64,000 nucleotides of DNA from Nostoc sp. DedSLP01 (GTDB taxonomy: Bacteria; Cyanobacteriota; Cyanobacteriia; Cyanobacteriales; Nostocaceae), in contig JAVRCJ020000011.1 in NCBI GenBank assembly GCA_034530875.2, forward strand, positions 64,001 through 128,000, read 5' to 3'. The position numbers and the translations under genes are program-made. The notes beneath the pieces are model-generated. The model searched no databases. It was not told the origin of the DNA and worked only from the letters and a program-made list of their open reading frames with translations. Shown here piece by piece: positions 1-64,000 of this stretch (position 1 is its first letter; each line of letters starts with the position of its first letter).

Positions 1-1587
1 GCACGCTACTTTTTAGAAGATTACGAACAAGCGATCGCCGACCATAACCAAGCATTAGCAATCGACTCCAATCTCGCCCAATCTTACCACAGCCGCGGCA
101 ATGCCTATTTTGCTTTAGGAGACTACGACAAAGCGATCGCCGATTATATTCAAACCATCGAAATCAGCGCCCAATTAGCTGATAACATCAATATTGATAT
201 CGCCAATGCCTATCATAATCGCGGTGTCGCTCGTTTCGATCGCGGCGATTCTCAAGGAGCGATCGCAGATTTTCAGGAAGCTTTACAGTGGTATCCTCGT
301 TTTGCCGCAGCTTATAGCAATCGCGGTAACATTCACCAACTCTTAGGAAATTATCACGAAGCGATCGCCGATCACGACCGGGCATTAGAATTAGATCCTA
401 ACTTGGCAGAGGCTTATCATAACCGGGGTAATGCCTACTACGCTCTGGCAGACTATGAAAGTGCGATCGCAGATTATAACCACGCTTTAAAAATTAACCC
501 CAACTTTGCCAGCGCTTATTACAATCGGGGTTTGGTTCTGTCTCACCTCAAAAATTATCCCGCCGCAATTGAGGATTTTAACCAAGCACTCAAACTCAAC
601 CCTGATGATGTGCAAGCTTATTGCGAACGCGGCCTTGTACGTAGCGCTCTTGAAGATTATAAAGGTGCAATTGAAGATTACGACCGAGCCTTGCAAGAAA
701 ATCCGACTCTAGCTTTAGTATACGGCTTTCGGGCTAATGCTTTGCGGCGACTGGGAGATTATCAAAGTGCAATTGAAGATGGCAATCGCTTATTACAACT
801 CAATCCTAATTTAGCTGAAGGATATTGCGATCGCGCTGCGGCTCGTCGTTCCATTGGAGATAATAAAGGAGCGATTAAAGATTATGACCGGGCATTGCAA
901 ATTAATCCTAACTTAGCCTCAGCTTATTATGGTCGCGGTATTGCCCGCGAAGCTTTGCAAGATTTCCCAGGAGCAATTGAGGATCACACAATAGCTATAA
1001 AGTTGATGCCTGACTTTTCCCAAGCTTACTGCAATCGAGGCAATGCTCGTCGTCTGTTAGGAGATGAGGGCAAAGCCATTGCAGACTATAACAAAGCATT
1101 AGAAATCAATCCCGATTTAATCGAAGCCTATTATAATCGCGCTTCTACTCACTATGCCTTAGAAGAATATGAAAGTGCGATCGCAGATTACACCCAAGCT
1201 TTGCAAATCAATCCTCAATCGGCTGCATTTTACAGCGATCGGGCTAATGCTCGCTACGCCATAGAAGACTATCGTGGTGCGATAAAAGATTACACTCAGG
1301 CAATTGCCATCGACTCTAGCTTTGCTGAAGACTGGTACAATCGCGGGCGTAGCTATTCTTTATTACAAGATTTCAACTTAGCCTTAGCAGACTTAAATGA
1401 AGCCCTAAAGCGTCAACCTCATTGGGCTTCAGCTTACATTCTGCGAGCAGATGTGTATCGAAATTTGGGCGATTATAAAAAAGCGATCGCTGATTTTAAA
1501 AAATCCGCAGACTTATATTATCAAGAAGGAAATATCGAGTATTATCAACAAATTGTTCAGCTCGTTGAAGAACTTCAACAACAATAG
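1..1587 (+). CDS. TPR-repeat protein (5' end outside window)
   Basis: Frame 1 is open from base 1 (ARYFLEDYEQAIADHNQALAID...) and is in frame with the 403 ORF; many 34-aa AYxNRGxA...AIxDYxxAL TPR units. Confidence 0.95.
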   Translation, partial: ARYFLEDYEQAIADHNQALAIDSNLAQSYHSRGNAYFALGDYDKAIADYIQTIEISAQLADNINIDIANAYHNRGVARFDRGDSQGAIADFQEALQWYPRFAAAYSNRGNIHQLLGNYHEAIADHDRALELDPNLAEAYHNRGNAYYALADYESAIADYNHALKINPNFASAYYNRGLVLSHLKNYPAAIEDFNQALKLNPDDVQAYCERGLVRSALEDYKGAIEDYDRALQENPTLALVYGFRANALRRLGDYQSAIEDGNRLLQLNPNLAEGYCDRAAARRSIGDNKGAIKDYDRALQINPNLASAYYGRGIAREALQDFPGAIEDHTIAIKLMPDFSQAYCNRGNARRLLGDEGKAIADYNKALEINPDLIEAYYNRASTHYALEEYESAIADYTQALQINPQSAAFYSDRANARYAIEDYRGAIKDYTQAIAIDSSFAEDWYNRGRSYSLLQDFNLALADLNEALKRQPHWASAYILRADVYRNLGDYKKAIADFKKSADLYYQEGNIEYYQQIVQLVEELQQQ

Positions 1588-1612
1588 TGATTTGGGGTTA
1601 ATTGTATTTTAC

Positions 1613-1719
1613 GGCGTTGCTGAATTGCAGGATGAATACATGAGACGTTGCAATGCAACGTCTCTACAAGGATTTGGATATCATACACAATCGTTTTTAT
1701 ACATCAAATCAGCAACGCC
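1613..1719. mobile_element. Small TIR element (GGCGTTGCTGA...TCAGCAACGCC) with internal REP-like hairpin
   Basis: 11-bp terminal inverted repeat; internal GAGACGTTGCAATGCAACGTCTC palindrome; related copy at 34136-34247. Confidence 0.7.
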
Positions 1720-1748
1720 TTAAATTTTTATTACCGATTTACTGATTT

Positions 1749-1858
1749 ATATCAAGTTCGGATGATTAGTTATGATTGCAGTCCTCGCATTACCCCTCCC
1801 CAACCCTCCCCTTGCTAAGGTGTTTCAGGATTTACAAGTAATTAAGCGAACTTGATAT
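1749..1858. mobile_element. Small TIR element (ATATCAAGTTCG...CGAACTTGATAT)
   Basis: Perfect 12-bp TIR; a clearly homologous longer copy at 50003-50140. Confidence 0.8.
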
Positions 1859-1860
1859 TA

Positions 1861-1955
1861 TAGTGCTTTTCATCTATTTGAAGCACAATTTTCGATGGGG
1901 GCTTTACAGCTGTAAAGCCCCTACAACGCGGTCTATTTATCTGAAAATTGCTGTA
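1861..1955. repeat. Small dispersed element with GGGGCTTTACAGCTGTAAAGCCCC hairpin
   Basis: Imperfect TIR (TAGTGCTTTTCA / TGAAAATTGCTGTA) and a perfect internal palindrome. Confidence 0.55.
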
Positions 1956-1961
1956 AAATTT

Positions 1962-2063
1962 ATACCGTTTAAAAAAATCTTTGCAATACATCAATAATCT
2001 CTAGGGGCACAAAGTTTTGCGCCCCTACGATAGGTCTGTCACATTCTTTTTGCAAATTGGTAT
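1962..2063. mobile_element. 102-bp ATACC...GGTAT element with REP-like core
   Basis: Homologous 102-bp copy at 59634-59735 with the same flanks but a different central hairpin. Confidence 0.7.
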
Positions 2064-2425
2064 TACTTTATCAATAGTCTATTCAATTAGTTATGTGAAG
2101 TTGCTAGTCATTCCAAGTATTAAATTTAACTAAATATAATTATTTTGATTTTTCAATTCTGGCTGCTGAATTCTTACAAAATTATCAGGATATCGGTTAC
2201 TTTCCAGTGAAGAATTAAAAATCGTAAGTGTCACTGATGAGTATTAGCGGCAGACAGTATGTATGTCATTTACTACTTAATAAACAGTTATATTAGCGAT
2301 TTTTTCGATTGCGTTAGCATATTTAAATATCAATTGTATATCAAACAAGACTTTAGACAAGTAAATTGCTAAAACAACTACGAGTATTTTGTATTTTAAC
2401 AGGATTTATTAATGCTTTTCATACT

Positions 2426-3133
2426 ATGAGAAATATCTTACAAAGAAACAATAGCCAGTTATCAAAAATCTTCCTCAAGATATATGATTTGTCAGAACAA
2501 GTTAAACAAATCCATTATTTTTTGCCAAAACAGCGTTTACAAATAGCAATTGAACAGTTAGGTAATAACACAATAGAAGGCACTATAGCTATAATTAACG
2601 AATTAGAGGAAATTGCCCATAATCATCCAGAGTACCACTGGGCGATCGCGAACATTCTGACTGATTTTATCCGCAGAAATGCTTCATACATACCCCAAGA
2701 AGTAATTAGCAACCCCTCAATCAAAGTTCGTGGAGACATCCAAGCAGCTCTCAACGTTATTGCTAGAAGAGATGTCAGCAAAGATCCAGAACACGAGCAG
2801 CTTGATTTGAGCCACACAAATATTAGTGGAGCCAACCTGAATAAAGCAAATCTACAACAGGCAAATCTTTATCAAGCTAATCTGACTGGAGCTAACCTCC
2901 AAGAAGCCAATTTAGAGGGAGCAATCCTCAGTGCAGCTAATTTAGAAGGAGCTAATTTATATTCGGCTAACCTGAAAGGTGCAATTCTTAGTGCCAGCAA
3001 CCTCCAAGGAGCAAATCTCCAAGGAGCGAACCTGCATCGAGCTAGCTTATATCTAGCTAACTTACAGGGAGTAATTCTCAATAATGCCATACTTGACGGC
3101 GCAAATTTTAGGGAAGCTAAGTTTTCTGAGTAA
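2426..3133 (+). CDS. Pentapeptide-repeat protein
   Basis: C-terminal A(N/D)LxxA repeats; N-terminal domain (AIEQLG...HWAIANILTDFIR...DIQAALNVIARR) shared with the next gene. ATG 2426 preferred over TTG 2366. Confidence 0.9.
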   Translation: MRNILQRNNSQLSKIFLKIYDLSEQVKQIHYFLPKQRLQIAIEQLGNNTIEGTIAIINELEEIAHNHPEYHWAIANILTDFIRRNASYIPQEVISNPSIKVRGDIQAALNVIARRDVSKDPEHEQLDLSHTNISGANLNKANLQQANLYQANLTGANLQEANLEGAILSAANLEGANLYSANLKGAILSASNLQGANLQGANLHRASLYLANLQGVILNNAILDGANFREAKFSE

Positions 3134-3336
3134 TTAGTAATTTATAATTCCTAATACTGGAAGCGGTTTGCTGATTTAGGGTGCATAGTTTATTGATGTC
3201 ACAATGTACTAGTATATCCAATGTCATTCTTTACCTAAATGATTCTAGCGACCATATTATGATTTTTTGCTAAATGCTATACTATTTTGTCCAAATAACT
3301 AAGTAATAATTCTCGGTTGTAAGGAAAATTTTTACC

Positions 3337-4812
3337 ATGTCTTCAAAAAAGACAGATGCTTTGTTGAATTGGTTGATAACTATAACAGTTATATTTGCTG
3401 GTTCTTTGATTGTAATTTTCATCGGATTGTCGAGTATTAAAGAATTGTCAGTTCAAGAGAAAATTCAGTATAGAAACCAAGCATTAACAACCACTGCAAT
3501 AGTTTTTCTGGCATCGGCAGCAATTTTTAATGCTTATTATGCAGCAAAGCGCGCCCAAGCTTTGCACAAAAATGCGATCGCAGCTGAGAAAAACTTAGAA
3601 ATAGACATGCAGAATACAAAACTCAATCAAGACAGATTGATTGCAGAACGCTTTATGGGAGCGATTGCTCAGTTGGGACATGAAAAAATTGAAACTCGCA
3701 CTGGTGCAATTTATGCATTAGAAAGAGTCGCTCAAGATTTCCCAAAAGAACACTGGACAATCATGGAAATCCTCACTGCTTTTGTGCGAGAAAATACACC
3801 AATCCAGCAAGTAAGAGGAGAGCAAAAAAATCTCGAATACTCACCAGCAATTTATTCAAGTAGGCGCAAAGGAGGGTCGCGTTCCCCACAACAGCCGCAT
3901 CCAACTTTTCATGAAGAAACAATAAAAATCCGTACTGACATTCAAGCAGCTTTAACTGTTATTGCTAGACGTAATTCACTCGAAGATCCCAAAAATCAAA
4001 AACTGGATTTACGTAATACTGACATCAGACGAGCAGACCTAGTAGGAGCTAACCTGCAACAAGCTGACTTCCGCGGAGCTGATTTGAGTGGCGCTGATTT
4101 GCGAGGAGCAGATTTATCCGAGGCTGATTTAAGTGGTGCTAGGCTGCTGCGATCTATTCTCTATGAAACCAAATTGCTCAAAGCTAGCTTGTGCGGAACC
4201 GATTTCGGTTGGGCTAACCTCAACCGCGCCAATCTCTCTGGTGCAAATCTGCGTTCAGCTAATCTCTCTGGCGCAAGTCTGCGTGCAGCAAATCTGCAAG
4301 GAACAAACCTTTATAAAGCTAACTTGCAACAAGCAACCTTAAAAATTGCCAACCTCTCAGGAGCGAAGTTGTTTTTAGCTAACTTGCAAGGAGCGAAACT
4401 CGGTAAAGCTAACCTGCATCTGACTGGTTTAATTGGTGCTAATCTTTCTGGGGCTAACTTGAATGGTGCTAACCTTTCTGGGGCTAATTTAAATGCAGCC
4501 AAACTCCAGCAAACAGAAGTTTATTTTGCCAATCTTTCAGAAGCCAGCTTAACTGAAGCAGACTTGTATCAAGCAAATCTCATCGGAGCCAACCTCCAAA
4601 GAGCTACCTTTTATCAAGCTAACTTAACTCAGGCTAATCTTATGGGAGCTAACTTTTCCCAAGCTAACCTGAGTGATGTGAAACTGGAAGGAACAATTTT
4701 GACAGGAGCGAAAAATTTAGAGTTGCAGCAGATTAAAAAAGCAGTTGGCGATCGCACTACTCGCCTACCCGATTATATGGAAGCACCGACCCATTGGCGA
4801 CAATCCGGCTAA
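3337..4812 (+). CDS. Membrane-anchored pentapeptide-repeat protein
   Basis: Two N-terminal hydrophobic segments, AIAQLG...GAIYALER...HWTIMEILTAFVR domain, long ANLxG repeat tract. Confidence 0.95.
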   Translation: MSSKKTDALLNWLITITVIFAGSLIVIFIGLSSIKELSVQEKIQYRNQALTTTAIVFLASAAIFNAYYAAKRAQALHKNAIAAEKNLEIDMQNTKLNQDRLIAERFMGAIAQLGHEKIETRTGAIYALERVAQDFPKEHWTIMEILTAFVRENTPIQQVRGEQKNLEYSPAIYSSRRKGGSRSPQQPHPTFHEETIKIRTDIQAALTVIARRNSLEDPKNQKLDLRNTDIRRADLVGANLQQADFRGADLSGADLRGADLSEADLSGARLLRSILYETKLLKASLCGTDFGWANLNRANLSGANLRSANLSGASLRAANLQGTNLYKANLQQATLKIANLSGAKLFLANLQGAKLGKANLHLTGLIGANLSGANLNGANLSGANLNAAKLQQTEVYFANLSEASLTEADLYQANLIGANLQRATFYQANLTQANLMGANFSQANLSDVKLEGTILTGAKNLELQQIKKAVGDRTTRLPDYMEAPTHWRQSG

Positions 4813-5042
4813 TACAATGCCTGGATTTTAAATTGGGAATCCCTTGTGCATCTTTTTTTGAGTCTATCTGTTGCGATCGTTTATCAAATTGGGATTACCT
4901 CAGCATCAATTAGTTATCAAGGCGCATTCTACCCATTCGCAATACTTTAAAATAAATAACTTTTTTCAACCAGTTAAAATATTAAAAATCTTCTGCATAT
5001 TTATTCCTCACAGGCTATTTATAAAGTAAAAAGAAAATTATT

Positions 5043-5199
5043 GTAGTGGACTGTTTCAGCTAAAATAGTGCATAAAATTTAGTATTAGTGTAGGTTGGGT
5101 TGAACGGAGTGAAACCCAACGTGGATCTTGGTGTTGGGTTTCGTTCCTCAACCCAACCTACAAATTTATTCCAACATTTTAGGTGTGTCAGTCCACTAC
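5043..5199. mobile_element. TIR element enclosing an inverted GTAG-type REP doublet
   Basis: TIR GTAGTGGACTG/CAGTCCACTAC; inside, GTAGGTTGGGTTGA...GAAACCCAAC and its inverse GTTGGGTTTC...TCAACCCAACCTAC (5089-5161). Confidence 0.75.
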
Positions 5200-5235
5200 T
5201 TAACATTTACTTTATAAATGGTCTCTAAAGACGAA

Positions 5236-5646
5236 CTAATCAAGTTTAGAAAAAATGCGATCGCATACTCTCACTTTTGCTGGTAAATATCTGGGTAATG
5301 GATAAGTAATGAATACAGGGCTAATATGATGTTCCAGTTTGAGTTTTAGGTCATCCGTAATGGGTAATTCTTTAATTTCTTTAAGAAGAAAGCTCTCAGA
5401 TTCGGTTTTGCTACGCTCTGTATAGATAAGCTTGAGAACAGTTTCAATCCCAAATGCTGCTATGTATTCGCCTAGAATACCTACCAAGCCAAGCATTCCT
5501 AAACCTCCTAACAAGCCCAACGGCCCCCCCAACGATGAGAGAAAAGCAACAACGGCGGCGACATTACCCGCTGATGCAGAAGTTGCAATTACAAAAAGTA
5601 TGCCAGGAAGGCCTAAACCAGCAATTTTTTTGACGAGTTCATCCAT
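5236..5646 (-). CDS. Small hypothetical membrane protein with Gly-rich hydrophobic segments
   Basis: 136-aa ATG ORF co-oriented downstream of relA; GxxG-rich hydrophobic N-half, charged C-half. Confidence 0.75.
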   Translation of the reverse strand: MDELVKKIAGLGLPGILFVIATSASAGNVAAVVAFLSSLGGPLGLLGGLGMLGLVGILGEYIAAFGIETVLKLIYTERSKTESESFLLKEIKELPITDDLKLKLEHHISPVFITYPLPRYLPAKVRVCDRIFSKLD

Positions 5647-5762
5647 TGTACTTACTTACAATCCTGCGTGCGAAGAATGGCAATACTTGGATATCTGATA
5701 CTTTGACTGTACTTTTAAATGGTGCGTTACATTGAGTGAACGCACCCTAAGTATTCGGGCAC

Positions 5763-8030
5763 TTACTCGTCAATTTGACCAACGCGACGGATATTCAAAA
5801 TATCGCTCATTTTCTTAATTTGGATAAATACTTGCTCTAGTTGAGAGCGATCGCGTATATCTATTCCCAAATCCATTAATGCAGGTTGGCCGGTAGCAGT
5901 TTTGACTTGGGCATGGCGGACATTGATCCCCTGGTCGCTCAATCTCGATAAAATATCTTTTAATACTCCTACGCGATCGAGTGCTTCAATTTGAATCTCT
6001 ACGGGGTACGTCTGCGGACAACTATTTTCGCTTCCTGGGTTCCACTTAACTGGTACTAAGCGCTCATACTCGACATTTTCCAGATTATGGCAGCCTTGGC
6101 GATGAATTGAAATCCCCCTACCTCGCGTCACTACGCCAATAATTGCTTCGCCAGGAATCGGGGTACAACACCCAGCTAAATGATAAACCAAACCTTCTAC
6201 CCCAATAATCGGCGAATCTGTGGAGCGACAATTTGGAGGCGCATCTCGCAACGCTTTTGCTGTAGATGTTGATTCTTTGGGAAGAAATGGCAGTACAGTT
6301 GTCACTGGTTGTTGTGCCTTCACCACTTCTCGCCAACGATTCAGAACTAAATTCAACGTCACTTCACCGTAACCCAAACCAGCGAGTAAATCTTCGACGC
6401 TGTGATAGTTACACTTTTCGGTGACAATCTGCATCGCTTCTGACTTTAGCAAGCTATCAAAACCAGTTTTACCAAGTTCTTTTTCTAACAATTCTCGTCC
6501 GCGGGCGACATTTTCTTCCCGCCGCGATCGCTTGTACCATTGTTTAATTCGATATTTCGCTGCCGAAGTCCTGACAAAATTCAACCAATCTAAACTTGGG
6601 TGGCAGTGCTTTTGGGTGAGAATCTCCACAATATCGCCATTATGCAGCCGCGTTGACAGAGGCATCATGCGCCCATTCACTCGCGCCCCCGAACAGTGGT
6701 TACCTACTTCTGTGTGGATGCGATAAGCAAAGTCTATAGTAGTAGAGCCAGGACTTAACGGTACAACATCCCCCTTGGGGGTGAAGACATAAACATCATC
6801 TTCAAATAGATTATCTTTGACGCTATCAAGATATTCTTGGGCATCCTTAAGATCTGACTGCCATTCCAGCAGTTGCCGCAGCCAAGTAAACTTTTCATCC
6901 GTCGCTGTCAAATGGCTATTGCTAGAGCCTCCTGTTTCTTTATACTTCCAATGAGCAGCAATCCCATACTCAGCGACATGGTGCATTTGTATCGTCCGAA
7001 TTTGCACTTCCAAAGGACGACCAGTCAAACCAATGACTCCTGTATGCAAAGACTGATAACGGTTAGGTTTTGGCAGTCCAATATAATCTTTAAATCTGCC
7101 AGGAATTGGGCGAAAAGCATCATGAACCACTGCCAAGGCCCGATAACACTCTTCATTAGTTTGAACAATAATTCGCAGGGCTGCCAAATCGTAAATTTCG
7201 TGAAATTCCTTTTGCTGCCGCTGCATTTTTTGGTAAATACTATAAAGATGCTTGGGACGACCGCTGATCTCTTGGCAGTGAATTCCAGCTTGCTGCAAAC
7301 GATCCCGCAAAATTTCTGTAGCTTTGGCCAATTTCTCTTCTCGCGCCGTCCGTTTTTCGGAAACATGCTGCTGCATTTCCCGAAAAGCGTCCGGTTCCAA
7401 ATATTTAAAAGCTAAATCCTCTAATTCCCACTTAATTCGCCAGATCCCCAGACGATTGGCCAAAGGTGCAAATATATCTCGCGTTTCCTGGGCGCTGCGG
7501 CGGCGGCTGGCTTCGGACATGTATTGTAGAGTCTGCATATTATGCAAACGGTCTGCCAACTTCACCACAATCACTCGAATATCTTGCGCCATTGCCAAAA
7601 ACATCCTGCGGAAATTTTCCGCTTGGCTTTCGGTTTTGCTGGTGAAATTAATTTTAGAAAGCTTGGTGACACCTTCCACCAATAGGCGCACTTCCGGGCC
7701 AAAGCGTTCTTCGATTTCTTCAATTGTGACTTCTGTATCCTCAACTACATCATGAAGAAATCCAGCTGCTATCATAGCAGGACTACCTCCCAAGTCCCGC
7801 AGCAATCCGGCTACAGCAATGGGATGGGCAATGTATGGCTCTCCTGATTTGCGATATTGGCCGTGATGTAGTTGGTAAGCAAATTCAAACGCTCGACCAA
7901 TTAAAACTGCATCATTATGCTTTCGGTCATCTTCCGCTTGGCTGCTAGTTGTCGATGACTCCTTCAAACATTTCTTTAACCATTCCGGGATGGCAAGATC
8001 AACTGATGAATTAATAGCTATGCTGCTCAT
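5763..8030 (-). CDS. relA: Bifunctional (p)ppGpp synthetase/hydrolase
   Basis: HD motif (LHDVVEDT), KLADRLHNM, GRPKH, YQSLHT, EVQIRT, TGS (VYVFTPKG, DFAYRIHT) and ACT domains. Confidence 0.98.
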   Translation of the reverse strand: MSSIAINSSVDLAIPEWLKKCLKESSTTSSQAEDDRKHNDAVLIGRAFEFAYQLHHGQYRKSGEPYIAHPIAVAGLLRDLGGSPAMIAAGFLHDVVEDTEVTIEEIEERFGPEVRLLVEGVTKLSKINFTSKTESQAENFRRMFLAMAQDIRVIVVKLADRLHNMQTLQYMSEASRRRSAQETRDIFAPLANRLGIWRIKWELEDLAFKYLEPDAFREMQQHVSEKRTAREEKLAKATEILRDRLQQAGIHCQEISGRPKHLYSIYQKMQRQQKEFHEIYDLAALRIIVQTNEECYRALAVVHDAFRPIPGRFKDYIGLPKPNRYQSLHTGVIGLTGRPLEVQIRTIQMHHVAEYGIAAHWKYKETGGSSNSHLTATDEKFTWLRQLLEWQSDLKDAQEYLDSVKDNLFEDDVYVFTPKGDVVPLSPGSTTIDFAYRIHTEVGNHCSGARVNGRMMPLSTRLHNGDIVEILTQKHCHPSLDWLNFVRTSAAKYRIKQWYKRSRREENVARGRELLEKELGKTGFDSLLKSEAMQIVTEKCNYHSVEDLLAGLGYGEVTLNLVLNRWREVVKAQQPVTTVLPFLPKESTSTAKALRDAPPNCRSTDSPIIGVEGLVYHLAGCCTPIPGEAIIGVVTRGRGISIHRQGCHNLENVEYERLVPVKWNPGSENSCPQTYPVEIQIEALDRVGVLKDILSRLSDQGINVRHAQVKTATGQPALMDLGIDIRDRSQLEQVFIQIKKMSDILNIRRVGQIDE

Positions 8031-8354
8031 ACAATTGGCTCTTAAGGGGATCGGTAGATAAGTGTGAAATAGACTAAACAGGCAGCATCACCCTGCGAAG
8101 ATGCTGTTGCCACTAGATAGGTGGAGATAAATGTGTCAGGATGATTTTCCAATTGACAATAGCGTAGCGTTAGCGACGCAGGAGCGTCTGGTAGTCATCC
8201 AGTGTGAGTTTCAAGAATCATAAACTTGAAAATCGGTTGAGTGCAAACAAAGCCTCAAATACCGATTTGAGGCTTTTAGTGCTGATAAGTGGTTAAGAAA
8301 GTTTATTGTAGAAGAAAAATTACTTGCCATTAATACTATCTTAACTAGCAGTCG

Positions 8355-8708
8355 ATGTCTTTAAACTCTGAAAAATATCAGGCACTCGTAACTTTACTAG
8401 AGCAATTACGTGCCGATGTCATAACTACCCAAATAGGTGCACCCGAACTGCGGCGGCGTGTAGCCTCGTTGCTGCAACTGTTTGGGAAGGAAATTGTGCC
8501 TTTGGCTGATGAACACTGGCGAGTCCAGTCTTATCAAACTGAGATGAGCAAGCAACTGCGCTTGTTGGAAATAGATGTCATGTTTTTCCAAGGAGCGCGG
8601 CAGGTATCTACGGTACAAACGAGACTGCAAACGATTGGCGATCGCTTGACAACTCTCATCCAATACTGTAACGCGATTTTGCAACCAGAAGCGGAGGGAG
8701 AAAAATAA
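8355..8708 (+). CDS. patD: Heterocyst frequency control protein PatD
   Basis: Recognised QSYxTEMSKQLRLLEIDVMFxQGARQ signature; divergent from rel, as recalled for Anabaena/Nostoc. Confidence 0.8.
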   Translation: MSLNSEKYQALVTLLEQLRADVITTQIGAPELRRRVASLLQLFGKEIVPLADEHWRVQSYQTEMSKQLRLLEIDVMFFQGARQVSTVQTRLQTIGDRLTTLIQYCNAILQPEAEGEK

Positions 8709-8785
8709 CAATTGTTCACCTTTTTCTCTAATTAATACATCATCTCATTTACAACGCTTTGTGAAAAGCTATTTTGGCAACAAGT

Positions 8786-8845
8786 TAGTTATTAGTCATT
8801 AGTCATTGGGCATTGTGCATTGGTCATTGGTCATTGGTCATTAGT
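8786..8845. repeat. STRR heptamer array (TTAGTCA/TTGGTCA)
   Basis: Tandem 7-mers seen directly. Confidence 0.9.
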
Positions 8846-8882
8846 TATTAATTATTCTCCTCTGCTTCCCCTGCCCCCTGCC

Positions 8883-9467
8883 CTATGCCCCATTCCCCAT
8901 TCCCTTCATGAGAAGATTCATCGTGCGGCGCATGTATGCTTCTACCGGCTCGCTTGTGGGTTTGAAAATTAGCGCATAATACAGGGATCCACTCACAAGG
9001 TCGATAATTAGGTCGATATCAGCGTCGTTGTGAATTTCTGCTCTACATTTGGCACGTTCAAGGATTTGAGCAAAGGCTTCACGGCGGAGTTTTGTATATT
9101 TTGTCCAGTAAACTTTGGCAAACTGAGGATTGCTAGATGCTGTGCTGATAATCAACGCTAGTGTCTGACGTCCCAAGGGACTATCTATTTTTTTAGCTGC
9201 ATTCTTGATGACGATATCCATGTCTCCCCAAAAGCTGCCTGTATCGGGGATCGCTAAATCGTCTCTCAGACTTTCGATCGCATCTGCAACTAATTCTTCT
9301 TTGGAAGTGTAACGCCGATAGATGGTGGTTTTACCAACTCCAGCACGAGCAGCGATCGCTTCTATACTCATGCTTTCATATCCCACCTCTGCAAGCAAGT
9401 CGAGGGTAGCTTGCAAAATAGCTCGATCGGCGTGAATGCTGCGCGGACGTCCAGAAGAAGTTGACAT
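8883..9467 (-). CDS. TetR/AcrR family regulator
   Basis: GRPRS...SIEAIAARAGVGKTTIYRRY helix-turn-helix. Confidence 0.95.
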   Translation of the reverse strand: MSTSSGRPRSIHADRAILQATLDLLAEVGYESMSIEAIAARAGVGKTTIYRRYTSKEELVADAIESLRDDLAIPDTGSFWGDMDIVIKNAAKKIDSPLGRQTLALIISTASSNPQFAKVYWTKYTKLRREAFAQILERAKCRAEIHNDADIDLIIDLVSGSLYYALIFKPTSEPVEAYMRRTMNLLMKGMGNGA

Positions 9468-9515
9468 GGGGATCGGGAATAGGAACTAAGATGACTGGTG
9501 CTTTCCTTGACCTTT

Positions 9516-9545
9516 TCTATACGATACGTTAGCGTATCGTATAGA
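9516..9545. promoter_or_regulatory. Probable TetR operator
   Basis: Perfect palindrome TCTATACGATACG-ttag-CGTATCGTATAGA between the divergent tetR and MFS genes. Confidence 0.75.
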
Positions 9546-9687
9546 TGTTGTGTCTAATTTGAGCTTTAGCAATAGCTAAGAAAGAAAGCTATATAACATT
9601 TGACGAATCTTAATTACGTAGCTTGCTTCTCGCGCCTTGGCGAGTATTACGAATTAGTATGACATCTTCCAAAGACTACTCGTACCG

Positions 9688-11280
9688 ATGATGGCTAGCA
9701 ATATTAAACGTTCCAGTTTTGACGAATTTGGTTATGTCTACGGGCCTTTGAAGTGGGCGATCGCTTTTACGGCTGCACTTGGTGCAATTCTAGAAGTGAT
9801 TGACACCAGTATTGTCAACGTTGCTTTAACTGATATCCAAGCGAGTCTTGGTGCAACTGTTACTGAAGTAGGTTGGGTAGTGACTGGATATGCAATCGCT
9901 AACGTTGTTTTAATTCCCTTATCTGCATGGCTGGGGGATTACTTTGGGCGCAAAACCTACTTTATCTTTTCCTTGATTGGCTTTACTGTTGCCTCAGTGT
10001 TGTGCGGTTTAGCGTTCAATTTACCGATGCTGGTGGTTTCTCGAATTATTCAAGGTTTATGCGGTGGCGGGTTGCTAGCTAAAGCACAAGCGATTTTGTT
10101 CGAGACTTTTCCACCAGCACAACAAGGTTTAGCCCAGGCAGTTTTTGGAGTCGGCGTAATTGCTGGCCCAGCCATCGGCCCGACTTTAGGCGGATTTTTG
10201 GTAGATGGTTTGGGCTGGCGCTGGATTTTCTTTGTTAATATTCCCTTTGGGATCGTTGCAGTGGCGATGTCGTTAGCATTTTTGCCCAAAGACAAAGACA
10301 AAAGCCAGGCACAAAACCAAGCGGTAGATTGGTTCGGGATTGGGTTTTTGGTAATTGCGGTTGGCTGTTTGCAAACTTTGTTAGAGGAAGGAGAGAAAGA
10401 CGATTGGTTTTCCTCTGGTTTTATTAGTACGTTAGCTATTGCTAGTGCGATGGGATTGGGACTATTTATTTGGCAGGAATTGAGAATAGCCCATCCAGCA
10501 GTTGATTTGAGAGTTTTACGTCACCGTTCTTTATCGGCTGGGAGTTTTTTATCAGCAGTGGTGGGGATGGGGCTTTATGGCGCTTTATTTGCCGTACCGA
10601 TATTTGCTCAGAGTGTGCTGCACTTTACGGCAACCCAGACAGGACTATTGTTAGCGCCTGGTGCTTTAGCATCTGCGATCGTCATGGTTTTATTAGGTAA
10701 GTTGTCCACCAAAATTGATGCCAGAATTTTAATTGCGATCGGTGCTGTTGGAACATCGGGAGTTATGTTTCAATTGGCAGCAATTACCCCGCAAAGCGGT
10801 ACAGATGATTTGTTTTGGCCGTTGGTATGGCGTGGGGCTTTTACTGTATTGATGTTTCTCCCTTTGAGTTTGGCAACTTTAGGAGGGTTACCCAAACAAG
10901 ATATTTCTGCCGGTTCTGGGTTCTACAACCTCACCCGACAACTAGGTGGTAGCATCGGCATTGCTCTACTTACCACTCTCCTCGATAGACGAGAAGCTTT
11001 TCATAGAGCCATGCTGTTGGCAAAACTTACTCCTTACGACCCAGAAACAAATCAACGCCTCGATGCACTCAACGGCGCACTCCAAAGCCAAGGCATCGAT
11101 GCAACAACGGCACAACAACAAGCACTAGCTTTATTGAGTCAAACAGTAGACACCCAAGCTGCTGTTTTGTCTTATGCAGATTGCTTTCGAGTGGTAGGTG
11201 TAGCGTTCCTTTGCTCGTTACCTTTATTACTATTCCTCGGTAAAGGTGGTGCAGGAGCAAAAGCGCCGATAGGTCACTAG
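9688..11280 (+). CDS. DHA2 (EmrB/QacA) family MFS efflux permease
   Basis: IDTSIVNVAL, WLGDYFGRK, GPAIGPTLGG, WRWIFFVNIP motifs; about 14 TM segments. Confidence 0.95.
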   Translation: MMASNIKRSSFDEFGYVYGPLKWAIAFTAALGAILEVIDTSIVNVALTDIQASLGATVTEVGWVVTGYAIANVVLIPLSAWLGDYFGRKTYFIFSLIGFTVASVLCGLAFNLPMLVVSRIIQGLCGGGLLAKAQAILFETFPPAQQGLAQAVFGVGVIAGPAIGPTLGGFLVDGLGWRWIFFVNIPFGIVAVAMSLAFLPKDKDKSQAQNQAVDWFGIGFLVIAVGCLQTLLEEGEKDDWFSSGFISTLAIASAMGLGLFIWQELRIAHPAVDLRVLRHRSLSAGSFLSAVVGMGLYGALFAVPIFAQSVLHFTATQTGLLLAPGALASAIVMVLLGKLSTKIDARILIAIGAVGTSGVMFQLAAITPQSGTDDLFWPLVWRGAFTVLMFLPLSLATLGGLPKQDISAGSGFYNLTRQLGGSIGIALLTTLLDRREAFHRAMLLAKLTPYDPETNQRLDALNGALQSQGIDATTAQQQALALLSQTVDTQAAVLSYADCFRVVGVAFLCSLPLLLFLGKGGAGAKAPIGH

Positions 11281-11310
11281 CCCTAACAAGCTAATTTGTA
11301 AACAAAATTT

Positions 11311-11339
11311 AAAAACCCCACTCAGTTTTGAGCAGGGTT
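11311..11339. terminator. Possible terminator hairpin after the MFS gene
   Basis: Imperfect stem AACCCcaCTCA...TGAGcaGGGTT preceded by an A-run. Confidence 0.4.
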
Positions 11340-11377
11340 ATGTAAACTTTTGTTACTAAAAATTAGAATTTTTTATT

Positions 11378-11482
11378 TTAAAAAGCGTTCATGATGGTGA
11401 TGATACTAACGCTGGTCAGCGCGATTAAAGCGCCCATAACTATAGATTCACTTAATGGATTGGGAAACTTTGAATTCTTCAT
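11378..11482 (-). CDS. Candidate 34-aa single-TM small protein
   Basis: Hand translation MKNSKFPNPLSESIVMGALIALTSVSIITIMNAF*; AGGA about 10 nt upstream; below the ORF-track cutoff. Confidence 0.5.
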   Translation of the reverse strand: MKNSKFPNPLSESIVMGALIALTSVSIITIMNAF

Positions 11483-11620
11483 TTAAGTAAAATCCTGTTT
11501 TTTAATTGTTTCTTAACCATATCAAAATCAGTATATATATCCATAAAAAACTCTTAAAACTTAAACAAGTGTAAAGTTTCTTAGTAAAGGCTGTAGTATT
11601 TACTTACACAATGATTTTTA

Positions 11621-11752
11621 TGGGCATTGGGTATGGGGAAAGGGAAAGGGGTAAAGGGAAAAGATTAAATTTATATCCCTTTTCCTTTACCCTTTAACCT
11701 TTTCCCCTATCTCCCCATCTTTCCATGCCCAATGCCCCATGCCCGATGCCCA
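11621..11752. repeat. Inverted STRR arrays (GGGCATT/GGGAAA-type then complements)
   Basis: G-rich heptamers followed by C-rich complements. Confidence 0.85.
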
Positions 11753-11846
11753 ATTAATAATTACCTCATCTCCTAGCGGAATATGCGCCTTTATGCAGTA
11801 AAATAAAACTTAATCAAGGTAGAAATTATTTGAACAGAAAATTACC

Positions 11847-12572
11847 ATGACAGCCTCCACAGCAGCTAAAAACGAAACGATCGCTTTTGACTTAGAGAAA
11901 TTAAACCAGGAGTTTGAAACTGCCACTCCGAAAGAAATCTTGGCATGGTCTGTAGAAAACATCCCAACCGGACTGGTACAAACCAGCGCCTTTAACGTGG
12001 ATGACATGGTAATTACCCATATTCTTTACAGCGAGCTCAAGTTTCCTGTTCCTGTAATATTTCTCGATACCCTCTACCACTTTGATGAAACCCTAGAACT
12101 AGTTGCTAAAGCCAAAGAAATATACAACTTGGATCTGCAAACTTACAAAACTCTAGAAGCTGATAGCCCCGCAGCTTTTGAAGCCAAATTTGGCGATGCA
12201 CTCTGGCACAAAGATATTCTCAAATTCCACGACATTACCAAAATTGAACCACTACAACGCGGTTTAGACGAACTCAACAGCGTTGCTTGGATTACCGGAC
12301 GCCGCCGCGACCAAGCGGTAACCCGCGCTAATATGCCCATATTTGAATTAGACGGTAAAGGTCGTTTGAAGGTAAATCCCATAGCCACCTGGACGCGCAA
12401 AGACAGCTGGCTTTACGTAGCTGAACACGGAGTTATCTACAATCCCCTACACGACCAAGGTTATCCCAGCATCGGCGACAAACCCATCACCACCAAAGTC
12501 AAAGAAGGCGAAGACGAACGCGCCGGACGCTGGCGGGGAAGCGATAAAACAGAATGCGGAATTCATATTTAG
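11847..12572 (+). CDS. cysH: PAPS (phosphoadenylyl-sulfate) reductase
   Basis: FLDTLYHF, WITGRRRDQ, GYPSIG, RAGRW and C-terminal ECGIH; no CC/CxxC Fe-S ligands. Confidence 0.95.
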   Translation: MTASTAAKNETIAFDLEKLNQEFETATPKEILAWSVENIPTGLVQTSAFNVDDMVITHILYSELKFPVPVIFLDTLYHFDETLELVAKAKEIYNLDLQTYKTLEADSPAAFEAKFGDALWHKDILKFHDITKIEPLQRGLDELNSVAWITGRRRDQAVTRANMPIFELDGKGRLKVNPIATWTRKDSWLYVAEHGVIYNPLHDQGYPSIGDKPITTKVKEGEDERAGRWRGSDKTECGIHI

Positions 12573-12683
12573 TAGAGAGGCGATTAATCGCGTCTGTACA
12601 ATAGTCATTTGTCATTAGTATTAGACAAAGAGATAAGTCTGATATTAGAACTTCAAAGACAAATGACTAAGGACAAAAAACAA

Positions 12684-13940
12684 ATGGCTATTAAAATCCT
12701 CCACCTTTCGGACATCCACATGGGAAGCAGCTTTTCCCACGGACGAATTAATCCAGCAACGGGATTAAATACACGATTGGAGGATTTTGTCAACACATTA
12801 TCTATATGTATTGACCGAGCGCTGGCAGAACCCGTAGATTTGGTGATATTTGGTGGCGATGCTTTCCCGGATGCGACACCACCACCCTACGTACAACAAG
12901 CTTTTGCTAGTCAGTTTCGCCGCTTGGTAGATGCCAATATTCCCACAGTGTTGTTAGTGGGGAATCATGACCAACATTCCCAAGGACTAGGAGGTGCGAG
13001 TTTATGTATTTACCGCACCTTGGGAGTGCCTGGTTTTGTTGTTGGCGATACATTGACTACTCATCGCATCGAAACTCGCAATGGCAAAGTGCAAGTAATT
13101 ACTCTTCCTTGGCTGACTCGTTCTGCACTGATGACTCGCCAAGAAACTGAGGGTTTATCTTTGGCGGAAGTCAATCAACTGTTAACAGAACGCCTGCAAG
13201 TTGTTTTGGAAGGGGAAATCCGCCGTCTTGATCCCGATGTGCCAACTGTGCTTTTGGCTCATTTGATGGCTGACAATGCTACCTTAGGAGCAGAACGCTA
13301 CTTAGCAGTAGGTAAAGGCTTTACTTTACCTTTATCTTTGTTGACGCGACCTTGTTTTGATTACGTAGCATTGGGACACGTCCATCGTCATCAAAATTTA
13401 AATAAATCCAACAACCCGCCGATAATTTATCCAGGGAGTATCGAACGGGTAGATTTTAGTGAAGAAAAAGAAGATAAAGGCTATGTGATGATAGAACTGG
13501 AACCGGGTAAGGCAGAGTGGGAATTTTGCCCGTTACCAGTTCGGGATTTTTGCACAATTGAAGTGGATATCTCGAAAGCAGACGATCCCCAAGCGGCATT
13601 AATCAAAGCGATCGCCAAGTATGATATTGAAGATGCTGTAGTGCGGTTAATTTACAAACTGCGATCGGAACAGATGGATTTAATTGAAAGTGCTTCTATA
13701 CATACTGCTTTAAGTGCAGCTCACACCTACACTATACAAGCAGAATTAGTGAGTCAATTGGCTCGACCGCGAATTCCTGAATTAAGTGCGAGTAGTAGCA
13801 TTGACCCAATGGAAGCCTTGAAAACTTACTTGAATAACCGCGAAGACCTCAAAGATATCGCAGCATCAATGCTAGAAGCTGCACAAAAGTTGCTAGCAGA
13901 TGATGTGGAAGTCTGGCTAGAAGCAACAACTAGTGAATAG
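12684..13940 (+). CDS. sbcD: Exonuclease SbcCD subunit D
   Basis: HLSDIHMG, GGDAF, GNHD, YVALGHVH, YPGSIER metallophosphoesterase motifs. ATG 12684 chosen because the upstream extension is STRR-derived. Confidence 0.93.
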   Translation: MAIKILHLSDIHMGSSFSHGRINPATGLNTRLEDFVNTLSICIDRALAEPVDLVIFGGDAFPDATPPPYVQQAFASQFRRLVDANIPTVLLVGNHDQHSQGLGGASLCIYRTLGVPGFVVGDTLTTHRIETRNGKVQVITLPWLTRSALMTRQETEGLSLAEVNQLLTERLQVVLEGEIRRLDPDVPTVLLAHLMADNATLGAERYLAVGKGFTLPLSLLTRPCFDYVALGHVHRHQNLNKSNNPPIIYPGSIERVDFSEEKEDKGYVMIELEPGKAEWEFCPLPVRDFCTIEVDISKADDPQAALIKAIAKYDIEDAVVRLIYKLRSEQMDLIESASIHTALSAAHTYTIQAELVSQLARPRIPELSASSSIDPMEALKTYLNNREDLKDIAASMLEAAQKLLADDVEVWLEATTSE

Positions 13941-13960
13941 GATAAAGCTAATTAATTTAC

Positions 13961-14086
13961 TATAGCAATCCTAAATGAGTCGTGAAAAATATGTATAGGG
14001 AAACGAACGGCGAATAACGCTAAGAACGCAAAGATAAGCAAGAAGAAAGAGATATATAATTTTCACAATGATTTAGGACTGCTATA
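13961..14086. mobile_element. MITE-like element, TATAGCAATCCTAAAT TIR family
   Basis: 16-bp near-perfect TIR; relatives at 25039-25139, 61879-61959 and a degenerate one from 36950. Confidence 0.8.
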
Positions 14087-14110
14087 TACTCCACTCCCCA
14101 AAATTTATTT

Positions 14111-14737
14111 ATGACGCAAATCCAAGCAAAGGTCATCGACTTAAGCTACTTAATCGATACCTTTGGTATTCAGTTAGTTTTGGATGATTCATTCTTCAGT
14201 GAATGGCAACAAGATTTACCAGAAATAAATGATTTAGATAAACAACTTTTAGATAAGGTTAAAACGGGTTATTTAAATCTTCTAAATTACCCGCCCTTAC
14301 TAGAAGATGTAGTTAGAATGGCAGTTGTAGACCCATTACTTTTTATTGGGAATTTCTATCTAGCTCCGTTTTATGTAAAATCAGAAGAATCTATAGAAAT
14401 TGCTGTGCCAGATGAAGATGTAATCATCAAAGGAAGAATAGATACCTTAGTTTTGAAAGAGCAATTCTGGGTAATGATTATTGAGTCCAAAAGAGCTTCG
14501 TTCTCAGTGGAACAAGGAATCGCACAAATTCTTGCTTATCTGTTAGGAAATCCGTATACCGATCGACCCAGTTTTGGCATGATTGCAACGGGAAGCGAGT
14601 TTATTTTCGTCAAATTAGTGAAAGGAAATCCACCCCGTTATGCTTTATCAAAGGGTTTTTTGATGCGAAACCCTGGAAATGAATTGTACGAAGTGCTAGG
14701 TATATTGAAACGCCTAACTCAGTTGGTGAGTGCTTAA
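14111..14737 (+). CDS. PD-(D/E)xK nuclease-like protein (type I restriction HsdR N-terminal-like, stand-alone)
   Basis: GRIDTLVL...IIESKR...Q-x3-Y...ATGSEF motif order. Confidence 0.8.
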   Translation: MTQIQAKVIDLSYLIDTFGIQLVLDDSFFSEWQQDLPEINDLDKQLLDKVKTGYLNLLNYPPLLEDVVRMAVVDPLLFIGNFYLAPFYVKSEESIEIAVPDEDVIIKGRIDTLVLKEQFWVMIIESKRASFSVEQGIAQILAYLLGNPYTDRPSFGMIATGSEFIFVKLVKGNPPRYALSKGFLMRNPGNELYEVLGILKRLTQLVSA

Positions 14738-14860
14738 ATCTTATCGCTTGATTAAGTCTTCTGATAGAAAAGGCGATCGCTGCATCTCAAGACAAATTTT
14801 TTAGAAGTAATTTAACAAAGTTAAAATATAACAACTAGTGAATGAGGTAATAGTAGCTAT

Positions 14861-15826
14861 CTATGTCCAAGCACGGAAAAACGTACTATCTTCCCAAATA
14901 CTAGCAGTTTGCTCGGCGATCGCAGCCAATTCTTCCTCCTTGAGGGGTACAAAAGCACGCGCTAGATTGACATTATTCTCTAGTTGTGTAACTGTCTCTG
15001 CTGCAATTACACAACAATGCACCCCAAGCTGAGACATTGTATATCCCATAGCTTGTTGCATACCCGTCAACCCGCGTGATTGAAACAGCCGACCATAAGC
15101 CGGGACTTTCATGGCAATTACACCCACATTTTTTTCTCGCGCAACTGGTAAAACAACCGGGATAAATGGACGTGGATGGTGTTTGTCAGCGGCATTCACA
15201 GGAATCAGTGTAGTGTGGAAGGGATAGCGACGCAACCCTTCGGCAATTACTTGGGGATCGTGATGTCCGGTAATACCTGCGAAGCGGACGAGTTTTTGTT
15301 GTATGGCTTCTTCTAAAGCTTGAACTGCACCAGATGGACTAAAGATGGTGTCGAGTTCTTCAACAAAAGAGACGTGATGTAACTGCCACAAATCGAGGTA
15401 ATCTGTATTGAGACGTTTAAGCGATCGCTCTAATTCTCGCCATGCACCATCGCGATCTCTTTTATCGGTCTTAGTTGCTAAAAACAGCTTTGAACGATGG
15501 GGTGGTAGCACTTTGCCTAAATAATCCTCACTCGGCCCGTAATTTGCAGCAGTATCAAAGTAGCGAATACCAAGTTCCAGCGCTTTTTGAATAATTTCAG
15601 ATGCATCGCGTTCTCTTCCTTCCCAGGATAGCGGCGTTTGTCCTGCTCCTCCCAAGCCGAAGATTGGCAGATTTACTTGGCTGCGTCCCAACACTCTTTC
15701 TGGCATCGTTGCTGGGGGTGTAGGAGTGTTGGTAGTATTTTGTTGTAATGCATTAGCTATCATAATACCGCCAGTAACAGCAACACTAGTGATTAGGAAA
15801 TTACGCCGCGTTTTTCCTTCTGTCAT
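14861..15826 (-). CDS. Aldo/keto reductase with twin-arginine signal
   Basis: TRRNFL N-terminus; YFDTAANYG, LATK, SLKRLNTDYLDLWQLH. Confidence 0.93.
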   Translation of the reverse strand: MTEGKTRRNFLITSVAVTGGIMIANALQQNTTNTPTPPATMPERVLGRSQVNLPIFGLGGAGQTPLSWEGRERDASEIIQKALELGIRYFDTAANYGPSEDYLGKVLPPHRSKLFLATKTDKRDRDGAWRELERSLKRLNTDYLDLWQLHHVSFVEELDTIFSPSGAVQALEEAIQQKLVRFAGITGHHDPQVIAEGLRRYPFHTTLIPVNAADKHHPRPFIPVVLPVAREKNVGVIAMKVPAYGRLFQSRGLTGMQQAMGYTMSQLGVHCCVIAAETVTQLENNVNLARAFVPLKEEELAAIAEQTASIWEDSTFFRAWT

Positions 15827-16028
15827 AGTTGGCTTTGGGGGCGAAATTACCTTTATTTTAAGATGTTAGCCAGGAAGAATTAATTTCAGCCAATAAATCT
15901 ATCCTGAGGCTAGTGTTGTAAATAATGGTAATTAATGTTTTGCTTTTGATAGTGAAATAGCGATGGCTACGCCAATGCCAAAGGCGAACGTACTGTTTTT
16001 TCTAGTTTAGCTTTGAGGAGCGATCGCC

Positions 16029-17183
16029 TTACTTCTTGCTAACAGTATTTTTTTGTGCGTAGTTGAGATTTTTCTGATATTCTATAATTTTTTTCTGGGC
16101 TATTGCATAATTTTGACTAGAAGATGGGACACTTTTCATAAGTGCGATCGCTCCTTCCCATTCACCCACAACTGCTTTCCATTCTTCTGGAGATTTTGCT
16201 GATTGAGTAAGGTTAGCTGCATTGATTGCTTTATTTACTGCCTCTCGAAATGTATCAGTTTGGAGTAATACAGTAGGTGATTGTGAAGTTACTGGTGAGG
16301 GTGAAACTAATGTATTTTTTGATGGAGTTTATGTTTTGATTTTAGGCAATATAGTAATATTTTCTAATAATTGTAAAGACACATATATTACTAGAGGAAT
16401 TAATAACGCCACAAAAATTAATAGCCTGTTTTTACTTGAAATATGATATCTTCGCTGATTATTGGTAGCTTTTTCTTCTTCATTAGATAAAACATTAGAT
16501 TTTATTCGATTTGCAACCATCTCTACAGACAATTTATTAAATTCTTTGTCTGTTTCTATATTAGTGGTTAATTTATCTGTATTTATCTCTTTTTTGCCAG
16601 AATAAGCAGATATTATTTGACGCCTTACCAAATACTCTATTTGATAAGTTAATGCAGCGCCAAAAATATAAAAGCAACTAAACATTAATATTAAATTATG
16701 TTGATTTTGTATGTATGCTTCAAGTGATTGAGTGAAGCTAAGATTCAGAAATGGTAAAAATAATGTCGAAAAGAAAATTGCTATCAGTGTAGAAATTACA
16801 ATGACAAGCCAAGCGTATAACCCCTCCTACCAACTCATAATTCCTGGTAATAATCCTTCAGTTTTACCTACTTCTGGTGCTTGAATTTCTGATATAAACT
16901 TACTCACAAACCAATGTAAGCAGTGGTGAGTAAAAGAAACTATTGGAATTGGAGATAGGAATAACAAAATTGTAAACATCACAAATAATTCTGGGCTGTT
17001 TACAAAATATGCAATGCGGTAGCCTACGTTTCCAGTTCTATTGATTACAAACATAATAACTTTCAAAAAAAAGAAAGCTAAAATAAATGCTTTTAACCAA
17101 GAACTAGGATAAGGAAACCACAAAGGCCAGTATATTTTTTGTAATTTTTGCTTAGTAGGCTCTAAAAAATTAGGTTGCGGCAT
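16029..17183 (-). pseudogene. Membrane protein pseudogene with two in-frame stops
   Basis: ORFs 16827-17189 and 16329-16685 and a downstream segment (FREAVNKAINAANLTQSAKSPEEW...YQKNLNYAQKN, stop 16029-16031) share one frame; broken by TAG 16827-16829 and TAA 16329-16331. Confidence 0.85.
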
Positions 17184-17220
17184 AACCAAGAAACACGAAT
17201 CAATAATAAAACATCGTGTA

Positions 17221-17254
17221 TCTTAGGATTCCCGATTTAGAGATAAAAGCAACA
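17221..17254 (-). promoter_or_regulatory. Candidate alternative-sigma (SigJ/SigF-type) promoter
   Basis: Minus strand TGTTGC-N15-GGGAATCCTAAGA; same layout at 17897-17930. Confidence 0.55.
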
Positions 17255-17343
17255 GACAAATTTTCCAAATATATCTTTAAAATCTATATAGGTTTATTAA
17301 ATTTATTTATGTGTTGGTGTCTAAAAACTAGTTAAAATTAATA

Positions 17344-17856
17344 CTACCGTTCTTTAGTAATAACGCAATTATCATTGCTAATACTTACTTTGTTAATCCA
17401 AAAATCTGTAGTTTTTGATAAAATATCATTGATTATTTGATTAGCAATATTTTCAAAATCTTGGTTTTTTAATTTGCGGACGCTATCACCGTTTAAATTA
17501 ATAGAAACAGTTAGCAATTGAGAATTATTAGAAAATTCTTCATGCTCTAATTCTGCTTCTGCTAAATCTAGTTCAAATTCTTGACTCCAAGCTGGAAAGT
17601 CCTTATCTATCTGCTGTCCGTAAATCTTGACTTGTTGAATAGATGCAGACCCTAAATTAGTGAATCCTTTACGGAAAAATGGAACCCAAGTTTCCCGATC
17701 TGGTACTTCCGTAGATTCTAGTATTACCTCCAAGCAAGCATCATTGAAAGCAACTTTTCCAGCGATCCCTTTGGGTTGTAGATGGCGGTTTATCAGAGAT
17801 GCGATCGCTTCTACATCTCCCTGTTTTGCAAGTTCCACAATATTTCGTTGCGTCAT
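17344..17856 (-). CDS. Hypothetical protein with a widespread cyanobacterial N-terminal domain
   Basis: ELAKQGDxxAIASLIN..LQPKGI...VKIYG...PAWSQEF motif; 170-aa ATG ORF. Confidence 0.85.
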   Translation of the reverse strand: MTQRNIVELAKQGDVEAIASLINRHLQPKGIAGKVAFNDACLEVILESTEVPDRETWVPFFRKGFTNLGSASIQQVKIYGQQIDKDFPAWSQEFELDLAEAELEHEEFSNNSQLLTVSINLNGDSVRKLKNQDFENIANQIINDILSKTTDFWINKVSISNDNCVITKER

Positions 17857-17896
17857 AACCAGTAAAAGAGAAAATCAAAAGAAAATAACCTTATAT

Positions 17897-17930
17897 TCTT
17901 AGGATTCCCTCTAAACAGACTTAAGTAACA
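17897..17930 (-). promoter_or_regulatory. Candidate alternative-sigma (SigJ/SigF-type) promoter
   Basis: Minus strand TGTTAC-N15-GGGAATCCTAAGA about 40 nt upstream of the ATG. Confidence 0.55.
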
Positions 17931-17980
17931 TTATGATGCAACGTCTCAACAGTCTAAAGATTTAATGTCTAATATAAAAA

Positions 17981-18156
17981 AGGAGTCAGAATTCAGAATT
18001 CAGAATTTCTCCGACTCCGAGACCATAGTTTTGATAATTGCTAGAAAATCAAGCAGGCGTAACACTCTTAATTTTGCAGCTATTCTGATTCTCCGAATTT
18101 ATCAACGGCAAAAGCCGTATAAGAGAGTTATCTGTCAATTCTGAATTCTGACTCCT
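17981..18156. repeat. Element bounded by inverted STRR (AGGAGTCAGAATTCAGAATT / AATTCTGAATTCTGACTCCT)
   Basis: 20-bp perfect inverted ends. Confidence 0.65.
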
Positions 18157-18235
18157 GAATTCTGATTCAAAACCTATTGTTTTCTGTGCTAGCCAAATTA
18201 CTCCGATTAATATTAATTTCATTCAAATCTGAAAT

Positions 18236-18901
18236 ATGAAGATTTATCAACATCATGCTTGGCCTGCAACTGTAGAAGAAGCCATAGTTATTCAAGAACA
18301 GTTGCGAAATCAGGTAATTACGTCGGATAAATTTCAAGAACCCGTGCAGTACGTCGCCGGGGTGGATATGGGTTTTGAAGCCGACGGTACTATTAGCCGT
18401 GCAGCTGTGGCAGTACTGAGTTTTCCTGACTTGCAAGTAATTGAGACGAGCCTAGCACACCGCCCGACAACCTTTCCTTATATTCCTGGTTTCCTATCAT
18501 TTCGGGAAATTCCTGCTGTTCTTGATGCTTTAGAGAAAATTAAAACAACACCAGATTTAATTCTGTGCGATGGTCAGGGAATTGCCCATCCGCGAAGATT
18601 CGGTATAGCTAGCCATTTGGGAGTACTAGTGGATATGCCGACAATTGGTGTAGCTAAATCATTGTTGATCGGTAAGCATGAAGAATTACCAGAAGCTAGA
18701 GGTAACTGGCGATCGCTCGTACATAAAGGTGAAATAATTGGAGCAGTTTTGCGATCGCGTACAGGAGTAAAACCACTGTACGTATCCAGCGGCCATCGCA
18801 TTAGTTTACCGACAGCAATTGACTACGTATTACGCTGCACTCCGAAATATCGCTTACCAGAAACTACACGTATTGCTGATAAATTAGCATCTGCAAGATA
18901 A
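18236..18901 (+). CDS. nfi: Endonuclease V
   Basis: VAGVD, FPYIPGFLSFRE, DGQGIAHPRRFGIASHLG, GVAKS, YVSSGH, RLPETTRIAD. Confidence 0.97.
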   Translation: MKIYQHHAWPATVEEAIVIQEQLRNQVITSDKFQEPVQYVAGVDMGFEADGTISRAAVAVLSFPDLQVIETSLAHRPTTFPYIPGFLSFREIPAVLDALEKIKTTPDLILCDGQGIAHPRRFGIASHLGVLVDMPTIGVAKSLLIGKHEELPEARGNWRSLVHKGEIIGAVLRSRTGVKPLYVSSGHRISLPTAIDYVLRCTPKYRLPETTRIADKLASAR

Positions 18902-19009
18902 AGGTTATTGAAGTTTTTTTTAAACACTTGCTTGTGCCTGGTTAATCGTGTTAGGAATCGCACAGAAAGAAGTTGAAGTAGCTAAAATACGAGTTAAAAA
19001 GTTAGAACA

Positions 19010-19588
19010 ATGAACGCACTAACTTTACAGTGGCACGATGCAGGTGCAGATAAAACTCAGAACATTTACGAACAACAGCCAAGTAAAAATCCTGGTACCG
19101 TTCGCATCGGCCGCGATCCTCTCCGGTGCGATATTGTTCTGAGTAATCCTACTGTATCTGGTTTGCATATTGAAATATTTTTTCATCCCCAGCAACAGCA
19201 GTTTTATGTTAGGAACTTGCGATCGCAAAATCCCCCACTAATCGATGGACGCCAACTAGTCCAAGGTGAACTAGCTTTAGCTGAAGGCACTAGTATCTCT
19301 TTGGGGCAAATACAACTCAAAGTTACTAGTGTTTCCACAGGCAATATTCCCGCAACAATTTTGATGCCACCGCAACCGCCAGCGGTAAACTCCCATCCAC
19401 CAGTCAATATCGGAAATCATCATCACCATCATCCAGTAATACCCCCCGCACCACCACAAGGAGTTTATGGTTTAAAATGTCCCAAATGTTACAAAGTTTC
19501 CCCACCAGAGAATCTGCAAATTGGCTGTCCTTGGTGCGGTACATCTTTGGCAGCCGCAGTGAGTGTGTTAGTAGCACCTGGGAGTTAG
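19010..19588 (+). CDS. FHA domain protein with Pro-rich linker and C-terminal Zn ribbon
   Basis: IGRD...VSGLH FHA core; CPKC...CPWC. Confidence 0.88.
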   Translation: MNALTLQWHDAGADKTQNIYEQQPSKNPGTVRIGRDPLRCDIVLSNPTVSGLHIEIFFHPQQQQFYVRNLRSQNPPLIDGRQLVQGELALAEGTSISLGQIQLKVTSVSTGNIPATILMPPQPPAVNSHPPVNIGNHHHHHPVIPPAPPQGVYGLKCPKCYKVSPPENLQIGCPWCGTSLAAAVSVLVAPGS

Positions 19589-19801
19589 GGAGATGGGGAG
19601 ATGGGGAGGTGGGGAGATGGGGAGGTGCGGGAGGTGTGGGAGGAGAGGGGAGTGTGTGAGCAAGGAGAAGAGGGACAAGCATAAATTCTCTTTCCCCCAC
19701 ACTTCCCACACTCCCCACACTCGCAATGCCCAATGCCCCATACCCAATGCCCCATACCAAATGCCCCATACCAAATGACCAATGACTAATGACCAATGAC
19801 T
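19589..19801. repeat. Compound STRR arrays between the FHA genes
   Basis: GGGGAGAT/GGGAGGT units, then CCCACACT, AATGCCC and AATGACC/T units running into the next ATG. Confidence 0.9.
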
Positions 19802-21754
19802 AATCAACTAAAAATCCAATTAAGTTGGGAAGATCCGGCAACGGGAGAACGGCGAGAACCTATGTTGAATGTACCGATCGCCTTTGGTCGGGAATTTGCC
19901 CGGTTGCCTGCGGAACTTGGAGGGCAGCGAGTTTCGAGGATGCTGTTGAATAGTAATGAAGTTTCTCGCTACCATGCCCTAATCGACTGGGAACAAAATC
20001 ATTTGGTGGTCATTGACCAAGGTAGCGTTAACGGCGTCTATGTCAACGGTCAAGAACAAAAGCGCAGTATTTTGTCTAATGGCGATACGTTACAAATTGG
20101 CCCGTATTTAATTGCGGTCAAGTTTGTTGGTAACACTGCTGAACCAGATACCGCGCCACCTTCAACGATTGGCTTTAACCCAAATACCAATATCCCAGAC
20201 CCCAGTTTGCCTGTAGCCCAGCCTGCGAATGCTGCTGGTACTAATTTTCCGCCACCAATTTTTCAAGCAGAAAAAGTCCCCATACTCGCGCTTTATGCTA
20301 CTGGGCTACCAGTGGATGAATTTGATTACCTGGCGATCGGGGCGGGAATCGGTAGCTTTGTTTGGGTTGATTTACTGCGAATTAGTGGCGTCCGTCCCGA
20401 GAAAATTGTAGCTGTGGGATTGGAGGCAGAACCTTATGCCCGTTATAAGCGCCTGTGTATGAATTCCCAAATTCCCCTATATGAAAGACTGCGGTCTAAT
20501 TCAGATTCTTGCCCTGATAATATTTGGGGCTGGCCTAGTTATGCGTTGCGGGAAGCTTGGGGTGACTTTGGCAAGGGACAAATTAACTCAGCATTGAAAT
20601 ATTTATGGCAGGTGTTTGCCGAACCAACATTTGCCGAAACTTATACACCGCGTGCTGGTAATGTTTTTAATTCCATTGACAGGGAGGCCAAGCGCATTGG
20701 TTGGAACCAAATTTATCGTTATGGGCGAGTCCGGGCAGTTCGCAAAACCGATGATGGTAGGTATTGCATAGCCTATTCTCGCGCCCCAGGAAATTATGCT
20801 TTTTTAGTTAGTCGTTATTTACATTTAGCTACTGGATATCCAGCAATTCAGTTTCTCCCAGATTTGCAAGCTTATAGAGAAAAATATCAAGATTTTCAAA
20901 CTGTTGTTAATGCTTACGAAGCACACGATCGCGTTTATCAGCAATTAGAGCAAAATGGCGGTACAGTATTGATTCGGGGACGAGGAATTGTGGCTTCGCG
21001 GATTGTGCAGCGGATTTATGAAGCCAGAAAGCGAAATCGCAATATTTCAGTTTTACATTTAATGCGATCGCCTAAACCCCAAGGCAACAAATTTCAAAAT
21101 GCCCAACGCCTAGTTAAAAATCATTATGAATTCCAACCCTTTAACTGGCCGAAAGCTTGTTGGGGCGGCGAACTCCGGGTCATGTTAGAAAAAGCCAGCC
21201 CCGACGAACGCAAAAGCTTACTAGCAGACTGGGGCGGTACCACCACCGCCGACCGCCACGACTGGCAGCGAATTACTGCCCAAGGGATAAGCGAAGGCTG
21301 GTATCAAATTACCTTCGGTGAAGTGCTGGATGTCGAACGAGATCCCCAAAACCGGACTATTACCCGTATCAGAGAAAAAAGCTTTGGCGAAATGAAATTG
21401 CTAGCTGACTTTATTGTTGATGCTACCGGACTGGATGCCAAAGTAAATGCTAGCCCTTTACTAGAAGATTTTGTCAAACATTACAACTTGCCACTCAATC
21501 ACTTGGGGCGATTAACTGTTGCTAACAACTTTGAATTAGTAGAAATGCGTAACGATAGGGGACAGATGTATGCAGCAGGGGCGATTACCCTTGGTGGGCC
21601 TTATGCCGCAGTTGATAGTTTTTTAGGCTTGCAATACGCCGCATTAGTTGCCGTTGACGGACTCGCCGCCGCCCGTGCGCCTGGAGTTCATAGGTTGAAT
21701 GCTGTAAGTTCCTTGAGGCAATGGTTGAAGTGGGCGTTAAATCAGTCACCTTAG
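19796..21754 (+). CDS. FHA domain fused to a FAD/NAD(P)-dependent oxidoreductase (class B flavin monooxygenase-like)
   Basis: FHA: FGRE, VSRYHA, DQGSVNG; then AIGAGIGS, HLATGY, IRGRGIVAS, IVDATGL dinucleotide-binding motifs. Confidence 0.8.
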   Translation: MTNQLKIQLSWEDPATGERREPMLNVPIAFGREFARLPAELGGQRVSRMLLNSNEVSRYHALIDWEQNHLVVIDQGSVNGVYVNGQEQKRSILSNGDTLQIGPYLIAVKFVGNTAEPDTAPPSTIGFNPNTNIPDPSLPVAQPANAAGTNFPPPIFQAEKVPILALYATGLPVDEFDYLAIGAGIGSFVWVDLLRISGVRPEKIVAVGLEAEPYARYKRLCMNSQIPLYERLRSNSDSCPDNIWGWPSYALREAWGDFGKGQINSALKYLWQVFAEPTFAETYTPRAGNVFNSIDREAKRIGWNQIYRYGRVRAVRKTDDGRYCIAYSRAPGNYAFLVSRYLHLATGYPAIQFLPDLQAYREKYQDFQTVVNAYEAHDRVYQQLEQNGGTVLIRGRGIVASRIVQRIYEARKRNRNISVLHLMRSPKPQGNKFQNAQRLVKNHYEFQPFNWPKACWGGELRVMLEKASPDERKSLLADWGGTTTADRHDWQRITAQGISEGWYQITFGEVLDVERDPQNRTITRIREKSFGEMKLLADFIVDATGLDAKVNASPLLEDFVKHYNLPLNHLGRLTVANNFELVEMRNDRGQMYAAGAITLGGPYAAVDSFLGLQYAALVAVDGLAAARAPGVHRLNAVSSLRQWLKWALNQSP

Positions 21755-21914
21755 TACTCTGCCAACCCAAAAATGTTAGGTGGAGGTTGGGTAAAGGGTA
21801 AAGGGTAAAGGGAAAAGGGTAAGGGATAAAAAACATGAGTCCCTTTCCCCCTTCGCCTTTACCCCGCTTGCGTTGCCTTGGCGTAATATTAGGAATACAG
21901 GAGAATATTTTCCA

Positions 21915-22472
21915 ATGAAGACTCAGTATTACACTGCCACCAGCTTAGATGGCTTCATTGCTGATTCAGAGAATTCTTTGGATTGGCTTTTTCAGTTCGG
22001 CGAAGTTGAAAATGGCAGCTATCCTAACTTCATCCGCGAAGTTGGCGCCATAGCAATGGGTTCGACGACTTACGAATGGATTTTAAACCATCAGAAGGAT
22101 GAAACAGGGGAGTGTCCGCAAGTATGGAGTTACGAGCAACCAACTTGGGTCTTTACCTCTCGCATTTTGCCTATCATCGAAGGAGCTGATGTCAGATTTG
22201 TGAAAGGAGATGTCCGCCCCGTACATCAACAGATGATTGAGGTTGCAGGTAATAAGAATATTTGGGTTGTGGGCGGTGGGGACTTGGTAGGTCAATTTTA
22301 CGATCGAGGGCTGCTTGATGAGGTCATTGTTCAGATTGCTTCGGTGACCCTTGGTAGCGGGGCACCATTGCTACCGCGCAAGATCGTAACACCTCCATTA
22401 AACCTTTTATCTGCAACGGTGTATGGTAATGCTTTTGCAGAGCTTCATTATGAAGTTGTCCGCCCGCGCTGA
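21915..22472 (+). CDS. Dihydrofolate reductase family / RibD C-terminal domain protein
   Basis: ATSLDGFIA, MGSTTYE, IWVVGGGDL, GLLDE, LGSGAPL; AGGAGA SD before ATG 21915. Confidence 0.92.
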   Translation: MKTQYYTATSLDGFIADSENSLDWLFQFGEVENGSYPNFIREVGAIAMGSTTYEWILNHQKDETGECPQVWSYEQPTWVFTSRILPIIEGADVRFVKGDVRPVHQQMIEVAGNKNIWVVGGGDLVGQFYDRGLLDEVIVQIASVTLGSGAPLLPRKIVTPPLNLLSATVYGNAFAELHYEVVRPR

Positions 22473-22480
22473 TAATATAG

Positions 22481-22574
22481 AGAAGGCAGGAGGCAGAAGG
22501 CAGAAGGTAAAACTATTGCTATTCCTAGCATTCACGCTTGTCATTATGTCCTAACATATCTGACTACGGCTATA
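22481..22574. repeat. Dispersed repeat (STRR + CTATTCCTAGCATT...ATGTCCTAACATATCTG)
   Basis: Second copy at about 43542-43660. Confidence 0.7.
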
Positions 22575-22745
22575 TGTGATGAAATCTGCGATCGCAATTG
22601 ACGCAGACCGCAACACCATTTTTTCTAAACAAAATCTGCATCTGCAAATAATATCGTGTCCGGCTAATCCTAGCTATGATAAAAAGATCTGTAAAATGGG
22701 AACAATTTTTAGAGACCGAGAATTAGCCATATAATCTCTAAAGAT

Positions 22746-25037
22746 ATGAAGCTTGTGTTGTATAAAAAGTTGTCTCTGCGATTTATTTTAGTTGTTCCTT
22801 TTGCTCTACAAGCTTTGATTTTAGTGGGATTAGTGGGCTATATATCTTTTAGAAACGGTCAAAAGGCAGTGAATCAGTTAGCCTTAAGGTTGGAGCAAAA
22901 GGTCAACCAACAAGTCGAACAACACTTGAATTCTTATCTAGCAGTTCCTCGGCAACTTCATCAAATTAATGCAGATGCGATCGCTAAGGAAGTAATTGAT
23001 ATTCATAATTTTCATAAAGCCGGTAATTATTTCTGGAAACAAGTTCAAGTTTATAAAGATATTAATTTTTTAGGATGTGTTTTATCTAATGGTGAGATGA
23101 TAGGTGCAGGTCGATGGTTGAAAGATAAAGGAGTGACAATTGAGGAGATTTCCACCAAAACGAACTATAAAGCCTACAGCTATGCTACAGACGTTCGAGG
23201 CAGTCGGATGCAAGTTGCTTTTATTGATAACTATAAACCCTTAGAAGATGACTGGTATACTCAAACTGTAAAGGCAGGTAAACCGATTTGGAGTTCAGTA
23301 TATCCAGCCCAGAGTGATATTGCAGACTACGTTGCTATTTCTGCTAATCACCCAATCTACGATAAAAAACACCAATTGCTCGGCGTATTAAATATTGATT
23401 TGCTTTTATCAAGCATCACAAATTTTGTAAATCAGTTAAATGTCAGTCCTTCTGGTGAAGTTTTAATCATTGAACGTAATGGACTTACGATCGCTAGTTC
23501 TGCTGATGAAAAACCGTTCCATGTAGCCAAGGGTCAACTTAAACGACTTCATATTTCTAATAGTCAAGATCCTAAAATTCGAGCTATAGCTCAACAACTG
23601 CAAAAAACATTTAGAGATTTTCAGACCATTCAATTTAGCCAAAACTTAGAGTTCCAATTCAATGGCGAACGTCAATTTGTTCAGATTACCCCTTGGCAGG
23701 ATGAGCTTGGCCTGAATTGGCTAATTATTGTTGTCCTTCCCGAACGTGACTTTATGGGTGAAATTAATGCTAACAAACAGACTACAATCTTACTTTGTAT
23801 AGCCGCCCTAATAATAGCGATCGCACTGGGATTGCTCGCCTCAAAGTGGATTATTCAGCCAATTTTAAACTTAGATAAAGCAAGTGCAGCAATTGCTGCT
23901 GGAGACTTAGAGCAAGTTGTTGAGCCTAACACTCTTAAAGAACTTAGTGGTTTAGCTGACTCATTCAATCACATGGCTCAACAGTTACGAGAATCTTTCG
24001 CAGTACAAGCTCGAATCTATATTGAACTAGAAAAAACCAATGAAGAACTAGAATTGCGAGTAGAACAGCGCACCCAGGATTTGCAACAAACTCTCAAAAA
24101 TCTCCGCAAGGCACAAGTGCAACTTATACAAATAGAAAAAATGTCTAGCCTTGGACAATTAGTTGCTGGTATTGCTCACGAAATTAATAATCCTGTTAAC
24201 TTTATTTATGCTAATCTTCAATATGCCTCTGAATATAGTCAGGGTTTACTCAAGCTGATTGATTTGTATCAGAAAGAATACCCTCAAGCAACTGCGGAAA
24301 TTCAAAAACAAATCAAAACTCTGGATTTAGAATATGTGCGTCAAGATTTACCGCAAATATTTAACTCCATGAGTACTGGCTCTGAGCGGATTCAAAATAT
24401 TGTTTTGTCATTACGAAACTTTTCTCGTTTGGATGAAGCCGAATTTAAAATTGTAGATATTCACGAAGGAATTGATAGTACTTTGATGCTCCTGAAGAGC
24501 CATTTAAGTTCTACTTCGCTACATCCAAATATTAAAGTTATGAAGAATTATGGCAGACTGCCTAAAATTGGCTGTTATCCAGGACAGTTAAATCAGGTGT
24601 TTATAGCTTTAATTATGAATGCTATTCATGCCATTGAGGAGGAGACTAGGAATGGTAAATGGCTTAAAAAAAAGGAAGAGGATTTTAAAGCTAATTTAGA
24701 AAATAAAAGCCCAAATCTCAAACCGAGAATTAAGTCCTCTCCTTGTATACAGATTAATACAGATATCATCGATCCCAATTACATTAAGATTAGTATTATT
24801 GATAATGGAATTGGGATTCCACTAGAAATTCAATCAAAATTATTTGACCCATTCTTTACAACTAAAGAAGTTGGGAAAGGAACAGGGCTGGGATTATCTA
24901 TTAGTTATCAAATTGTAGTACAACAACATGAAGGAAGTTTAGAAGTTAATTCAACTCCAGGGGAAGGAGCAGAATTTATTGTCACACTACCTGTTAAACT
25001 CAATGCAAAAAAAGGTGAATTATTAATTAGCACTTAA
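22746..25037 (+). CDS. Membrane sensor histidine kinase (Cache-HAMP-HisKA-HATPase)
   Basis: Two TMs around a periplasmic domain (WY..GKPIWS), HAMP, AHEINNP, DNGIG, FDPFFTTK, GTGLGL. Confidence 0.95.
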   Translation: MKLVLYKKLSLRFILVVPFALQALILVGLVGYISFRNGQKAVNQLALRLEQKVNQQVEQHLNSYLAVPRQLHQINADAIAKEVIDIHNFHKAGNYFWKQVQVYKDINFLGCVLSNGEMIGAGRWLKDKGVTIEEISTKTNYKAYSYATDVRGSRMQVAFIDNYKPLEDDWYTQTVKAGKPIWSSVYPAQSDIADYVAISANHPIYDKKHQLLGVLNIDLLLSSITNFVNQLNVSPSGEVLIIERNGLTIASSADEKPFHVAKGQLKRLHISNSQDPKIRAIAQQLQKTFRDFQTIQFSQNLEFQFNGERQFVQITPWQDELGLNWLIIVVLPERDFMGEINANKQTTILLCIAALIIAIALGLLASKWIIQPILNLDKASAAIAAGDLEQVVEPNTLKELSGLADSFNHMAQQLRESFAVQARIYIELEKTNEELELRVEQRTQDLQQTLKNLRKAQVQLIQIEKMSSLGQLVAGIAHEINNPVNFIYANLQYASEYSQGLLKLIDLYQKEYPQATAEIQKQIKTLDLEYVRQDLPQIFNSMSTGSERIQNIVLSLRNFSRLDEAEFKIVDIHEGIDSTLMLLKSHLSSTSLHPNIKVMKNYGRLPKIGCYPGQLNQVFIALIMNAIHAIEEETRNGKWLKKKEEDFKANLENKSPNLKPRIKSSPCIQINTDIIDPNYIKISIIDNGIGIPLEIQSKLFDPFFTTKEVGKGTGLGLSISYQIVVQQHEGSLEVNSTPGEGAEFIVTLPVKLNAKKGELLIST

Positions 25038-25038
25038 C

Positions 25039-25139
25039 TATAGCAATCCTATTTAATTTACAAACCATTCGTGGAGGCAGGGAATAGGGAATGGGGAATG
25101 GGGAATAGATGTGTTTGCAACTCTTTTAGGACTGCTATA
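25039..25139. mobile_element. MITE-like element, TATAGCAATCCTA TIR family
   Basis: TATAGCAATCCTA...TAGGACTGCTATA with STRR inside. Confidence 0.75.
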
Positions 25140-25224
25140 AATAAAATTATCTGTATGTAGCGTTTATGTTTGATTTGACTCAACTCACATTCTTTTCTGT
25201 TTCCTAACCCAAGAATAGAGCTTT

Positions 25225-25992
25225 TTAACGGGATTTTACGCCACAAGCAAAAATTACATAAAAGAAACCTGCTTCGCATTCTGGCAGTTGCCTAACTCTG
25301 ATATCTACATCAAAAAAACCATTATCCCAAAAACAATTGAGTACATCTTGCGGTTCTAGCTTAGTTGAAGGAAAATATAAGTCGGCTACTCGATAAAATG
25401 TTCCAGAACCACAAGCTGATGTAATTAATGTTCCTCCTGGCTTCACCATACTCATAATATTGCTCATATAAATACGCCAGGAATCTCGATTGGGACTGAT
25501 ACCTTCAGCGCAGTAGTGAGCTGTTACTAATGGATAAAATTCTCGCTTTTCTAAACCTAATGGATTTGTTTCTCGAACATCGCCAGGTAATAATTGCGTA
25601 ATCTGCTGTCGAATTTTTTGCTCTCTATTTTCTATATCTGTTTGTGTAGGATTCAGATTACCTTCTAAACGCAGAACTTCTGAAGTAAATTGTCGCCAAT
25701 TAAAAGCATCTGATTGATTTTTTACCCATTTTTGTAACTCAGATAAATTCGATTCTAAATACTCTGATACATGAATTTCTGCCGCTTTAGTTGCTAGTGG
25801 TAATATATGAGAAACTATGGGGCCGCTACCAAAATCTAAAGCAACTGGAACGGAAGAAACTCGCCGCAGCGATTCGACCAAAAATTCTAGACAAAATTTT
25901 TCATCATCCATAATACTTGCATAATATTCTCCAAGGTAATCTTTGGGGTTCCAAGCAGTATATTCAGCGTATTGCAGATTAGATGTTTGCAT
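25225..25992 (-). CDS. NNMT/PNMT/TEMT-family SAM N-methyltransferase (GntF-like)
   Basis: WNPKDYLGEYY, LDFGSGP, SEYLESNLSELQKW, FNW, GDV, YCAE, VKPGGTLI, FYRV match the NNMT-family motif order. Confidence 0.85.
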   Translation of the reverse strand: MQTSNLQYAEYTAWNPKDYLGEYYASIMDDEKFCLEFLVESLRRVSSVPVALDFGSGPIVSHILPLATKAAEIHVSEYLESNLSELQKWVKNQSDAFNWRQFTSEVLRLEGNLNPTQTDIENREQKIRQQITQLLPGDVRETNPLGLEKREFYPLVTAHYCAEGISPNRDSWRIYMSNIMSMVKPGGTLITSACGSGTFYRVADLYFPSTKLEPQDVLNCFWDNGFFDVDIRVRQLPECEAGFFYVIFACGVKSR

Positions 25993-26108
25993 TTAATGCA
26001 CCTTTTGATTTACTAGTGTTGACTGGCCCCTTTGGGGCGGGTGTAGTGAAAATTTCCCTACACCCCACACCCTTTTCATCTGTATGCTTTTGCTACTATA
26101 GTTCCTAA

Positions 26109-29100
26109 TTAAATTGAATGGGAAAAACAGTTAGATTGGGGAGCTTCTAAAAAGCTACTTTCGATAAAATAATTTAAGTAAGTCTCGAGCAGGTTTTTGT
26201 CGGCAGCTGGACACTCGATCGCAGCACCATGCAATCCCTCAATTGTATTGCTACAGTCAAATACCTGAGTTCCAGCTAACCACAGTTCTAAGCGAGTGCA
26301 TTTATCATCTGCGATCGCCTCGGTAATTACTGAAGCTAAGGGAGCAAGGGCATTTTGTCTTTGTTTAATCGCAGTTTGCCATTGCTGGTAAGGTACTTTT
26401 TGAATAGAGTATCCAAAAGTGTTGAGCGCCTGAATCAAGTCGTCCATAGCCAAAGGTTGGGGATTGACTAAATGGAAAGCTTGGCCTATGGATTGTGGCT
26501 GTCGAGATAAATGCACGATCGCTTTACTGACATAATCCACGGGAGTCATATCGATGGTCAAATCGAGATTGGGAGCTTGTTGCAGTCTAACCATCGCCTC
26601 AATCAAACAACTAATTAAATCAGTTGTGTTACAGCTTCCCGTCTGGCTATGTCCGGTTACCATTCCGGGTCGATAAATGCAAACGGGTAAGCCTCTAGCA
26701 GCAGCCGAGGTAACTAACTGTTCTGCAACCCATTTACTTTGGGCGTAGCCGCCAGAAATTCCATTTCTGTGAACAATACTGTCGTTTTCATAGATAACTG
26801 GAACGCCTTTAGCTGCTAAAGATTCAAATACATCTAGAGTCGAAATGTAGTGTAGAGGTTTAGATTTACCGCTATTTGCTAGTTTTATAATTTCGTGGGT
26901 ACCCATGACGTTTGCAGCGTGCAAAGTCGCGTAGGGATAAAGTAAATTGACGTTTGCACCACTGTGATAAATCGCATCGATGGAGTCGGCTAGTGTCTGA
27001 AACTGTTGTTCCGTCAAACCTAATTTTGGTTGTGCTAAGTCACCTATGACTGGAATTATCCGCGTGTAAAATGCTTCAAATCCAGAAGAAAAATGTTGCT
27101 TGAGGCTATGGCGGAGTTTCTGATTTGCTTGGGATATGTCTTCGGCACGTACCAGACAATAAATTTTCGCTTGCGTTTGCTGCAATAGTTCGTAGAGTAA
27201 AAATCTACCGATAAATCCAGTTGCGCCAGTTAAGAAAATTGCTTCTGGTTCGGTTGATTGTGTAACCTGAGAAAAACGATATTGAATAGCGTTGTCAAGG
27301 ATAGCTTCGGCTTGGAGTTGTTGTAAAGTCATCCTTTCGGTAGCAGCTTGGACATCTGTACAGCTACGTTGAATCAAGCTTGCTAATGCAGCAATAGTTG
27401 GGACGTTCAAAAATTCTATTAGCGGTACTATTACTTGGTAAGCTTTTTCAACTTGAAAGATTAATTGTGTAGTTCGTAGGGAATCACCGCCTAAATCAAA
27501 AAAGTTGTCGTTGATTCCAATACCGGTAATTCCCAAAACCCCAGACCAGAGGTTAGCTAACTCTTGTTCTAAATCTGTACGCGGTGCCACGAATGCTGCT
27601 TCTAATGCTGGCCGATCGCAACTTGGAGCAGGTAGAGCCTGGCGATCGATTTTACCATTTACAGTCAGGGGCAGGGAATTGAGCAGCACGATTGCCGAAG
27701 GAATTATGTAACTTGGTAATTTACCTTTGAGATCCGAACGCAGTTGAGATACCAAGTTATGGGATATTTTGCTTTGTAAGGGATTGTTGGCGTACAGATG
27801 CCAGGGTTTGGATGCGAGGGGTTGAGCTAATGGGATGGCTGGCGTTGTGTAATGTTCGTTAGTGGAGTTATCTTGAAGCAACACATCATAATAGCCTTGT
27901 GAATTAGCTCCTGAATAACTAATGGCGATCGCATAGCCTGTTTCTTGGCTCAGTTTGCATAATGCTTCTGGATCTACACCTATCTGTTGGTTTATCCCAT
28001 TGACAGCTTGTCGCAACTCACCGACTGTTTTCGGACATTCAGAACTAGATAACAATTCGACTGTTTTGACATCAGCAATAACCTTGGCATGGGGAATAGC
28101 TCGAATACCTAAAATTGGCGGTTTGGTATCTTGCAAAAGCTGCTGTACAGATGACACAGATAAGTTTTGCTCCTGCCAGTTTAACCAAACAGAATTAATC
28201 GGTGTAGAAGCCTTTTGCCCAATTTCCAAAATTACATCGTAGCGAAAGCGATTGAGTTCATTGTCTGATTCACCATGTTTGATGCAAATACGGACTTGAT
28301 GAATTTCTGGGTATTCTTGCCCAAGTGCGTAGAAGAAATCTGGATCGATAGTCAGTTCTTCCTCTTGCTGCAACCGTTGCTCTACTTTGTGTCGTAGTAC
28401 CTCGATTGGTTCCTCATCTTCAGTTTGATAAAGTTCTATTGAGGCTGCAAAGGCTGTTAATAGTCCGTAACTCCGTATATCCCCGAGAAAAATGCATCCA
28501 CCCGGCTCAACGACCTTTATGGCTTCTGCCAAGACTTCCATCAGATAAGCCACACTGGGGAAATATTGGATCACAGAATTGATAATTACTGTATCGAAGG
28601 AGCAAGAACCGATTGCTTGAAAATCATGGGCAGGGCTTTGGTAAAGGCTGACTTGCGGTAAACTCAGTTCTGGTTTGGCAAGTTGTTGTTGTACGTAGTT
28701 GAGTGCGGTTTGTGAAAAATCAGTACCCAAATATTTTTGGCAGTGGGGAGCGACTCTAAACAACATTAACCCCGTACCGCAACCAATTTCTAAGACGTTT
28801 CGGGGTTGCAGCGACAAAATGCGATCGACAGTTCGATCCACCCATTCTTGCATTTGGACATCGGGAATCATTTGGCCTGTATAGCTGTCGAACCAACCAC
28901 TAATGTTAAATGTAGATTGCCAGCGATCGCCAACTCCATTGAATTCATCGGAGTCGTGAATCATCCGCCATTGGTCGATTTGTTCGTTTTCTAGAGTGGA
29001 CGAGTTAAAAACATCGGTAGTTTCAGCAGCCAAGTTTGGTACTACATAAGCAACCAATCTGCGATCGCCAGGTACATCTTCTCTGACAATTGCGATCGCT

Positions 29101-30431
29101 TCTTGCACGTTGGGATGTTGTTCTAAAGCCGTCTCTATTTCATTTAGCTCAATCCGGAAACCTCGAATTTTCTGCTGTTCGTCAACTCGATGTAAGTATT
29201 CCAGATTCCCATCTTCACGATATCTTACCCAATCGCCCGTTTTATAAAGACGAGTATTGCCTGAATGTTGGTGAGGATTGTTAATAAATTGAATAGCTGT
29301 GAGGTCTGGACGATTTAGGTAACTCCGTGCTAAACCTGCGCCAGCAATGTACAACTCCCCTGCGCATCCGACTCCCACCGACTGCAATTGCGCATCTAAA
29401 ACGTAAGTACGAACGTTATCTATTGGTTTACCAATAGGTAAAAACTCGCTGTCTATTGCTACTGCATAAGGGCCAGCCAAATCGCAAACTGTTGTCACTA
29501 CTGTTGCTTCAGTCGGGCCGTAGGTATTTACCAATCGGACATGAGGCTGAGTATGTTTTCGCCAAACTTCTAGCCAGCTAGGTAAGGCGCGTTCGCCGCC
29601 AATTATGACTATGCGTACAGATTTTGGTAATTGTGTGTGCGGTAACTCTGCACAGATTTGATGCCAAAAAGCAGTAGGCAAATCCAGTACTGTCAAATCC
29701 AACTCTTGACAAGCTTCTAGAAATGCCGGAATCGAACGCAGCATCTCTTGAGAGCGCAGTACTAGCGTTGCTCCTTGGGTTAGAGTCGTAAAGATTTCTT
29801 CTATAGATGCATCGAAATTAATTGAAGAAAATTGTAAAATGCGATCGCCTTTGTTAATTCCATATTCTCGACTCACGGATTGGATAAAATTACTCAGCGC
29901 TCCATGTTCGATGCTTACACCCTTGGGTTTGCCAGTGGAACCAGAGGTGTAAATGATATAGGCTAAATTATCTAAATTTGTTACAGATTCGGGGTTTTGT
30001 GTACTTTCTCGAGCAATAGTTTCCCAATCTGCATCTAAACAGATGGTAGTTGCATTGTGGTTCGGCAACTCTGAAAGGTATTTTTGCTGAGTTAATATAA
30101 TCGGAACTTGAGAATCCTCAAGTATGAAAGCAATTCGTTCTTGGGGATAAGTTGGATCGAGGGGAACGTAAGCTCCACCCGCCTTGAGGATTGCTAACAA
30201 ACCAACAATTGTTAAGAGCGATCGCTCCATAAATATACCGACCAACGTTTCAGGTCTAACCCCAAGTTTGCGTAGGTAATGAGCTAGTTGGTTTACCTGT
30301 TCGTTAAGTTCTCGGTAAGTATATTCTTGGGTTGCATACTTAATTGCGATCGCATCTGGAGCTTTGGCTACCTGAGCTTCAAACCAACTATGAATAGATG
30401 AATTGGTAACAATGCTTTCTACTGATAACAT
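26109..30431 (-). CDS. Stand-alone NRPS-like enzyme: A(interrupted by N-MT)-PCP-thioester reductase
   Basis: A motifs YTSGSTGKPKG, YGPTE, YKTGD, KIRGFRIEL, NGKIDR; MT VLEIGCGTG between A8 and A9; PCP FFDLGGDSL; R domain FLTGATGFIG, GYAQSKW, YRPG; no C domain. Confidence 0.95.
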   Translation of the reverse strand: MLSVESIVTNSSIHSWFEAQVAKAPDAIAIKYATQEYTYRELNEQVNQLAHYLRKLGVRPETLVGIFMERSLLTIVGLLAILKAGGAYVPLDPTYPQERIAFILEDSQVPIILTQQKYLSELPNHNATTICLDADWETIARESTQNPESVTNLDNLAYIIYTSGSTGKPKGVSIEHGALSNFIQSVSREYGINKGDRILQFSSINFDASIEEIFTTLTQGATLVLRSQEMLRSIPAFLEACQELDLTVLDLPTAFWHQICAELPHTQLPKSVRIVIIGGERALPSWLEVWRKHTQPHVRLVNTYGPTEATVVTTVCDLAGPYAVAIDSEFLPIGKPIDNVRTYVLDAQLQSVGVGCAGELYIAGAGLARSYLNRPDLTAIQFINNPHQHSGNTRLYKTGDWVRYREDGNLEYLHRVDEQQKIRGFRIELNEIETALEQHPNVQEAIAIVREDVPGDRRLVAYVVPNLAAETTDVFNSSTLENEQIDQWRMIHDSDEFNGVGDRWQSTFNISGWFDSYTGQMIPDVQMQEWVDRTVDRILSLQPRNVLEIGCGTGLMLFRVAPHCQKYLGTDFSQTALNYVQQQLAKPELSLPQVSLYQSPAHDFQAIGSCSFDTVIINSVIQYFPSVAYLMEVLAEAIKVVEPGGCIFLGDIRSYGLLTAFAASIELYQTEDEEPIEVLRHKVEQRLQQEEELTIDPDFFYALGQEYPEIHQVRICIKHGESDNELNRFRYDVILEIGQKASTPINSVWLNWQEQNLSVSSVQQLLQDTKPPILGIRAIPHAKVIADVKTVELLSSSECPKTVGELRQAVNGINQQIGVDPEALCKLSQETGYAIAISYSGANSQGYYDVLLQDNSTNEHYTTPAIPLAQPLASKPWHLYANNPLQSKISHNLVSQLRSDLKGKLPSYIIPSAIVLLNSLPLTVNGKIDRQALPAPSCDRPALEAAFVAPRTDLEQELANLWSGVLGITGIGINDNFFDLGGDSLRTTQLIFQVEKAYQVIVPLIEFLNVPTIAALASLIQRSCTDVQAATERMTLQQLQAEAILDNAIQYRFSQVTQSTEPEAIFLTGATGFIGRFLLYELLQQTQAKIYCLVRAEDISQANQKLRHSLKQHFSSGFEAFYTRIIPVIGDLAQPKLGLTEQQFQTLADSIDAIYHSGANVNLLYPYATLHAANVMGTHEIIKLANSGKSKPLHYISTLDVFESLAAKGVPVIYENDSIVHRNGISGGYAQSKWVAEQLVTSAAARGLPVCIYRPGMVTGHSQTGSCNTTDLISCLIEAMVRLQQAPNLDLTIDMTPVDYVSKAIVHLSRQPQSIGQAFHLVNPQPLAMDDLIQALNTFGYSIQKVPYQQWQTAIKQRQNALAPLASVITEAIADDKCTRLELWLAGTQVFDCSNTIEGLHGAAIECPAADKNLLETYLNYFIESSFLEAPQSNCFSHSI

Positions 30432-31271
30432 TAATTTTTTCCCAGCTAGTTTGATTGTTTAATTTGTAATCGTTGCAGTTTTACTCAGGATATTTAAGTC
30501 AGCTTTTATTTTTGGTAATTAATACAAAAGCTAAAAAAACGAATTTATCAAAATCGAATCAACACGCCATTCTATAAGGCTCTATTTGAGCCTAGCTAGT
30601 AGATAAATCTATCTTGAAATATTGCGTAAATATTCTTTAATATTTACTGTACAAACATTTGAGCTTCTTCAATAAGTAGCCCATTTAAATATTCCACTAA
30701 TTAGTTTTACTTTTATTAGTGCAGTAAAGTTTAGTCTATTCTGATTTTTGAATTATTCTTAATCTTGGCTCTAAATATGACCTGATTTATACTTAAATTT
30801 TATATTTTTTACCTCGATTAAAAATGTTTATGATTTTAACTTGTTACTGAAGTGTGGGAAAAAATAAGTAGTACACGCAGATTTATCATTTATCTATGAC
30901 TTACTTAAGTATTTTTTAATAAAATTAGAAAAAAAATAACTGTAATTCCCCTGAACTTAATAAGCAATTTTGCAATAAATTATACAACGTATTAATTAAT
31001 ACAGTAAAACATAAAGAGTGTGAATTATTACTTGCTGTTTGTTAAAATTTAAGTAAAAAGACTAAAAAGTTTATATTTAATTACCCAAATAATTTATAAA
31101 TTAAAGTACTAAAAAACACTCAGTGATTAAGTACTTGCATGACAAATGTTATGAAACTATGACATTAATAGTATTAACAGCAATCTGATTTGTTAGTTTA
31201 AAAAAAATCATTGCGGCAGTTACAGTATTTTATGGGTCATGCTAAGTGGAAAAACTGATGCAATTTTTGTT

Positions 31272-31313
31272 GTAACAATTATTACTTTAAGCAAACCATA
31301 AAAATAATATCAT
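31272..31313 (+). promoter_or_regulatory. Candidate class II NtcA-activated promoter
   Basis: GTA-acaattat-TAC, 22-nt spacer, TATCAT (-10). Confidence 0.55.
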
Positions 31314-31332
31314 TTTTTGTTACTTAAGATCG

Positions 31333-31533
31333 ATGCTAAATAATAAAATTTATGCATTAGGTTCCGATAAATCAAATTATAACTTCCATTCCAAACCAAA
31401 CACAGTTAGAAAGCATTTTTTAGATGGGGAGTTTGAGGATTTCATGAAGCCAGTTTTCGATATCTTGATGCTTACCATAATCAAGGCGTCGATCGCAAGA
31501 GCAATCGTAATTTTACTGAAACAATTGGAGTAA
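31333..31533 (+). CDS. Candidate 66-aa small protein
   Basis: ATG ORF just downstream of the NtcA-type promoter; hydrophobic/amphipathic C-terminal helix. Confidence 0.45.
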   Translation: MLNNKIYALGSDKSNYNFHSKPNTVRKHFLDGEFEDFMKPVFDILMLTIIKASIARAIVILLKQLE

Positions 31534-31562
31534 AATTACTTAGATAAAGAATTTCAAGCCTT

Positions 31563-31591
31563 GTAGAGGCGTTGTAGTGCAACGTCTCTAC
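31563..31591. repeat. GTAG-type REP hairpin
   Basis: GTAGAGGCGTTGTAGTGCAACGTCTCTAC, same family as the core of 1613-1719. Confidence 0.7.
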
Positions 31592-31681
31592 AACGATAAA
31601 TCAAGAGTTTTAGCGTTTAATCCACATAATGCGTAATTTTGAATTTTGAATTGGAGCAAAGCAACTTGACACTTTCTTTAG

Positions 31682-33973
31682 CTATCGTCCAACGGCAGCT
31701 TGATATAAAGATTGGATAGTTAGTCCATCGGTGGGATATTCAGCTACAGCAAAATTACATGTTACCTGAAAGCGATCGCCATCAAAAGCGGTAAAGATTT
31801 GCTGGCGTAAAGTAGTTAAAATTTCACTCAGGCGATGGTTGATTTCTGTTTTTGTTAACCCAGAAATTCCCACTACAAAATCTCCGTTACCCCAATAACC
31901 TAGCACTTCACCGCTACAAAATGTCGATTGAAATAAACGACTCCATCTTTGTAATACTTGATTGCCAGCTTCATGACCATATTTAATATTAATTTGGCGT
32001 AAATCATTTACGCTTAAAATCGCCAAACAAACAGATTGCTGATTTTTCTCGGCTTGAGTAATTAAATGTTCTAAATTGCGACGAGAATGGAACTGATTCG
32101 CTACTCCAGTTAAAGGATCTTTAGTAGAAAGCGACTGAAGTAAACGGCTGCGTTCTAGGCGATGGGTAATGCGTGCTAATAATTCTGCCCCAACAACAGG
32201 TTTAATCACATAATCATCTCCCCCAACAGCAAACACCTGCTGTACAATTTTGATTTCTCGATGAGCAGTGAGAAACACAATCGGTAATTCTTGCCATTGA
32301 GGATCGGTACGAACTGCTTGACAAAGTTCAATACCGTTGATTTGGGGCATATCTACATCTAAAATCAACAAATCCGGCGTAGTAGATTGCAGTACTTCCC
32401 AGAAACGTAACGGATTGTCCAATGCTGTCATCCGCATCCCCCAAGGTTCTAACATTGGGCGCAGTGCTGCTAAAATCAGGGGGTCGTCATCTACTACCAA
32501 TACATTTATTCGTAAGGAACGAGTACGTTGTAGTAGTTGAGACGAAACATCCCACACCTGAGCCGCTGTCACAGGTTTTACTAGAAAGCCACGCGCCCCG
32601 CACTGAGCAAGAGTGACGCGTTCTACTAACTCATCATTTCCAGCTAGCACCAACACGGGTACGGGTGGAGTACGTGTTGCTAATTCTGATACTAATACTA
32701 AACTTTCTTGGCGCTGCCCTACTTCATCGACATTTAGTACTACTAAATCTGGGGATGTAGTTTGCAAAAAGTTTTTAGCATCCTCTAAATTTATAATTTG
32801 CTGCCAACACATTCCCGTGCATTCAACGAGTTTTTGCAACTGAGAACCTAGTTGTGGATTGGGGTCAATTAATATTAATTGGCTACAAATTTCTTGGGCG
32901 ATCGCTGTAGTTTGATTATCTACCTTTTGCCCCATTTGATGAATTAATTTACCCAAATCTTGAATCAGCGTCAGCAATTGCCGCTTTTCACGTGAAGGCA
33001 AATCCCCATCTTTTCCTAAAATCTGTTCGATTTCCCGCGCTATCTGAGTGCCATTGTCTTGTTCAAACATCCCCAAGACACCAGCTAATTTGTGCGCCTC
33101 CCGTTCTGCGGATTTGCGTAATTCCTGAGTTAAGGTTTTGTTAGAAAGTCCAGCTGCCAATTGTTCCAGCACACCCAGCCGTTGCAACATCAACCCTTCA
33201 TATTGTTTCCACAAGCCACCCATTGCTTGTTGAAACTGCTCCTCAACAGGAGGACTTACAACTTGCGCTTTTTCTTTCTCCCCCTGCTTCCTCTGCTCTC
33301 CTTTTCCGGGATTCAGCCGATATCCCAAACCATATACGTTTTCAATCCAGTCTACGGCTCCAGCTGCTTTTAACTTTTGTCGTAAGTATTTGATGTGTGA
33401 TTTTATAGTTTCTTCTTGGGGCGGATCGTCAAAAGTCCACAAATGCTCAATGATATCGCCGCGACTAAAAACACGCGATGGATTGCGGAGAAATAACTCC
33501 ATTAAGCTGTATTCTTTGGCTGTTAATTCTAGTAGTTTGTTGTTATAGGTGACTTGGCAACTACTCGGATCTAGTCTGAGTGCGCCTACTTCTAGTATCG
33601 AGGTAATGGGGCGATCGCTTCGACGTAATAGCGCCCGTATCCTTGCTTGTAGTTCTCCCAAATCCAAAGGTTTAATCAGATAATCATCTGCACCTGCATC
33701 AAGTCCCTGAATCCGTTCTTGAGTACCATCTTTCGCCGTCATCAACAGAATCGGAGTAAAACACCCGCCAGAACGTAAGCGCTGACACAATGTAATTCCG
33801 TCCATTTTCGGCAATCCTACATCTATGAGCAACAGATCGTAGTTGGCATTTTGGGTGTATTCCCAACCAATTTGTCCGTCTTGTGCTATATCGACAACAT
33901 AGTGTTGTTTAGTCAGAGACTTCAACAAGACACTTGCTAAAATTTCTTCGTCTTCGATTAGCAAGATTCTCAT
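31682..33973 (-). CDS. Multidomain response regulator REC-wHTH-HPt-REC-REC-GGDEF(degenerate)
   Basis: MRILLIEDE/DVGLP/GADDYLIKP; OmpR-type IENVYGLGY; AHKLAG; LDVDMP; DPLTG with WGNGDF replacing GGDEF. Confidence 0.92.
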   Translation of the reverse strand: MRILLIEDEEILASVLLKSLTKQHYVVDIAQDGQIGWEYTQNANYDLLLIDVGLPKMDGITLCQRLRSGGCFTPILLMTAKDGTQERIQGLDAGADDYLIKPLDLGELQARIRALLRRSDRPITSILEVGALRLDPSSCQVTYNNKLLELTAKEYSLMELFLRNPSRVFSRGDIIEHLWTFDDPPQEETIKSHIKYLRQKLKAAGAVDWIENVYGLGYRLNPGKGEQRKQGEKEKAQVVSPPVEEQFQQAMGGLWKQYEGLMLQRLGVLEQLAAGLSNKTLTQELRKSAEREAHKLAGVLGMFEQDNGTQIAREIEQILGKDGDLPSREKRQLLTLIQDLGKLIHQMGQKVDNQTTAIAQEICSQLILIDPNPQLGSQLQKLVECTGMCWQQIINLEDAKNFLQTTSPDLVVLNVDEVGQRQESLVLVSELATRTPPVPVLVLAGNDELVERVTLAQCGARGFLVKPVTAAQVWDVSSQLLQRTRSLRINVLVVDDDPLILAALRPMLEPWGMRMTALDNPLRFWEVLQSTTPDLLILDVDMPQINGIELCQAVRTDPQWQELPIVFLTAHREIKIVQQVFAVGGDDYVIKPVVGAELLARITHRLERSRLLQSLSTKDPLTGVANQFHSRRNLEHLITQAEKNQQSVCLAILSVNDLRQINIKYGHEAGNQVLQRWSRLFQSTFCSGEVLGYWGNGDFVVGISGLTKTEINHRLSEILTTLRQQIFTAFDGDRFQVTCNFAVAEYPTDGLTIQSLYQAAVGR

Positions 33974-34135
33974 CGCACCCGTCCAATATATAACTTGCTA
34001 CCTTACCCACAAAAGATAGTAGACTAAATGGTTAATTTTCTACAACAAGAAAATATAAATAATCTCTTTAACACATATATAGGACTCATATTTGATTCGG
34101 TGAAAAAAACTCAGTACCCTTTTATTCCTTTTTAC

Positions 34136-34247
34136 GGCGTTGCATAATTACGGGATGACTTATCACGCAGAGGCGCTCTAGATGCGTAGAGAATAAGGAG
34201 TTCAAAATTTCAATACATCAAAATTCATCCCCTGATTCAGCAATGCC
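34136..34247. mobile_element. GGCGTTGC-TIR small element
   Basis: GGCGTTGCATAATT...GATTCAGCAATGCC, related to 1613-1719. Confidence 0.6.
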
Positions 34248-34360
34248 CTTTTTACCTGTTCCCTGTTAAGAGTCTCTACGAGTAGTCCAGATTTGAAGAT
34301 TGAACATTAGCCATTAGGTATTAGCAAATGACTAATGACCAATGACTAACGACTAAATAA

Positions 34361-36049
34361 CTAATGACCAAATGTCAATTCGGTACGAACAACTCCAGCC
34401 CTTTCGTGGCGGGCTAACAGTTTAACTGTACTACCTTGGGTTGCACGTACTAACCATTCTACCTTGGCGCGATCGCTGGTAGGGTCGCTTTGTCGCCTGC
34501 CGGGTGCTGAAGGTTTGTAGGCACGTCCTTCTAATTGACCTAACTCTTCACGCAGCTTACCTGTTACTAATGTTGCGCCATCAGGCAATTCAATTTCACA
34601 GATACAACCTCGTACCAGCTTTTTATCCAAGGCTTTTTGAGTGATGTATGTGGGTAACCAGCCTGTATTATGTATAACTAGTTGTACCTTATAAGTATCA
34701 TTACCCAAGTTTTTAACACTAGCTTCATAAATTTCTAAACGAGGCGAAATCAATAAATGCCATACCAGCCACTCAGGGAACAGGGCTATTTCTTTCTCTA
34801 GAAATTCTGGAGGTGGATTTGTCCAAGCGTACATTGTATCCCAACCGCCCAATTCAATTTTTCCGAGTTGGGGATGCTCGAAAGGATACCAATCTATATA
34901 GCCTTTCCCTGCGAGTTTTTCATCGCTCCAGCGCAGCAGTTTCAGGTCATCTTCTAGAGGGTGTTCTCGCCGCCAATCAATGTATTTATATTCAGCGATT
35001 CCGGCTTGGCGCTGGGGACTCCAAACTTCTACTGTCCAGGCAAATAAACCTTGATATTCATAAGCCCAGTCATCGAATGTACCTGTAATTACGTCTTTGG
35101 GGTCATAGCGAAACTCATGAAAAGCAGAAATCGCTGGGTATTGGGTGAGTTCGGTTCCTTTTTCGCCAATGCGTTGGTAGGTGCGGAGATCGTTAACTGG
35201 GAATTCATCATCGGCTAGGTGGGTGTAGGGACGGATGAGGACACCGCTAAAGGTATGAAAAGCGATCGCTCCGGTAATATTTGGATGTGTGGTGATAAAC
35301 TGAACGAGCGATCGGACTTCTGTTTCCGATGTCGGATAGGAACCAGCCCCCGGTTGTTCAAATTCTTGCCGCCACAAAGATGGAAAATTGCGGTTTAAGT
35401 CTAATCCTTCTTTGGTAGGCTGAATCTGAATCTGAACTCCGTCATAATTTTCTATTAATCCTTCTGGCAATAAGCGATAATACTGACCGCCGATTTCTGT
35501 TGGTTCCCTTCGCACCAATAAGCGTGGTTCGCTGGGGCAAACTTTCCAAGCACCGTTAGCATCAGGGATTCGCATCAGCAAAATCCGACCATCGCCATCG
35601 ATGTCTGATATCGCTAAACCCTCGTTGGGTTCTTCATTATATGGATACGGACGGGTACTTGAGCGAATAAATTTCGGCTTGTCAGCTAATGCCAACTCTG
35701 CACCATCGGGGTTAACGCGGGGACAAATGTAGAAAGTGCGCGTATCCAAACAACGGGTAATTTCTGGGTCAGTGCCGTAGGCTGTAACTAATGTTTGCAA
35801 AAAGTACAGACAAACACTCGACGGCGCTAGTTCGGTGGCGTGGATGTTACCATCAATCCAAAGGGCAGGTTTTTCTACATCTAAACCGGTAGCGAAGTTC
35901 GTAACTGTCAATAGCCAGATGTCGCGTTCTTCGTAACTCTTGCCGATGCTTTCGATGCGTATTAATTGCGGAAATTCCTCAGCATAAGCGTGCAGAATGC
36001 CTGTTAAGTCTTCGTAACGGTAGTATTTATCAAACCGAACGTTTGGCAT
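34361..36049 (-). CDS. M14 family zinc carboxypeptidase
   Basis: HATE zinc motif, VNPDG, DLNRNF, FHTFSG. Confidence 0.93.
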   Translation of the reverse strand: MPNVRFDKYYRYEDLTGILHAYAEEFPQLIRIESIGKSYEERDIWLLTVTNFATGLDVEKPALWIDGNIHATELAPSSVCLYFLQTLVTAYGTDPEITRCLDTRTFYICPRVNPDGAELALADKPKFIRSSTRPYPYNEEPNEGLAISDIDGDGRILLMRIPDANGAWKVCPSEPRLLVRREPTEIGGQYYRLLPEGLIENYDGVQIQIQPTKEGLDLNRNFPSLWRQEFEQPGAGSYPTSETEVRSLVQFITTHPNITGAIAFHTFSGVLIRPYTHLADDEFPVNDLRTYQRIGEKGTELTQYPAISAFHEFRYDPKDVITGTFDDWAYEYQGLFAWTVEVWSPQRQAGIAEYKYIDWRREHPLEDDLKLLRWSDEKLAGKGYIDWYPFEHPQLGKIELGGWDTMYAWTNPPPEFLEKEIALFPEWLVWHLLISPRLEIYEASVKNLGNDTYKVQLVIHNTGWLPTYITQKALDKKLVRGCICEIELPDGATLVTGKLREELGQLEGRAYKPSAPGRRQSDPTSDRAKVEWLVRATQGSTVKLLARHERAGVVRTELTFGH

Positions 36050-36603
36050 AAGTAAACCTCAGTATGCACCCTCAGATCGTAATCTACAATATCACCGACG
36101 GAAAACAGGGTGTGAGGTATAGGGAAAGAACGCAAAGTAGGGGCGCAAAGCTTTGCGCCCCTAAAAATTTCTGTACCTTATTTGATTGGAAAGCGCTATC
36201 AGGGAATTTATTAAATAATTATTAACAATATATATAATTCTGAATTTTATGCCTGAAACTCATTAATAAGGAGGCTAAATAATCAAATATAATTTAGCAA
36301 TCTCAGCCTGGAAGTGCTAACTTCTAATCAAAATTTAACAATCAATAATTCAGGAGTCATTCGGCAGAATTCTCTAATTTAATTTTGTGGGAATTGTGAA
36401 TTTAGCTTGCTTTAGTCTTGGAGCAAAAACCGATTTAATTTCTGTGTTGGCTGCGTTCTAAATGCATAATTTTTGAATTCTGTTTTGATACTTATGGCAT
36501 AGACATGGATTAGTCTTTTTCTAGATGCCTGAGATATTTGTCACACATTACTTTAAAAATAAAAACTTTTTACCGCGAGTAATGAAAAACTGGGAGGATT
36601 GCA

Positions 36604-36954
36604 ATGAAATACACTTTTGATATTGTAGGAGTATCTCCACTTTTGCAGTTTTTTAACCACCAACAACAGATTTGGCAACAGCCATCCCGTCACGGCGTAG
36701 AATATTTGGGAATGCATACTTGTACGCTAGATACATTCCTGCAATCTCTAGAATCAGTTCCAGTACAGGGGGGTTGGAATATGGATCGAGTTGTAGATAC
36801 AGTGATTCAGTTTTGGGTGAATAACTCAGACAGTATTCATTATTGGAAACAATGTTTGAGTAATGCAGGTAAAGATAATTTGTTGGTAACAAGGTTGGCG
36901 GATATAACTGCTTTACAAGCTGAATTTGAATCCTTACTAGAAAAAGATATATAG
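36604..36954 (+). CDS. Conserved cyanobacterial hypothetical protein
   Basis: GGAGG SD; MKYTFDIVGVSP...CTLD...FW...L motif pattern recognised. Confidence 0.85.
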   Translation: MKYTFDIVGVSPLLQFFNHQQQIWQQPSRHGVEYLGMHTCTLDTFLQSLESVPVQGGWNMDRVVDTVIQFWVNNSDSIHYWKQCLSNAGKDNLLVTRLADITALQAEFESLLEKDI

Positions 36955-37075
36955 CAGTTCTAAATCCTTGTTAAAAGGGAACAGAAAACGGGCAATAGAC
37001 AAGGAAAAAATCTTCATAATTAAAATTGCATTGGTGTCAAAACGTATAACCGATGTCCCACAAGTAACTGAAGTT

Positions 37076-37181
37076 CCTTGCTCATAGCAAAAGTCATCTT
37101 TAGATGACTGAATTCTTCAATAATCTTTAGTCTACTTCAGTAGACTTGAGCTATTAGCCAGATAATTTATTCTCTGACGGG
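37076..37181. repeat. Palindrome-rich dispersed element
   Basis: GCTCATAGC/GCTATTAGC inverted arms enclosing AGTCATCT..AGATGACT and AGTCTACT..AGTAGACT hairpins. Confidence 0.6.
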
Positions 37182-37634
37182 TGAGGAAGCCAACACTTCT
37201 CAGACATCCTCTGAGAGGTTGAACTCATTCAACGCCTATTAAAAGAACGATCGCTCGTTCTGGTTTTCTAAAATTACCGTGGGATTGAAAGCTATTAGTC
37301 ATTAATACCAATGACCAATGACTAATGGCTACTGACTACTGACTACTGATACAGACTTTACTTACGTGTATCGATCCAATTCCCAGACTTAGTACTTGCG
37401 TGTCGTTTCAGGTTAAGCATTGTTCTATTCTGGAAACTGTTGTAAATTGAAGCTTTGAAGCTGAAAAATGCTTAGAGTTTATAACTTAGTCGTGTCAAAT
37501 ATTGCTCTAAGTATTGACAATTTAAAAATAATCGAATAACAAGGTGGCAGCAGCTTTAAAAAAAAAGCGTTAGTGCATTCCTACCTAGAAACTAATTAAC
37601 GCCCTTCAAGAAAATTCATACGGAAAAGATAATT

Positions 37635-37871
37635 ATGCCAGAAAATACTGAATACAAAGCTTCCAAATCAGGTAATCAGTCTATTGCCTACAAAGAGCGC
37701 CTGAATTCTTGGGCAATAGCTCGTTTACTTCCTGATACGCAACGGGAAATTGTTGCTCGTTTCCGCAGTCGTTCTGATGCAGATGGTTATATACAGCACT
37801 TACGTCAAGAAATTCCCAATGCTTGTTTTATGGTTGTCTTTGATTGTCAACGTGAAGAAGCTGTGAATTAA
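37635..37871 (+). CDS. Small conserved cyanobacterial hypothetical protein
   Basis: WAIARLLP..QR.IVARFRSRSDADG...VVFD family pattern; hairpin GGATGGAG-gaaa-CTCCATCC follows. Confidence 0.8.
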   Translation: MPENTEYKASKSGNQSIAYKERLNSWAIARLLPDTQREIVARFRSRSDADGYIQHLRQEIPNACFMVVFDCQREEAVN

Positions 37872-38393
37872 TCGCGGGTTATTTTGAAGGTTTGGATGGA
37901 GGAAACTCCATCCGATAAAAAAATTCTTGTTTTTCTCTTGTTTTTCTATATGCGCTCTTGAGCTGGAAAATAGAGACTAGCTATAAAGAGCGATCGCTGA
38001 CAAAAATGCTGGCTAAAATTTCATAGGTCTCAATTGACATCCACGCTTCACTTCAAAACCTGAAATCGATTGAGAAAGAGCGCAAAAAGACAAGCACAGC
38101 ACAAAGACATTTATCGCGGGGAACAAGGAATAGGGTTAACTCTGAATATTTAGCTTTTTCCTCAACATTTGTACCTCATTTATCTGGAATTTGCCGTATT
38201 TTCAGTCCTGTGAAAATTTCTGGTTTTCTCGACAGCGTGCAAAAGTTATAGGTCTTGATAGTTAATTTTTATTAAAAAGACAAATTTTTTCTTCAAAGAA
38301 ATTCCGTAATTATACCCTTGCCATTAATAATTTAGATTACTTAAAAGTGAAAGTTAGTATAATAAAACCCTAAAAGTGCTGGAGGGTTAATAA

Positions 38394-41300
38394 GTGGTGA
38401 AACAGCACCGCCGTGATTGGTTAAAAGCTGTGAAATTTTGCCGCCAACTTGAATTCCTAGCACTATTACTAGGGATTTTATGTGCTATTTCCGTAATTTT
38501 ACTATGGCAGAAACTCTCATTATCAATTGTGTTCTCAACGCAATTGATAATAATTGCTGGCTTACTTTTTACCAGCACAGTAATAGTATCAATTTTTTTT
38601 GCCCTCTTGGTGAAAACAAGTAATCAGCGGATAACAGCAATAAATCAAAAATTAATTCAGAGGATTTACGAACAAGAAAAGATAGAAATTGACCTCCGCG
38701 CCAGTGAAAATCGCCTGCGGCAGCTGTTGGAAACTGTTAAGGTGATTCCTTGGGAATTAGATTTGAAAACTGGGCGATTTATCTATGTCGGACCGCAAGC
38801 AGTAGATTTACTAAATTATCCCATTGCCCAGTGGTATGAAGAAAATTTTTGGATCGATCGCTTACATCCATACGACCGAGAAAAATCTGTGCGTTTTTGT
38901 CAACAAGCAACTGCTAGGTGCGAAAACCATCAATTAGAATACCGGATGTTAGCAGCTGACGGACGAGTTGTTTGGCTGCGAAATATTGTGACGGTAGTTC
39001 CCGAAGCAGGAACTCCTACGCTGCTGAGGGGTTTTATGTTTGACATTACTGATTTGAAGTTGCTTGAAGAAACCCTGAGGCTCAGAGAGAGGGCGCTTGC
39101 TGCTACCAGTAATGGAATTATTATTGCCGATGCCAGACTTGCGTATACTCCCGTTATTTATGCCAATCCTGCCTTTGAGCGAATCACAGGTTATAGTACC
39201 ACTGATGCGATCGGGCAAAACTGTCGATTTTTGCAAGGCTTAGATACTGAGCAACCAGCACTCAATGAACTAAGGTCAGCTATTAAAGCGGGGACAAGTT
39301 GCAAAGTGATTCTCCGCAATTATCGCAAAAATGGCACCTTATTCTGGAATGAATTGAGTATTTCTCCCATATATGATGAAAATCACAAGTTAAGTCACTT
39401 CATCGGCATTCAGAGAGATGTGAGCGATATGTACGACGAGCTTCGCTTACGCAAACTTGCCGAAGCCCAATTGCGTCACCAAGCCCTCACTTTTGAAAAC
39501 ATGCATGATGGCGTAATTATCACAGATCTAAGAGGAAGTATTATTGATTGGAATCCTGCGGCGGAAAGTATGTTTGGCTACACCAAAGCCGAGGTTTTGG
39601 GTAAATCTCCAAGTATTTTACATAAATCAGAACAAGCCCCAGAACTGACGAACAAAGTACTTGAAGAACTAAACCAAAAAGGACGCTGGTCAGGAGAAAT
39701 AAATTTTGTCAGAAAAGACGGCAGTCAGGGTATTTGTGAAACAACTGTAGTCTGTTTGCACAACGAACAGGGAGAACTTGTTGCTACTGTTGGTGTCAAT
39801 CACGACATTACCGAAAACAAACGAGCTAAAGAAGCACTGCAAAGGCAATTGCATCGCACCTTACTACTCGAACAAATTACTCAAGAAATTCGTCAATGTC
39901 TGGATACAAGCAAAATTTTTCAGACGGCTGCAACTCAAATTGGCAAGGCTTTTCAAGTCGATCGCTGTCTAATTCATTCTTACATTCAAGACTCAATACC
40001 GCGAATTCCCTTAGTTGCAGAGTATAATCTTCTTCCCGGCTACTGCTCGATATTGAACTTAGAGGTTTTGATAACTAATTCATATACCGAGCAGATGATG
40101 GCACAAGAGGGTGCGATCGCTTGCCCAGATGTCTATGTTGATGCTTTACTCCAGGACGCTGAACCTACCTGCCGGGAAATCGGACTCAAATCTATGCTCT
40201 GCGTGCGCACTTCTTATCAGGGAGAACCAAATGGCGGTATAATTTTGCACCAATGTAGCAATTTTCGCCAGTGGACACAAGAGGAAATTGAATTATTAGA
40301 AGCAGTGGCAGCTCAGTTGGGTATTGCTTTAGCGCAAGCTCAGTTACTAGAACAAGAAACCAAGCAACGCGAAGAGCTAACTTTGAAAAACTTTGCCCTG
40401 GAGCGAGCAAAACGCGATGCAGAAACCGCAAATCGCGCTAAAAGTGAGTTTTTGGCGATGATGAGCCACGAAATTCGCACTCCTATGAATGCCGTTATTG
40501 CAATGACAGGTCTTTTGCTAGATACTAACCTTACACTCCAACAGCGAGACTTTGTGGAAACAGTGCGTAGCAGTGGAGATGCTTTGCTCACCATCATCAA
40601 TGACATTTTAGATTTCTCTAAAATTGAGTCGGGTAAGTTGGAATTAGAAGCACAGCCTTTTAATTTAAGGGCTTGTGTAGAACAAGCTATCTACCTTTTA
40701 GCTCCAAAAGCTGCCCAAAAAGATATCGAATTAGCTTACTTGATTCAACCGGAAGTTCCCATTCACATCATTGGCGATTTAACTCGTCTTCGCCAAGTCT
40801 TGATGAACCTGCTCAACAATGCGATCAAATTTACTGAAAGCGGAGAAGTAGTACTTTCCGTGGAATTGGGGACTGGCGATAAGGAGATAAGAAGATGGGG
40901 AGATGGGGAGAAGAACGAAACTACACTCAGCGCCTCAAGACCCCAACTAGCACATTCCCAGTCCCCAGTCCAAATTCAATTTGCCATTAAAGACACAGGT
41001 ATTGGCATTGCGCCAGAAAAAATAGAACGGCTATTTCAACCCTTCACTCAGGCTGATGTTTCCATGACTCGACGATATGGCGGTACAGGACTCGGGCTAG
41101 TAATCAGCAAGCGGCTGAGTCAGATGATGGGGGGTACTCTTTGGGTAGAAAGTCAGGGATTTGTTGGTGGCAATCCTGGTTCTAGATGGAAAAGTAGCAA
41201 ACTTTCATCTTTGCATTCTTCCCAAGGTTCAACATTCTACTTCACTATTAAAGTCGAAGTGGCTGATGTGGCAGAACAAGCTGAATTTAACACTTTGTTA

Positions 41301-42572
41301 GTGGATTTGGCTGGAAAGCGGCTGTTGATTGTGGACGATAATCTCACCAACCGCACAATTCTCAGCTGGCAAGCAGAGTCTTGGAAGATGCAAACTTATG
41401 CTGCCAAATCTGGCAAAGAAGCTTTAGCCCAACTTGCTCAAGGAGCATTTGATATTGCAATTTTAGATATGGAGATGCCAGAAATGGATGGTTTAACCCT
41501 GGCTCGTCAAATCCGCAAGCAATTCGGCTGTGAAAATCTGCCTTTGGTAATGTTGACTTCTTTGGGTAGAGTTGAAACTTCTCTCGAGTTTGGCGATGTG
41601 CAGTTTGCTGCCTCTTTAAGCAAACCGATTAAACAGTCCCAATTGTACGATGTTATTACCCGTGTTTTGGGTAATCAACCGATTTTTGCCAGTATTTCTC
41701 ATTCCTATTCTCCCTCCATCGATCGGTTTTTGGGACATCGATTTCCACTGCGAATTTTGCTGGCAGAGGACACCGATGTTAATCAGAAAGTTGCTCTATT
41801 AATGCTAGAAAAAATGAGCTATCAGGCAGATGTGGTCAGCAATGGGCTAGAAGTGCTAAAAGCCTTGCGAGAAAAGCCTTATGACGTAGTTTTGATGGAC
41901 GTCCACATGCCCGAAATGGATGGGTTAGAAGCAACTGTGAGAATTTGTCAAGAATGGGAAGTTGGTTTTCGTCCTTATATCATTGCGATTACTGCCAATG
42001 CTATGCGGGGCGATCGCGAAGTTTGTCTGGCTGCTGGTATGGATGACTACATTAGTAAACCCGTGCAGTTGGAAGATTTAGCGCAAGCACTCAGTAAATG
42101 CCCGCCTCAAAGAAGTTCTCGATTCAATTCTATTGCCAAACAAGATGCAGGATTCCTAAAAGAATTGTCACCTCCGGCAAAGATCCTCCCAGAGAAAGAC
42201 AGCCAAGCATTGAATGACGTCAAACTTGATGCCAAAATTATCAAATCCTTACGCAATATCCTCAGAGGCGATCGCTTGGCATTTGCAGAATTGATAGAGT
42301 GTTATCTCGCAGAGACTCCTAGATTGGTGGAAAATATCAGTACAGCGATCGTAACTGAGGATATCCAGACTCTATGGAAGGCAGCACACCAACTCAAATC
42401 AAGCAGTGCTTGTGTAGGAGCGATCGCCCTGGCACAACTCTGTAAACAATTAGAAGCACAAGGAAGGAGCAATAACTTCCAAGGCAGCCTAGAAATTATA
42501 TCACAACTACACCAAGAATATGAATATGTTAAAACCGCTTTACAAAAGGAACTTGTCAAGGAAGGACAATGA
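38394..42572 (+). CDS. Hybrid histidine kinase TM-PAS-LOV-PAS-GAF-HisKA-HATPase-REC-REC-HPt
   Basis: GQNCRFLQG LOV signature, SHEIRTPMN, GGTGLGL, two REC (LDMEMP, MDVHMP), AHQLKSSS HPt. Confidence 0.95.
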   Translation: MVKQHRRDWLKAVKFCRQLEFLALLLGILCAISVILLWQKLSLSIVFSTQLIIIAGLLFTSTVIVSIFFALLVKTSNQRITAINQKLIQRIYEQEKIEIDLRASENRLRQLLETVKVIPWELDLKTGRFIYVGPQAVDLLNYPIAQWYEENFWIDRLHPYDREKSVRFCQQATARCENHQLEYRMLAADGRVVWLRNIVTVVPEAGTPTLLRGFMFDITDLKLLEETLRLRERALAATSNGIIIADARLAYTPVIYANPAFERITGYSTTDAIGQNCRFLQGLDTEQPALNELRSAIKAGTSCKVILRNYRKNGTLFWNELSISPIYDENHKLSHFIGIQRDVSDMYDELRLRKLAEAQLRHQALTFENMHDGVIITDLRGSIIDWNPAAESMFGYTKAEVLGKSPSILHKSEQAPELTNKVLEELNQKGRWSGEINFVRKDGSQGICETTVVCLHNEQGELVATVGVNHDITENKRAKEALQRQLHRTLLLEQITQEIRQCLDTSKIFQTAATQIGKAFQVDRCLIHSYIQDSIPRIPLVAEYNLLPGYCSILNLEVLITNSYTEQMMAQEGAIACPDVYVDALLQDAEPTCREIGLKSMLCVRTSYQGEPNGGIILHQCSNFRQWTQEEIELLEAVAAQLGIALAQAQLLEQETKQREELTLKNFALERAKRDAETANRAKSEFLAMMSHEIRTPMNAVIAMTGLLLDTNLTLQQRDFVETVRSSGDALLTIINDILDFSKIESGKLELEAQPFNLRACVEQAIYLLAPKAAQKDIELAYLIQPEVPIHIIGDLTRLRQVLMNLLNNAIKFTESGEVVLSVELGTGDKEIRRWGDGEKNETTLSASRPQLAHSQSPVQIQFAIKDTGIGIAPEKIERLFQPFTQADVSMTRRYGGTGLGLVISKRLSQMMGGTLWVESQGFVGGNPGSRWKSSKLSSLHSSQGSTFYFTIKVEVADVAEQAEFNTLLVDLAGKRLLIVDDNLTNRTILSWQAESWKMQTYAAKSGKEALAQLAQGAFDIAILDMEMPEMDGLTLARQIRKQFGCENLPLVMLTSLGRVETSLEFGDVQFAASLSKPIKQSQLYDVITRVLGNQPIFASISHSYSPSIDRFLGHRFPLRILLAEDTDVNQKVALLMLEKMSYQADVVSNGLEVLKALREKPYDVVLMDVHMPEMDGLEATVRICQEWEVGFRPYIIAITANAMRGDREVCLAAGMDDYISKPVQLEDLAQALSKCPPQRSSRFNSIAKQDAGFLKELSPPAKILPEKDSQALNDVKLDAKIIKSLRNILRGDRLAFAELIECYLAETPRLVENISTAIVTEDIQTLWKAAHQLKSSSACVGAIALAQLCKQLEAQGRSNNFQGSLEIISQLHQEYEYVKTALQKELVKEGQ
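39429..39449. mobile_element. 21-nt SDR5-like insertion in a HIP1 site, in frame within the kinase
   Basis: GCGAT[ATGTACGACGAGCTTCGCTTA]CGC; removing it restores HIP1 and the usual D-x-S-D-R-K PAC ending. Confidence 0.75.
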
Positions 42573-43525
42573 AAGCTACCCCTCAAGAAAGCCGATCGTT
42601 AGTTTTAATCGTTGATGATGAGCCATTTATCCGCACCATTTTACGAAGTTTCTTGGAGAGGGAAGAGTATCAAATAGCGGAAGCTCGAAATGGCATAGAA
42701 GCTTTAATAAAATTTAACGAACTTCAACCAGATATAGTACTTCTTGATGCCATCATGCCCGATATGGATGGGTTTGAGTGTTGCACTCAATTGCACACTT
42801 TAGAATCTAGCAAGCACACTCCAGTATTAATGATTACAGGGCTTGATGATGAAGAGTCAGTTGACCGGGCATTTGAAGTCGGGGCAATGGACTATATTAC
42901 CAAACCGATTCATTGGCCCGTTTTACGCCAACGGGTAAAACGCTTAATTCAACAATCTCAGTTACAACAAAAACTCGAAGCTGTGAATCTGGAATTGCAG
43001 CGATTAGTTACTATCGATGGATTAACTGAAGTCGCAAACCGTCGGGGATTTGAAGAGTATTTATCCCAAGAGTGGCAGCGGATGAAACGAGACCAGCGCC
43101 CACTATCTCTGATTCTTTGCGATGTTGATTTTTTTAAATTATATAACGATACTTACGGTCATCGAGCAGGCGATCGCTGTCTGATCGAAATTGCTCAAGC
43201 CATTAAAGATATTGTTAAACGTCCTGGAGATTTGGTTGCTCGTTATGGCGGTGAGGAATTTGCCATAATTTTACCAAACACAGACACCAAAGGGGCGACT
43301 CATGTTGCTGAAAAAATCTGCGATGCTGTCCGGACATTGGCAATTCCTCATCGGAATTCACAAGTTAGTCCTTATGTAACCATCAGTGCCGGATTTACCA
43401 CAGAAATTCCTCAACTAAATTCTGACATAGAAGAAATTATTGCCGCAGCAGATCGGGCATTATATCAAGCAAAAACAGCAGGACGCGATCGCTTTGTGCA
43501 AAATATCCTAGCTACCCAAAAATAA
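42569..43525 (+). CDS. REC-GGDEF diguanylate cyclase (PleD-like)
   Basis: LDAIMP REC; DGLT, RPGD I-site, RYGGEEF intact; ATGA overlap with the kinase stop. Confidence 0.95.
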   Translation: MKATPQESRSLVLIVDDEPFIRTILRSFLEREEYQIAEARNGIEALIKFNELQPDIVLLDAIMPDMDGFECCTQLHTLESSKHTPVLMITGLDDEESVDRAFEVGAMDYITKPIHWPVLRQRVKRLIQQSQLQQKLEAVNLELQRLVTIDGLTEVANRRGFEEYLSQEWQRMKRDQRPLSLILCDVDFFKLYNDTYGHRAGDRCLIEIAQAIKDIVKRPGDLVARYGGEEFAIILPNTDTKGATHVAEKICDAVRTLAIPHRNSQVSPYVTISAGFTTEIPQLNSDIEEIIAAADRALYQAKTAGRDRFVQNILATQK

Positions 43526-43793
43526 AATTTTTCGTAGTGAGGAGGCAGGGAGCAGGGGGCAGGAGGCAGGAGGCAGGAGGCAGGGGGCAGGAGGTAAAAG
43601 TATTTCTATTCCTAGCATTTTAGCTTTCAAAATGTCCTAACATATCTGGCTACCGCAATAACATAAATTAATAATATTTTTTCCCACAGAAATAGACTAA
43701 AGTTTTGTTATTAAATTGTTTCTAGATTTATTTATATTGCATATAATCAATATTCCAACTCAGTTAAATGAAATGTAAATCTTAAACTTATTT

Positions 43794-46241
43794 ATGGTTC
43801 ATATCTTTGATTTAACAGGAATAGCTTCATCTGATGCTCTCAAATTAAAACTAGAAAATATAGATGTCGTTACGCCAAATCCAGGGATTTACTTAGACCT
43901 TGACCATGATTTGCACTTAAATTTAGATAAACTTTTTAATATTCATAGTTCAGTTCCATATATTAATGTGGCGATCGCTAATATTATTACTACAATATTT
44001 GGCAAATCTGAAATTAAAATATCTGCACCAAAATATAGAATTTTTCAAAGCGATCGAGTAGTTGAGCTTAGTTTTAAAGGGCTATTCAATAAACAAGATA
44101 TTGAACTAATATTTGGTAATTCCCGAATATTAAAATATAAATTGCCTAAAAAGGTTAATTTTGCCAGTTTAATGAATCAAATTCCTATCATCAAGGATTT
44201 AAGCTTAAGCAACACAGAATTAATTATAACTAATATTGATTATCCTTTCGTTCATCCAAAGTTAGGCACTATTAACTTAAATAGAGGATTTAACTTTATC
44301 GGAGACGTTGATTTAAAAAAATTGCAGATAAATTATAGTAATTTTATTTATCAAAACTTAAAAATTAGTAGTTTAGGAGTGCTAATTAGTCTCAATCCCG
44401 TGGGAAAGGTTAATTTAATAGGTAATATTCCAGGCAATGTTGAGCTAATTTCCCAACAAGAACTTAAGGCTACTTTTAATAATTTGCTCATAGGATTAGA
44501 TATTGGATCTGATTTAGAGCCAAACTTAGGATTAACAGGAAATCTAATTCTTCAAGGCTACGATCCCACCCAAAAAAACGAACCTAAATTATTTCTTTCC
44601 GGTAATGTCTCTCTAGAACCTGAATCCTTAACAGCATTCTTTTCTCAACAAAGTGAAAAATCCTGGCTTAATCCCTATGGGTTAGCGGGAACTGAACTTC
44701 GGAATGTTAGGTTCCAAGGAGGTGGAACGTATTTACCTCCGTACTTCGATAACTTTGGTTTTATTGGTGATTTGAAATGGCAAAAAATAGACCTGGAAGT
44801 TGCATTCCTCATGGATACTAACGATCCGGAGAAATTAGCTTTAGTTTTAAATCCTAATCAAGCAGTTAGCTTAATAGATTTGTGGCGGGGGCCAGTCGCT
44901 TCTTTCATTGCCAAAGATGTAGGTTATTCAATTGATTTGGTTACCAAAACGCTAGAATTTTTAGAAAGCTTAGTAAACTTAAATATCGAACCAATTGATG
45001 GGGATAAAGACGGAAAACTCAATTCTTTAATTAAATATGTTCCTTTTCCCACAACAATTGCAGGTCAACCGATATCAGAAGGCTTAGAAATTAATGGCAA
45101 AATTAATGCTTGGGGACATGAAGCAATATTAATTTTTGAAAGCGACAAAACTCTCAAAAATATTGGAGGTTCATTAAAAGTTGTTGAAATCGATTTAGGA
45201 TTTTTAAAAGTTAAAGGAACGGATGATAATAGTTTAGATTTAGCTCTCAAGGTAACGCCCAACGAACAGTATCTTCAAGGAGATGGTTATGTAGAAATTT
45301 TTGGAAATGAAATTGCAAACGTTGAATTTACTATTACCTCTAATACTGCTAATTTTAAAAACTTTGACCTGAATTTAGCTAATTTGTTGAGTATTGATGT
45401 TGACGCCTTGAGTATAGATACTAAATCTGGTAATGGTAGTGGCTCAGGAACGATTTCAATTTTAGGGAATACGCTAGCAGGTATTACGTTTGATGTTACT
45501 CAAAATAGTATTGATCTGAAAGACGTCCAGCTGAGTTTAATAGGTTTCTTAACTATTACTATTCCGACTCTCGCAGTTGACTTGGTAAATATAAGTGCAA
45601 CAGGAACAGCAAATATTATTGCTTTCAATCAATCTTTGGGCAGCGGCACTTTATCATTTAATAGTCAAAACATTGCCATTAATAACGTTACTCTTAATTT
45701 AGTCAATGTTCTGAAACTGAATGTTCCTAATTTCAAGCTCGATTTAAGGAATAAAAAGATTTTTGGTTTGGGCGATATTACAATTCTTGGCAAACAATTT
45801 ACTGCCTTAGGTATCAGCCTTAATGAAAGTGGGTTTCAAGCTACAAGTAATTTAAATTTTGGAATTTTAGCCTTCAATAGTGCTACAGTAACTCTGAACA
45901 AAGGTAATAATGGTAATATCAATAATTTTGCTTGTATTGCAGGAAATCTCAAGTTTCTGGGCTATACTTTTGCCAACATAACAGCTAGTTTGAATAGCAA
46001 TCAATTAACTGCATCAGGTAGCTTCAATTTTGCTCGTATTTTAATCCTTAAAGGAGCCGGAAATCAAAGAAAAGCGACAATAACGCTTAACAAAGCAAAA
46101 AATGGATTGTATTCTGTCAGTATTATTGGTAGCTTTTACCTGTTAAATAAAGAGTTAACGTCAGTTACTATCCGCCATAACAATGGAACGTTGAAAATTT
46201 TAGGAATAAAAATTATCAGCAACCCCAGGCGTACAAAGTAA
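43794..46241 (+). CDS. Large beta-rich hypothetical protein with 54-aa repeats
   Basis: 815-aa ORF; alternating hydrophobic pattern; three full repeats at 45279-45764 plus a partial fourth. Confidence 0.85.
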   Translation: MVHIFDLTGIASSDALKLKLENIDVVTPNPGIYLDLDHDLHLNLDKLFNIHSSVPYINVAIANIITTIFGKSEIKISAPKYRIFQSDRVVELSFKGLFNKQDIELIFGNSRILKYKLPKKVNFASLMNQIPIIKDLSLSNTELIITNIDYPFVHPKLGTINLNRGFNFIGDVDLKKLQINYSNFIYQNLKISSLGVLISLNPVGKVNLIGNIPGNVELISQQELKATFNNLLIGLDIGSDLEPNLGLTGNLILQGYDPTQKNEPKLFLSGNVSLEPESLTAFFSQQSEKSWLNPYGLAGTELRNVRFQGGGTYLPPYFDNFGFIGDLKWQKIDLEVAFLMDTNDPEKLALVLNPNQAVSLIDLWRGPVASFIAKDVGYSIDLVTKTLEFLESLVNLNIEPIDGDKDGKLNSLIKYVPFPTTIAGQPISEGLEINGKINAWGHEAILIFESDKTLKNIGGSLKVVEIDLGFLKVKGTDDNSLDLALKVTPNEQYLQGDGYVEIFGNEIANVEFTITSNTANFKNFDLNLANLLSIDVDALSIDTKSGNGSGSGTISILGNTLAGITFDVTQNSIDLKDVQLSLIGFLTITIPTLAVDLVNISATGTANIIAFNQSLGSGTLSFNSQNIAINNVTLNLVNVLKLNVPNFKLDLRNKKIFGLGDITILGKQFTALGISLNESGFQATSNLNFGILAFNSATVTLNKGNNGNINNFACIAGNLKFLGYTFANITASLNSNQLTASGSFNFARILILKGAGNQRKATITLNKAKNGLYSVSIIGSFYLLNKELTSVTIRHNNGTLKILGIKIISNPRRTK

Positions 46242-46354
46242 TTCTGGGATGTTGAGACTGAGGTTTGCACCTCTTCAATTCTTACTGTACTAATGAATTC
46301 GTGACATACTCCCTGCGCCGCCCTTTCTGTCGGAATGCTCTGCGAACGGGACGA

Positions 46355-46704
46355 AGTTGACAGATTCTTTCCCAGTTCAAAGCTTTGTTCTTGTTGTGGA
46401 TATAAGAATGATTTGCTGAATTTAAGTATCCGTGCGTGGATTTGTCCAGGTTGCCAAACAACTCATGATAGGGATGAAAACGCCTCATGGAACTTGAGAG
46501 CAGAAGGGATAAGAATACTAACAACCAATACTGCTGGACAAGTAGAAATTCAAGCTTGTGGAGAAACATTAAGACTCGTTGGTACAAGTACCAAAAAGAG
46601 GCAGTGCGGTTTTGGGGTTTCCCCAAGTGGAGCAACTGCTGTGCGTGTTTCAACAGAAGCAAGAATCTCCCGCTACACCGCTTTGCGGTTAGCGGTGATG
46701 TCAA
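46355..46704 (+). mobile_element. tnpB: IS200/IS605 remnant: 3' end of tnpB plus right end
   Basis: FPSSKLCSCCG...WICPGCQTTHDRDENASWNL zinc ribbon/RuvC-III; right-end hairpin CCGCTA..TAGCGG ending in GTCAA; 5' part of the gene absent. Confidence 0.88.
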
Positions 46705-48182
46705 CCGATTCCCAAACGTCCAGCCAAGCCAGGAGTCAGAGGTAACAGTGTAGTAATCATTAAGAAGAGAGCCAAAAGACCCAAAGCAGCCCTAGCATCG
46801 TCTGGTTCAGTGATTTCGTTCAAGCTAGGGCGTTCTAAATCTCGTTGTAAGAAGAAAATCACGAAGGCCCAGTACATCGCCAGGGTATTACCGAGAGAGA
46901 CTAGCACCAGTAAAATTAAAGTGGCAACAGTTGCGCGTCCTGCGGTCTTGCGTCCATAAATGGCCTGGACAATGCGACCACCATCTAACTGTCCTGCGGG
47001 CATTAAGTTCAAAGCGGTAATTACCAACCCCAACCAACCAATCACTACTAAGGGATGAATGCTGACCAAAGATGACTGCAAGGCAGAACCAAGAACAACT
47101 CGCGCCAAGCTTCCCACCAAAATCGATCCTTGGAAAAACTGATTTGGCAATTGAAATAAGCTACCTGGATGGGAAAGCAGCAAGCCAACAATCAGCATTA
47201 CCAAAGAAACGATACCACCTGCGGCTGGTCCTGCCAAGGCAATATCAAATAATACCTTACGGTTGGGCAATAGAGATTCAAAGCGGGTAATTGCACCAAA
47301 GGAGCCTATTTGCACGGCTGGTAGAAAGAACGGCCAGCTAAGGCGGATTTGGTGACGGCGAGCAACTAACCAATGACCGATTTCGTGAGCTGCTAAAATC
47401 GCAAAGATGCCAGCACCTATGGGCAAAGCTTCTGTAAATCGTCCGGGATTGGTAAATAAATCAAAATTCAGCAGTAATCCGGCAGCTTCTAAATTTGTCG
47501 CTATGGTGGCTACTAATAGAATACCTGCAAAAACTTTTTGGGATAACTGCATCGGGCGGGGATCGTTGCGGCTGGGCAGAACAATTACAACTGGTCTGCC
47601 ATCTGTATTTTCAACTAAAAACAAGCGATAGCGATCGCCAAGCCGTTCTCGCAAACTTGCACTTAAGCGGTTGTGAATTTCTTCTGGTTCCCCCCGCAGA
47701 TTGCCTTTAAAAATCGCTCCATCCTGGTAGGGGATGGTTTCTGTGGCAAAAAATGTATCAATACCGAAAATACCTTTAATTGCAGTCAAATCATCTTCTG
47801 GTATCGGTGGAATCTGGGGTTTGAGTTCTATTACTGTCGGTTGTGGCGAATTTTCTTCAGGTGAGGATTCAGCGGCCAATCTTTGAGTTGCCCGTTGCCT
47901 GAGTATGGCATCTTGCCCCGCTGCACGTAACTGACTGCCCAAGTAGATGTACAATCCAGCAGAAGCTACAACTAAGAACAATATACCTGCTATGTTGATG
48001 TAAATTCCGGCGGCAAACAATCCAAAAAACAATAGCCACGGAGTCATCAACACCACCGACTGTAACCAGGCGAAGATTCCTAGCTTGCCAAAAGGTCTAG
48101 CGCGATAAAAGCCCCAACCCAAAATGCCTAAAGCTATCACCAGGATTGCTGCCAGGATAGAAGTTTCTGATAAAGTAGACAT
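46701..48182 (-). CDS. Site-2 protease (M50 metalloprotease)
   Basis: HEIGH, GSFGA, ALAGP, NLMPAGQLDGG; start at ATG 48182 (MSTLSET). Confidence 0.93.
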   Translation of the reverse strand: MSTLSETSILAAILVIALGILGWGFYRARPFGKLGIFAWLQSVVLMTPWLLFFGLFAAGIYINIAGILFLVVASAGLYIYLGSQLRAAGQDAILRQRATQRLAAESSPEENSPQPTVIELKPQIPPIPEDDLTAIKGIFGIDTFFATETIPYQDGAIFKGNLRGEPEEIHNRLSASLRERLGDRYRLFLVENTDGRPVVIVLPSRNDPRPMQLSQKVFAGILLVATIATNLEAAGLLLNFDLFTNPGRFTEALPIGAGIFAILAAHEIGHWLVARRHQIRLSWPFFLPAVQIGSFGAITRFESLLPNRKVLFDIALAGPAAGGIVSLVMLIVGLLLSHPGSLFQLPNQFFQGSILVGSLARVVLGSALQSSLVSIHPLVVIGWLGLVITALNLMPAGQLDGGRIVQAIYGRKTAGRATVATLILLVLVSLGNTLAMYWAFVIFFLQRDLERPSLNEITEPDDARAALGLLALFLMITTLLPLTPGLAGRLGIG

Positions 48183-48429
48183 TTTCAAACCTACGCTATT
48201 GAGACTAAGCCAGAACAAGTCCGGTATTGCAGACACACTATTAATGTATAACGTCCCCCGCCCTCTGCCCAAATTATCAATGAAGGCAGGAGTTAGGGGG
48301 CAGAAGGCAGGAGGAAAACTGACCCCTAACTCCTGCTCGTACCGTCAGGACAAGGTGAAACACCGCACCAAATTGAAAATTTGGTGGCTCTCCCAATTGT
48401 GGGGTTCTACTCCGATCTGAATAATAACC

Positions 48430-48551
48430 TCCTGCCTTCTGCCTCCTGCCTCCTGCCTTCTGCCTCCTGCCTTCTGCCTTCTGCCTCCTGCCTTCTGCCT
48501 TCTGCCTCCTGCCTCCTGCCTCCTGCCTCCTGCCTCCTTTCTCCTGCCTCC
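48430..48551. repeat. STRR heptamer array (CTGCCTC/CTGCCTT)
   Basis: About 17 tandem 7-mers. Confidence 0.95.
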
Positions 48552-48651
48552 TTCAACCGATTTGACGTTTTGCAACACAAATTAATGAGTACTGCGCTAC
48601 TACGCTACATTATGCAGGTAACTGTATCTTGATTTGTGGAGGAGATAAATT

Positions 48652-49038
48652 ATGGCTCTGCAAGTATGTTCTGGCGCAACCCTCAAGTGTAGTTTTGGGC
48701 TGACACCAAGTTCGTTGGTAGTTCTGCCCGTCAATCGCGTGTTGACCGGTACGCCAGATGCGAACATTTTGGATAATAAACCAATGGTCAATATCATGCC
48801 TTTTGGTATGTGTTCGTCTTTAGCCAATCCAGCAGTTGCATCTGCCACAGCAGCAGCTTCCGGCGTATTGACGCCTATGCCTTGCGTGCCTGTTATTCCC
48901 GCACCTTGGGCACCCGGTTCGCCCACTGTGTTGATTGCTAACAGCCCAGCACTGAATAATACATCTAAATTGATGTGTGCGTGGGCGGGTGTGATTGAGG
49001 TAGTTTATCCCGGTCAATCAACTGTATTCATTCCCTAA
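48652..49038 (+). CDS. DUF4280 PAAR-like protein
   Basis: VCSGATLKCSFG, NIMPFGMCSS, PCVP, WAPG, SKLMCAWAGVI, PGQ; GGAGGAG SD. Confidence 0.92.
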   Translation: MALQVCSGATLKCSFGLTPSSLVVLPVNRVLTGTPDANILDNKPMVNIMPFGMCSSLANPAVASATAAASGVLTPMPCVPVIPAPWAPGSPTVLIANSPALNNTSKLMCAWAGVIEVVYPGQSTVFIP

Positions 49039-49076
49039 AAGAATTTTAGATCGTCTAAAGTTTTGGAATCGGTGAT

Positions 49077-49097
49077 AGCTACGGTGAGCTACGCTAA
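49077..49097. mobile_element. 21-nt SDR5-like insertion in a degenerate HIP1 site
   Basis: GTGAT[AGCTACGGTGAGCTACGCTAA]CGC. Confidence 0.65.
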
Positions 49098-49864
49098 CGC
49101 ACTTCATAAAGCGATCGCAATTTCAGAATATCTTGCCATTCTTGCTCTGTGAATGGTTGGGTGATTAACTCTATACCAAAATACTGTTTTGCTGTCTGTG
49201 TTAATGTATCCACAATCTTGACAATCAAGCTATCCTGTTCTTGTGTGCTACAAAAACAGGTATTCCAGGGAGCTGATTGTTCAAAGATTTCCTCAAATAA
49301 ACCTTTGTCTGTAGACAAAATCATCGAACCGTGTTGAAGAATACTATTTCTTCCTTTGCGTTGGGCGCTGCCAATAAATTTACTTCCGTCGGCAGTAACT
49401 AAGTCTGCCGCTGTTGCTGTGTTGAAGCAACTAGGATTATGAATGTAACCCCGTCCAGCACAACCATAATGTAATTCAATACCTAACTCTTGCCAACCTT
49501 GGATGAGAAAGTTACAGATGTTTTCATAAATACCCCAGCTTTTTGCACTACTCGCTGAAGTAATCAGAGCGTAGGTTAAGTCTCCTTGATGGAGAACAGC
49601 TCTACCTCCTGTTGGTCGGCGAACTAGATCGAGTTTCTGTCCCTGGTAAGTAAGATTATGCCACTGGGCAGGCCATTGTTTTTGCAGATATCCCAAGGAA
49701 AGCGCATAGGGAGACCAAGTATAAAAACGCAAGCTAGGCCGATGCTGACCGTTTTCGCATTGCTTGAACAACCAAGCATCGATCGCCATTTGTACTCCTC
49801 CTGATGCTTGAAGCATTGGAATCAAACGCCAGGTGGGTGGTGAGTTAGTCCCTAATTTTATCAT
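49094..49864 (-). CDS. Lipoate-protein ligase family protein
   Basis: QMAIDA, LRFYTW, RRPTGGRAVLH, KFIGSAQ, LQHGS. Confidence 0.93.
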   Translation of the reverse strand: MIKLGTNSPPTWRLIPMLQASGGVQMAIDAWLFKQCENGQHRPSLRFYTWSPYALSLGYLQKQWPAQWHNLTYQGQKLDLVRRPTGGRAVLHQGDLTYALITSASSAKSWGIYENICNFLIQGWQELGIELHYGCAGRGYIHNPSCFNTATAADLVTADGSKFIGSAQRKGRNSILQHGSMILSTDKGLFEEIFEQSAPWNTCFCSTQEQDSLIVKIVDTLTQTAKQYFGIELITQPFTEQEWQDILKLRSLYEVR

Positions 49865-50002
49865 AGGTTTCGGACTCTTTATCTTTGATGAATCAGTCCT
49901 GCTGTACCTGACTTACTTTCAATCTGCTGTAATTTGTGAATGTACAAATGTACAGTGACTTTTTATTTGTCGCTGTGCCAAATTAATGTAATTGAGGGTC
50001 TA

Positions 50003-50140
50003 ATATCAAGTTTGCATGATTAGTTATCATTGTATTTCTCGCATTACCCCTCCCTAACCCTCCCCAAGGCATCGGGGAAAGTGCGCGGTAGCGCGGGTGG
50101 GGTGTTTCGGGATTTATAAGTGATTAAGCGAACTTGATAT
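50003..50140. mobile_element. ATATCAAGTT-TIR element, longer copy
   Basis: Aligns end to end with 1749-1858, with extra central sequence. Confidence 0.8.
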
Positions 50141-50553
50141 AAAGCCTGAATTTTCTAGCATTCAACTTAGAAGCACCACGGGTAAATTACAGGCTGTACC
50201 AATACAAATTGTTGCAGGTCTAAGTGGGTAAGCCTTAGCTTGATGACAGAAATTTGTCTCAACGCCATTTAATTTGTCACTGTACAGCTTTTCACTCTCG
50301 AAGATTTCTCCAGAACTGCGATTTCCAGCACCTCTGTTCTAAATAGATTGCCTGAGATGTAATTTCTGTCTTTGAGTAGAAGATTTGTCATTATTTCCTG
50401 ATTAAACTCTACACAAAGATAGATTATTTGATACTAGCGAACAATTTATTTATTCAGGCGTGCAACTATAAGAATAATAGATGCCAAAAGCTATTTGGTA
50501 AATTTTCTGGAATAAATTTTAACTTAATTTATAAGTGCGGGGGTACAAATACC

Positions 50554-52479
50554 GTGTCTTCGTCTAACACTATTGTCGAGCGCCACTCAGAAACTCGGGA
50601 AGCATCTAATTTCGAGTTTTTAAAAGAAGCAAGTCATGTAGCTGGTGTGACTTTGTTATCAATTACGATGCTGGCAAGTTCTGTTCTTGCTGGAGGACTG
50701 GTTGGTTTAGCGATTAGTTTTCGTAATTTACCAGATGTCAGACAACTAAAGAATTTCTTCCCAGAAGAAACAACTTATATCTATGACATGAAAGGTAAAC
50801 TTTTAGCAGGTATACATGGAGAAGCCAATAGAAAGCTTGTACCGCTAGACCAAATTTCCCCTTCTTTAAAACGAGCAGTATTAGCAAGTGAAGATAGTCA
50901 CTTCTACAACCACCACGGTATTAATCCCACTGCTGTTGGACGTGCTGCGTTAGTCAACTGGACAGCAGGTGGTGTCCGGGAAGGGGGTTCTACAATCACC
51001 ATGCAGTTGGTGAAAAATATATTTCTATCTAAGAAGCGTGCTTTTACTCGAAAAATCGCAGAAGCGGTACTAGCAATTCGGTTAGAGCAAATTCTTAATA
51101 AAGACCAAATTTTAGAAATGTACCTCAATCAAGTGTACTGGGGTCACAATAACTATGGCGTACAAACCGCAGCCAGAACTTACTTTGACAAATCAGCAGC
51201 AAATTTAACTCTGGGCGAATCTGCAATGATGGCGGGTTTAATCCAAGCGCCGGAAGAATTTAGCCCGTTTGTCAATATGAACTTGGCAAAACAAAAACAA
51301 AAAGAAGTGCTGGGACGGATGCTAGAACTGAAATGGATTAGCCAGCAAGAATATAATGATGCTCTCAAACAAAAAATCAAACTTGGCAAAATCAGGTCAT
51401 TTCAAGGTAGCGCCCTTCCTTATGTCACCAATACCGTAGCCCACGAAATAATTAAAAAGTTTGGGCGTGATGCTTTGCTCAAAGGAGGAATGCGGGTACA
51501 AACTTCAGTAGATGCCAACTTCCAACTCATGGCAGAAGAAACTATTAAAAAGTGGCATAAACTTCTTGAAGGGCAAGGATTGCGCCAAAATCAAATGGCT
51601 TTAGTAGCTATAGATCCCCGCACGCACTTTATCAAAGCCTTAGTCGGTGGCATAGATTCAAAATCTAGCGAATTTAACCGGGCAACTCAAGCGCAGCGTC
51701 AACCTGGATCTTCTTTTAAGCCATTTGTGTACTACACTGCCTTTGCTACTGGTAAGTTTACACCAAATACAACGGTAGTCGATGCTCCAGTTAGCTATAG
51801 AGATGGTGATGGTTGGTACTATCCACGGAACTACGATGGTGGTTTTATGGGAGCAATGCCGATTCGTACTGCTTTAGCATTGTCTCGGAATGTGCCTGCG
51901 GTTAAGATTGGCAAAGCTGTTGGTATGAATAGAGTCATCGACACCTGCCATACTTTGGGAATTAACAGTCCAATGGTTGCTGTCAGTTCTTTACCATTAG
52001 GCGCAATTGGTGTGACACCACTGGAAATGGCTAGTGCCTATGCCACCTTTGCTAATTATGGTTGGCAATCACCGCCAACAGCTATTGTTCGTATTACTGA
52101 TAGTAGTGGGAATATTTTATTAGACAATACTCCTAGACCTCAGCTAGTTCTTGACCCTTGGGCATCAGCCGCATTGTTAGATGTGATGCAATCGGTAGTT
52201 AAAGAAGGAACTGGTAAAGGCGCCGCACTAGATAGGCCAGTTGCTGGGAAAACCGGTACAACTTCTTCCGAAAAGGATATTTGGTTTATTGGTTCTGTGC
52301 CGCAGTTAACAACTGCTATTTGGGTAGGAAGAGATGATAACAAACAATTAGCCAGTGGTGCCACAGGTGGAGGTATGGTTACTCCCGTCTGGCGCGATTT
52401 TATGCAGAAGGCGCTTAAGGATGTACCAGTGATGAAATTTAAACCGCCTTCTGAATTTCCTCGACCTAAGCCAGGTTAA
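50554..52479 (+). CDS. Class A penicillin-binding protein (transglycosylase-transpeptidase)
   Basis: EDSHFYNHHG, GGSTITMQL, RKIAE, SSFK, SRN, KTGT; start uncertain (GTG 50554 vs TTG 50428). Confidence 0.95.
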   Translation: MSSSNTIVERHSETREASNFEFLKEASHVAGVTLLSITMLASSVLAGGLVGLAISFRNLPDVRQLKNFFPEETTYIYDMKGKLLAGIHGEANRKLVPLDQISPSLKRAVLASEDSHFYNHHGINPTAVGRAALVNWTAGGVREGGSTITMQLVKNIFLSKKRAFTRKIAEAVLAIRLEQILNKDQILEMYLNQVYWGHNNYGVQTAARTYFDKSAANLTLGESAMMAGLIQAPEEFSPFVNMNLAKQKQKEVLGRMLELKWISQQEYNDALKQKIKLGKIRSFQGSALPYVTNTVAHEIIKKFGRDALLKGGMRVQTSVDANFQLMAEETIKKWHKLLEGQGLRQNQMALVAIDPRTHFIKALVGGIDSKSSEFNRATQAQRQPGSSFKPFVYYTAFATGKFTPNTTVVDAPVSYRDGDGWYYPRNYDGGFMGAMPIRTALALSRNVPAVKIGKAVGMNRVIDTCHTLGINSPMVAVSSLPLGAIGVTPLEMASAYATFANYGWQSPPTAIVRITDSSGNILLDNTPRPQLVLDPWASAALLDVMQSVVKEGTGKGAALDRPVAGKTGTTSSEKDIWFIGSVPQLTTAIWVGRDDNKQLASGATGGGMVTPVWRDFMQKALKDVPVMKFKPPSEFPRPKPG

Positions 52480-52514
52480 AATATTGGGGTTCCCTACACC
52501 CCACACCCTACCCC

Positions 52515-53510
52515 CTACACCCTTGTTGCTGGCATGGATTGCAGGAGTTCTTCTAAACGGTTGAGAGTCTGGCGCAGCCCTACCTCCATACCCGAATTGA
52601 GATGACCATCCCGATGCTCTTTAGATTGGTGTTGGATATGGATATGTAGCTTTGTTTTCCCATCTTGTTCGGTCAGCGTTAGCGTGTTCAGGTGGTCGCT
52701 GTTAGGAACTGGTTCGTAGCGTTCGGTGGACACCAATCGTTCTGGTGGCACAATCTCACGATACTCTCCTGAGAATCCGTAGTCATTGCCGTTGCTGGAG
52801 TCATGCAAGACATAGCGCCAAATGCCGCCAACACGCAGGTCGATTTCGCAAACGGTCATCGTCATGCTGGTACAACCCCCAAACCACTGCTTTACGTGTT
52901 CGGGCTGAGTCCATGCCTCAAAGACGAGTCGGCGCGGGGCATTGAAGACGCGAGTAATAACGATTTCCCGGTCTGATGGCAACGTCAATGTAAAACCATT
53001 GTGCTGCTGTTCGATTTGCCGGGCCAGGAATTCGTCGAGACAATCGAAACTGGAGTTCCACCCTGCAACAACCCCCATCTCTTCGTGCTTGCGGCGATCT
53101 TCAGCAGATGCGTGAACAATCTCAAGAGTAAGTTTAGTCTTACCGTTGAGATCCTCAAATATTGCTGTCACTACAATTCCCTGTGGCAAATCTGCGTTGA
53201 TGACTTTCTCAAAGCCTTCGTCAAATTCATCGGTGGTGACAATTCGTTCTGGTGGCACGATTTCGCGGAAAACGCCTTTAGCGGGGTACTCTGTACCATC
53301 TGGACTAATCATAACGTAACGCCATCGCCCACCCAGACGGAAATCTAGTTCTGTCACACGAGTTGTAAAGCCTTTTGGCCCCCACCATTGGGCGATGTGG
53401 TTTGGCTGTGTCCATGCCTCAAACACTAGTTCTCGCGGTGCGTTGAAGATACGGGTAATGACGATCTGGCGTTCGGACTGAGTGGAAGTGGAGTCATTTT
53501 GTTCCAACAT
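52515..53510 (-). CDS. Tandem SRPBCC/AHSA1-domain protein
   Basis: Two copies of IVITRxFNAPRxLVFEAWTQPxH...REIVPPER. Confidence 0.92.
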   Translation of the reverse strand: MLEQNDSTSTQSERQIVITRIFNAPRELVFEAWTQPNHIAQWWGPKGFTTRVTELDFRLGGRWRYVMISPDGTEYPAKGVFREIVPPERIVTTDEFDEGFEKVINADLPQGIVVTAIFEDLNGKTKLTLEIVHASAEDRRKHEEMGVVAGWNSSFDCLDEFLARQIEQQHNGFTLTLPSDREIVITRVFNAPRRLVFEAWTQPEHVKQWFGGCTSMTMTVCEIDLRVGGIWRYVLHDSSNGNDYGFSGEYREIVPPERLVSTERYEPVPNSDHLNTLTLTEQDGKTKLHIHIQHQSKEHRDGHLNSGMEVGLRQTLNRLEELLQSMPATRV

Positions 53511-53544
53511 CTTGATTTCTCCTGAAGAATGGAACGATCGCAAG

Positions 53545-53895
53545 TTATGAATCGCGATCGCGTTTCTTTTCCTCTGCTTGCAATTGCTGTAGATACTCGT
53601 CCAGACGATCTAAATTCTGTTCCCAGAACTGGCGATATTGCTCGATCCAGTCTGCTGCGTTTTTAAGTGGTTCTGCTTCTAGCCGACAAGGCCGCCACTG
53701 AGCCTCTCGACCCCGTGCGATCAATCCAGCACGCTCTAGCACCTTGAGATGTTTGGAAATGGCAGGCAAGCTCATCTTAAAAGGTTGGGCTAGCTCGGTT
53801 ACTGATGCTTCGCCTTTAGCAAGATGAGCCAAGATTGCCCGCCGAGTAGGATCGGCAAGGGCGGCAAAGGTGATGCTCAATCGATCGGTGGACAT
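53545..53895 (-). CDS. ArsR/SmtB family regulator
   Basis: FAALADPTRRAIL, SLPAISKHLKVLERAGL. Confidence 0.95.
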   Translation of the reverse strand: MSTDRLSITFAALADPTRRAILAHLAKGEASVTELAQPFKMSLPAISKHLKVLERAGLIARGREAQWRPCRLEAEPLKNAADWIEQYRQFWEQNLDRLDEYLQQLQAEEKKRDRDS

Positions 53896-53908
53896 TAAGA
53901 TTGGACGT

Positions 53909-53944
53909 ATTTAACCGCGCAGTTAATTAACTACTAGGTTAAAT
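53909..53944. promoter_or_regulatory. Probable ArsR autoregulatory operator (double site)
   Basis: ATTTAACC-gcgca-GTTAATTAAC-tacta-GGTTAAAT dyad just upstream of arsR. Confidence 0.65.
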
Positions 53945-53970
53945 GTACTAGTCAAGAATGTCAAGGGTGA

Positions 53971-54100
53971 ATTAGTCATTGGTCATTGGTCATTAGTCAT
54001 TAGTCATTGGTCATTGGTCATTGGTCATTAGTCATTAGTCATTAATTATTCTCCCCTGCCCCCTCTGCTCCCTCTGCTCCCTCTGCCCCTCTGCCTCCCC
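53971..54100. repeat. STRR arrays (TTAGTCA/TTGGTCA then CCCTCTGCT)
   Basis: Tandem 7- and 9-mers. Confidence 0.9.
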
Positions 54101-54116
54101 TACGGGTTCGCAAGGC

Positions 54117-54605
54117 TTACTTACACAGCGCCATCGTCAGCAATGCAGCTGACCCAAAGGCTGCTATTGTGCGGACATGGTTCCAGAACGTCCATTGTGT
54201 GAGATATCTAGTCCATAGATTTGCGCCCTCAGGACTATCTGGTTTGGCGATCGCTAGGGCATCATTCAGCGGCACATTGAAGGCGATGGTTACAAGAACG
54301 GTGCCAACGAGATAGAGCAAGCTACCAAAGAGCAAGTAGGCTGCACTAGGTTGATGCCACTTTGATAGCGAGGCGATAGCTATAAACAGGCAAGCTAAAG
54401 CCGTTCCAAACAGCGCTACCATAAACAACGGATTAATCGCTGTGATATTAATTGATTGCATAGCGACAATGCCTTCTCTCGGCTCAATTCGAGCAAGAGC
54501 GCTCATTACAAAAGTCGAGAAAGCGAAGAAGACTCCCGCCACTAGTCCGCAGCCCAAGGCAGCGAAAAGTTTTAATGCAAAAGGCAAGTGGTCAAAAGTT
54601 GCCAT
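54117..54605 (-). CDS. DUF1772 / anthrone oxygenase family membrane protein
   Basis: GLVAGVFFAFS..VM.AL, MQSIN, NVPLN, WxxWNHVRT. Confidence 0.9.
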   Translation of the reverse strand: MATFDHLPFALKLFAALGCGLVAGVFFAFSTFVMSALARIEPREGIVAMQSINITAINPLFMVALFGTALACLFIAIASLSKWHQPSAAYLLFGSLLYLVGTVLVTIAFNVPLNDALAIAKPDSPEGANLWTRYLTQWTFWNHVRTIAAFGSAALLTMALCK

Positions 54606-55123
54606 AAACCCTCCTACAAATGCATTCCCTTTAGCTTAAGACAACTATTGATTGCGAGCTATCTAAAATTTTGGGCGTTGCTCAATTAAGGAATGATTTA
54701 GCAATTGATAAAATTCTTCCCCTGCCTCCTGACTTGAAAAAGGGTGTAGGGTATGGGGTGTAGGGTGTAGTGAATATTCCTTTTTCATGTATGGCTATGA
54801 AATTTTTTCATTGGGACTGCCTCCTAGCTTGAAAAAGCAGGGGAAGAAAGACACTTTCATTCAAGGCTTGTGAAACTTGTTTCATTGGGACTGCCTCCTA
54901 CCTCCTACCCTGTGCCTTTTTCTGTAATTTTGATAACTATTGCAACTGAGTACTCATGATTTTTGTGAATAACACTCCGATGGATAGAAGAGACAGTTAA
55001 TAGAGTATGCAACATTACAATCAGCACGGGACAAAGAACAAAATTTAGAGATTAGGGCATTTAAAACTTGAAAGACAACTAATTTCATGTGAGCAAGAGT
55101 ATGCAGCAGGATAATAATGACCA

Positions 55124-56413
55124 ATGAGCAAAAGAGTAATTGTAGTTGGGGCTGGGTTGGCAGGGCTGACGGCTGCTTATGAACTGACTCGCGCTGGTTT
55201 TGATGTGCAAGTGTTTGAAGCGCGCGAGCGAGTTGGAGGGCGAGTCCAAACGGTCTTGTTTGGCGAACAACAGTATGGCGAATTGGGTGCAGAGTTTGTT
55301 GATGATAATCATACAGCGTTGCTATCTTATGCTGCTCAATTCAACCTCACGCTTGAGCCTGCCTTCAAGTTTCCAGACGACCTCTGTTATTACATTGATG
55401 GTAATTTCTCTACTCAAAAAACCCTGACTACTCAACAGCAAGCTGCCTTAGGGGATGCGTATGAGCAGTTAGACCAATTATTAGAGCAGCTTGCCGATCC
55501 TCCCCAAACATTAGCTCAGTGGCTGAGCGCACATTCCATTGCTCCCTTTGCCTGCAAAGTTGTTCGTCAGCAATCCTATGGACTGTATGCAGCAGATCCA
55601 GAGGCGATTGGAGTTGGCTTTTTTGCTTACAGTGGTACTTCTAGCGATCGCAATTTGCGAATTCGTGGTGGTAGTAGTCAACTTGCAACCGCATTTGCTC
55701 GTTGTTTAGGCGATCGCATCCATACAAACACCCCAGTTGTGCGAATTCAGCAGCAAGAAGAAACTATTGCCGTGAGTCTAAAAACTCTTGACGGACAAGT
55801 TGAAGTATTTAGCGACTGGATTGTTGTCACAATTCCCTGGAGTGTCTTGCGCCATTTGTCTGTTGAAGTTCCACTGACACAAGTACAACGAAAAGCGATC
55901 GCTAACTTGCCTTATGGAGTATCCATTAAGACCTTACTCCAATACTCCAACCGTTTTTGGCAGCAACCCAGTTTCAGGCTGCTTGTCACAGACAGACCTT
56001 ATCAAACTGTTTGGGAATCTACTTTAACTCAACCAGGTGAAGCCGGAATTCTTGCTTTTACCAGTAGCGGAACGCCTAGCCGCAACTTAGTTGGACAATG
56101 TGTTGAGTTAGCACAACAAACAGTATCCGATCTGTATGTAAATGCTCCCAAAGCGATCGCACAAAACGCAGCACCAAAGGCGATCGCAACTGCAACTCAT
56201 GACTGGAGTACCGATCCCTGGTCGCAAGGATCTTACTGCTACTTTGCTCCTGCTGATTTGAAAACCTGGCGTTCTGACTTCTCGTACTCTACTGGAAGAT
56301 TCATTTTGGCAGGAGAACATACTGCTCCCCTTGAATATTGTGGCTATATGGAGGGAGCCATTCGCAGTGGACAACGAGCAGCACAGCAAATTTTAGCTTT
56401 TGCTATTAGATGA
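55124..56413 (+). CDS. Flavin monoamine oxidase family protein
   Basis: VVGAGLAGL, EARERVGGR, ELGAE, DPWSQGSY, LAGEHT, GYMEGAIRSG. Confidence 0.93.
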   Translation: MSKRVIVVGAGLAGLTAAYELTRAGFDVQVFEARERVGGRVQTVLFGEQQYGELGAEFVDDNHTALLSYAAQFNLTLEPAFKFPDDLCYYIDGNFSTQKTLTTQQQAALGDAYEQLDQLLEQLADPPQTLAQWLSAHSIAPFACKVVRQQSYGLYAADPEAIGVGFFAYSGTSSDRNLRIRGGSSQLATAFARCLGDRIHTNTPVVRIQQQEETIAVSLKTLDGQVEVFSDWIVVTIPWSVLRHLSVEVPLTQVQRKAIANLPYGVSIKTLLQYSNRFWQQPSFRLLVTDRPYQTVWESTLTQPGEAGILAFTSSGTPSRNLVGQCVELAQQTVSDLYVNAPKAIAQNAAPKAIATATHDWSTDPWSQGSYCYFAPADLKTWRSDFSYSTGRFILAGEHTAPLEYCGYMEGAIRSGQRAAQQILAFAIR

Positions 56414-56830
56414 AATGCAAATTTTCCTACTTTTTTACTACTCATTAAAGTCATTTTAACCAGATATTATTTAACGAAAAAACAGTAAATTATCATATTG
56501 CGGGTATTAGTAAGACAGGTTCGGTTAGATAGTAATTTTATTTTTGTAACTCTTCTTGATAGCAATTTGAAAAAAGAATGCAAAAAATACAGCGCTGACA
56601 TCGGTTTTACGTTAAGTTGACACCAATGCACGTACAGGCGATCGATGTGTTGCAAAAATTCTTATAATTTACAAATTCTAACGCCCAGAACAAGGTTCTG
56701 GGCGTTAGAAGTTGATGTTATCGAAACGATCGAGTCAAAAACCGTACTTTGTCCAAAGTTTTTGGAATGGGGTATAAATCCTCGTTACAAAAACGGCCTC
56801 CTGCCTCCTGCCCTCTGCCTCCTGCCTTCG

Positions 56831-59572
56831 TTAAGTCAAGTCTTTCCCAGAATTTTGAATTAATTCACTTACTAAACCCGTCCAACCTGTTTGATGGCTA
56901 GCACCAATACCTGCACCAATATCGCCATGAAAATATTCATAGAACAGAATAAAATCGCGCCAATGTGGGTCGTTTTGAAATTTGTCTGAGCCGCCATAAA
57001 CAGGGCGCTTGCCAGTTCTTGGGTCTTTTTGGAAAATTTTGATTAGCCTGCGGCTTAATTCGTGTGCTACTTCTTTAAGATTCATCAGTTTCTTTTCACC
57101 CGAAGAAGTAGGGCACTCAACTTTGAAATTATCTCCCCAAAACTCATGATACTTGAACAAAGATTCAATCAGAAGATAATTCACAGGGAACCAAATCGGG
57201 CCGCGCCAATTAGAATTACCACCAAACATTCCATATTTTGATTCTGCTGGTTCGTATTCCACCCGATACTCTTGTCCGTTTGCCCGTAACACATAAGGAC
57301 GATCCTTATGATATTTTGACAAAGCTCGGATACCATAATCGCTCAAAAATTCTGCTTCATTCAGCAGACGGCTCAAAATCGCTTTGAGTCGGTCTTGATT
57401 TACCAACGACAAATAAAGTCCTTTATCGTTAGGGATTAGGGAAATATTATTGTGTTTGGTAAGTTGGGGGCGATTGTTAACAAACCAAAGAACTCGTTTT
57501 TTGAAATCAGAAGATAAATATTTATTGACAAGTTCTTGCTCGATTGTTTCTATAGCAAAAAGCGGAATTAACCCTACCATTGACCGCACTTTCATTAACA
57601 GTACGCCTTCATTATTTGCACCTTCAACTACACCAGGAGGAGCTTTGAGAATATCATAGTAAAATTGGTCTTGGTCATCCCAGATATCTACACCCGTACC
57701 GCCTACTTTATTCATTGCGTCAGCGATGAGTAGGAAATGTTGGAAATATTTAGATGCCATATCTTCATACTTCTTATCGTCATCTCCTTTTGCAAGTTCT
57801 GTAGCTATTCTGAGCAAATTGAGACAATACATTCCCATCCAACTAGTACCATCAGATTGCTCTATGATGGCGTTGGGAATCTGAATGTTACTTCTATCTA
57901 AAACCCCAATATTGTCTAATCCTAAAAATCCACCTTGGAAAAGGTTGTTGCCTTCAAAGTCTTTACGATTTACCCACCAGGTAAAATAAAGAGATAACTT
58001 TTGGAAGATTTCTTCCAAAAAGTCTCTATCAGCCTTGCCATACAATTGCTTTTCTATGTTGTAAACGCGCCATGCAGCCCAAGCATGAACGGGTGGATTT
58101 ACATCGCCAAATGCCCACTCATAAGCCGGTATTTGACCGTTGGGGTGCATATACCATTCGCGGGTAAATAGATACAATTGCTTTTTAGCAAATTCTGGAT
58201 CGATTAGTGCCAAGGTAACGGTATGAAAGGCTAAATCCCAAGCAGCAAACCAAGGATATTCCCACTTATCAGGCATGGAAATAATATCTTCATTAAATAA
58301 ATGATCCCACTCACGGTTTCTGCCATATTTGCGTTGTTCTGGCGGCTTTGGCGGATTGGGATCGCCATTAAGCCAATCGTATACTACGTAGTGATAATAT
58401 TGTTTGCTCCACAACATACCGGCAAAGCTTTGTCTTTGGATATTTCGCAAATCGTCAGAAATATCAAGAGGACAAACAGCTTTATAAAATTCATCAGCTT
58501 CCTGCTGGCGAGTTTGAAATACAGTTTCAAAATCATTACCAAAGGGAGAATCTAAATTTGTATCGCTCAACCTGAGTTTAATGACTTTGGTTTCTCCGGG
58601 ATTAATTGTCAAGTCGTAATGAGCTGCGGCTTTTGTGCCTTTTTGAGTGGGATTTACTGTTTTTTTAGTTCCGTAAGAAATGATGTAATCATTGATGCCA
58701 TCTTTAACGTAGTCAGTATTCTGACCCCATCCAAATCGTTGCTTGTTTGTTTCGTTTTCTGTAAACAGAAGTTCTTTTGCAGCTTCGCTATAAAGCCATC
58801 CTGTGCGTGCATTTTTAACTTCATCATTGTCTTGATAACCAACTTCTATGATGCTTAGATTGGGGTCAGATTTAATAGCTTGCAGGTATTTACCTTCTTT
58901 TGTTTGACCTTCATAACCCCAAGACCAAGTATTGCGAAACCAAATTGTTGGTAAAAGATGTAGTTTAGCTGTTTCTGGGCCTCGGTTAGCAACACTAATT
59001 TTGATGTGAATATCTTCTGGAGAATTTTTAGCGTACTCTACAAAAACATCAAAGTAACGATTATCATCAAAGACTCCTGTATCTATGAGTTCGTATTCAA
59101 AAGCTCCAGAATTGGTTGATTTCCGATTTGCATTTTCCTGAATTAACTGGCTGTAGGGGAAAGGTCTTTGCGGATATTTGTAAAGAAATTTCATGTAGGA
59201 ATGCGTGGGGGTGTTGTCAAGATAAAAATAATATTCTTTGACATCTTCCCCGTGATTACCTTCACTGTTGGTTAAACCAAATAGCCTTTCTTTGAGAATT
59301 GGATCTTTTTCATTCCAAAGGGCGATCGCAAAACAAATATGTTGGTGAGTATCGCTAATTCCAGCAATTCCATCTTCACCCCAACGATAGGTACGGGAAC
59401 GAGCTTGGTCGTGGGAAAAATATTCCCAAGCATTACCACCAGTACTGTAGTCTTCTCGTACTGTTCCCCACTGGCGATCGCTCACATAAGAACCCCACCG
59501 CTTCCAATATTCCTTTTTGGCAGTGTCTGCTACTAATCTTTTTCCTTCTGCTGTGTCTAGAATATTTGCCAT
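56831..59572 (-). CDS. GH63 / MGH1-like glucosidase
   Basis: [53 protein letters not shown]; start at ATG 59572 preferred. Confidence 0.92.
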
Positions 59573-59633
59573 TTTTCCTTTCCTTTGATGATGTTTGCGA
59601 TGATTAATTGGCAATAGTTAATCAACTAACCTA

Positions 59634-59735
59634 ATACCAATTCAATAAATTATTGCAACATATACTTGGTTAAAGACGCGATGAATCGCGTCTCTACAAA
59701 TGGTCTATTTGTCGCATTGTTTTTGAAATTGGTAT
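59634..59735. mobile_element. 102-bp ATACC...GGTAT element
   Basis: Homologous to 1962-2063; core AGACGCGATGAATCGCGTCT. Confidence 0.7.
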
Positions 59736-59786
59736 CATATTACTTCTGCCGTTAATAAAATTTCTCCCTCTGCTCCCCTGCCTTCT

Positions 59787-61778
59787 TCACCTCTCCGTAG
59801 CTAACCAAGCCCGGAGTACTTCGCCAACTGACCAAGCTTGAGCAATACAACCTTTAGGTTCCATTGGTGCATTGCCATTAGATATTTCACTAATAGTTCC
59901 AACTCCAGCTGTATAGAGGTGATGTTGCATTGGTTCTAGATATTGGCGAGCAACGGATGGGTTGTTAAACACGCGCAAATGAGCTAAGACAAATGGGCCG
60001 ATTAACCATTCCCAAACTGTTCCTTGGTGATAGGCAGAGTCACGATGAAATTGATCTCCACTGTAGTTACCGATATACTGCGGATCGTCTGGTGCAAGAC
60101 TACGCAATCCGTGAGAAGTTAAAAGCGATCGCTCGCAGGCTTCTACTACTTGGCGTTGTTGTTCGGCTGTCAGCGGACTTTCTGGCAAGGATACGGCAAA
60201 GATTTGATTTGGTCGCATAGAGGCATCGTTACCACTTGGACTGTCTAAAACATCAAAACAGTATCCCTTGGCATTATTCCAGAAACGACTAAAACCTTTT
60301 TGGGCGGTATCAGCCATTGCATCGTAGTCTTGGTAAGGTTTTCCTAACTTGTGGGCGAACTTGGACATTGTTCGCAAAGCGTTATACCACAGGGCATTTA
60401 CTTCTACAGGCTTGCCAATGCGAGGAGTAACTACCCAATCACCAACTTTGGCATCCATCCAGGTAAGCTGCACTCCTGCTTGTCCGGCATAAAGCAATCC
60501 ATCATTGGGATCGAGGCGGATATTGTAGCGCGTTCCTTGACGGTGAAATTCGATAATGTCTGCAAGTTTGGGAAATAAATCTGCTAATAGCTTCTCATCG
60601 CCAGTTGTAGCCAAGTAAATGCGGATGGCTTCAAAATACCACAATGTTGCATCAACTGTATTGTAGTCAGCGTCCACGAGTGGCTGATTATTGTCAGGAA
60701 AATGATTGGGCAACATTCCTTTGCTGATATATTCGCCAAAGGTGCGAAGTATCAAGTCTGCAATTTGAGGACGATTAGTCGAAAGCGTCAGACCTGGTAG
60801 ACTAATCATGGTGTCGCGTCCCCAATCAGTAAACCAGTGGTAACCGGCAATGATGGTTTTTCCACCTTGGCGATCGACAATAAACTGATCGGCAGCGAGT
60901 ACGAGTTGCTGCACCCAGTCAGGAGGGGGAGGCGCTTGTGGCGATCGCTTTGCTTGCCAGTCTGCTATTAGCTTTTGTTCATACTGATGACGCAAATCTA
61001 AGGCTGCTGCACCGTTTAAATCAGGATTTTGCTGCGTACTGGCGACAAAAGTAAACGAGCTTCCAGGCTCCAATGTGACTGTAAAAGTTGCTGGGTAAAG
61101 ATGATCGTCTATATCGTTGAGTCCCCGTTCCTTTTCAGCTGCGAGTTCAAATCCGAAGTACCACTCGTTATTGAGCGAAGCATTACCGCTATCTGTTAAT
61201 AAGTACAAAGTTTGCGCTCCCGGATACACTGTGACAGCGACTCCACGCTCAATTGCTGCCACATTCATCCGCCAATCTTTCGCAGGCCATTCATTAGCAT
61301 GGGTTCTGCTGTGATAATCGCGGTAATTAACAAATGCTTTGATGGATAACTTTAGCGATCGCTTTGCCCGTCGCAAATAATAATGAATGTATGTGGTATC
61401 TGCTCCAGGCTGCATCCAAATGCGCTTCTCTAATAAAGCACCCCCACAAGCAAAGTTCCAGACAGGTACCGTTCCCTCTAAATAAAAGCTTTCGATATTA
61501 CGGTAACCTTGAGGAGCAACTGTGCCATTTGACCAGCGATTAGCAAACAGTGGATAAGAACTACCTTCATACTCTGCTGTTTCGTCTAGCTTTGCTAGTA
61601 ATAAAGTTCGCTGCAAAGGTGGTTGCAGTGCAGCCACAAGTAAACCGTGATAACCCCGCGTTGATAAACCTGCTACTGTACCTGAAGCATAGCTGCCACG
61701 GCCATTGGTTACTAACCACTCCCGCGATTCTGCTGCATCAAGATTTCCACAAATTTCACGTCCAAAGTTGATGCTCAT
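59787..61778 (-). CDS. Amylo-alpha-1,6-glucosidase (glycogen debranching-like)
   Basis: EWLVTNG, IAGYHWFTDWGRDTMISLPGL, TWMDAK, RPNQ, YHQGTVW, QAWSV. Confidence 0.93.
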   Translation of the reverse strand: MSINFGREICGNLDAAESREWLVTNGRGSYASGTVAGLSTRGYHGLLVAALQPPLQRTLLLAKLDETAEYEGSSYPLFANRWSNGTVAPQGYRNIESFYLEGTVPVWNFACGGALLEKRIWMQPGADTTYIHYYLRRAKRSLKLSIKAFVNYRDYHSRTHANEWPAKDWRMNVAAIERGVAVTVYPGAQTLYLLTDSGNASLNNEWYFGFELAAEKERGLNDIDDHLYPATFTVTLEPGSSFTFVASTQQNPDLNGAAALDLRHQYEQKLIADWQAKRSPQAPPPPDWVQQLVLAADQFIVDRQGGKTIIAGYHWFTDWGRDTMISLPGLTLSTNRPQIADLILRTFGEYISKGMLPNHFPDNNQPLVDADYNTVDATLWYFEAIRIYLATTGDEKLLADLFPKLADIIEFHRQGTRYNIRLDPNDGLLYAGQAGVQLTWMDAKVGDWVVTPRIGKPVEVNALWYNALRTMSKFAHKLGKPYQDYDAMADTAQKGFSRFWNNAKGYCFDVLDSPSGNDASMRPNQIFAVSLPESPLTAEQQRQVVEACERSLLTSHGLRSLAPDDPQYIGNYSGDQFHRDSAYHQGTVWEWLIGPFVLAHLRVFNNPSVARQYLEPMQHHLYTAGVGTISEISNGNAPMEPKGCIAQAWSVGEVLRAWLATER

Positions 61779-61878
61779 AAATATAGTTAATTATGTTTCA
61801 AATATTTTCAATTTTGATTTTCACATCAATACTTTTTCTTTAATCAGAGTCTATTTATTTGGTAACAATTTTTGAATA

Positions 61879-61959
61879 TATAGCAATCCTAAATCATTCT
61901 TTGAAAATCTGTTCCTTATTGCCTTTTACATGTTTACACAACTGAAATTAGGATTGCTA
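61879..61959. mobile_element. MITE-like element, TAGCAATCCTAA TIR family
   Basis: TAGCAATCCTAA...TTAGGATTGCTA. Confidence 0.75.
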
Positions 61960-62088
61960 AGTAAGTTTAAGTAAACTCATTCAAAAACTACTAAGTAGAA
62001 GGCAGTTGTGACTGGAGGCACAAGGTAAAATCCTTAACAGTAAAAGGTTTTGCTGCTTTGGATTTTCCATTTAATTATGTCCGTCTAC

Positions 62089-63519
62089 TTATTTAGTTTT
62101 TGCCAAATTTTTGAGAAAACTTACACTAGGTGCAAAAAAATATTCACCACCTTGCATTTTTACCCATACTTTCATGCCAGCTTCTTGAGTTTCCGATTCC
62201 CCCCATTGTTTTGGCCATTTCTGAATTCCGTCTGGTTGACCAATTAGCGGATCTGGGCCAACATTGACTTGAACAAAGTTTTTCGGATTTGCCCATCTAG
62301 ATTGGATCAAATTAAACTGATTTTCAATATCTGCTTGAAAACAAAGAAATAACAATCCCGAGCCTGCTGTCGGTTCTTTAGTGGGATCTTGCTCGCCAAA
62401 ACTAACAGAACGACGAGCAATACGATGCCTTCTTTCCACCTTTAAAGCTTCGTCAAAACCTGGGGAAGATTCCACTCTTCCTGTATCGCCTCTGGGATTA
62501 ACTTTGCGGATGTGAGCGTGGAAAGGACACTTTGTTGCTTGGGTATCTAAATCGTAATTAAAATTATTAAAGTATTCGTAATTAATTGATGTCGTATCTT
62601 GACTCGGTATATCTGAGAGAGTTAGGGGAGTTCCATCTTCAAACCGTCCCACAACCAAAGCTCCGGCTAAAGTTTCACTAATACCTAACTTTTTAGCCAA
62701 ATTCCGCACATCTTCGCGGAATTTTTGGACATTTTGTTCCAGTTTGCGGCAAACCAAATAACTGCCATAGCTATCTTCAGTTTTACCGTTAGGATCTTTA
62801 ACTAAAATCAGACTTAGCGGAGCGCGAGGATCCCATTTACTGAAGTCAGAATTCTTAGCCTTGGCGCTCTCAATATTTCGTTTTAGAAATAGAGGTTGAC
62901 TAACACCATCAACATAACCGAAGTGTTCTACAATTTGTTTTTGAGAATTTCTGAGAATGAAACCATCTTCTCTATGAATTACTTTGCAAAGCCCCGATAA
63001 TTCTGAGCAAATTTCGTTGACTACTTTGAGTAAGTCTGTTAAATTATCATCCGCTATCAGTAATAAAGCATCTAATTTTTGTTGAAATCCTGGTTCCCAA
63101 TATTTTGGTTCTGGATCTCCCAAGAAACCTTTGATATCAACATTTTGCATACCTAATCGAAATGGTTGATCTCCGGGTATTTTCCAAGGTTGTATTTCCA
63201 GATATTCATAACCTTGAGAAGATAAATACAAATTACCGAAGATACCACCTGATATCTTTTTAGTTCGGTATTCGCGTGCTTCATCTGACTGCTGTTTAGC
63301 AGATTTAACATATTTTTGGGCAAAGTTTTGAATCCATCGTTTGACTGCATTTACTTGACCAGCTTGAAATTGTATAAACAGATGCACGATATGGTCTCGT
63401 CCATGCCCATTCAAAATGTTGCCTTGTAAATCTTGGAGCAAAGTCTCGTATTTCCCAGAATTTTCTGGATCGATGCCATCTTCTGGTATGGTTTTTAAAT
63501 CTTCTTCTGTTAGTGCCAT
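62089..63519 (-). CDS. Dye-decolorizing (DyP) heme peroxidase, AnaPX-like
   Basis: LQGNIL, EHFGYVDGVSQP (GxxDG), CPFHAHIRKVNPR, GLLFLCFQ, GGEYFFAPS. Confidence 0.93.
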   Translation of the reverse strand: MALTEEDLKTIPEDGIDPENSGKYETLLQDLQGNILNGHGRDHIVHLFIQFQAGQVNAVKRWIQNFAQKYVKSAKQQSDEAREYRTKKISGGIFGNLYLSSQGYEYLEIQPWKIPGDQPFRLGMQNVDIKGFLGDPEPKYWEPGFQQKLDALLLIADDNLTDLLKVVNEICSELSGLCKVIHREDGFILRNSQKQIVEHFGYVDGVSQPLFLKRNIESAKAKNSDFSKWDPRAPLSLILVKDPNGKTEDSYGSYLVCRKLEQNVQKFREDVRNLAKKLGISETLAGALVVGRFEDGTPLTLSDIPSQDTTSINYEYFNNFNYDLDTQATKCPFHAHIRKVNPRGDTGRVESSPGFDEALKVERRHRIARRSVSFGEQDPTKEPTAGSGLLFLCFQADIENQFNLIQSRWANPKNFVQVNVGPDPLIGQPDGIQKWPKQWGESETQEAGMKVWVKMQGGEYFFAPSVSFLKNLAKTK

Positions 63520-63643
63520 TGCTTAAACTCTTTTTGTCAAGTTAGGATTTAACCGTTGCCAGATTGAGAAGAAAAAATTCAGGAGTCAGAATTCAGTAAT
63601 CAATAATTAGGTTTCAGTCACGTACTAATTTGATTGAATCTTC

Positions 63644-64000
63644 TTAAGCTTCAAGTTTTATCATCTTGGCGTGGGAAGGTTTACCTACTTCATTGAGGTA
63701 GAACATCATGTAGTAACCCGGTGGGTAAAGATTGGCATTTTTCGGTACTCTAAATTTGATTGCGGACTCGTTCCCTAAAGCAACACTTTCAACAGTCAAA
63801 TCTGCTAGTCGTTGCCCATAATCTAAAGAATGAGTAACCGCACCTAACTTAACGAGAACTACCGAACCTTTTTCCGTGGCATCCTTAACTGAAATACTGT
63901 TAGATTTGCCATAGTTGAGTATTTCCGGAGCTTTGACGATTTCCGGACGAGCACCAGGCTTAAACAAATAGGTGGGACTGAAGATTTCTGCTTGCCAAAT
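63644..64000 (-). CDS. Galactose/glyoxal oxidase-like copper radical oxidase, C-terminal domain (5' part outside window)
   Basis: Frame open to the window edge: EIFSPTYL...RP, VTHSLDYGQR (Cu-ligand His position), PPGYYMMF. Confidence 0.88.
   Translation of the reverse strand: MWQAEIFSPTYLFKPGARPEIVKAPEILNYGKSNSISVKDATEKGSVVLVKLGAVTHSLDYGQRLADLTVESVALGNESAIKFRVPKNANLYPPGYYMMFYLNEVGKPSHAKMIKLEA

Follow-up and report, generated by a model that had tools for sequence, protein, structure and literature searches.

What might an NRPS-like enzyme without a condensation domain and a small methyltransferase encoded beside it be making in Nostoc sp. DedSLP01, and to what end? Both genes lie in a window of 64,000 nucleotides (the whole stretch of DNA analysed), and they were originally predicted to be a two-gene unit converting a basic amino acid into a methylated amine or alkaloid. 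Open reading frames and Pfam bear out the pair, i.e. a C-less A(MT)-T-R enzyme (P0001) and an NNMT-family methyltransferase (P0002), but the unit was drawn too narrowly, since an adjacent dCache kinase gene (22746-25037) had been missed. This conserved kinase shifts the reading from an orphan alkaloid to a signal plus its receptor. Judging from sequence comparisons, we put the probability that the A(MT)-T-R enzyme, the NNMT and the dCache kinase are a co-inherited signal synthase with its own receptor at about 0.6. In this genome and in most relatives, both enzymes are encoded next to a single type of sensor kinase. The trio therefore likely constitutes a so far undescribed signal system with its own receptor, and not a route to a toxin.

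Layout of the locus

26109..30431, minus strand: P0001, NRPS-like A(MT)-T-R enzyme of 1440 aa (Pfam; TIGR01733 and TIGR01746 over cut-off)
25225..25992, minus strand: P0002, NNMT/PNMT/TEMT-family methyltransferase of 255 aa (PF01234, E 1.8e-37)
22746..25037, plus strand: membrane sensor histidine kinase of 763 aa (dCache_1-HAMP-HisKA-HATPase), the predicted cognate receptor
22854..23780, plus strand: dCache_1 sensor domain of the kinase (predicted structure, pLDDT 92)

The P0001 and P0002 genes are co-oriented with 116 bp between them, and the kinase gene converges on that of P0002 across a gap of 187 bp. Neighbours of the A-T-R gene at the locus are the NNMT, the kinase and a response regulator; no response regulator is found 3′ of the kinase in the window. 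The 1250 bp upstream of the P0001 gene are AT-rich (27% GC), and a scan for promoters and terminators stayed at chance level (24 versus 29.1 and 7 versus 7.7, respectively).

Conservation of the gene linkage

The NRPS gene lies directly upstream of the NNMT gene in 9 of 12 NNMT loci, which upholds the expectation that the two co-occur, and the dCache kinase adjoins the NNMT in 11 of the 12. Nineteen genomes encode a Lys-type enzyme (see below), 18 of them informative. Among these 18, a kinase of the receptor clade is encoded in the locus in 14, elsewhere in three and nowhere in one, i.e. 17/18 carry it somewhere; G690, a 99%-complete genome, has the synthase and no receptor of the linked clade. 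The NNMT of G407 and G697 and the receptor of G606 were assigned in trans. As a control, a synthase homologue was found near none of the 20 next-best dCache kinases (14-19 kb around each), and the Nostoc genome has only 13 dCache_1 matches. The linkage spans several cyanobacterial families and three orientations, with the NNMT being optional (missing from six Lys-type genomes). Prior to counting, G692 (2.9-kb contig, 61% complete genome), a C-containing, multi-gene locus (L146) and duplicates (L014/L019/L049=L003, L042/L173=L006, L167=L009, L169=L005, L171=L010, L179=L008) were removed.

Of 17 loci with relatives coded for Gly, Ala or Ser, 11 pair the enzyme with a different sensor and six have no such sensor. 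Seven of these pairings involve dCache kinases and four involve amino-acid-permease fusions; for the seven Gly/Ala-linked dCache kinases, amine sensors come first in the profile ranking (7PSG, 3LI8, 3LIB). A third receptor clade accompanies two A-T-R enzymes of Arg-like type. Tentatively, and at somewhat less than even odds, filamentous cyanobacteria may harbour a family of modular systems for signalling between cells: stand-alone A(MT)-T-R enzymes would make N-methylated amino alcohols from single amino acids (Lys, Gly, Ala, Ser and Arg), and a dCache kinase or permease-fused sensor inherited along with each enzyme would detect its product. Methyltransferases present in only some loci would then create dialects that force a receptor swap, with the locus described here representing a polymethyl-lysinol dialect.

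Members of the linked receptor clade are also found next to a PLP decarboxylase with an NNMT, so the ligand class of the clade may be broad. The best solved relative of this decarboxylase is 4OBU, which we take to be a tryptophan decarboxylase; cadaverine production by these loci is unsupported, as aromatic decarboxylases outrank the desferrioxamine-pathway enzyme.

The predicted receptor and its subtypes

A fold search with Foldseek confirms the sensor domain as dCache (E 1e-12 to 1e-9), without ranking its ligand class, and its best sequence matches are PscC and Mlp-type chemoreceptors. The domain keeps Y163, W170, Y171, Y186 and D218 of the amino-acid motif and has D168 at the Arg site, so that the dCache_1AA motif Y-x4-R-x-W-Y...Y...D lacks the Arg described as binding the amino-acid carboxylate in the available text of 10.1101/2023.04.06.535858. 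In PctD, the AM motif that defines dCache_1AM amine sensors consists of R103, D133, W155, F188/Y189, M215, S217 and D235. Our searches returned no ligand for the cyanobacterial dCache subfamily.

In a tree of 45 receptors, the 20 linked ones group as one clade (89/97); its support is moderate (UFBoot 89; 81/47 in a smaller tree), and the window receptor sits on a long basal branch. All 20 carry Asp at the Arg site versus 2 of 25 unlinked receptors (L047, L052), and 19 of the 25 have Glu. The exchange is thus specific to linked receptors for Asp only; an acidic residue is general in the subfamily, so loss of the Arg alone is no pointer to the product.

A second motif, A-G122-R-W124, follows the methyltransferase: GRW is found in all 15 receptors with an NNMT and QRW in all five without, with two unlinked receptors (L050, L051) also showing AGRW. 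Four columns split the G and Q groups, a number equalled or exceeded by just 9 of 15,504 five-member subsets. A single clade of synthases without an NNMT is rejected (AU p 4.7e-97), and independent contrasts of subtype against NNMT were concordant in 4/4 cases, a number that puts significance out of reach (p=0.125). The five receptors of the Q type may go back to one lineage (AU p 0.33), and three independent G-to-Q changes are not supported. Overall, the locus displays the conserved linkage and co-variation of autoinducer/receptor systems (14/18 in locus; 0/20 controls), with the contrasts being non-significant.

These patterns bear on the strongest rival reading, namely that the methylated amine serves protection, defence or structure and that its production is controlled by a kinase sensing free Lys, polyamines or stress, with no self-signal involved. 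Biosynthetic genes commonly have regulators as neighbours, an acidic residue at the Arg site is typical of the receptor subfamily whether or not a synthase is present, and the direction of control is not deducible from linkage. This reading is nevertheless unlikely: the receptor subtype shifts upon NNMT loss and the receptor class shifts with the A code, as expected if the ligand were the product instead of a precursor or stress.

Architecture and predicted substrate and product of P0001

29022..30401, minus strand: adenylation core, ~aa 11-470, code DAEDIGTVV(K927) (Pfam, alignment)
27762..29021, minus strand: SAM methyltransferase insert between A8 and A9, ~aa 471-890 (motifs LEIGCGTG 547, NSVIQYFP 618)
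27375..27569, minus strand: carrier (PCP), GGDS984L (Pfam PP-binding)
26148..27239, minus strand: thioester reductase, TGATGFIG 1068, Y1229xxxK1233 intact (Pfam NAD_binding_4, motifs)

Pfam assigns AMP-binding (16-371), AMP-binding_C (from 430), Methyltransf_12 (546-646), PP-binding (955-1019) and NAD_binding_4 (1066-1304) to P0001, and finds no condensation domain in it or nearby. The A, T and R domains of an A-T-R amino-acid reductase are thus present with intact catalytic motifs. The predicted placement of the methyltransferase at A8-A9 holds, the insert measuring ~430 aa: uninterrupted A domains align at 12-463 and again from ~890. Its nearest in-genome methyltransferases are embedded NRPS MTs (40-48%), and its NSVIQYFP motif is, as we assume, of the N-MT type. 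P0001 is a stand-alone enzyme and not a truncated module, given that its C-less layout is conserved and that tblastn with an NRPS query detected no NRPS remnant on either flank; among 120 matches listed, at least 71 homologues of 1380-1600 aa have an N-terminal A domain. The single phosphopantetheinyl transferase found in the genome would prime the carrier.

The originally proposed code DAEDIGTVVK was recovered from motifs and an alignment with ApnA A1 (4D4G), at positions D207, A208, E211, D250, I276, G278, T303, V311, V312 and K927 (correspondence to the GrsA numbering being presumed). Among solved A domains, ApnA A1 matches the core best (core search, E 1.9e-50), and its residues E204/S243/A307, as given in the available text of PMC11253843, map onto E211/D250/V312 with matching spacing. 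Within the genome, the A domain matched best (56%) is that of the second module (code DTEDIGTVV) of an AptA-like A-T-C-A-T-E protein; AptA module 2 supplies the Lys of anabaenopeptin, according to the portion of PMC8402340 consulted. Agreement with this in-genome Lys module at 8/9 positions narrows the predicted basic substrate to Lys, which is, on code similarity, probably what P0001 activates. ApnA A1 (DVESIGVIA) in turn takes Arg or Tyr, and both closest A domains belong to assembly-line modules. Two related loci contain genes with a lysine-halogenase fold.

Under the signal-and-receptor reading, P0001 would load L-lysine, methylate its alpha-nitrogen and reductively release N-methyl-lysinol (or the aldehyde). 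We infer that P0002 then adds further N-methyl groups to the amine after release and that the product is exported and bound by the neighbouring kinase. The released product is probably the alcohol: of the predicted aldehyde, alcohol or cyclic imine, the imine is possible, while family evidence leans towards the amino alcohol. The top NCBIfam model for P0001 is MxcG (NF038078; 859 bits, below the cut-off of 2300), an enzyme that, as the available text of PMC8400222 describes, takes a lysyl thioester through the aldehyde to the alcohol.

R domains can also stop at two electrons. As a matter of general chemistry, aldehydes with a free epsilon-amine nearby are able to form rings, and N-methyl-lysinal might thereby give a 3-(methylamino)-tetrahydroazepine; subsequent methylation would yield a stand-alone alkaloid with no receptor role. 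We regard this as improbable: MxcG continues to the alcohol, and the Gly-coded relatives, located by amine/choline-sensor-like dCache domains or, in L140, adjoining an APH-family kinase and an EamA transporter, fit stable amino alcohols. Moreover, receptor linkage would be left unexplained, even if the azepine chemistry itself is compatible with kinase sensing.

Still less probable is a sulfonium route, in which P0002 would S-methylate methionine and an acidic A pocket would load S-methylmethionine. By its Pfam name, the P0002 family includes thioether S-methyltransferases, distant NNMT homologues lie by a decarboxylase or aldehyde dehydrogenase as in DMSP synthesis, and some loci encode a SET protein closest to BurB, a Met S-methyltransferase (PMC9135737, in the text available). 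However, G779, with an identical code, yielded neither NNMT nor SET, both are also missing from G691 (100% complete), and the code agrees with that of a Lys module and contains no aromatic residues. SET was also considered as a replacement for NNMT, but SET loci carry Q receptors, which they share with loci devoid of a second methyltransferase, so SET is no simple substitute.

P0002 and the guanitoxin question

P0002 was originally likened to GntF of the guanitoxin pathway. It shares the PF01234 fold, the SAM motif and a C-x-E motif with GntF and NNMT/PNMT/INMT, and an ESM Atlas search returned PF01234 clusters only. It also passes the NCBI GntF model NF041360 (115.7 bits, cut-off 60), as do 4/4 further homologues tested (88-109 bits). 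True GntF, in contrast, scores 613-615 bits; P0002 is only 29-30% identical to it and falls into a separate clade on a very long branch, which speaks against orthology with the GntF of gnt clusters. GntA, GntD and GntI have no match in the genome (gnt queries without GntJ), extending the reported absence of other gnt genes from the window to the genome for these three, and other Gnt queries hit only 22-37% paralogues on other contigs. A guanitoxin pathway was therefore rejected, and a guanitoxin remnant or variant, or a larger NRPS cut down to its final module, for which the NF041360 hit and the few C-containing homologues among the matches listed (P0070, P0073, P0083) might be adduced, is largely refuted by these data together with the conserved C-less architecture and clean flanks.

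The suspicion that such genes cause false positives in gntF-based screens proved justified for HMM annotation, where 6/72 relatives among the matches listed already bear the NCBI name "GntF", but not for DNA screens, as blastn against two gntF loci gave no significant match. Since NF041360 names non-toxin methyltransferases GntF, a gntF label alone is no sign of toxin potential.

Comparison with known signalling systems

To our knowledge, cyanobacteria have few established pairs of signal and receptor, and the locus names a candidate signal, synthase and receptor at once. It also gives a starting point for finding the ligand of a large cyanobacterial dCache subfamily (present in 54/401 genomes), and the natural G/Q receptor pair provides a view of a sensor tracking methylation. 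A literature search with subscription journals mostly outside its scope returned no report of cyanobacterial signalling by an NRPS-like enzyme or reductase with a histidine kinase, nothing on cyanobacterial dCache together with a nonribosomal peptide synthetase, and nothing relevant on the code strings.

On the enzyme side, MxcG of myxochelin biosynthesis (C-A-T-R) loads Lys and employs the reductive release predicted for P0001, as far as its available description goes, whereas P0001 lacks the C domain and catechol partners and contains an inserted methyltransferase. HamD, according to the available text of PMC5878181, is a C-less A-T-R enzyme that helps to make the diffusible amino-acid-derived signal valdiazen (Burkholderia ham; related mgo and pvf), and no dCache kinase receptor is mentioned there. 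It has no embedded methyltransferase and needs oxygenase-type tailoring genes, none of which cluster at the P0001 locus.

On the receptor side, the dCache_1AA sensors PctA, PscC and Mlp24/37 and the dCache_1AM sensors PacA, PctD and McpX resemble the window domain in fold, aromatic sites and terminal Asp. They differ from it in the carboxylate Arg, which is Asp here, and share only 11-21% identity with this member of a cyanobacterial subfamily. The substrate of HamD, presumably Val, likewise differs from that predicted for P0001. Finally, CqsA/CqsS and LuxM/LuxN are quorum pairs in which a small-molecule synthase is linked to a membrane sensor kinase; synthase, ligand class and sensor domain are unrelated to those described here, but the logic of a synthase linked to its sensor kinase is the same.

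A three-gene unit

The NRPS P0001, the NNMT-family methyltransferase P0002 and an adjoining histidine kinase form a real three-gene unit, which is probably a so far undescribed form of synthase-plus-receptor system. Their genome is cyanobacterial (8.57 Mb) and also holds a cluster that we take to be heterocyst-glycolipid-like. The features concerned are:

26109-30431, minus strand: P0001, 1440 aa, A(MT)-T-R, no C domain
25225-25992, minus strand: P0002, 255 aa, PF01234, 116 bp downstream of P0001
22746-25037, plus strand: dCache_1-HAMP histidine kinase (the predicted receptor), adjoining P0002
31682-33973, minus strand: response regulator; domains: three receivers, winged HTH, Hpt and GGDEF

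Both predicted ORFs were recovered with their domains, and the stand-alone architecture of P0001 is real: its SAM, carrier-Ser (S984), NADPH and YxxxK motifs are all intact, neither flank of the pair holds any trace of another NRPS, and 71 of the 120 best homologues listed are 1380-1600 aa long with an N-terminal A domain, 22 of them sharing its exact code. Anchored via an ApnA A1 alignment (ApnA residues from PMC11253843), this code reads DAEDIGTVV plus K927, the same string as in the original prediction. GC content is 36-37% across the kinase and NNMT genes (22746-25992), lower than in the NRPS (43%) and in the genome as a whole (41%); a low-GC stretch (33-35%) of the window also carries an 815-aa ORF without a Pfam match (43794-46241, plus strand).

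While the gene pair stands, confining the unit to two genes missed the adjoining kinase. Nine of 12 NNMT loci found in GTDB genomes have the NRPS directly upstream, which bears out the expected co-occurrence, and 11 have an adjacent dCache kinase. In L008, the NRPS was found on a different scaffold, and in L011 and L012 a PLP decarboxylase stands in its place. These decarboxylase-NNMT pairs (L011:7349-9823, L012:7745-9820; best solved relative 4OBU) are transcribed divergently from a kinase of the window's receptor clade and could be a cyanobacterial source of N-methylated aromatic amines; the L011 decarboxylase carries an N-terminal methyltransferase domain.

Synthase searches raised the set of genomes with a P0001-like (Lys-type) enzyme to 19, 18 of them informative. 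The receptor lies in the synthase locus in 14 (the window, L002-L007, L009, L010, L129, L150, L165, L166, L170), elsewhere in the genome in three (G819, G697, G606), and was not found in one (G690). Since gene orientation is convergent in the window, tandem in L002-L010 and divergent in L129, the synthase-receptor link has outlived rearrangement. The window's genome (G000) has 13 dCache_1 matches. As a control, neighbourhoods were fetched for the 20 best, outside G000 and G158, of about 85 kinase places listed, and none contained a homologue of P0001, P0002 or the PLP decarboxylase. The system is rare and patchy (3/301 genomes of its own order); within the genus, 3 of 121 genomes hold a P0002 relative at or below E 1e-20, one of these only 29% identical. 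The closest unlinked dCache kinase (52%, Asp type) has a terpene synthase and a P450 as divergent neighbours (L076:4177-6920).

The kinase in the window is not followed by a response regulator; in relatives, receiver-kinase or receiver-GGDEF-EAL genes often come next. The regulator at 31682-33973, co-oriented with the NRPS and 1250 bp upstream of it, is a candidate partner, a linkage not seen in the relatives scanned.

Receptor subtype and possible ligand

The 20 linked sensor domains form one clade in a 45-domain tree (support 89/97; lower, at 81/47, in a 22-row tree). D168 aligns with the Arg that binds the amino-acid carboxylate in solved dCache sensors (10.1101/2023.04.06.535858). Asp occupies this site in 20/20 linked versus 2/25 other domains; because 19 of these 25 have Glu, the absence of Arg is a subfamily trait. 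The acidic site is compatible with an amine ligand that lacks a carboxyl group but points to no particular one, and an AlphaFold model (pLDDT 92) matches dCache structures of several ligand classes about equally.

Receptor subtype co-varies with the NNMT: AGRW (G122; G receptors) occurs in all 15 linked receptors with an NNMT (two in trans), AQRWPP (Q receptors) in all five where none was found. Four alignment columns split the subtypes. Four or more splitting columns occur in nine of 15,504 five-row subsets, and among subsets with at least three, only the NNMT-less one has three invariant columns. The Q receptors may form one lineage (AU p 0.33), but for their synthases a single lineage is rejected (AU p 4.7e-97). 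All 4/4 independent contrasts on the synthase tree agree (p=0.125); for instance, the 100%-supported sister synthases L005 and L170 differ in receptor subtype. This suggests that the receptor is exchanged when the methyltransferase is lost, which one would expect of a receptor for the NNMT product. That the kinase serves regulation without self-sensing, a reading to be weighed against this co-variation, is unlikely.

Substrate and proposed product

G000:C11:192494-210841 (L096): anabaenopeptin-like NRPS cluster, five modules (2+1+2, ending MT and TE), about 100 kb from the P0001/P0002 locus

The basic substrate originally proposed agrees with the code and is most probably Lys, with Orn or Arg less likely. 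Within the genome, the best A-domain match (56%) comes from the second module (module 2) of a 2162-aa protein, A-T-C-A-T-E, in a cluster that is anabaenopeptin-like judging by its architecture; its code, DTEDIGTVV, is identical to that of P0001 at 8/9 positions, and AptA-type module 2 supplies Lys in anabaenopeptins (PMC8402340). The top NCBIfam model, MxcG, scores under its cut-off; MxcG itself reduces a lysyl thioester in two steps, by way of the aldehyde, to the alcohol (PMC8400222). Among solved A domains, the nearest is ApnA A1, which accepts Arg or Tyr. Two related loci contain a lysine-halogenase-fold gene (L165:12346-13604, L166:4600-5959), and the aligned L165 protein is probably inactive because its iron-binding His residues are missing. 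In both, synthase and receptor are separated by this gene and a BurB-like SET gene; further SET genes are present at L151 and L178, and the protein P0018 contains SET as a fusion.

P0001 would convert Lys via Lys-AMP to Lys-S-PCP, the embedded MT would N-alpha-methylate the carrier-bound Lys, and NADPH-dependent release would yield N-methyl-lysinol (m/z 147.149), to which P0002 would add one to three further methyls (161.165, 175.181, 189.196). Once exported, the product would be bound by the dCache domain, changing kinase output. A cyclic-imine alkaloid lacking any receptor role, set against a receptor in most Lys-type synthase loci, is improbable, and sulfonium chemistry (PMC9135737) even more so.

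Relation to GntF

P0002 passes NF041360 (115.7 bits, cut-off 60) and NCBI labels several of its homologues GntF, whereas GntF of a full gnt cluster scores 613 bits and sits apart on a very long branch at 29-30% identity. According to a review, GntF is predicted to be an N-methyltransferase and was part of the one-pot reaction for pre-guanitoxin (PMC10673588). The false positives foreseen for gntF screens hold for model-based annotation but not for DNA or PCR screens, as P0002 and gntF have no significant match at the DNA level; the risk is mis-annotation, not PCR cross-reaction. GntA, D and I have no matches in the window's genome, the locus falls outside the gnt pathway, and guanitoxin biosynthesis or a truncated NRPS is highly improbable. 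A full gntA-I run is present in L017, and L018:9599-10420 is a GntF-scoring gene (615 bits) with no further gnt gene among the seven scanned around it, where a guanitoxin cluster may have been broken or scattered.

The wider family

The 20 top-ranking C-terminal matches were fetched, and 17 of them are stand-alone A(MT)-T-R enzymes whose codes differ from that of P0001, presumably specifying Gly, Ala or Ser. Seven adjoin a different type of dCache kinase. A profile of these kinases has PacA and two Methanosarcina kinase domains as its top hits, unlike a single-sequence search, which put a uracil sensor first; PacA and 3LIB are treated as amine sensors (10.1101/2023.04.06.535858). Four (L131, L134, L139, L147; Gly-type) lie beside a fusion of an amino-acid-permease-like domain with either a histidine kinase or cyclase-type output (PAS-GGDEF-EAL), possible transporter-like receptors; L131 ends at a contig edge, and L139 and L147 have their own phosphopantetheinyl transferase. 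The other six lack both kinds of sensor. A third receptor clade is found next to two A-T-R enzymes that have no MT and an Arg-like code. At L140:11650-13468, genes for an APH-family kinase and for an EamA transporter come after a Gly-type A(MT)-T-R gene, a locus that could make phospho-N-methylethanolamine or a choline-like product, and at L138:12076-15237 an MFS-HEAT-cNMP-binding fusion comes straight after the A(MT)-T-R gene.

Distant NNMT homologues in high-GC metagenomes (a selection of 21 ORFs, 10 of 26 loci) lie near signalling genes, with C-A-T-R enzymes (DAESIGTVV) or aldehyde dehydrogenases. L029, L031 and L045 combine the NNMT and such a C-A-T-R enzyme with a small GGDEF-like gene, preceded in L031 by a TonB receptor and a CHASE8 kinase. 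An aldehyde-dehydrogenase-family gene stands beside the NNMT homologue in L020, L021, L022, L023 and L025; in the last three, the pair is divergent from a membrane GGDEF/HD-GYP protein.

Comparison with known systems

Our targeted literature search, largely confined to open-access journals, returned no paper joining such an enzyme to cyanobacterial dCache kinases. HamD, a C-less A-T-R enzyme, is needed for the signal valdiazen (PMC5878181). While the P0001 locus falls outside HamD-type clusters, and P0001 outside MxcG, the likeness to HamD lies in the working mode of a C-less A-T-R signal enzyme.
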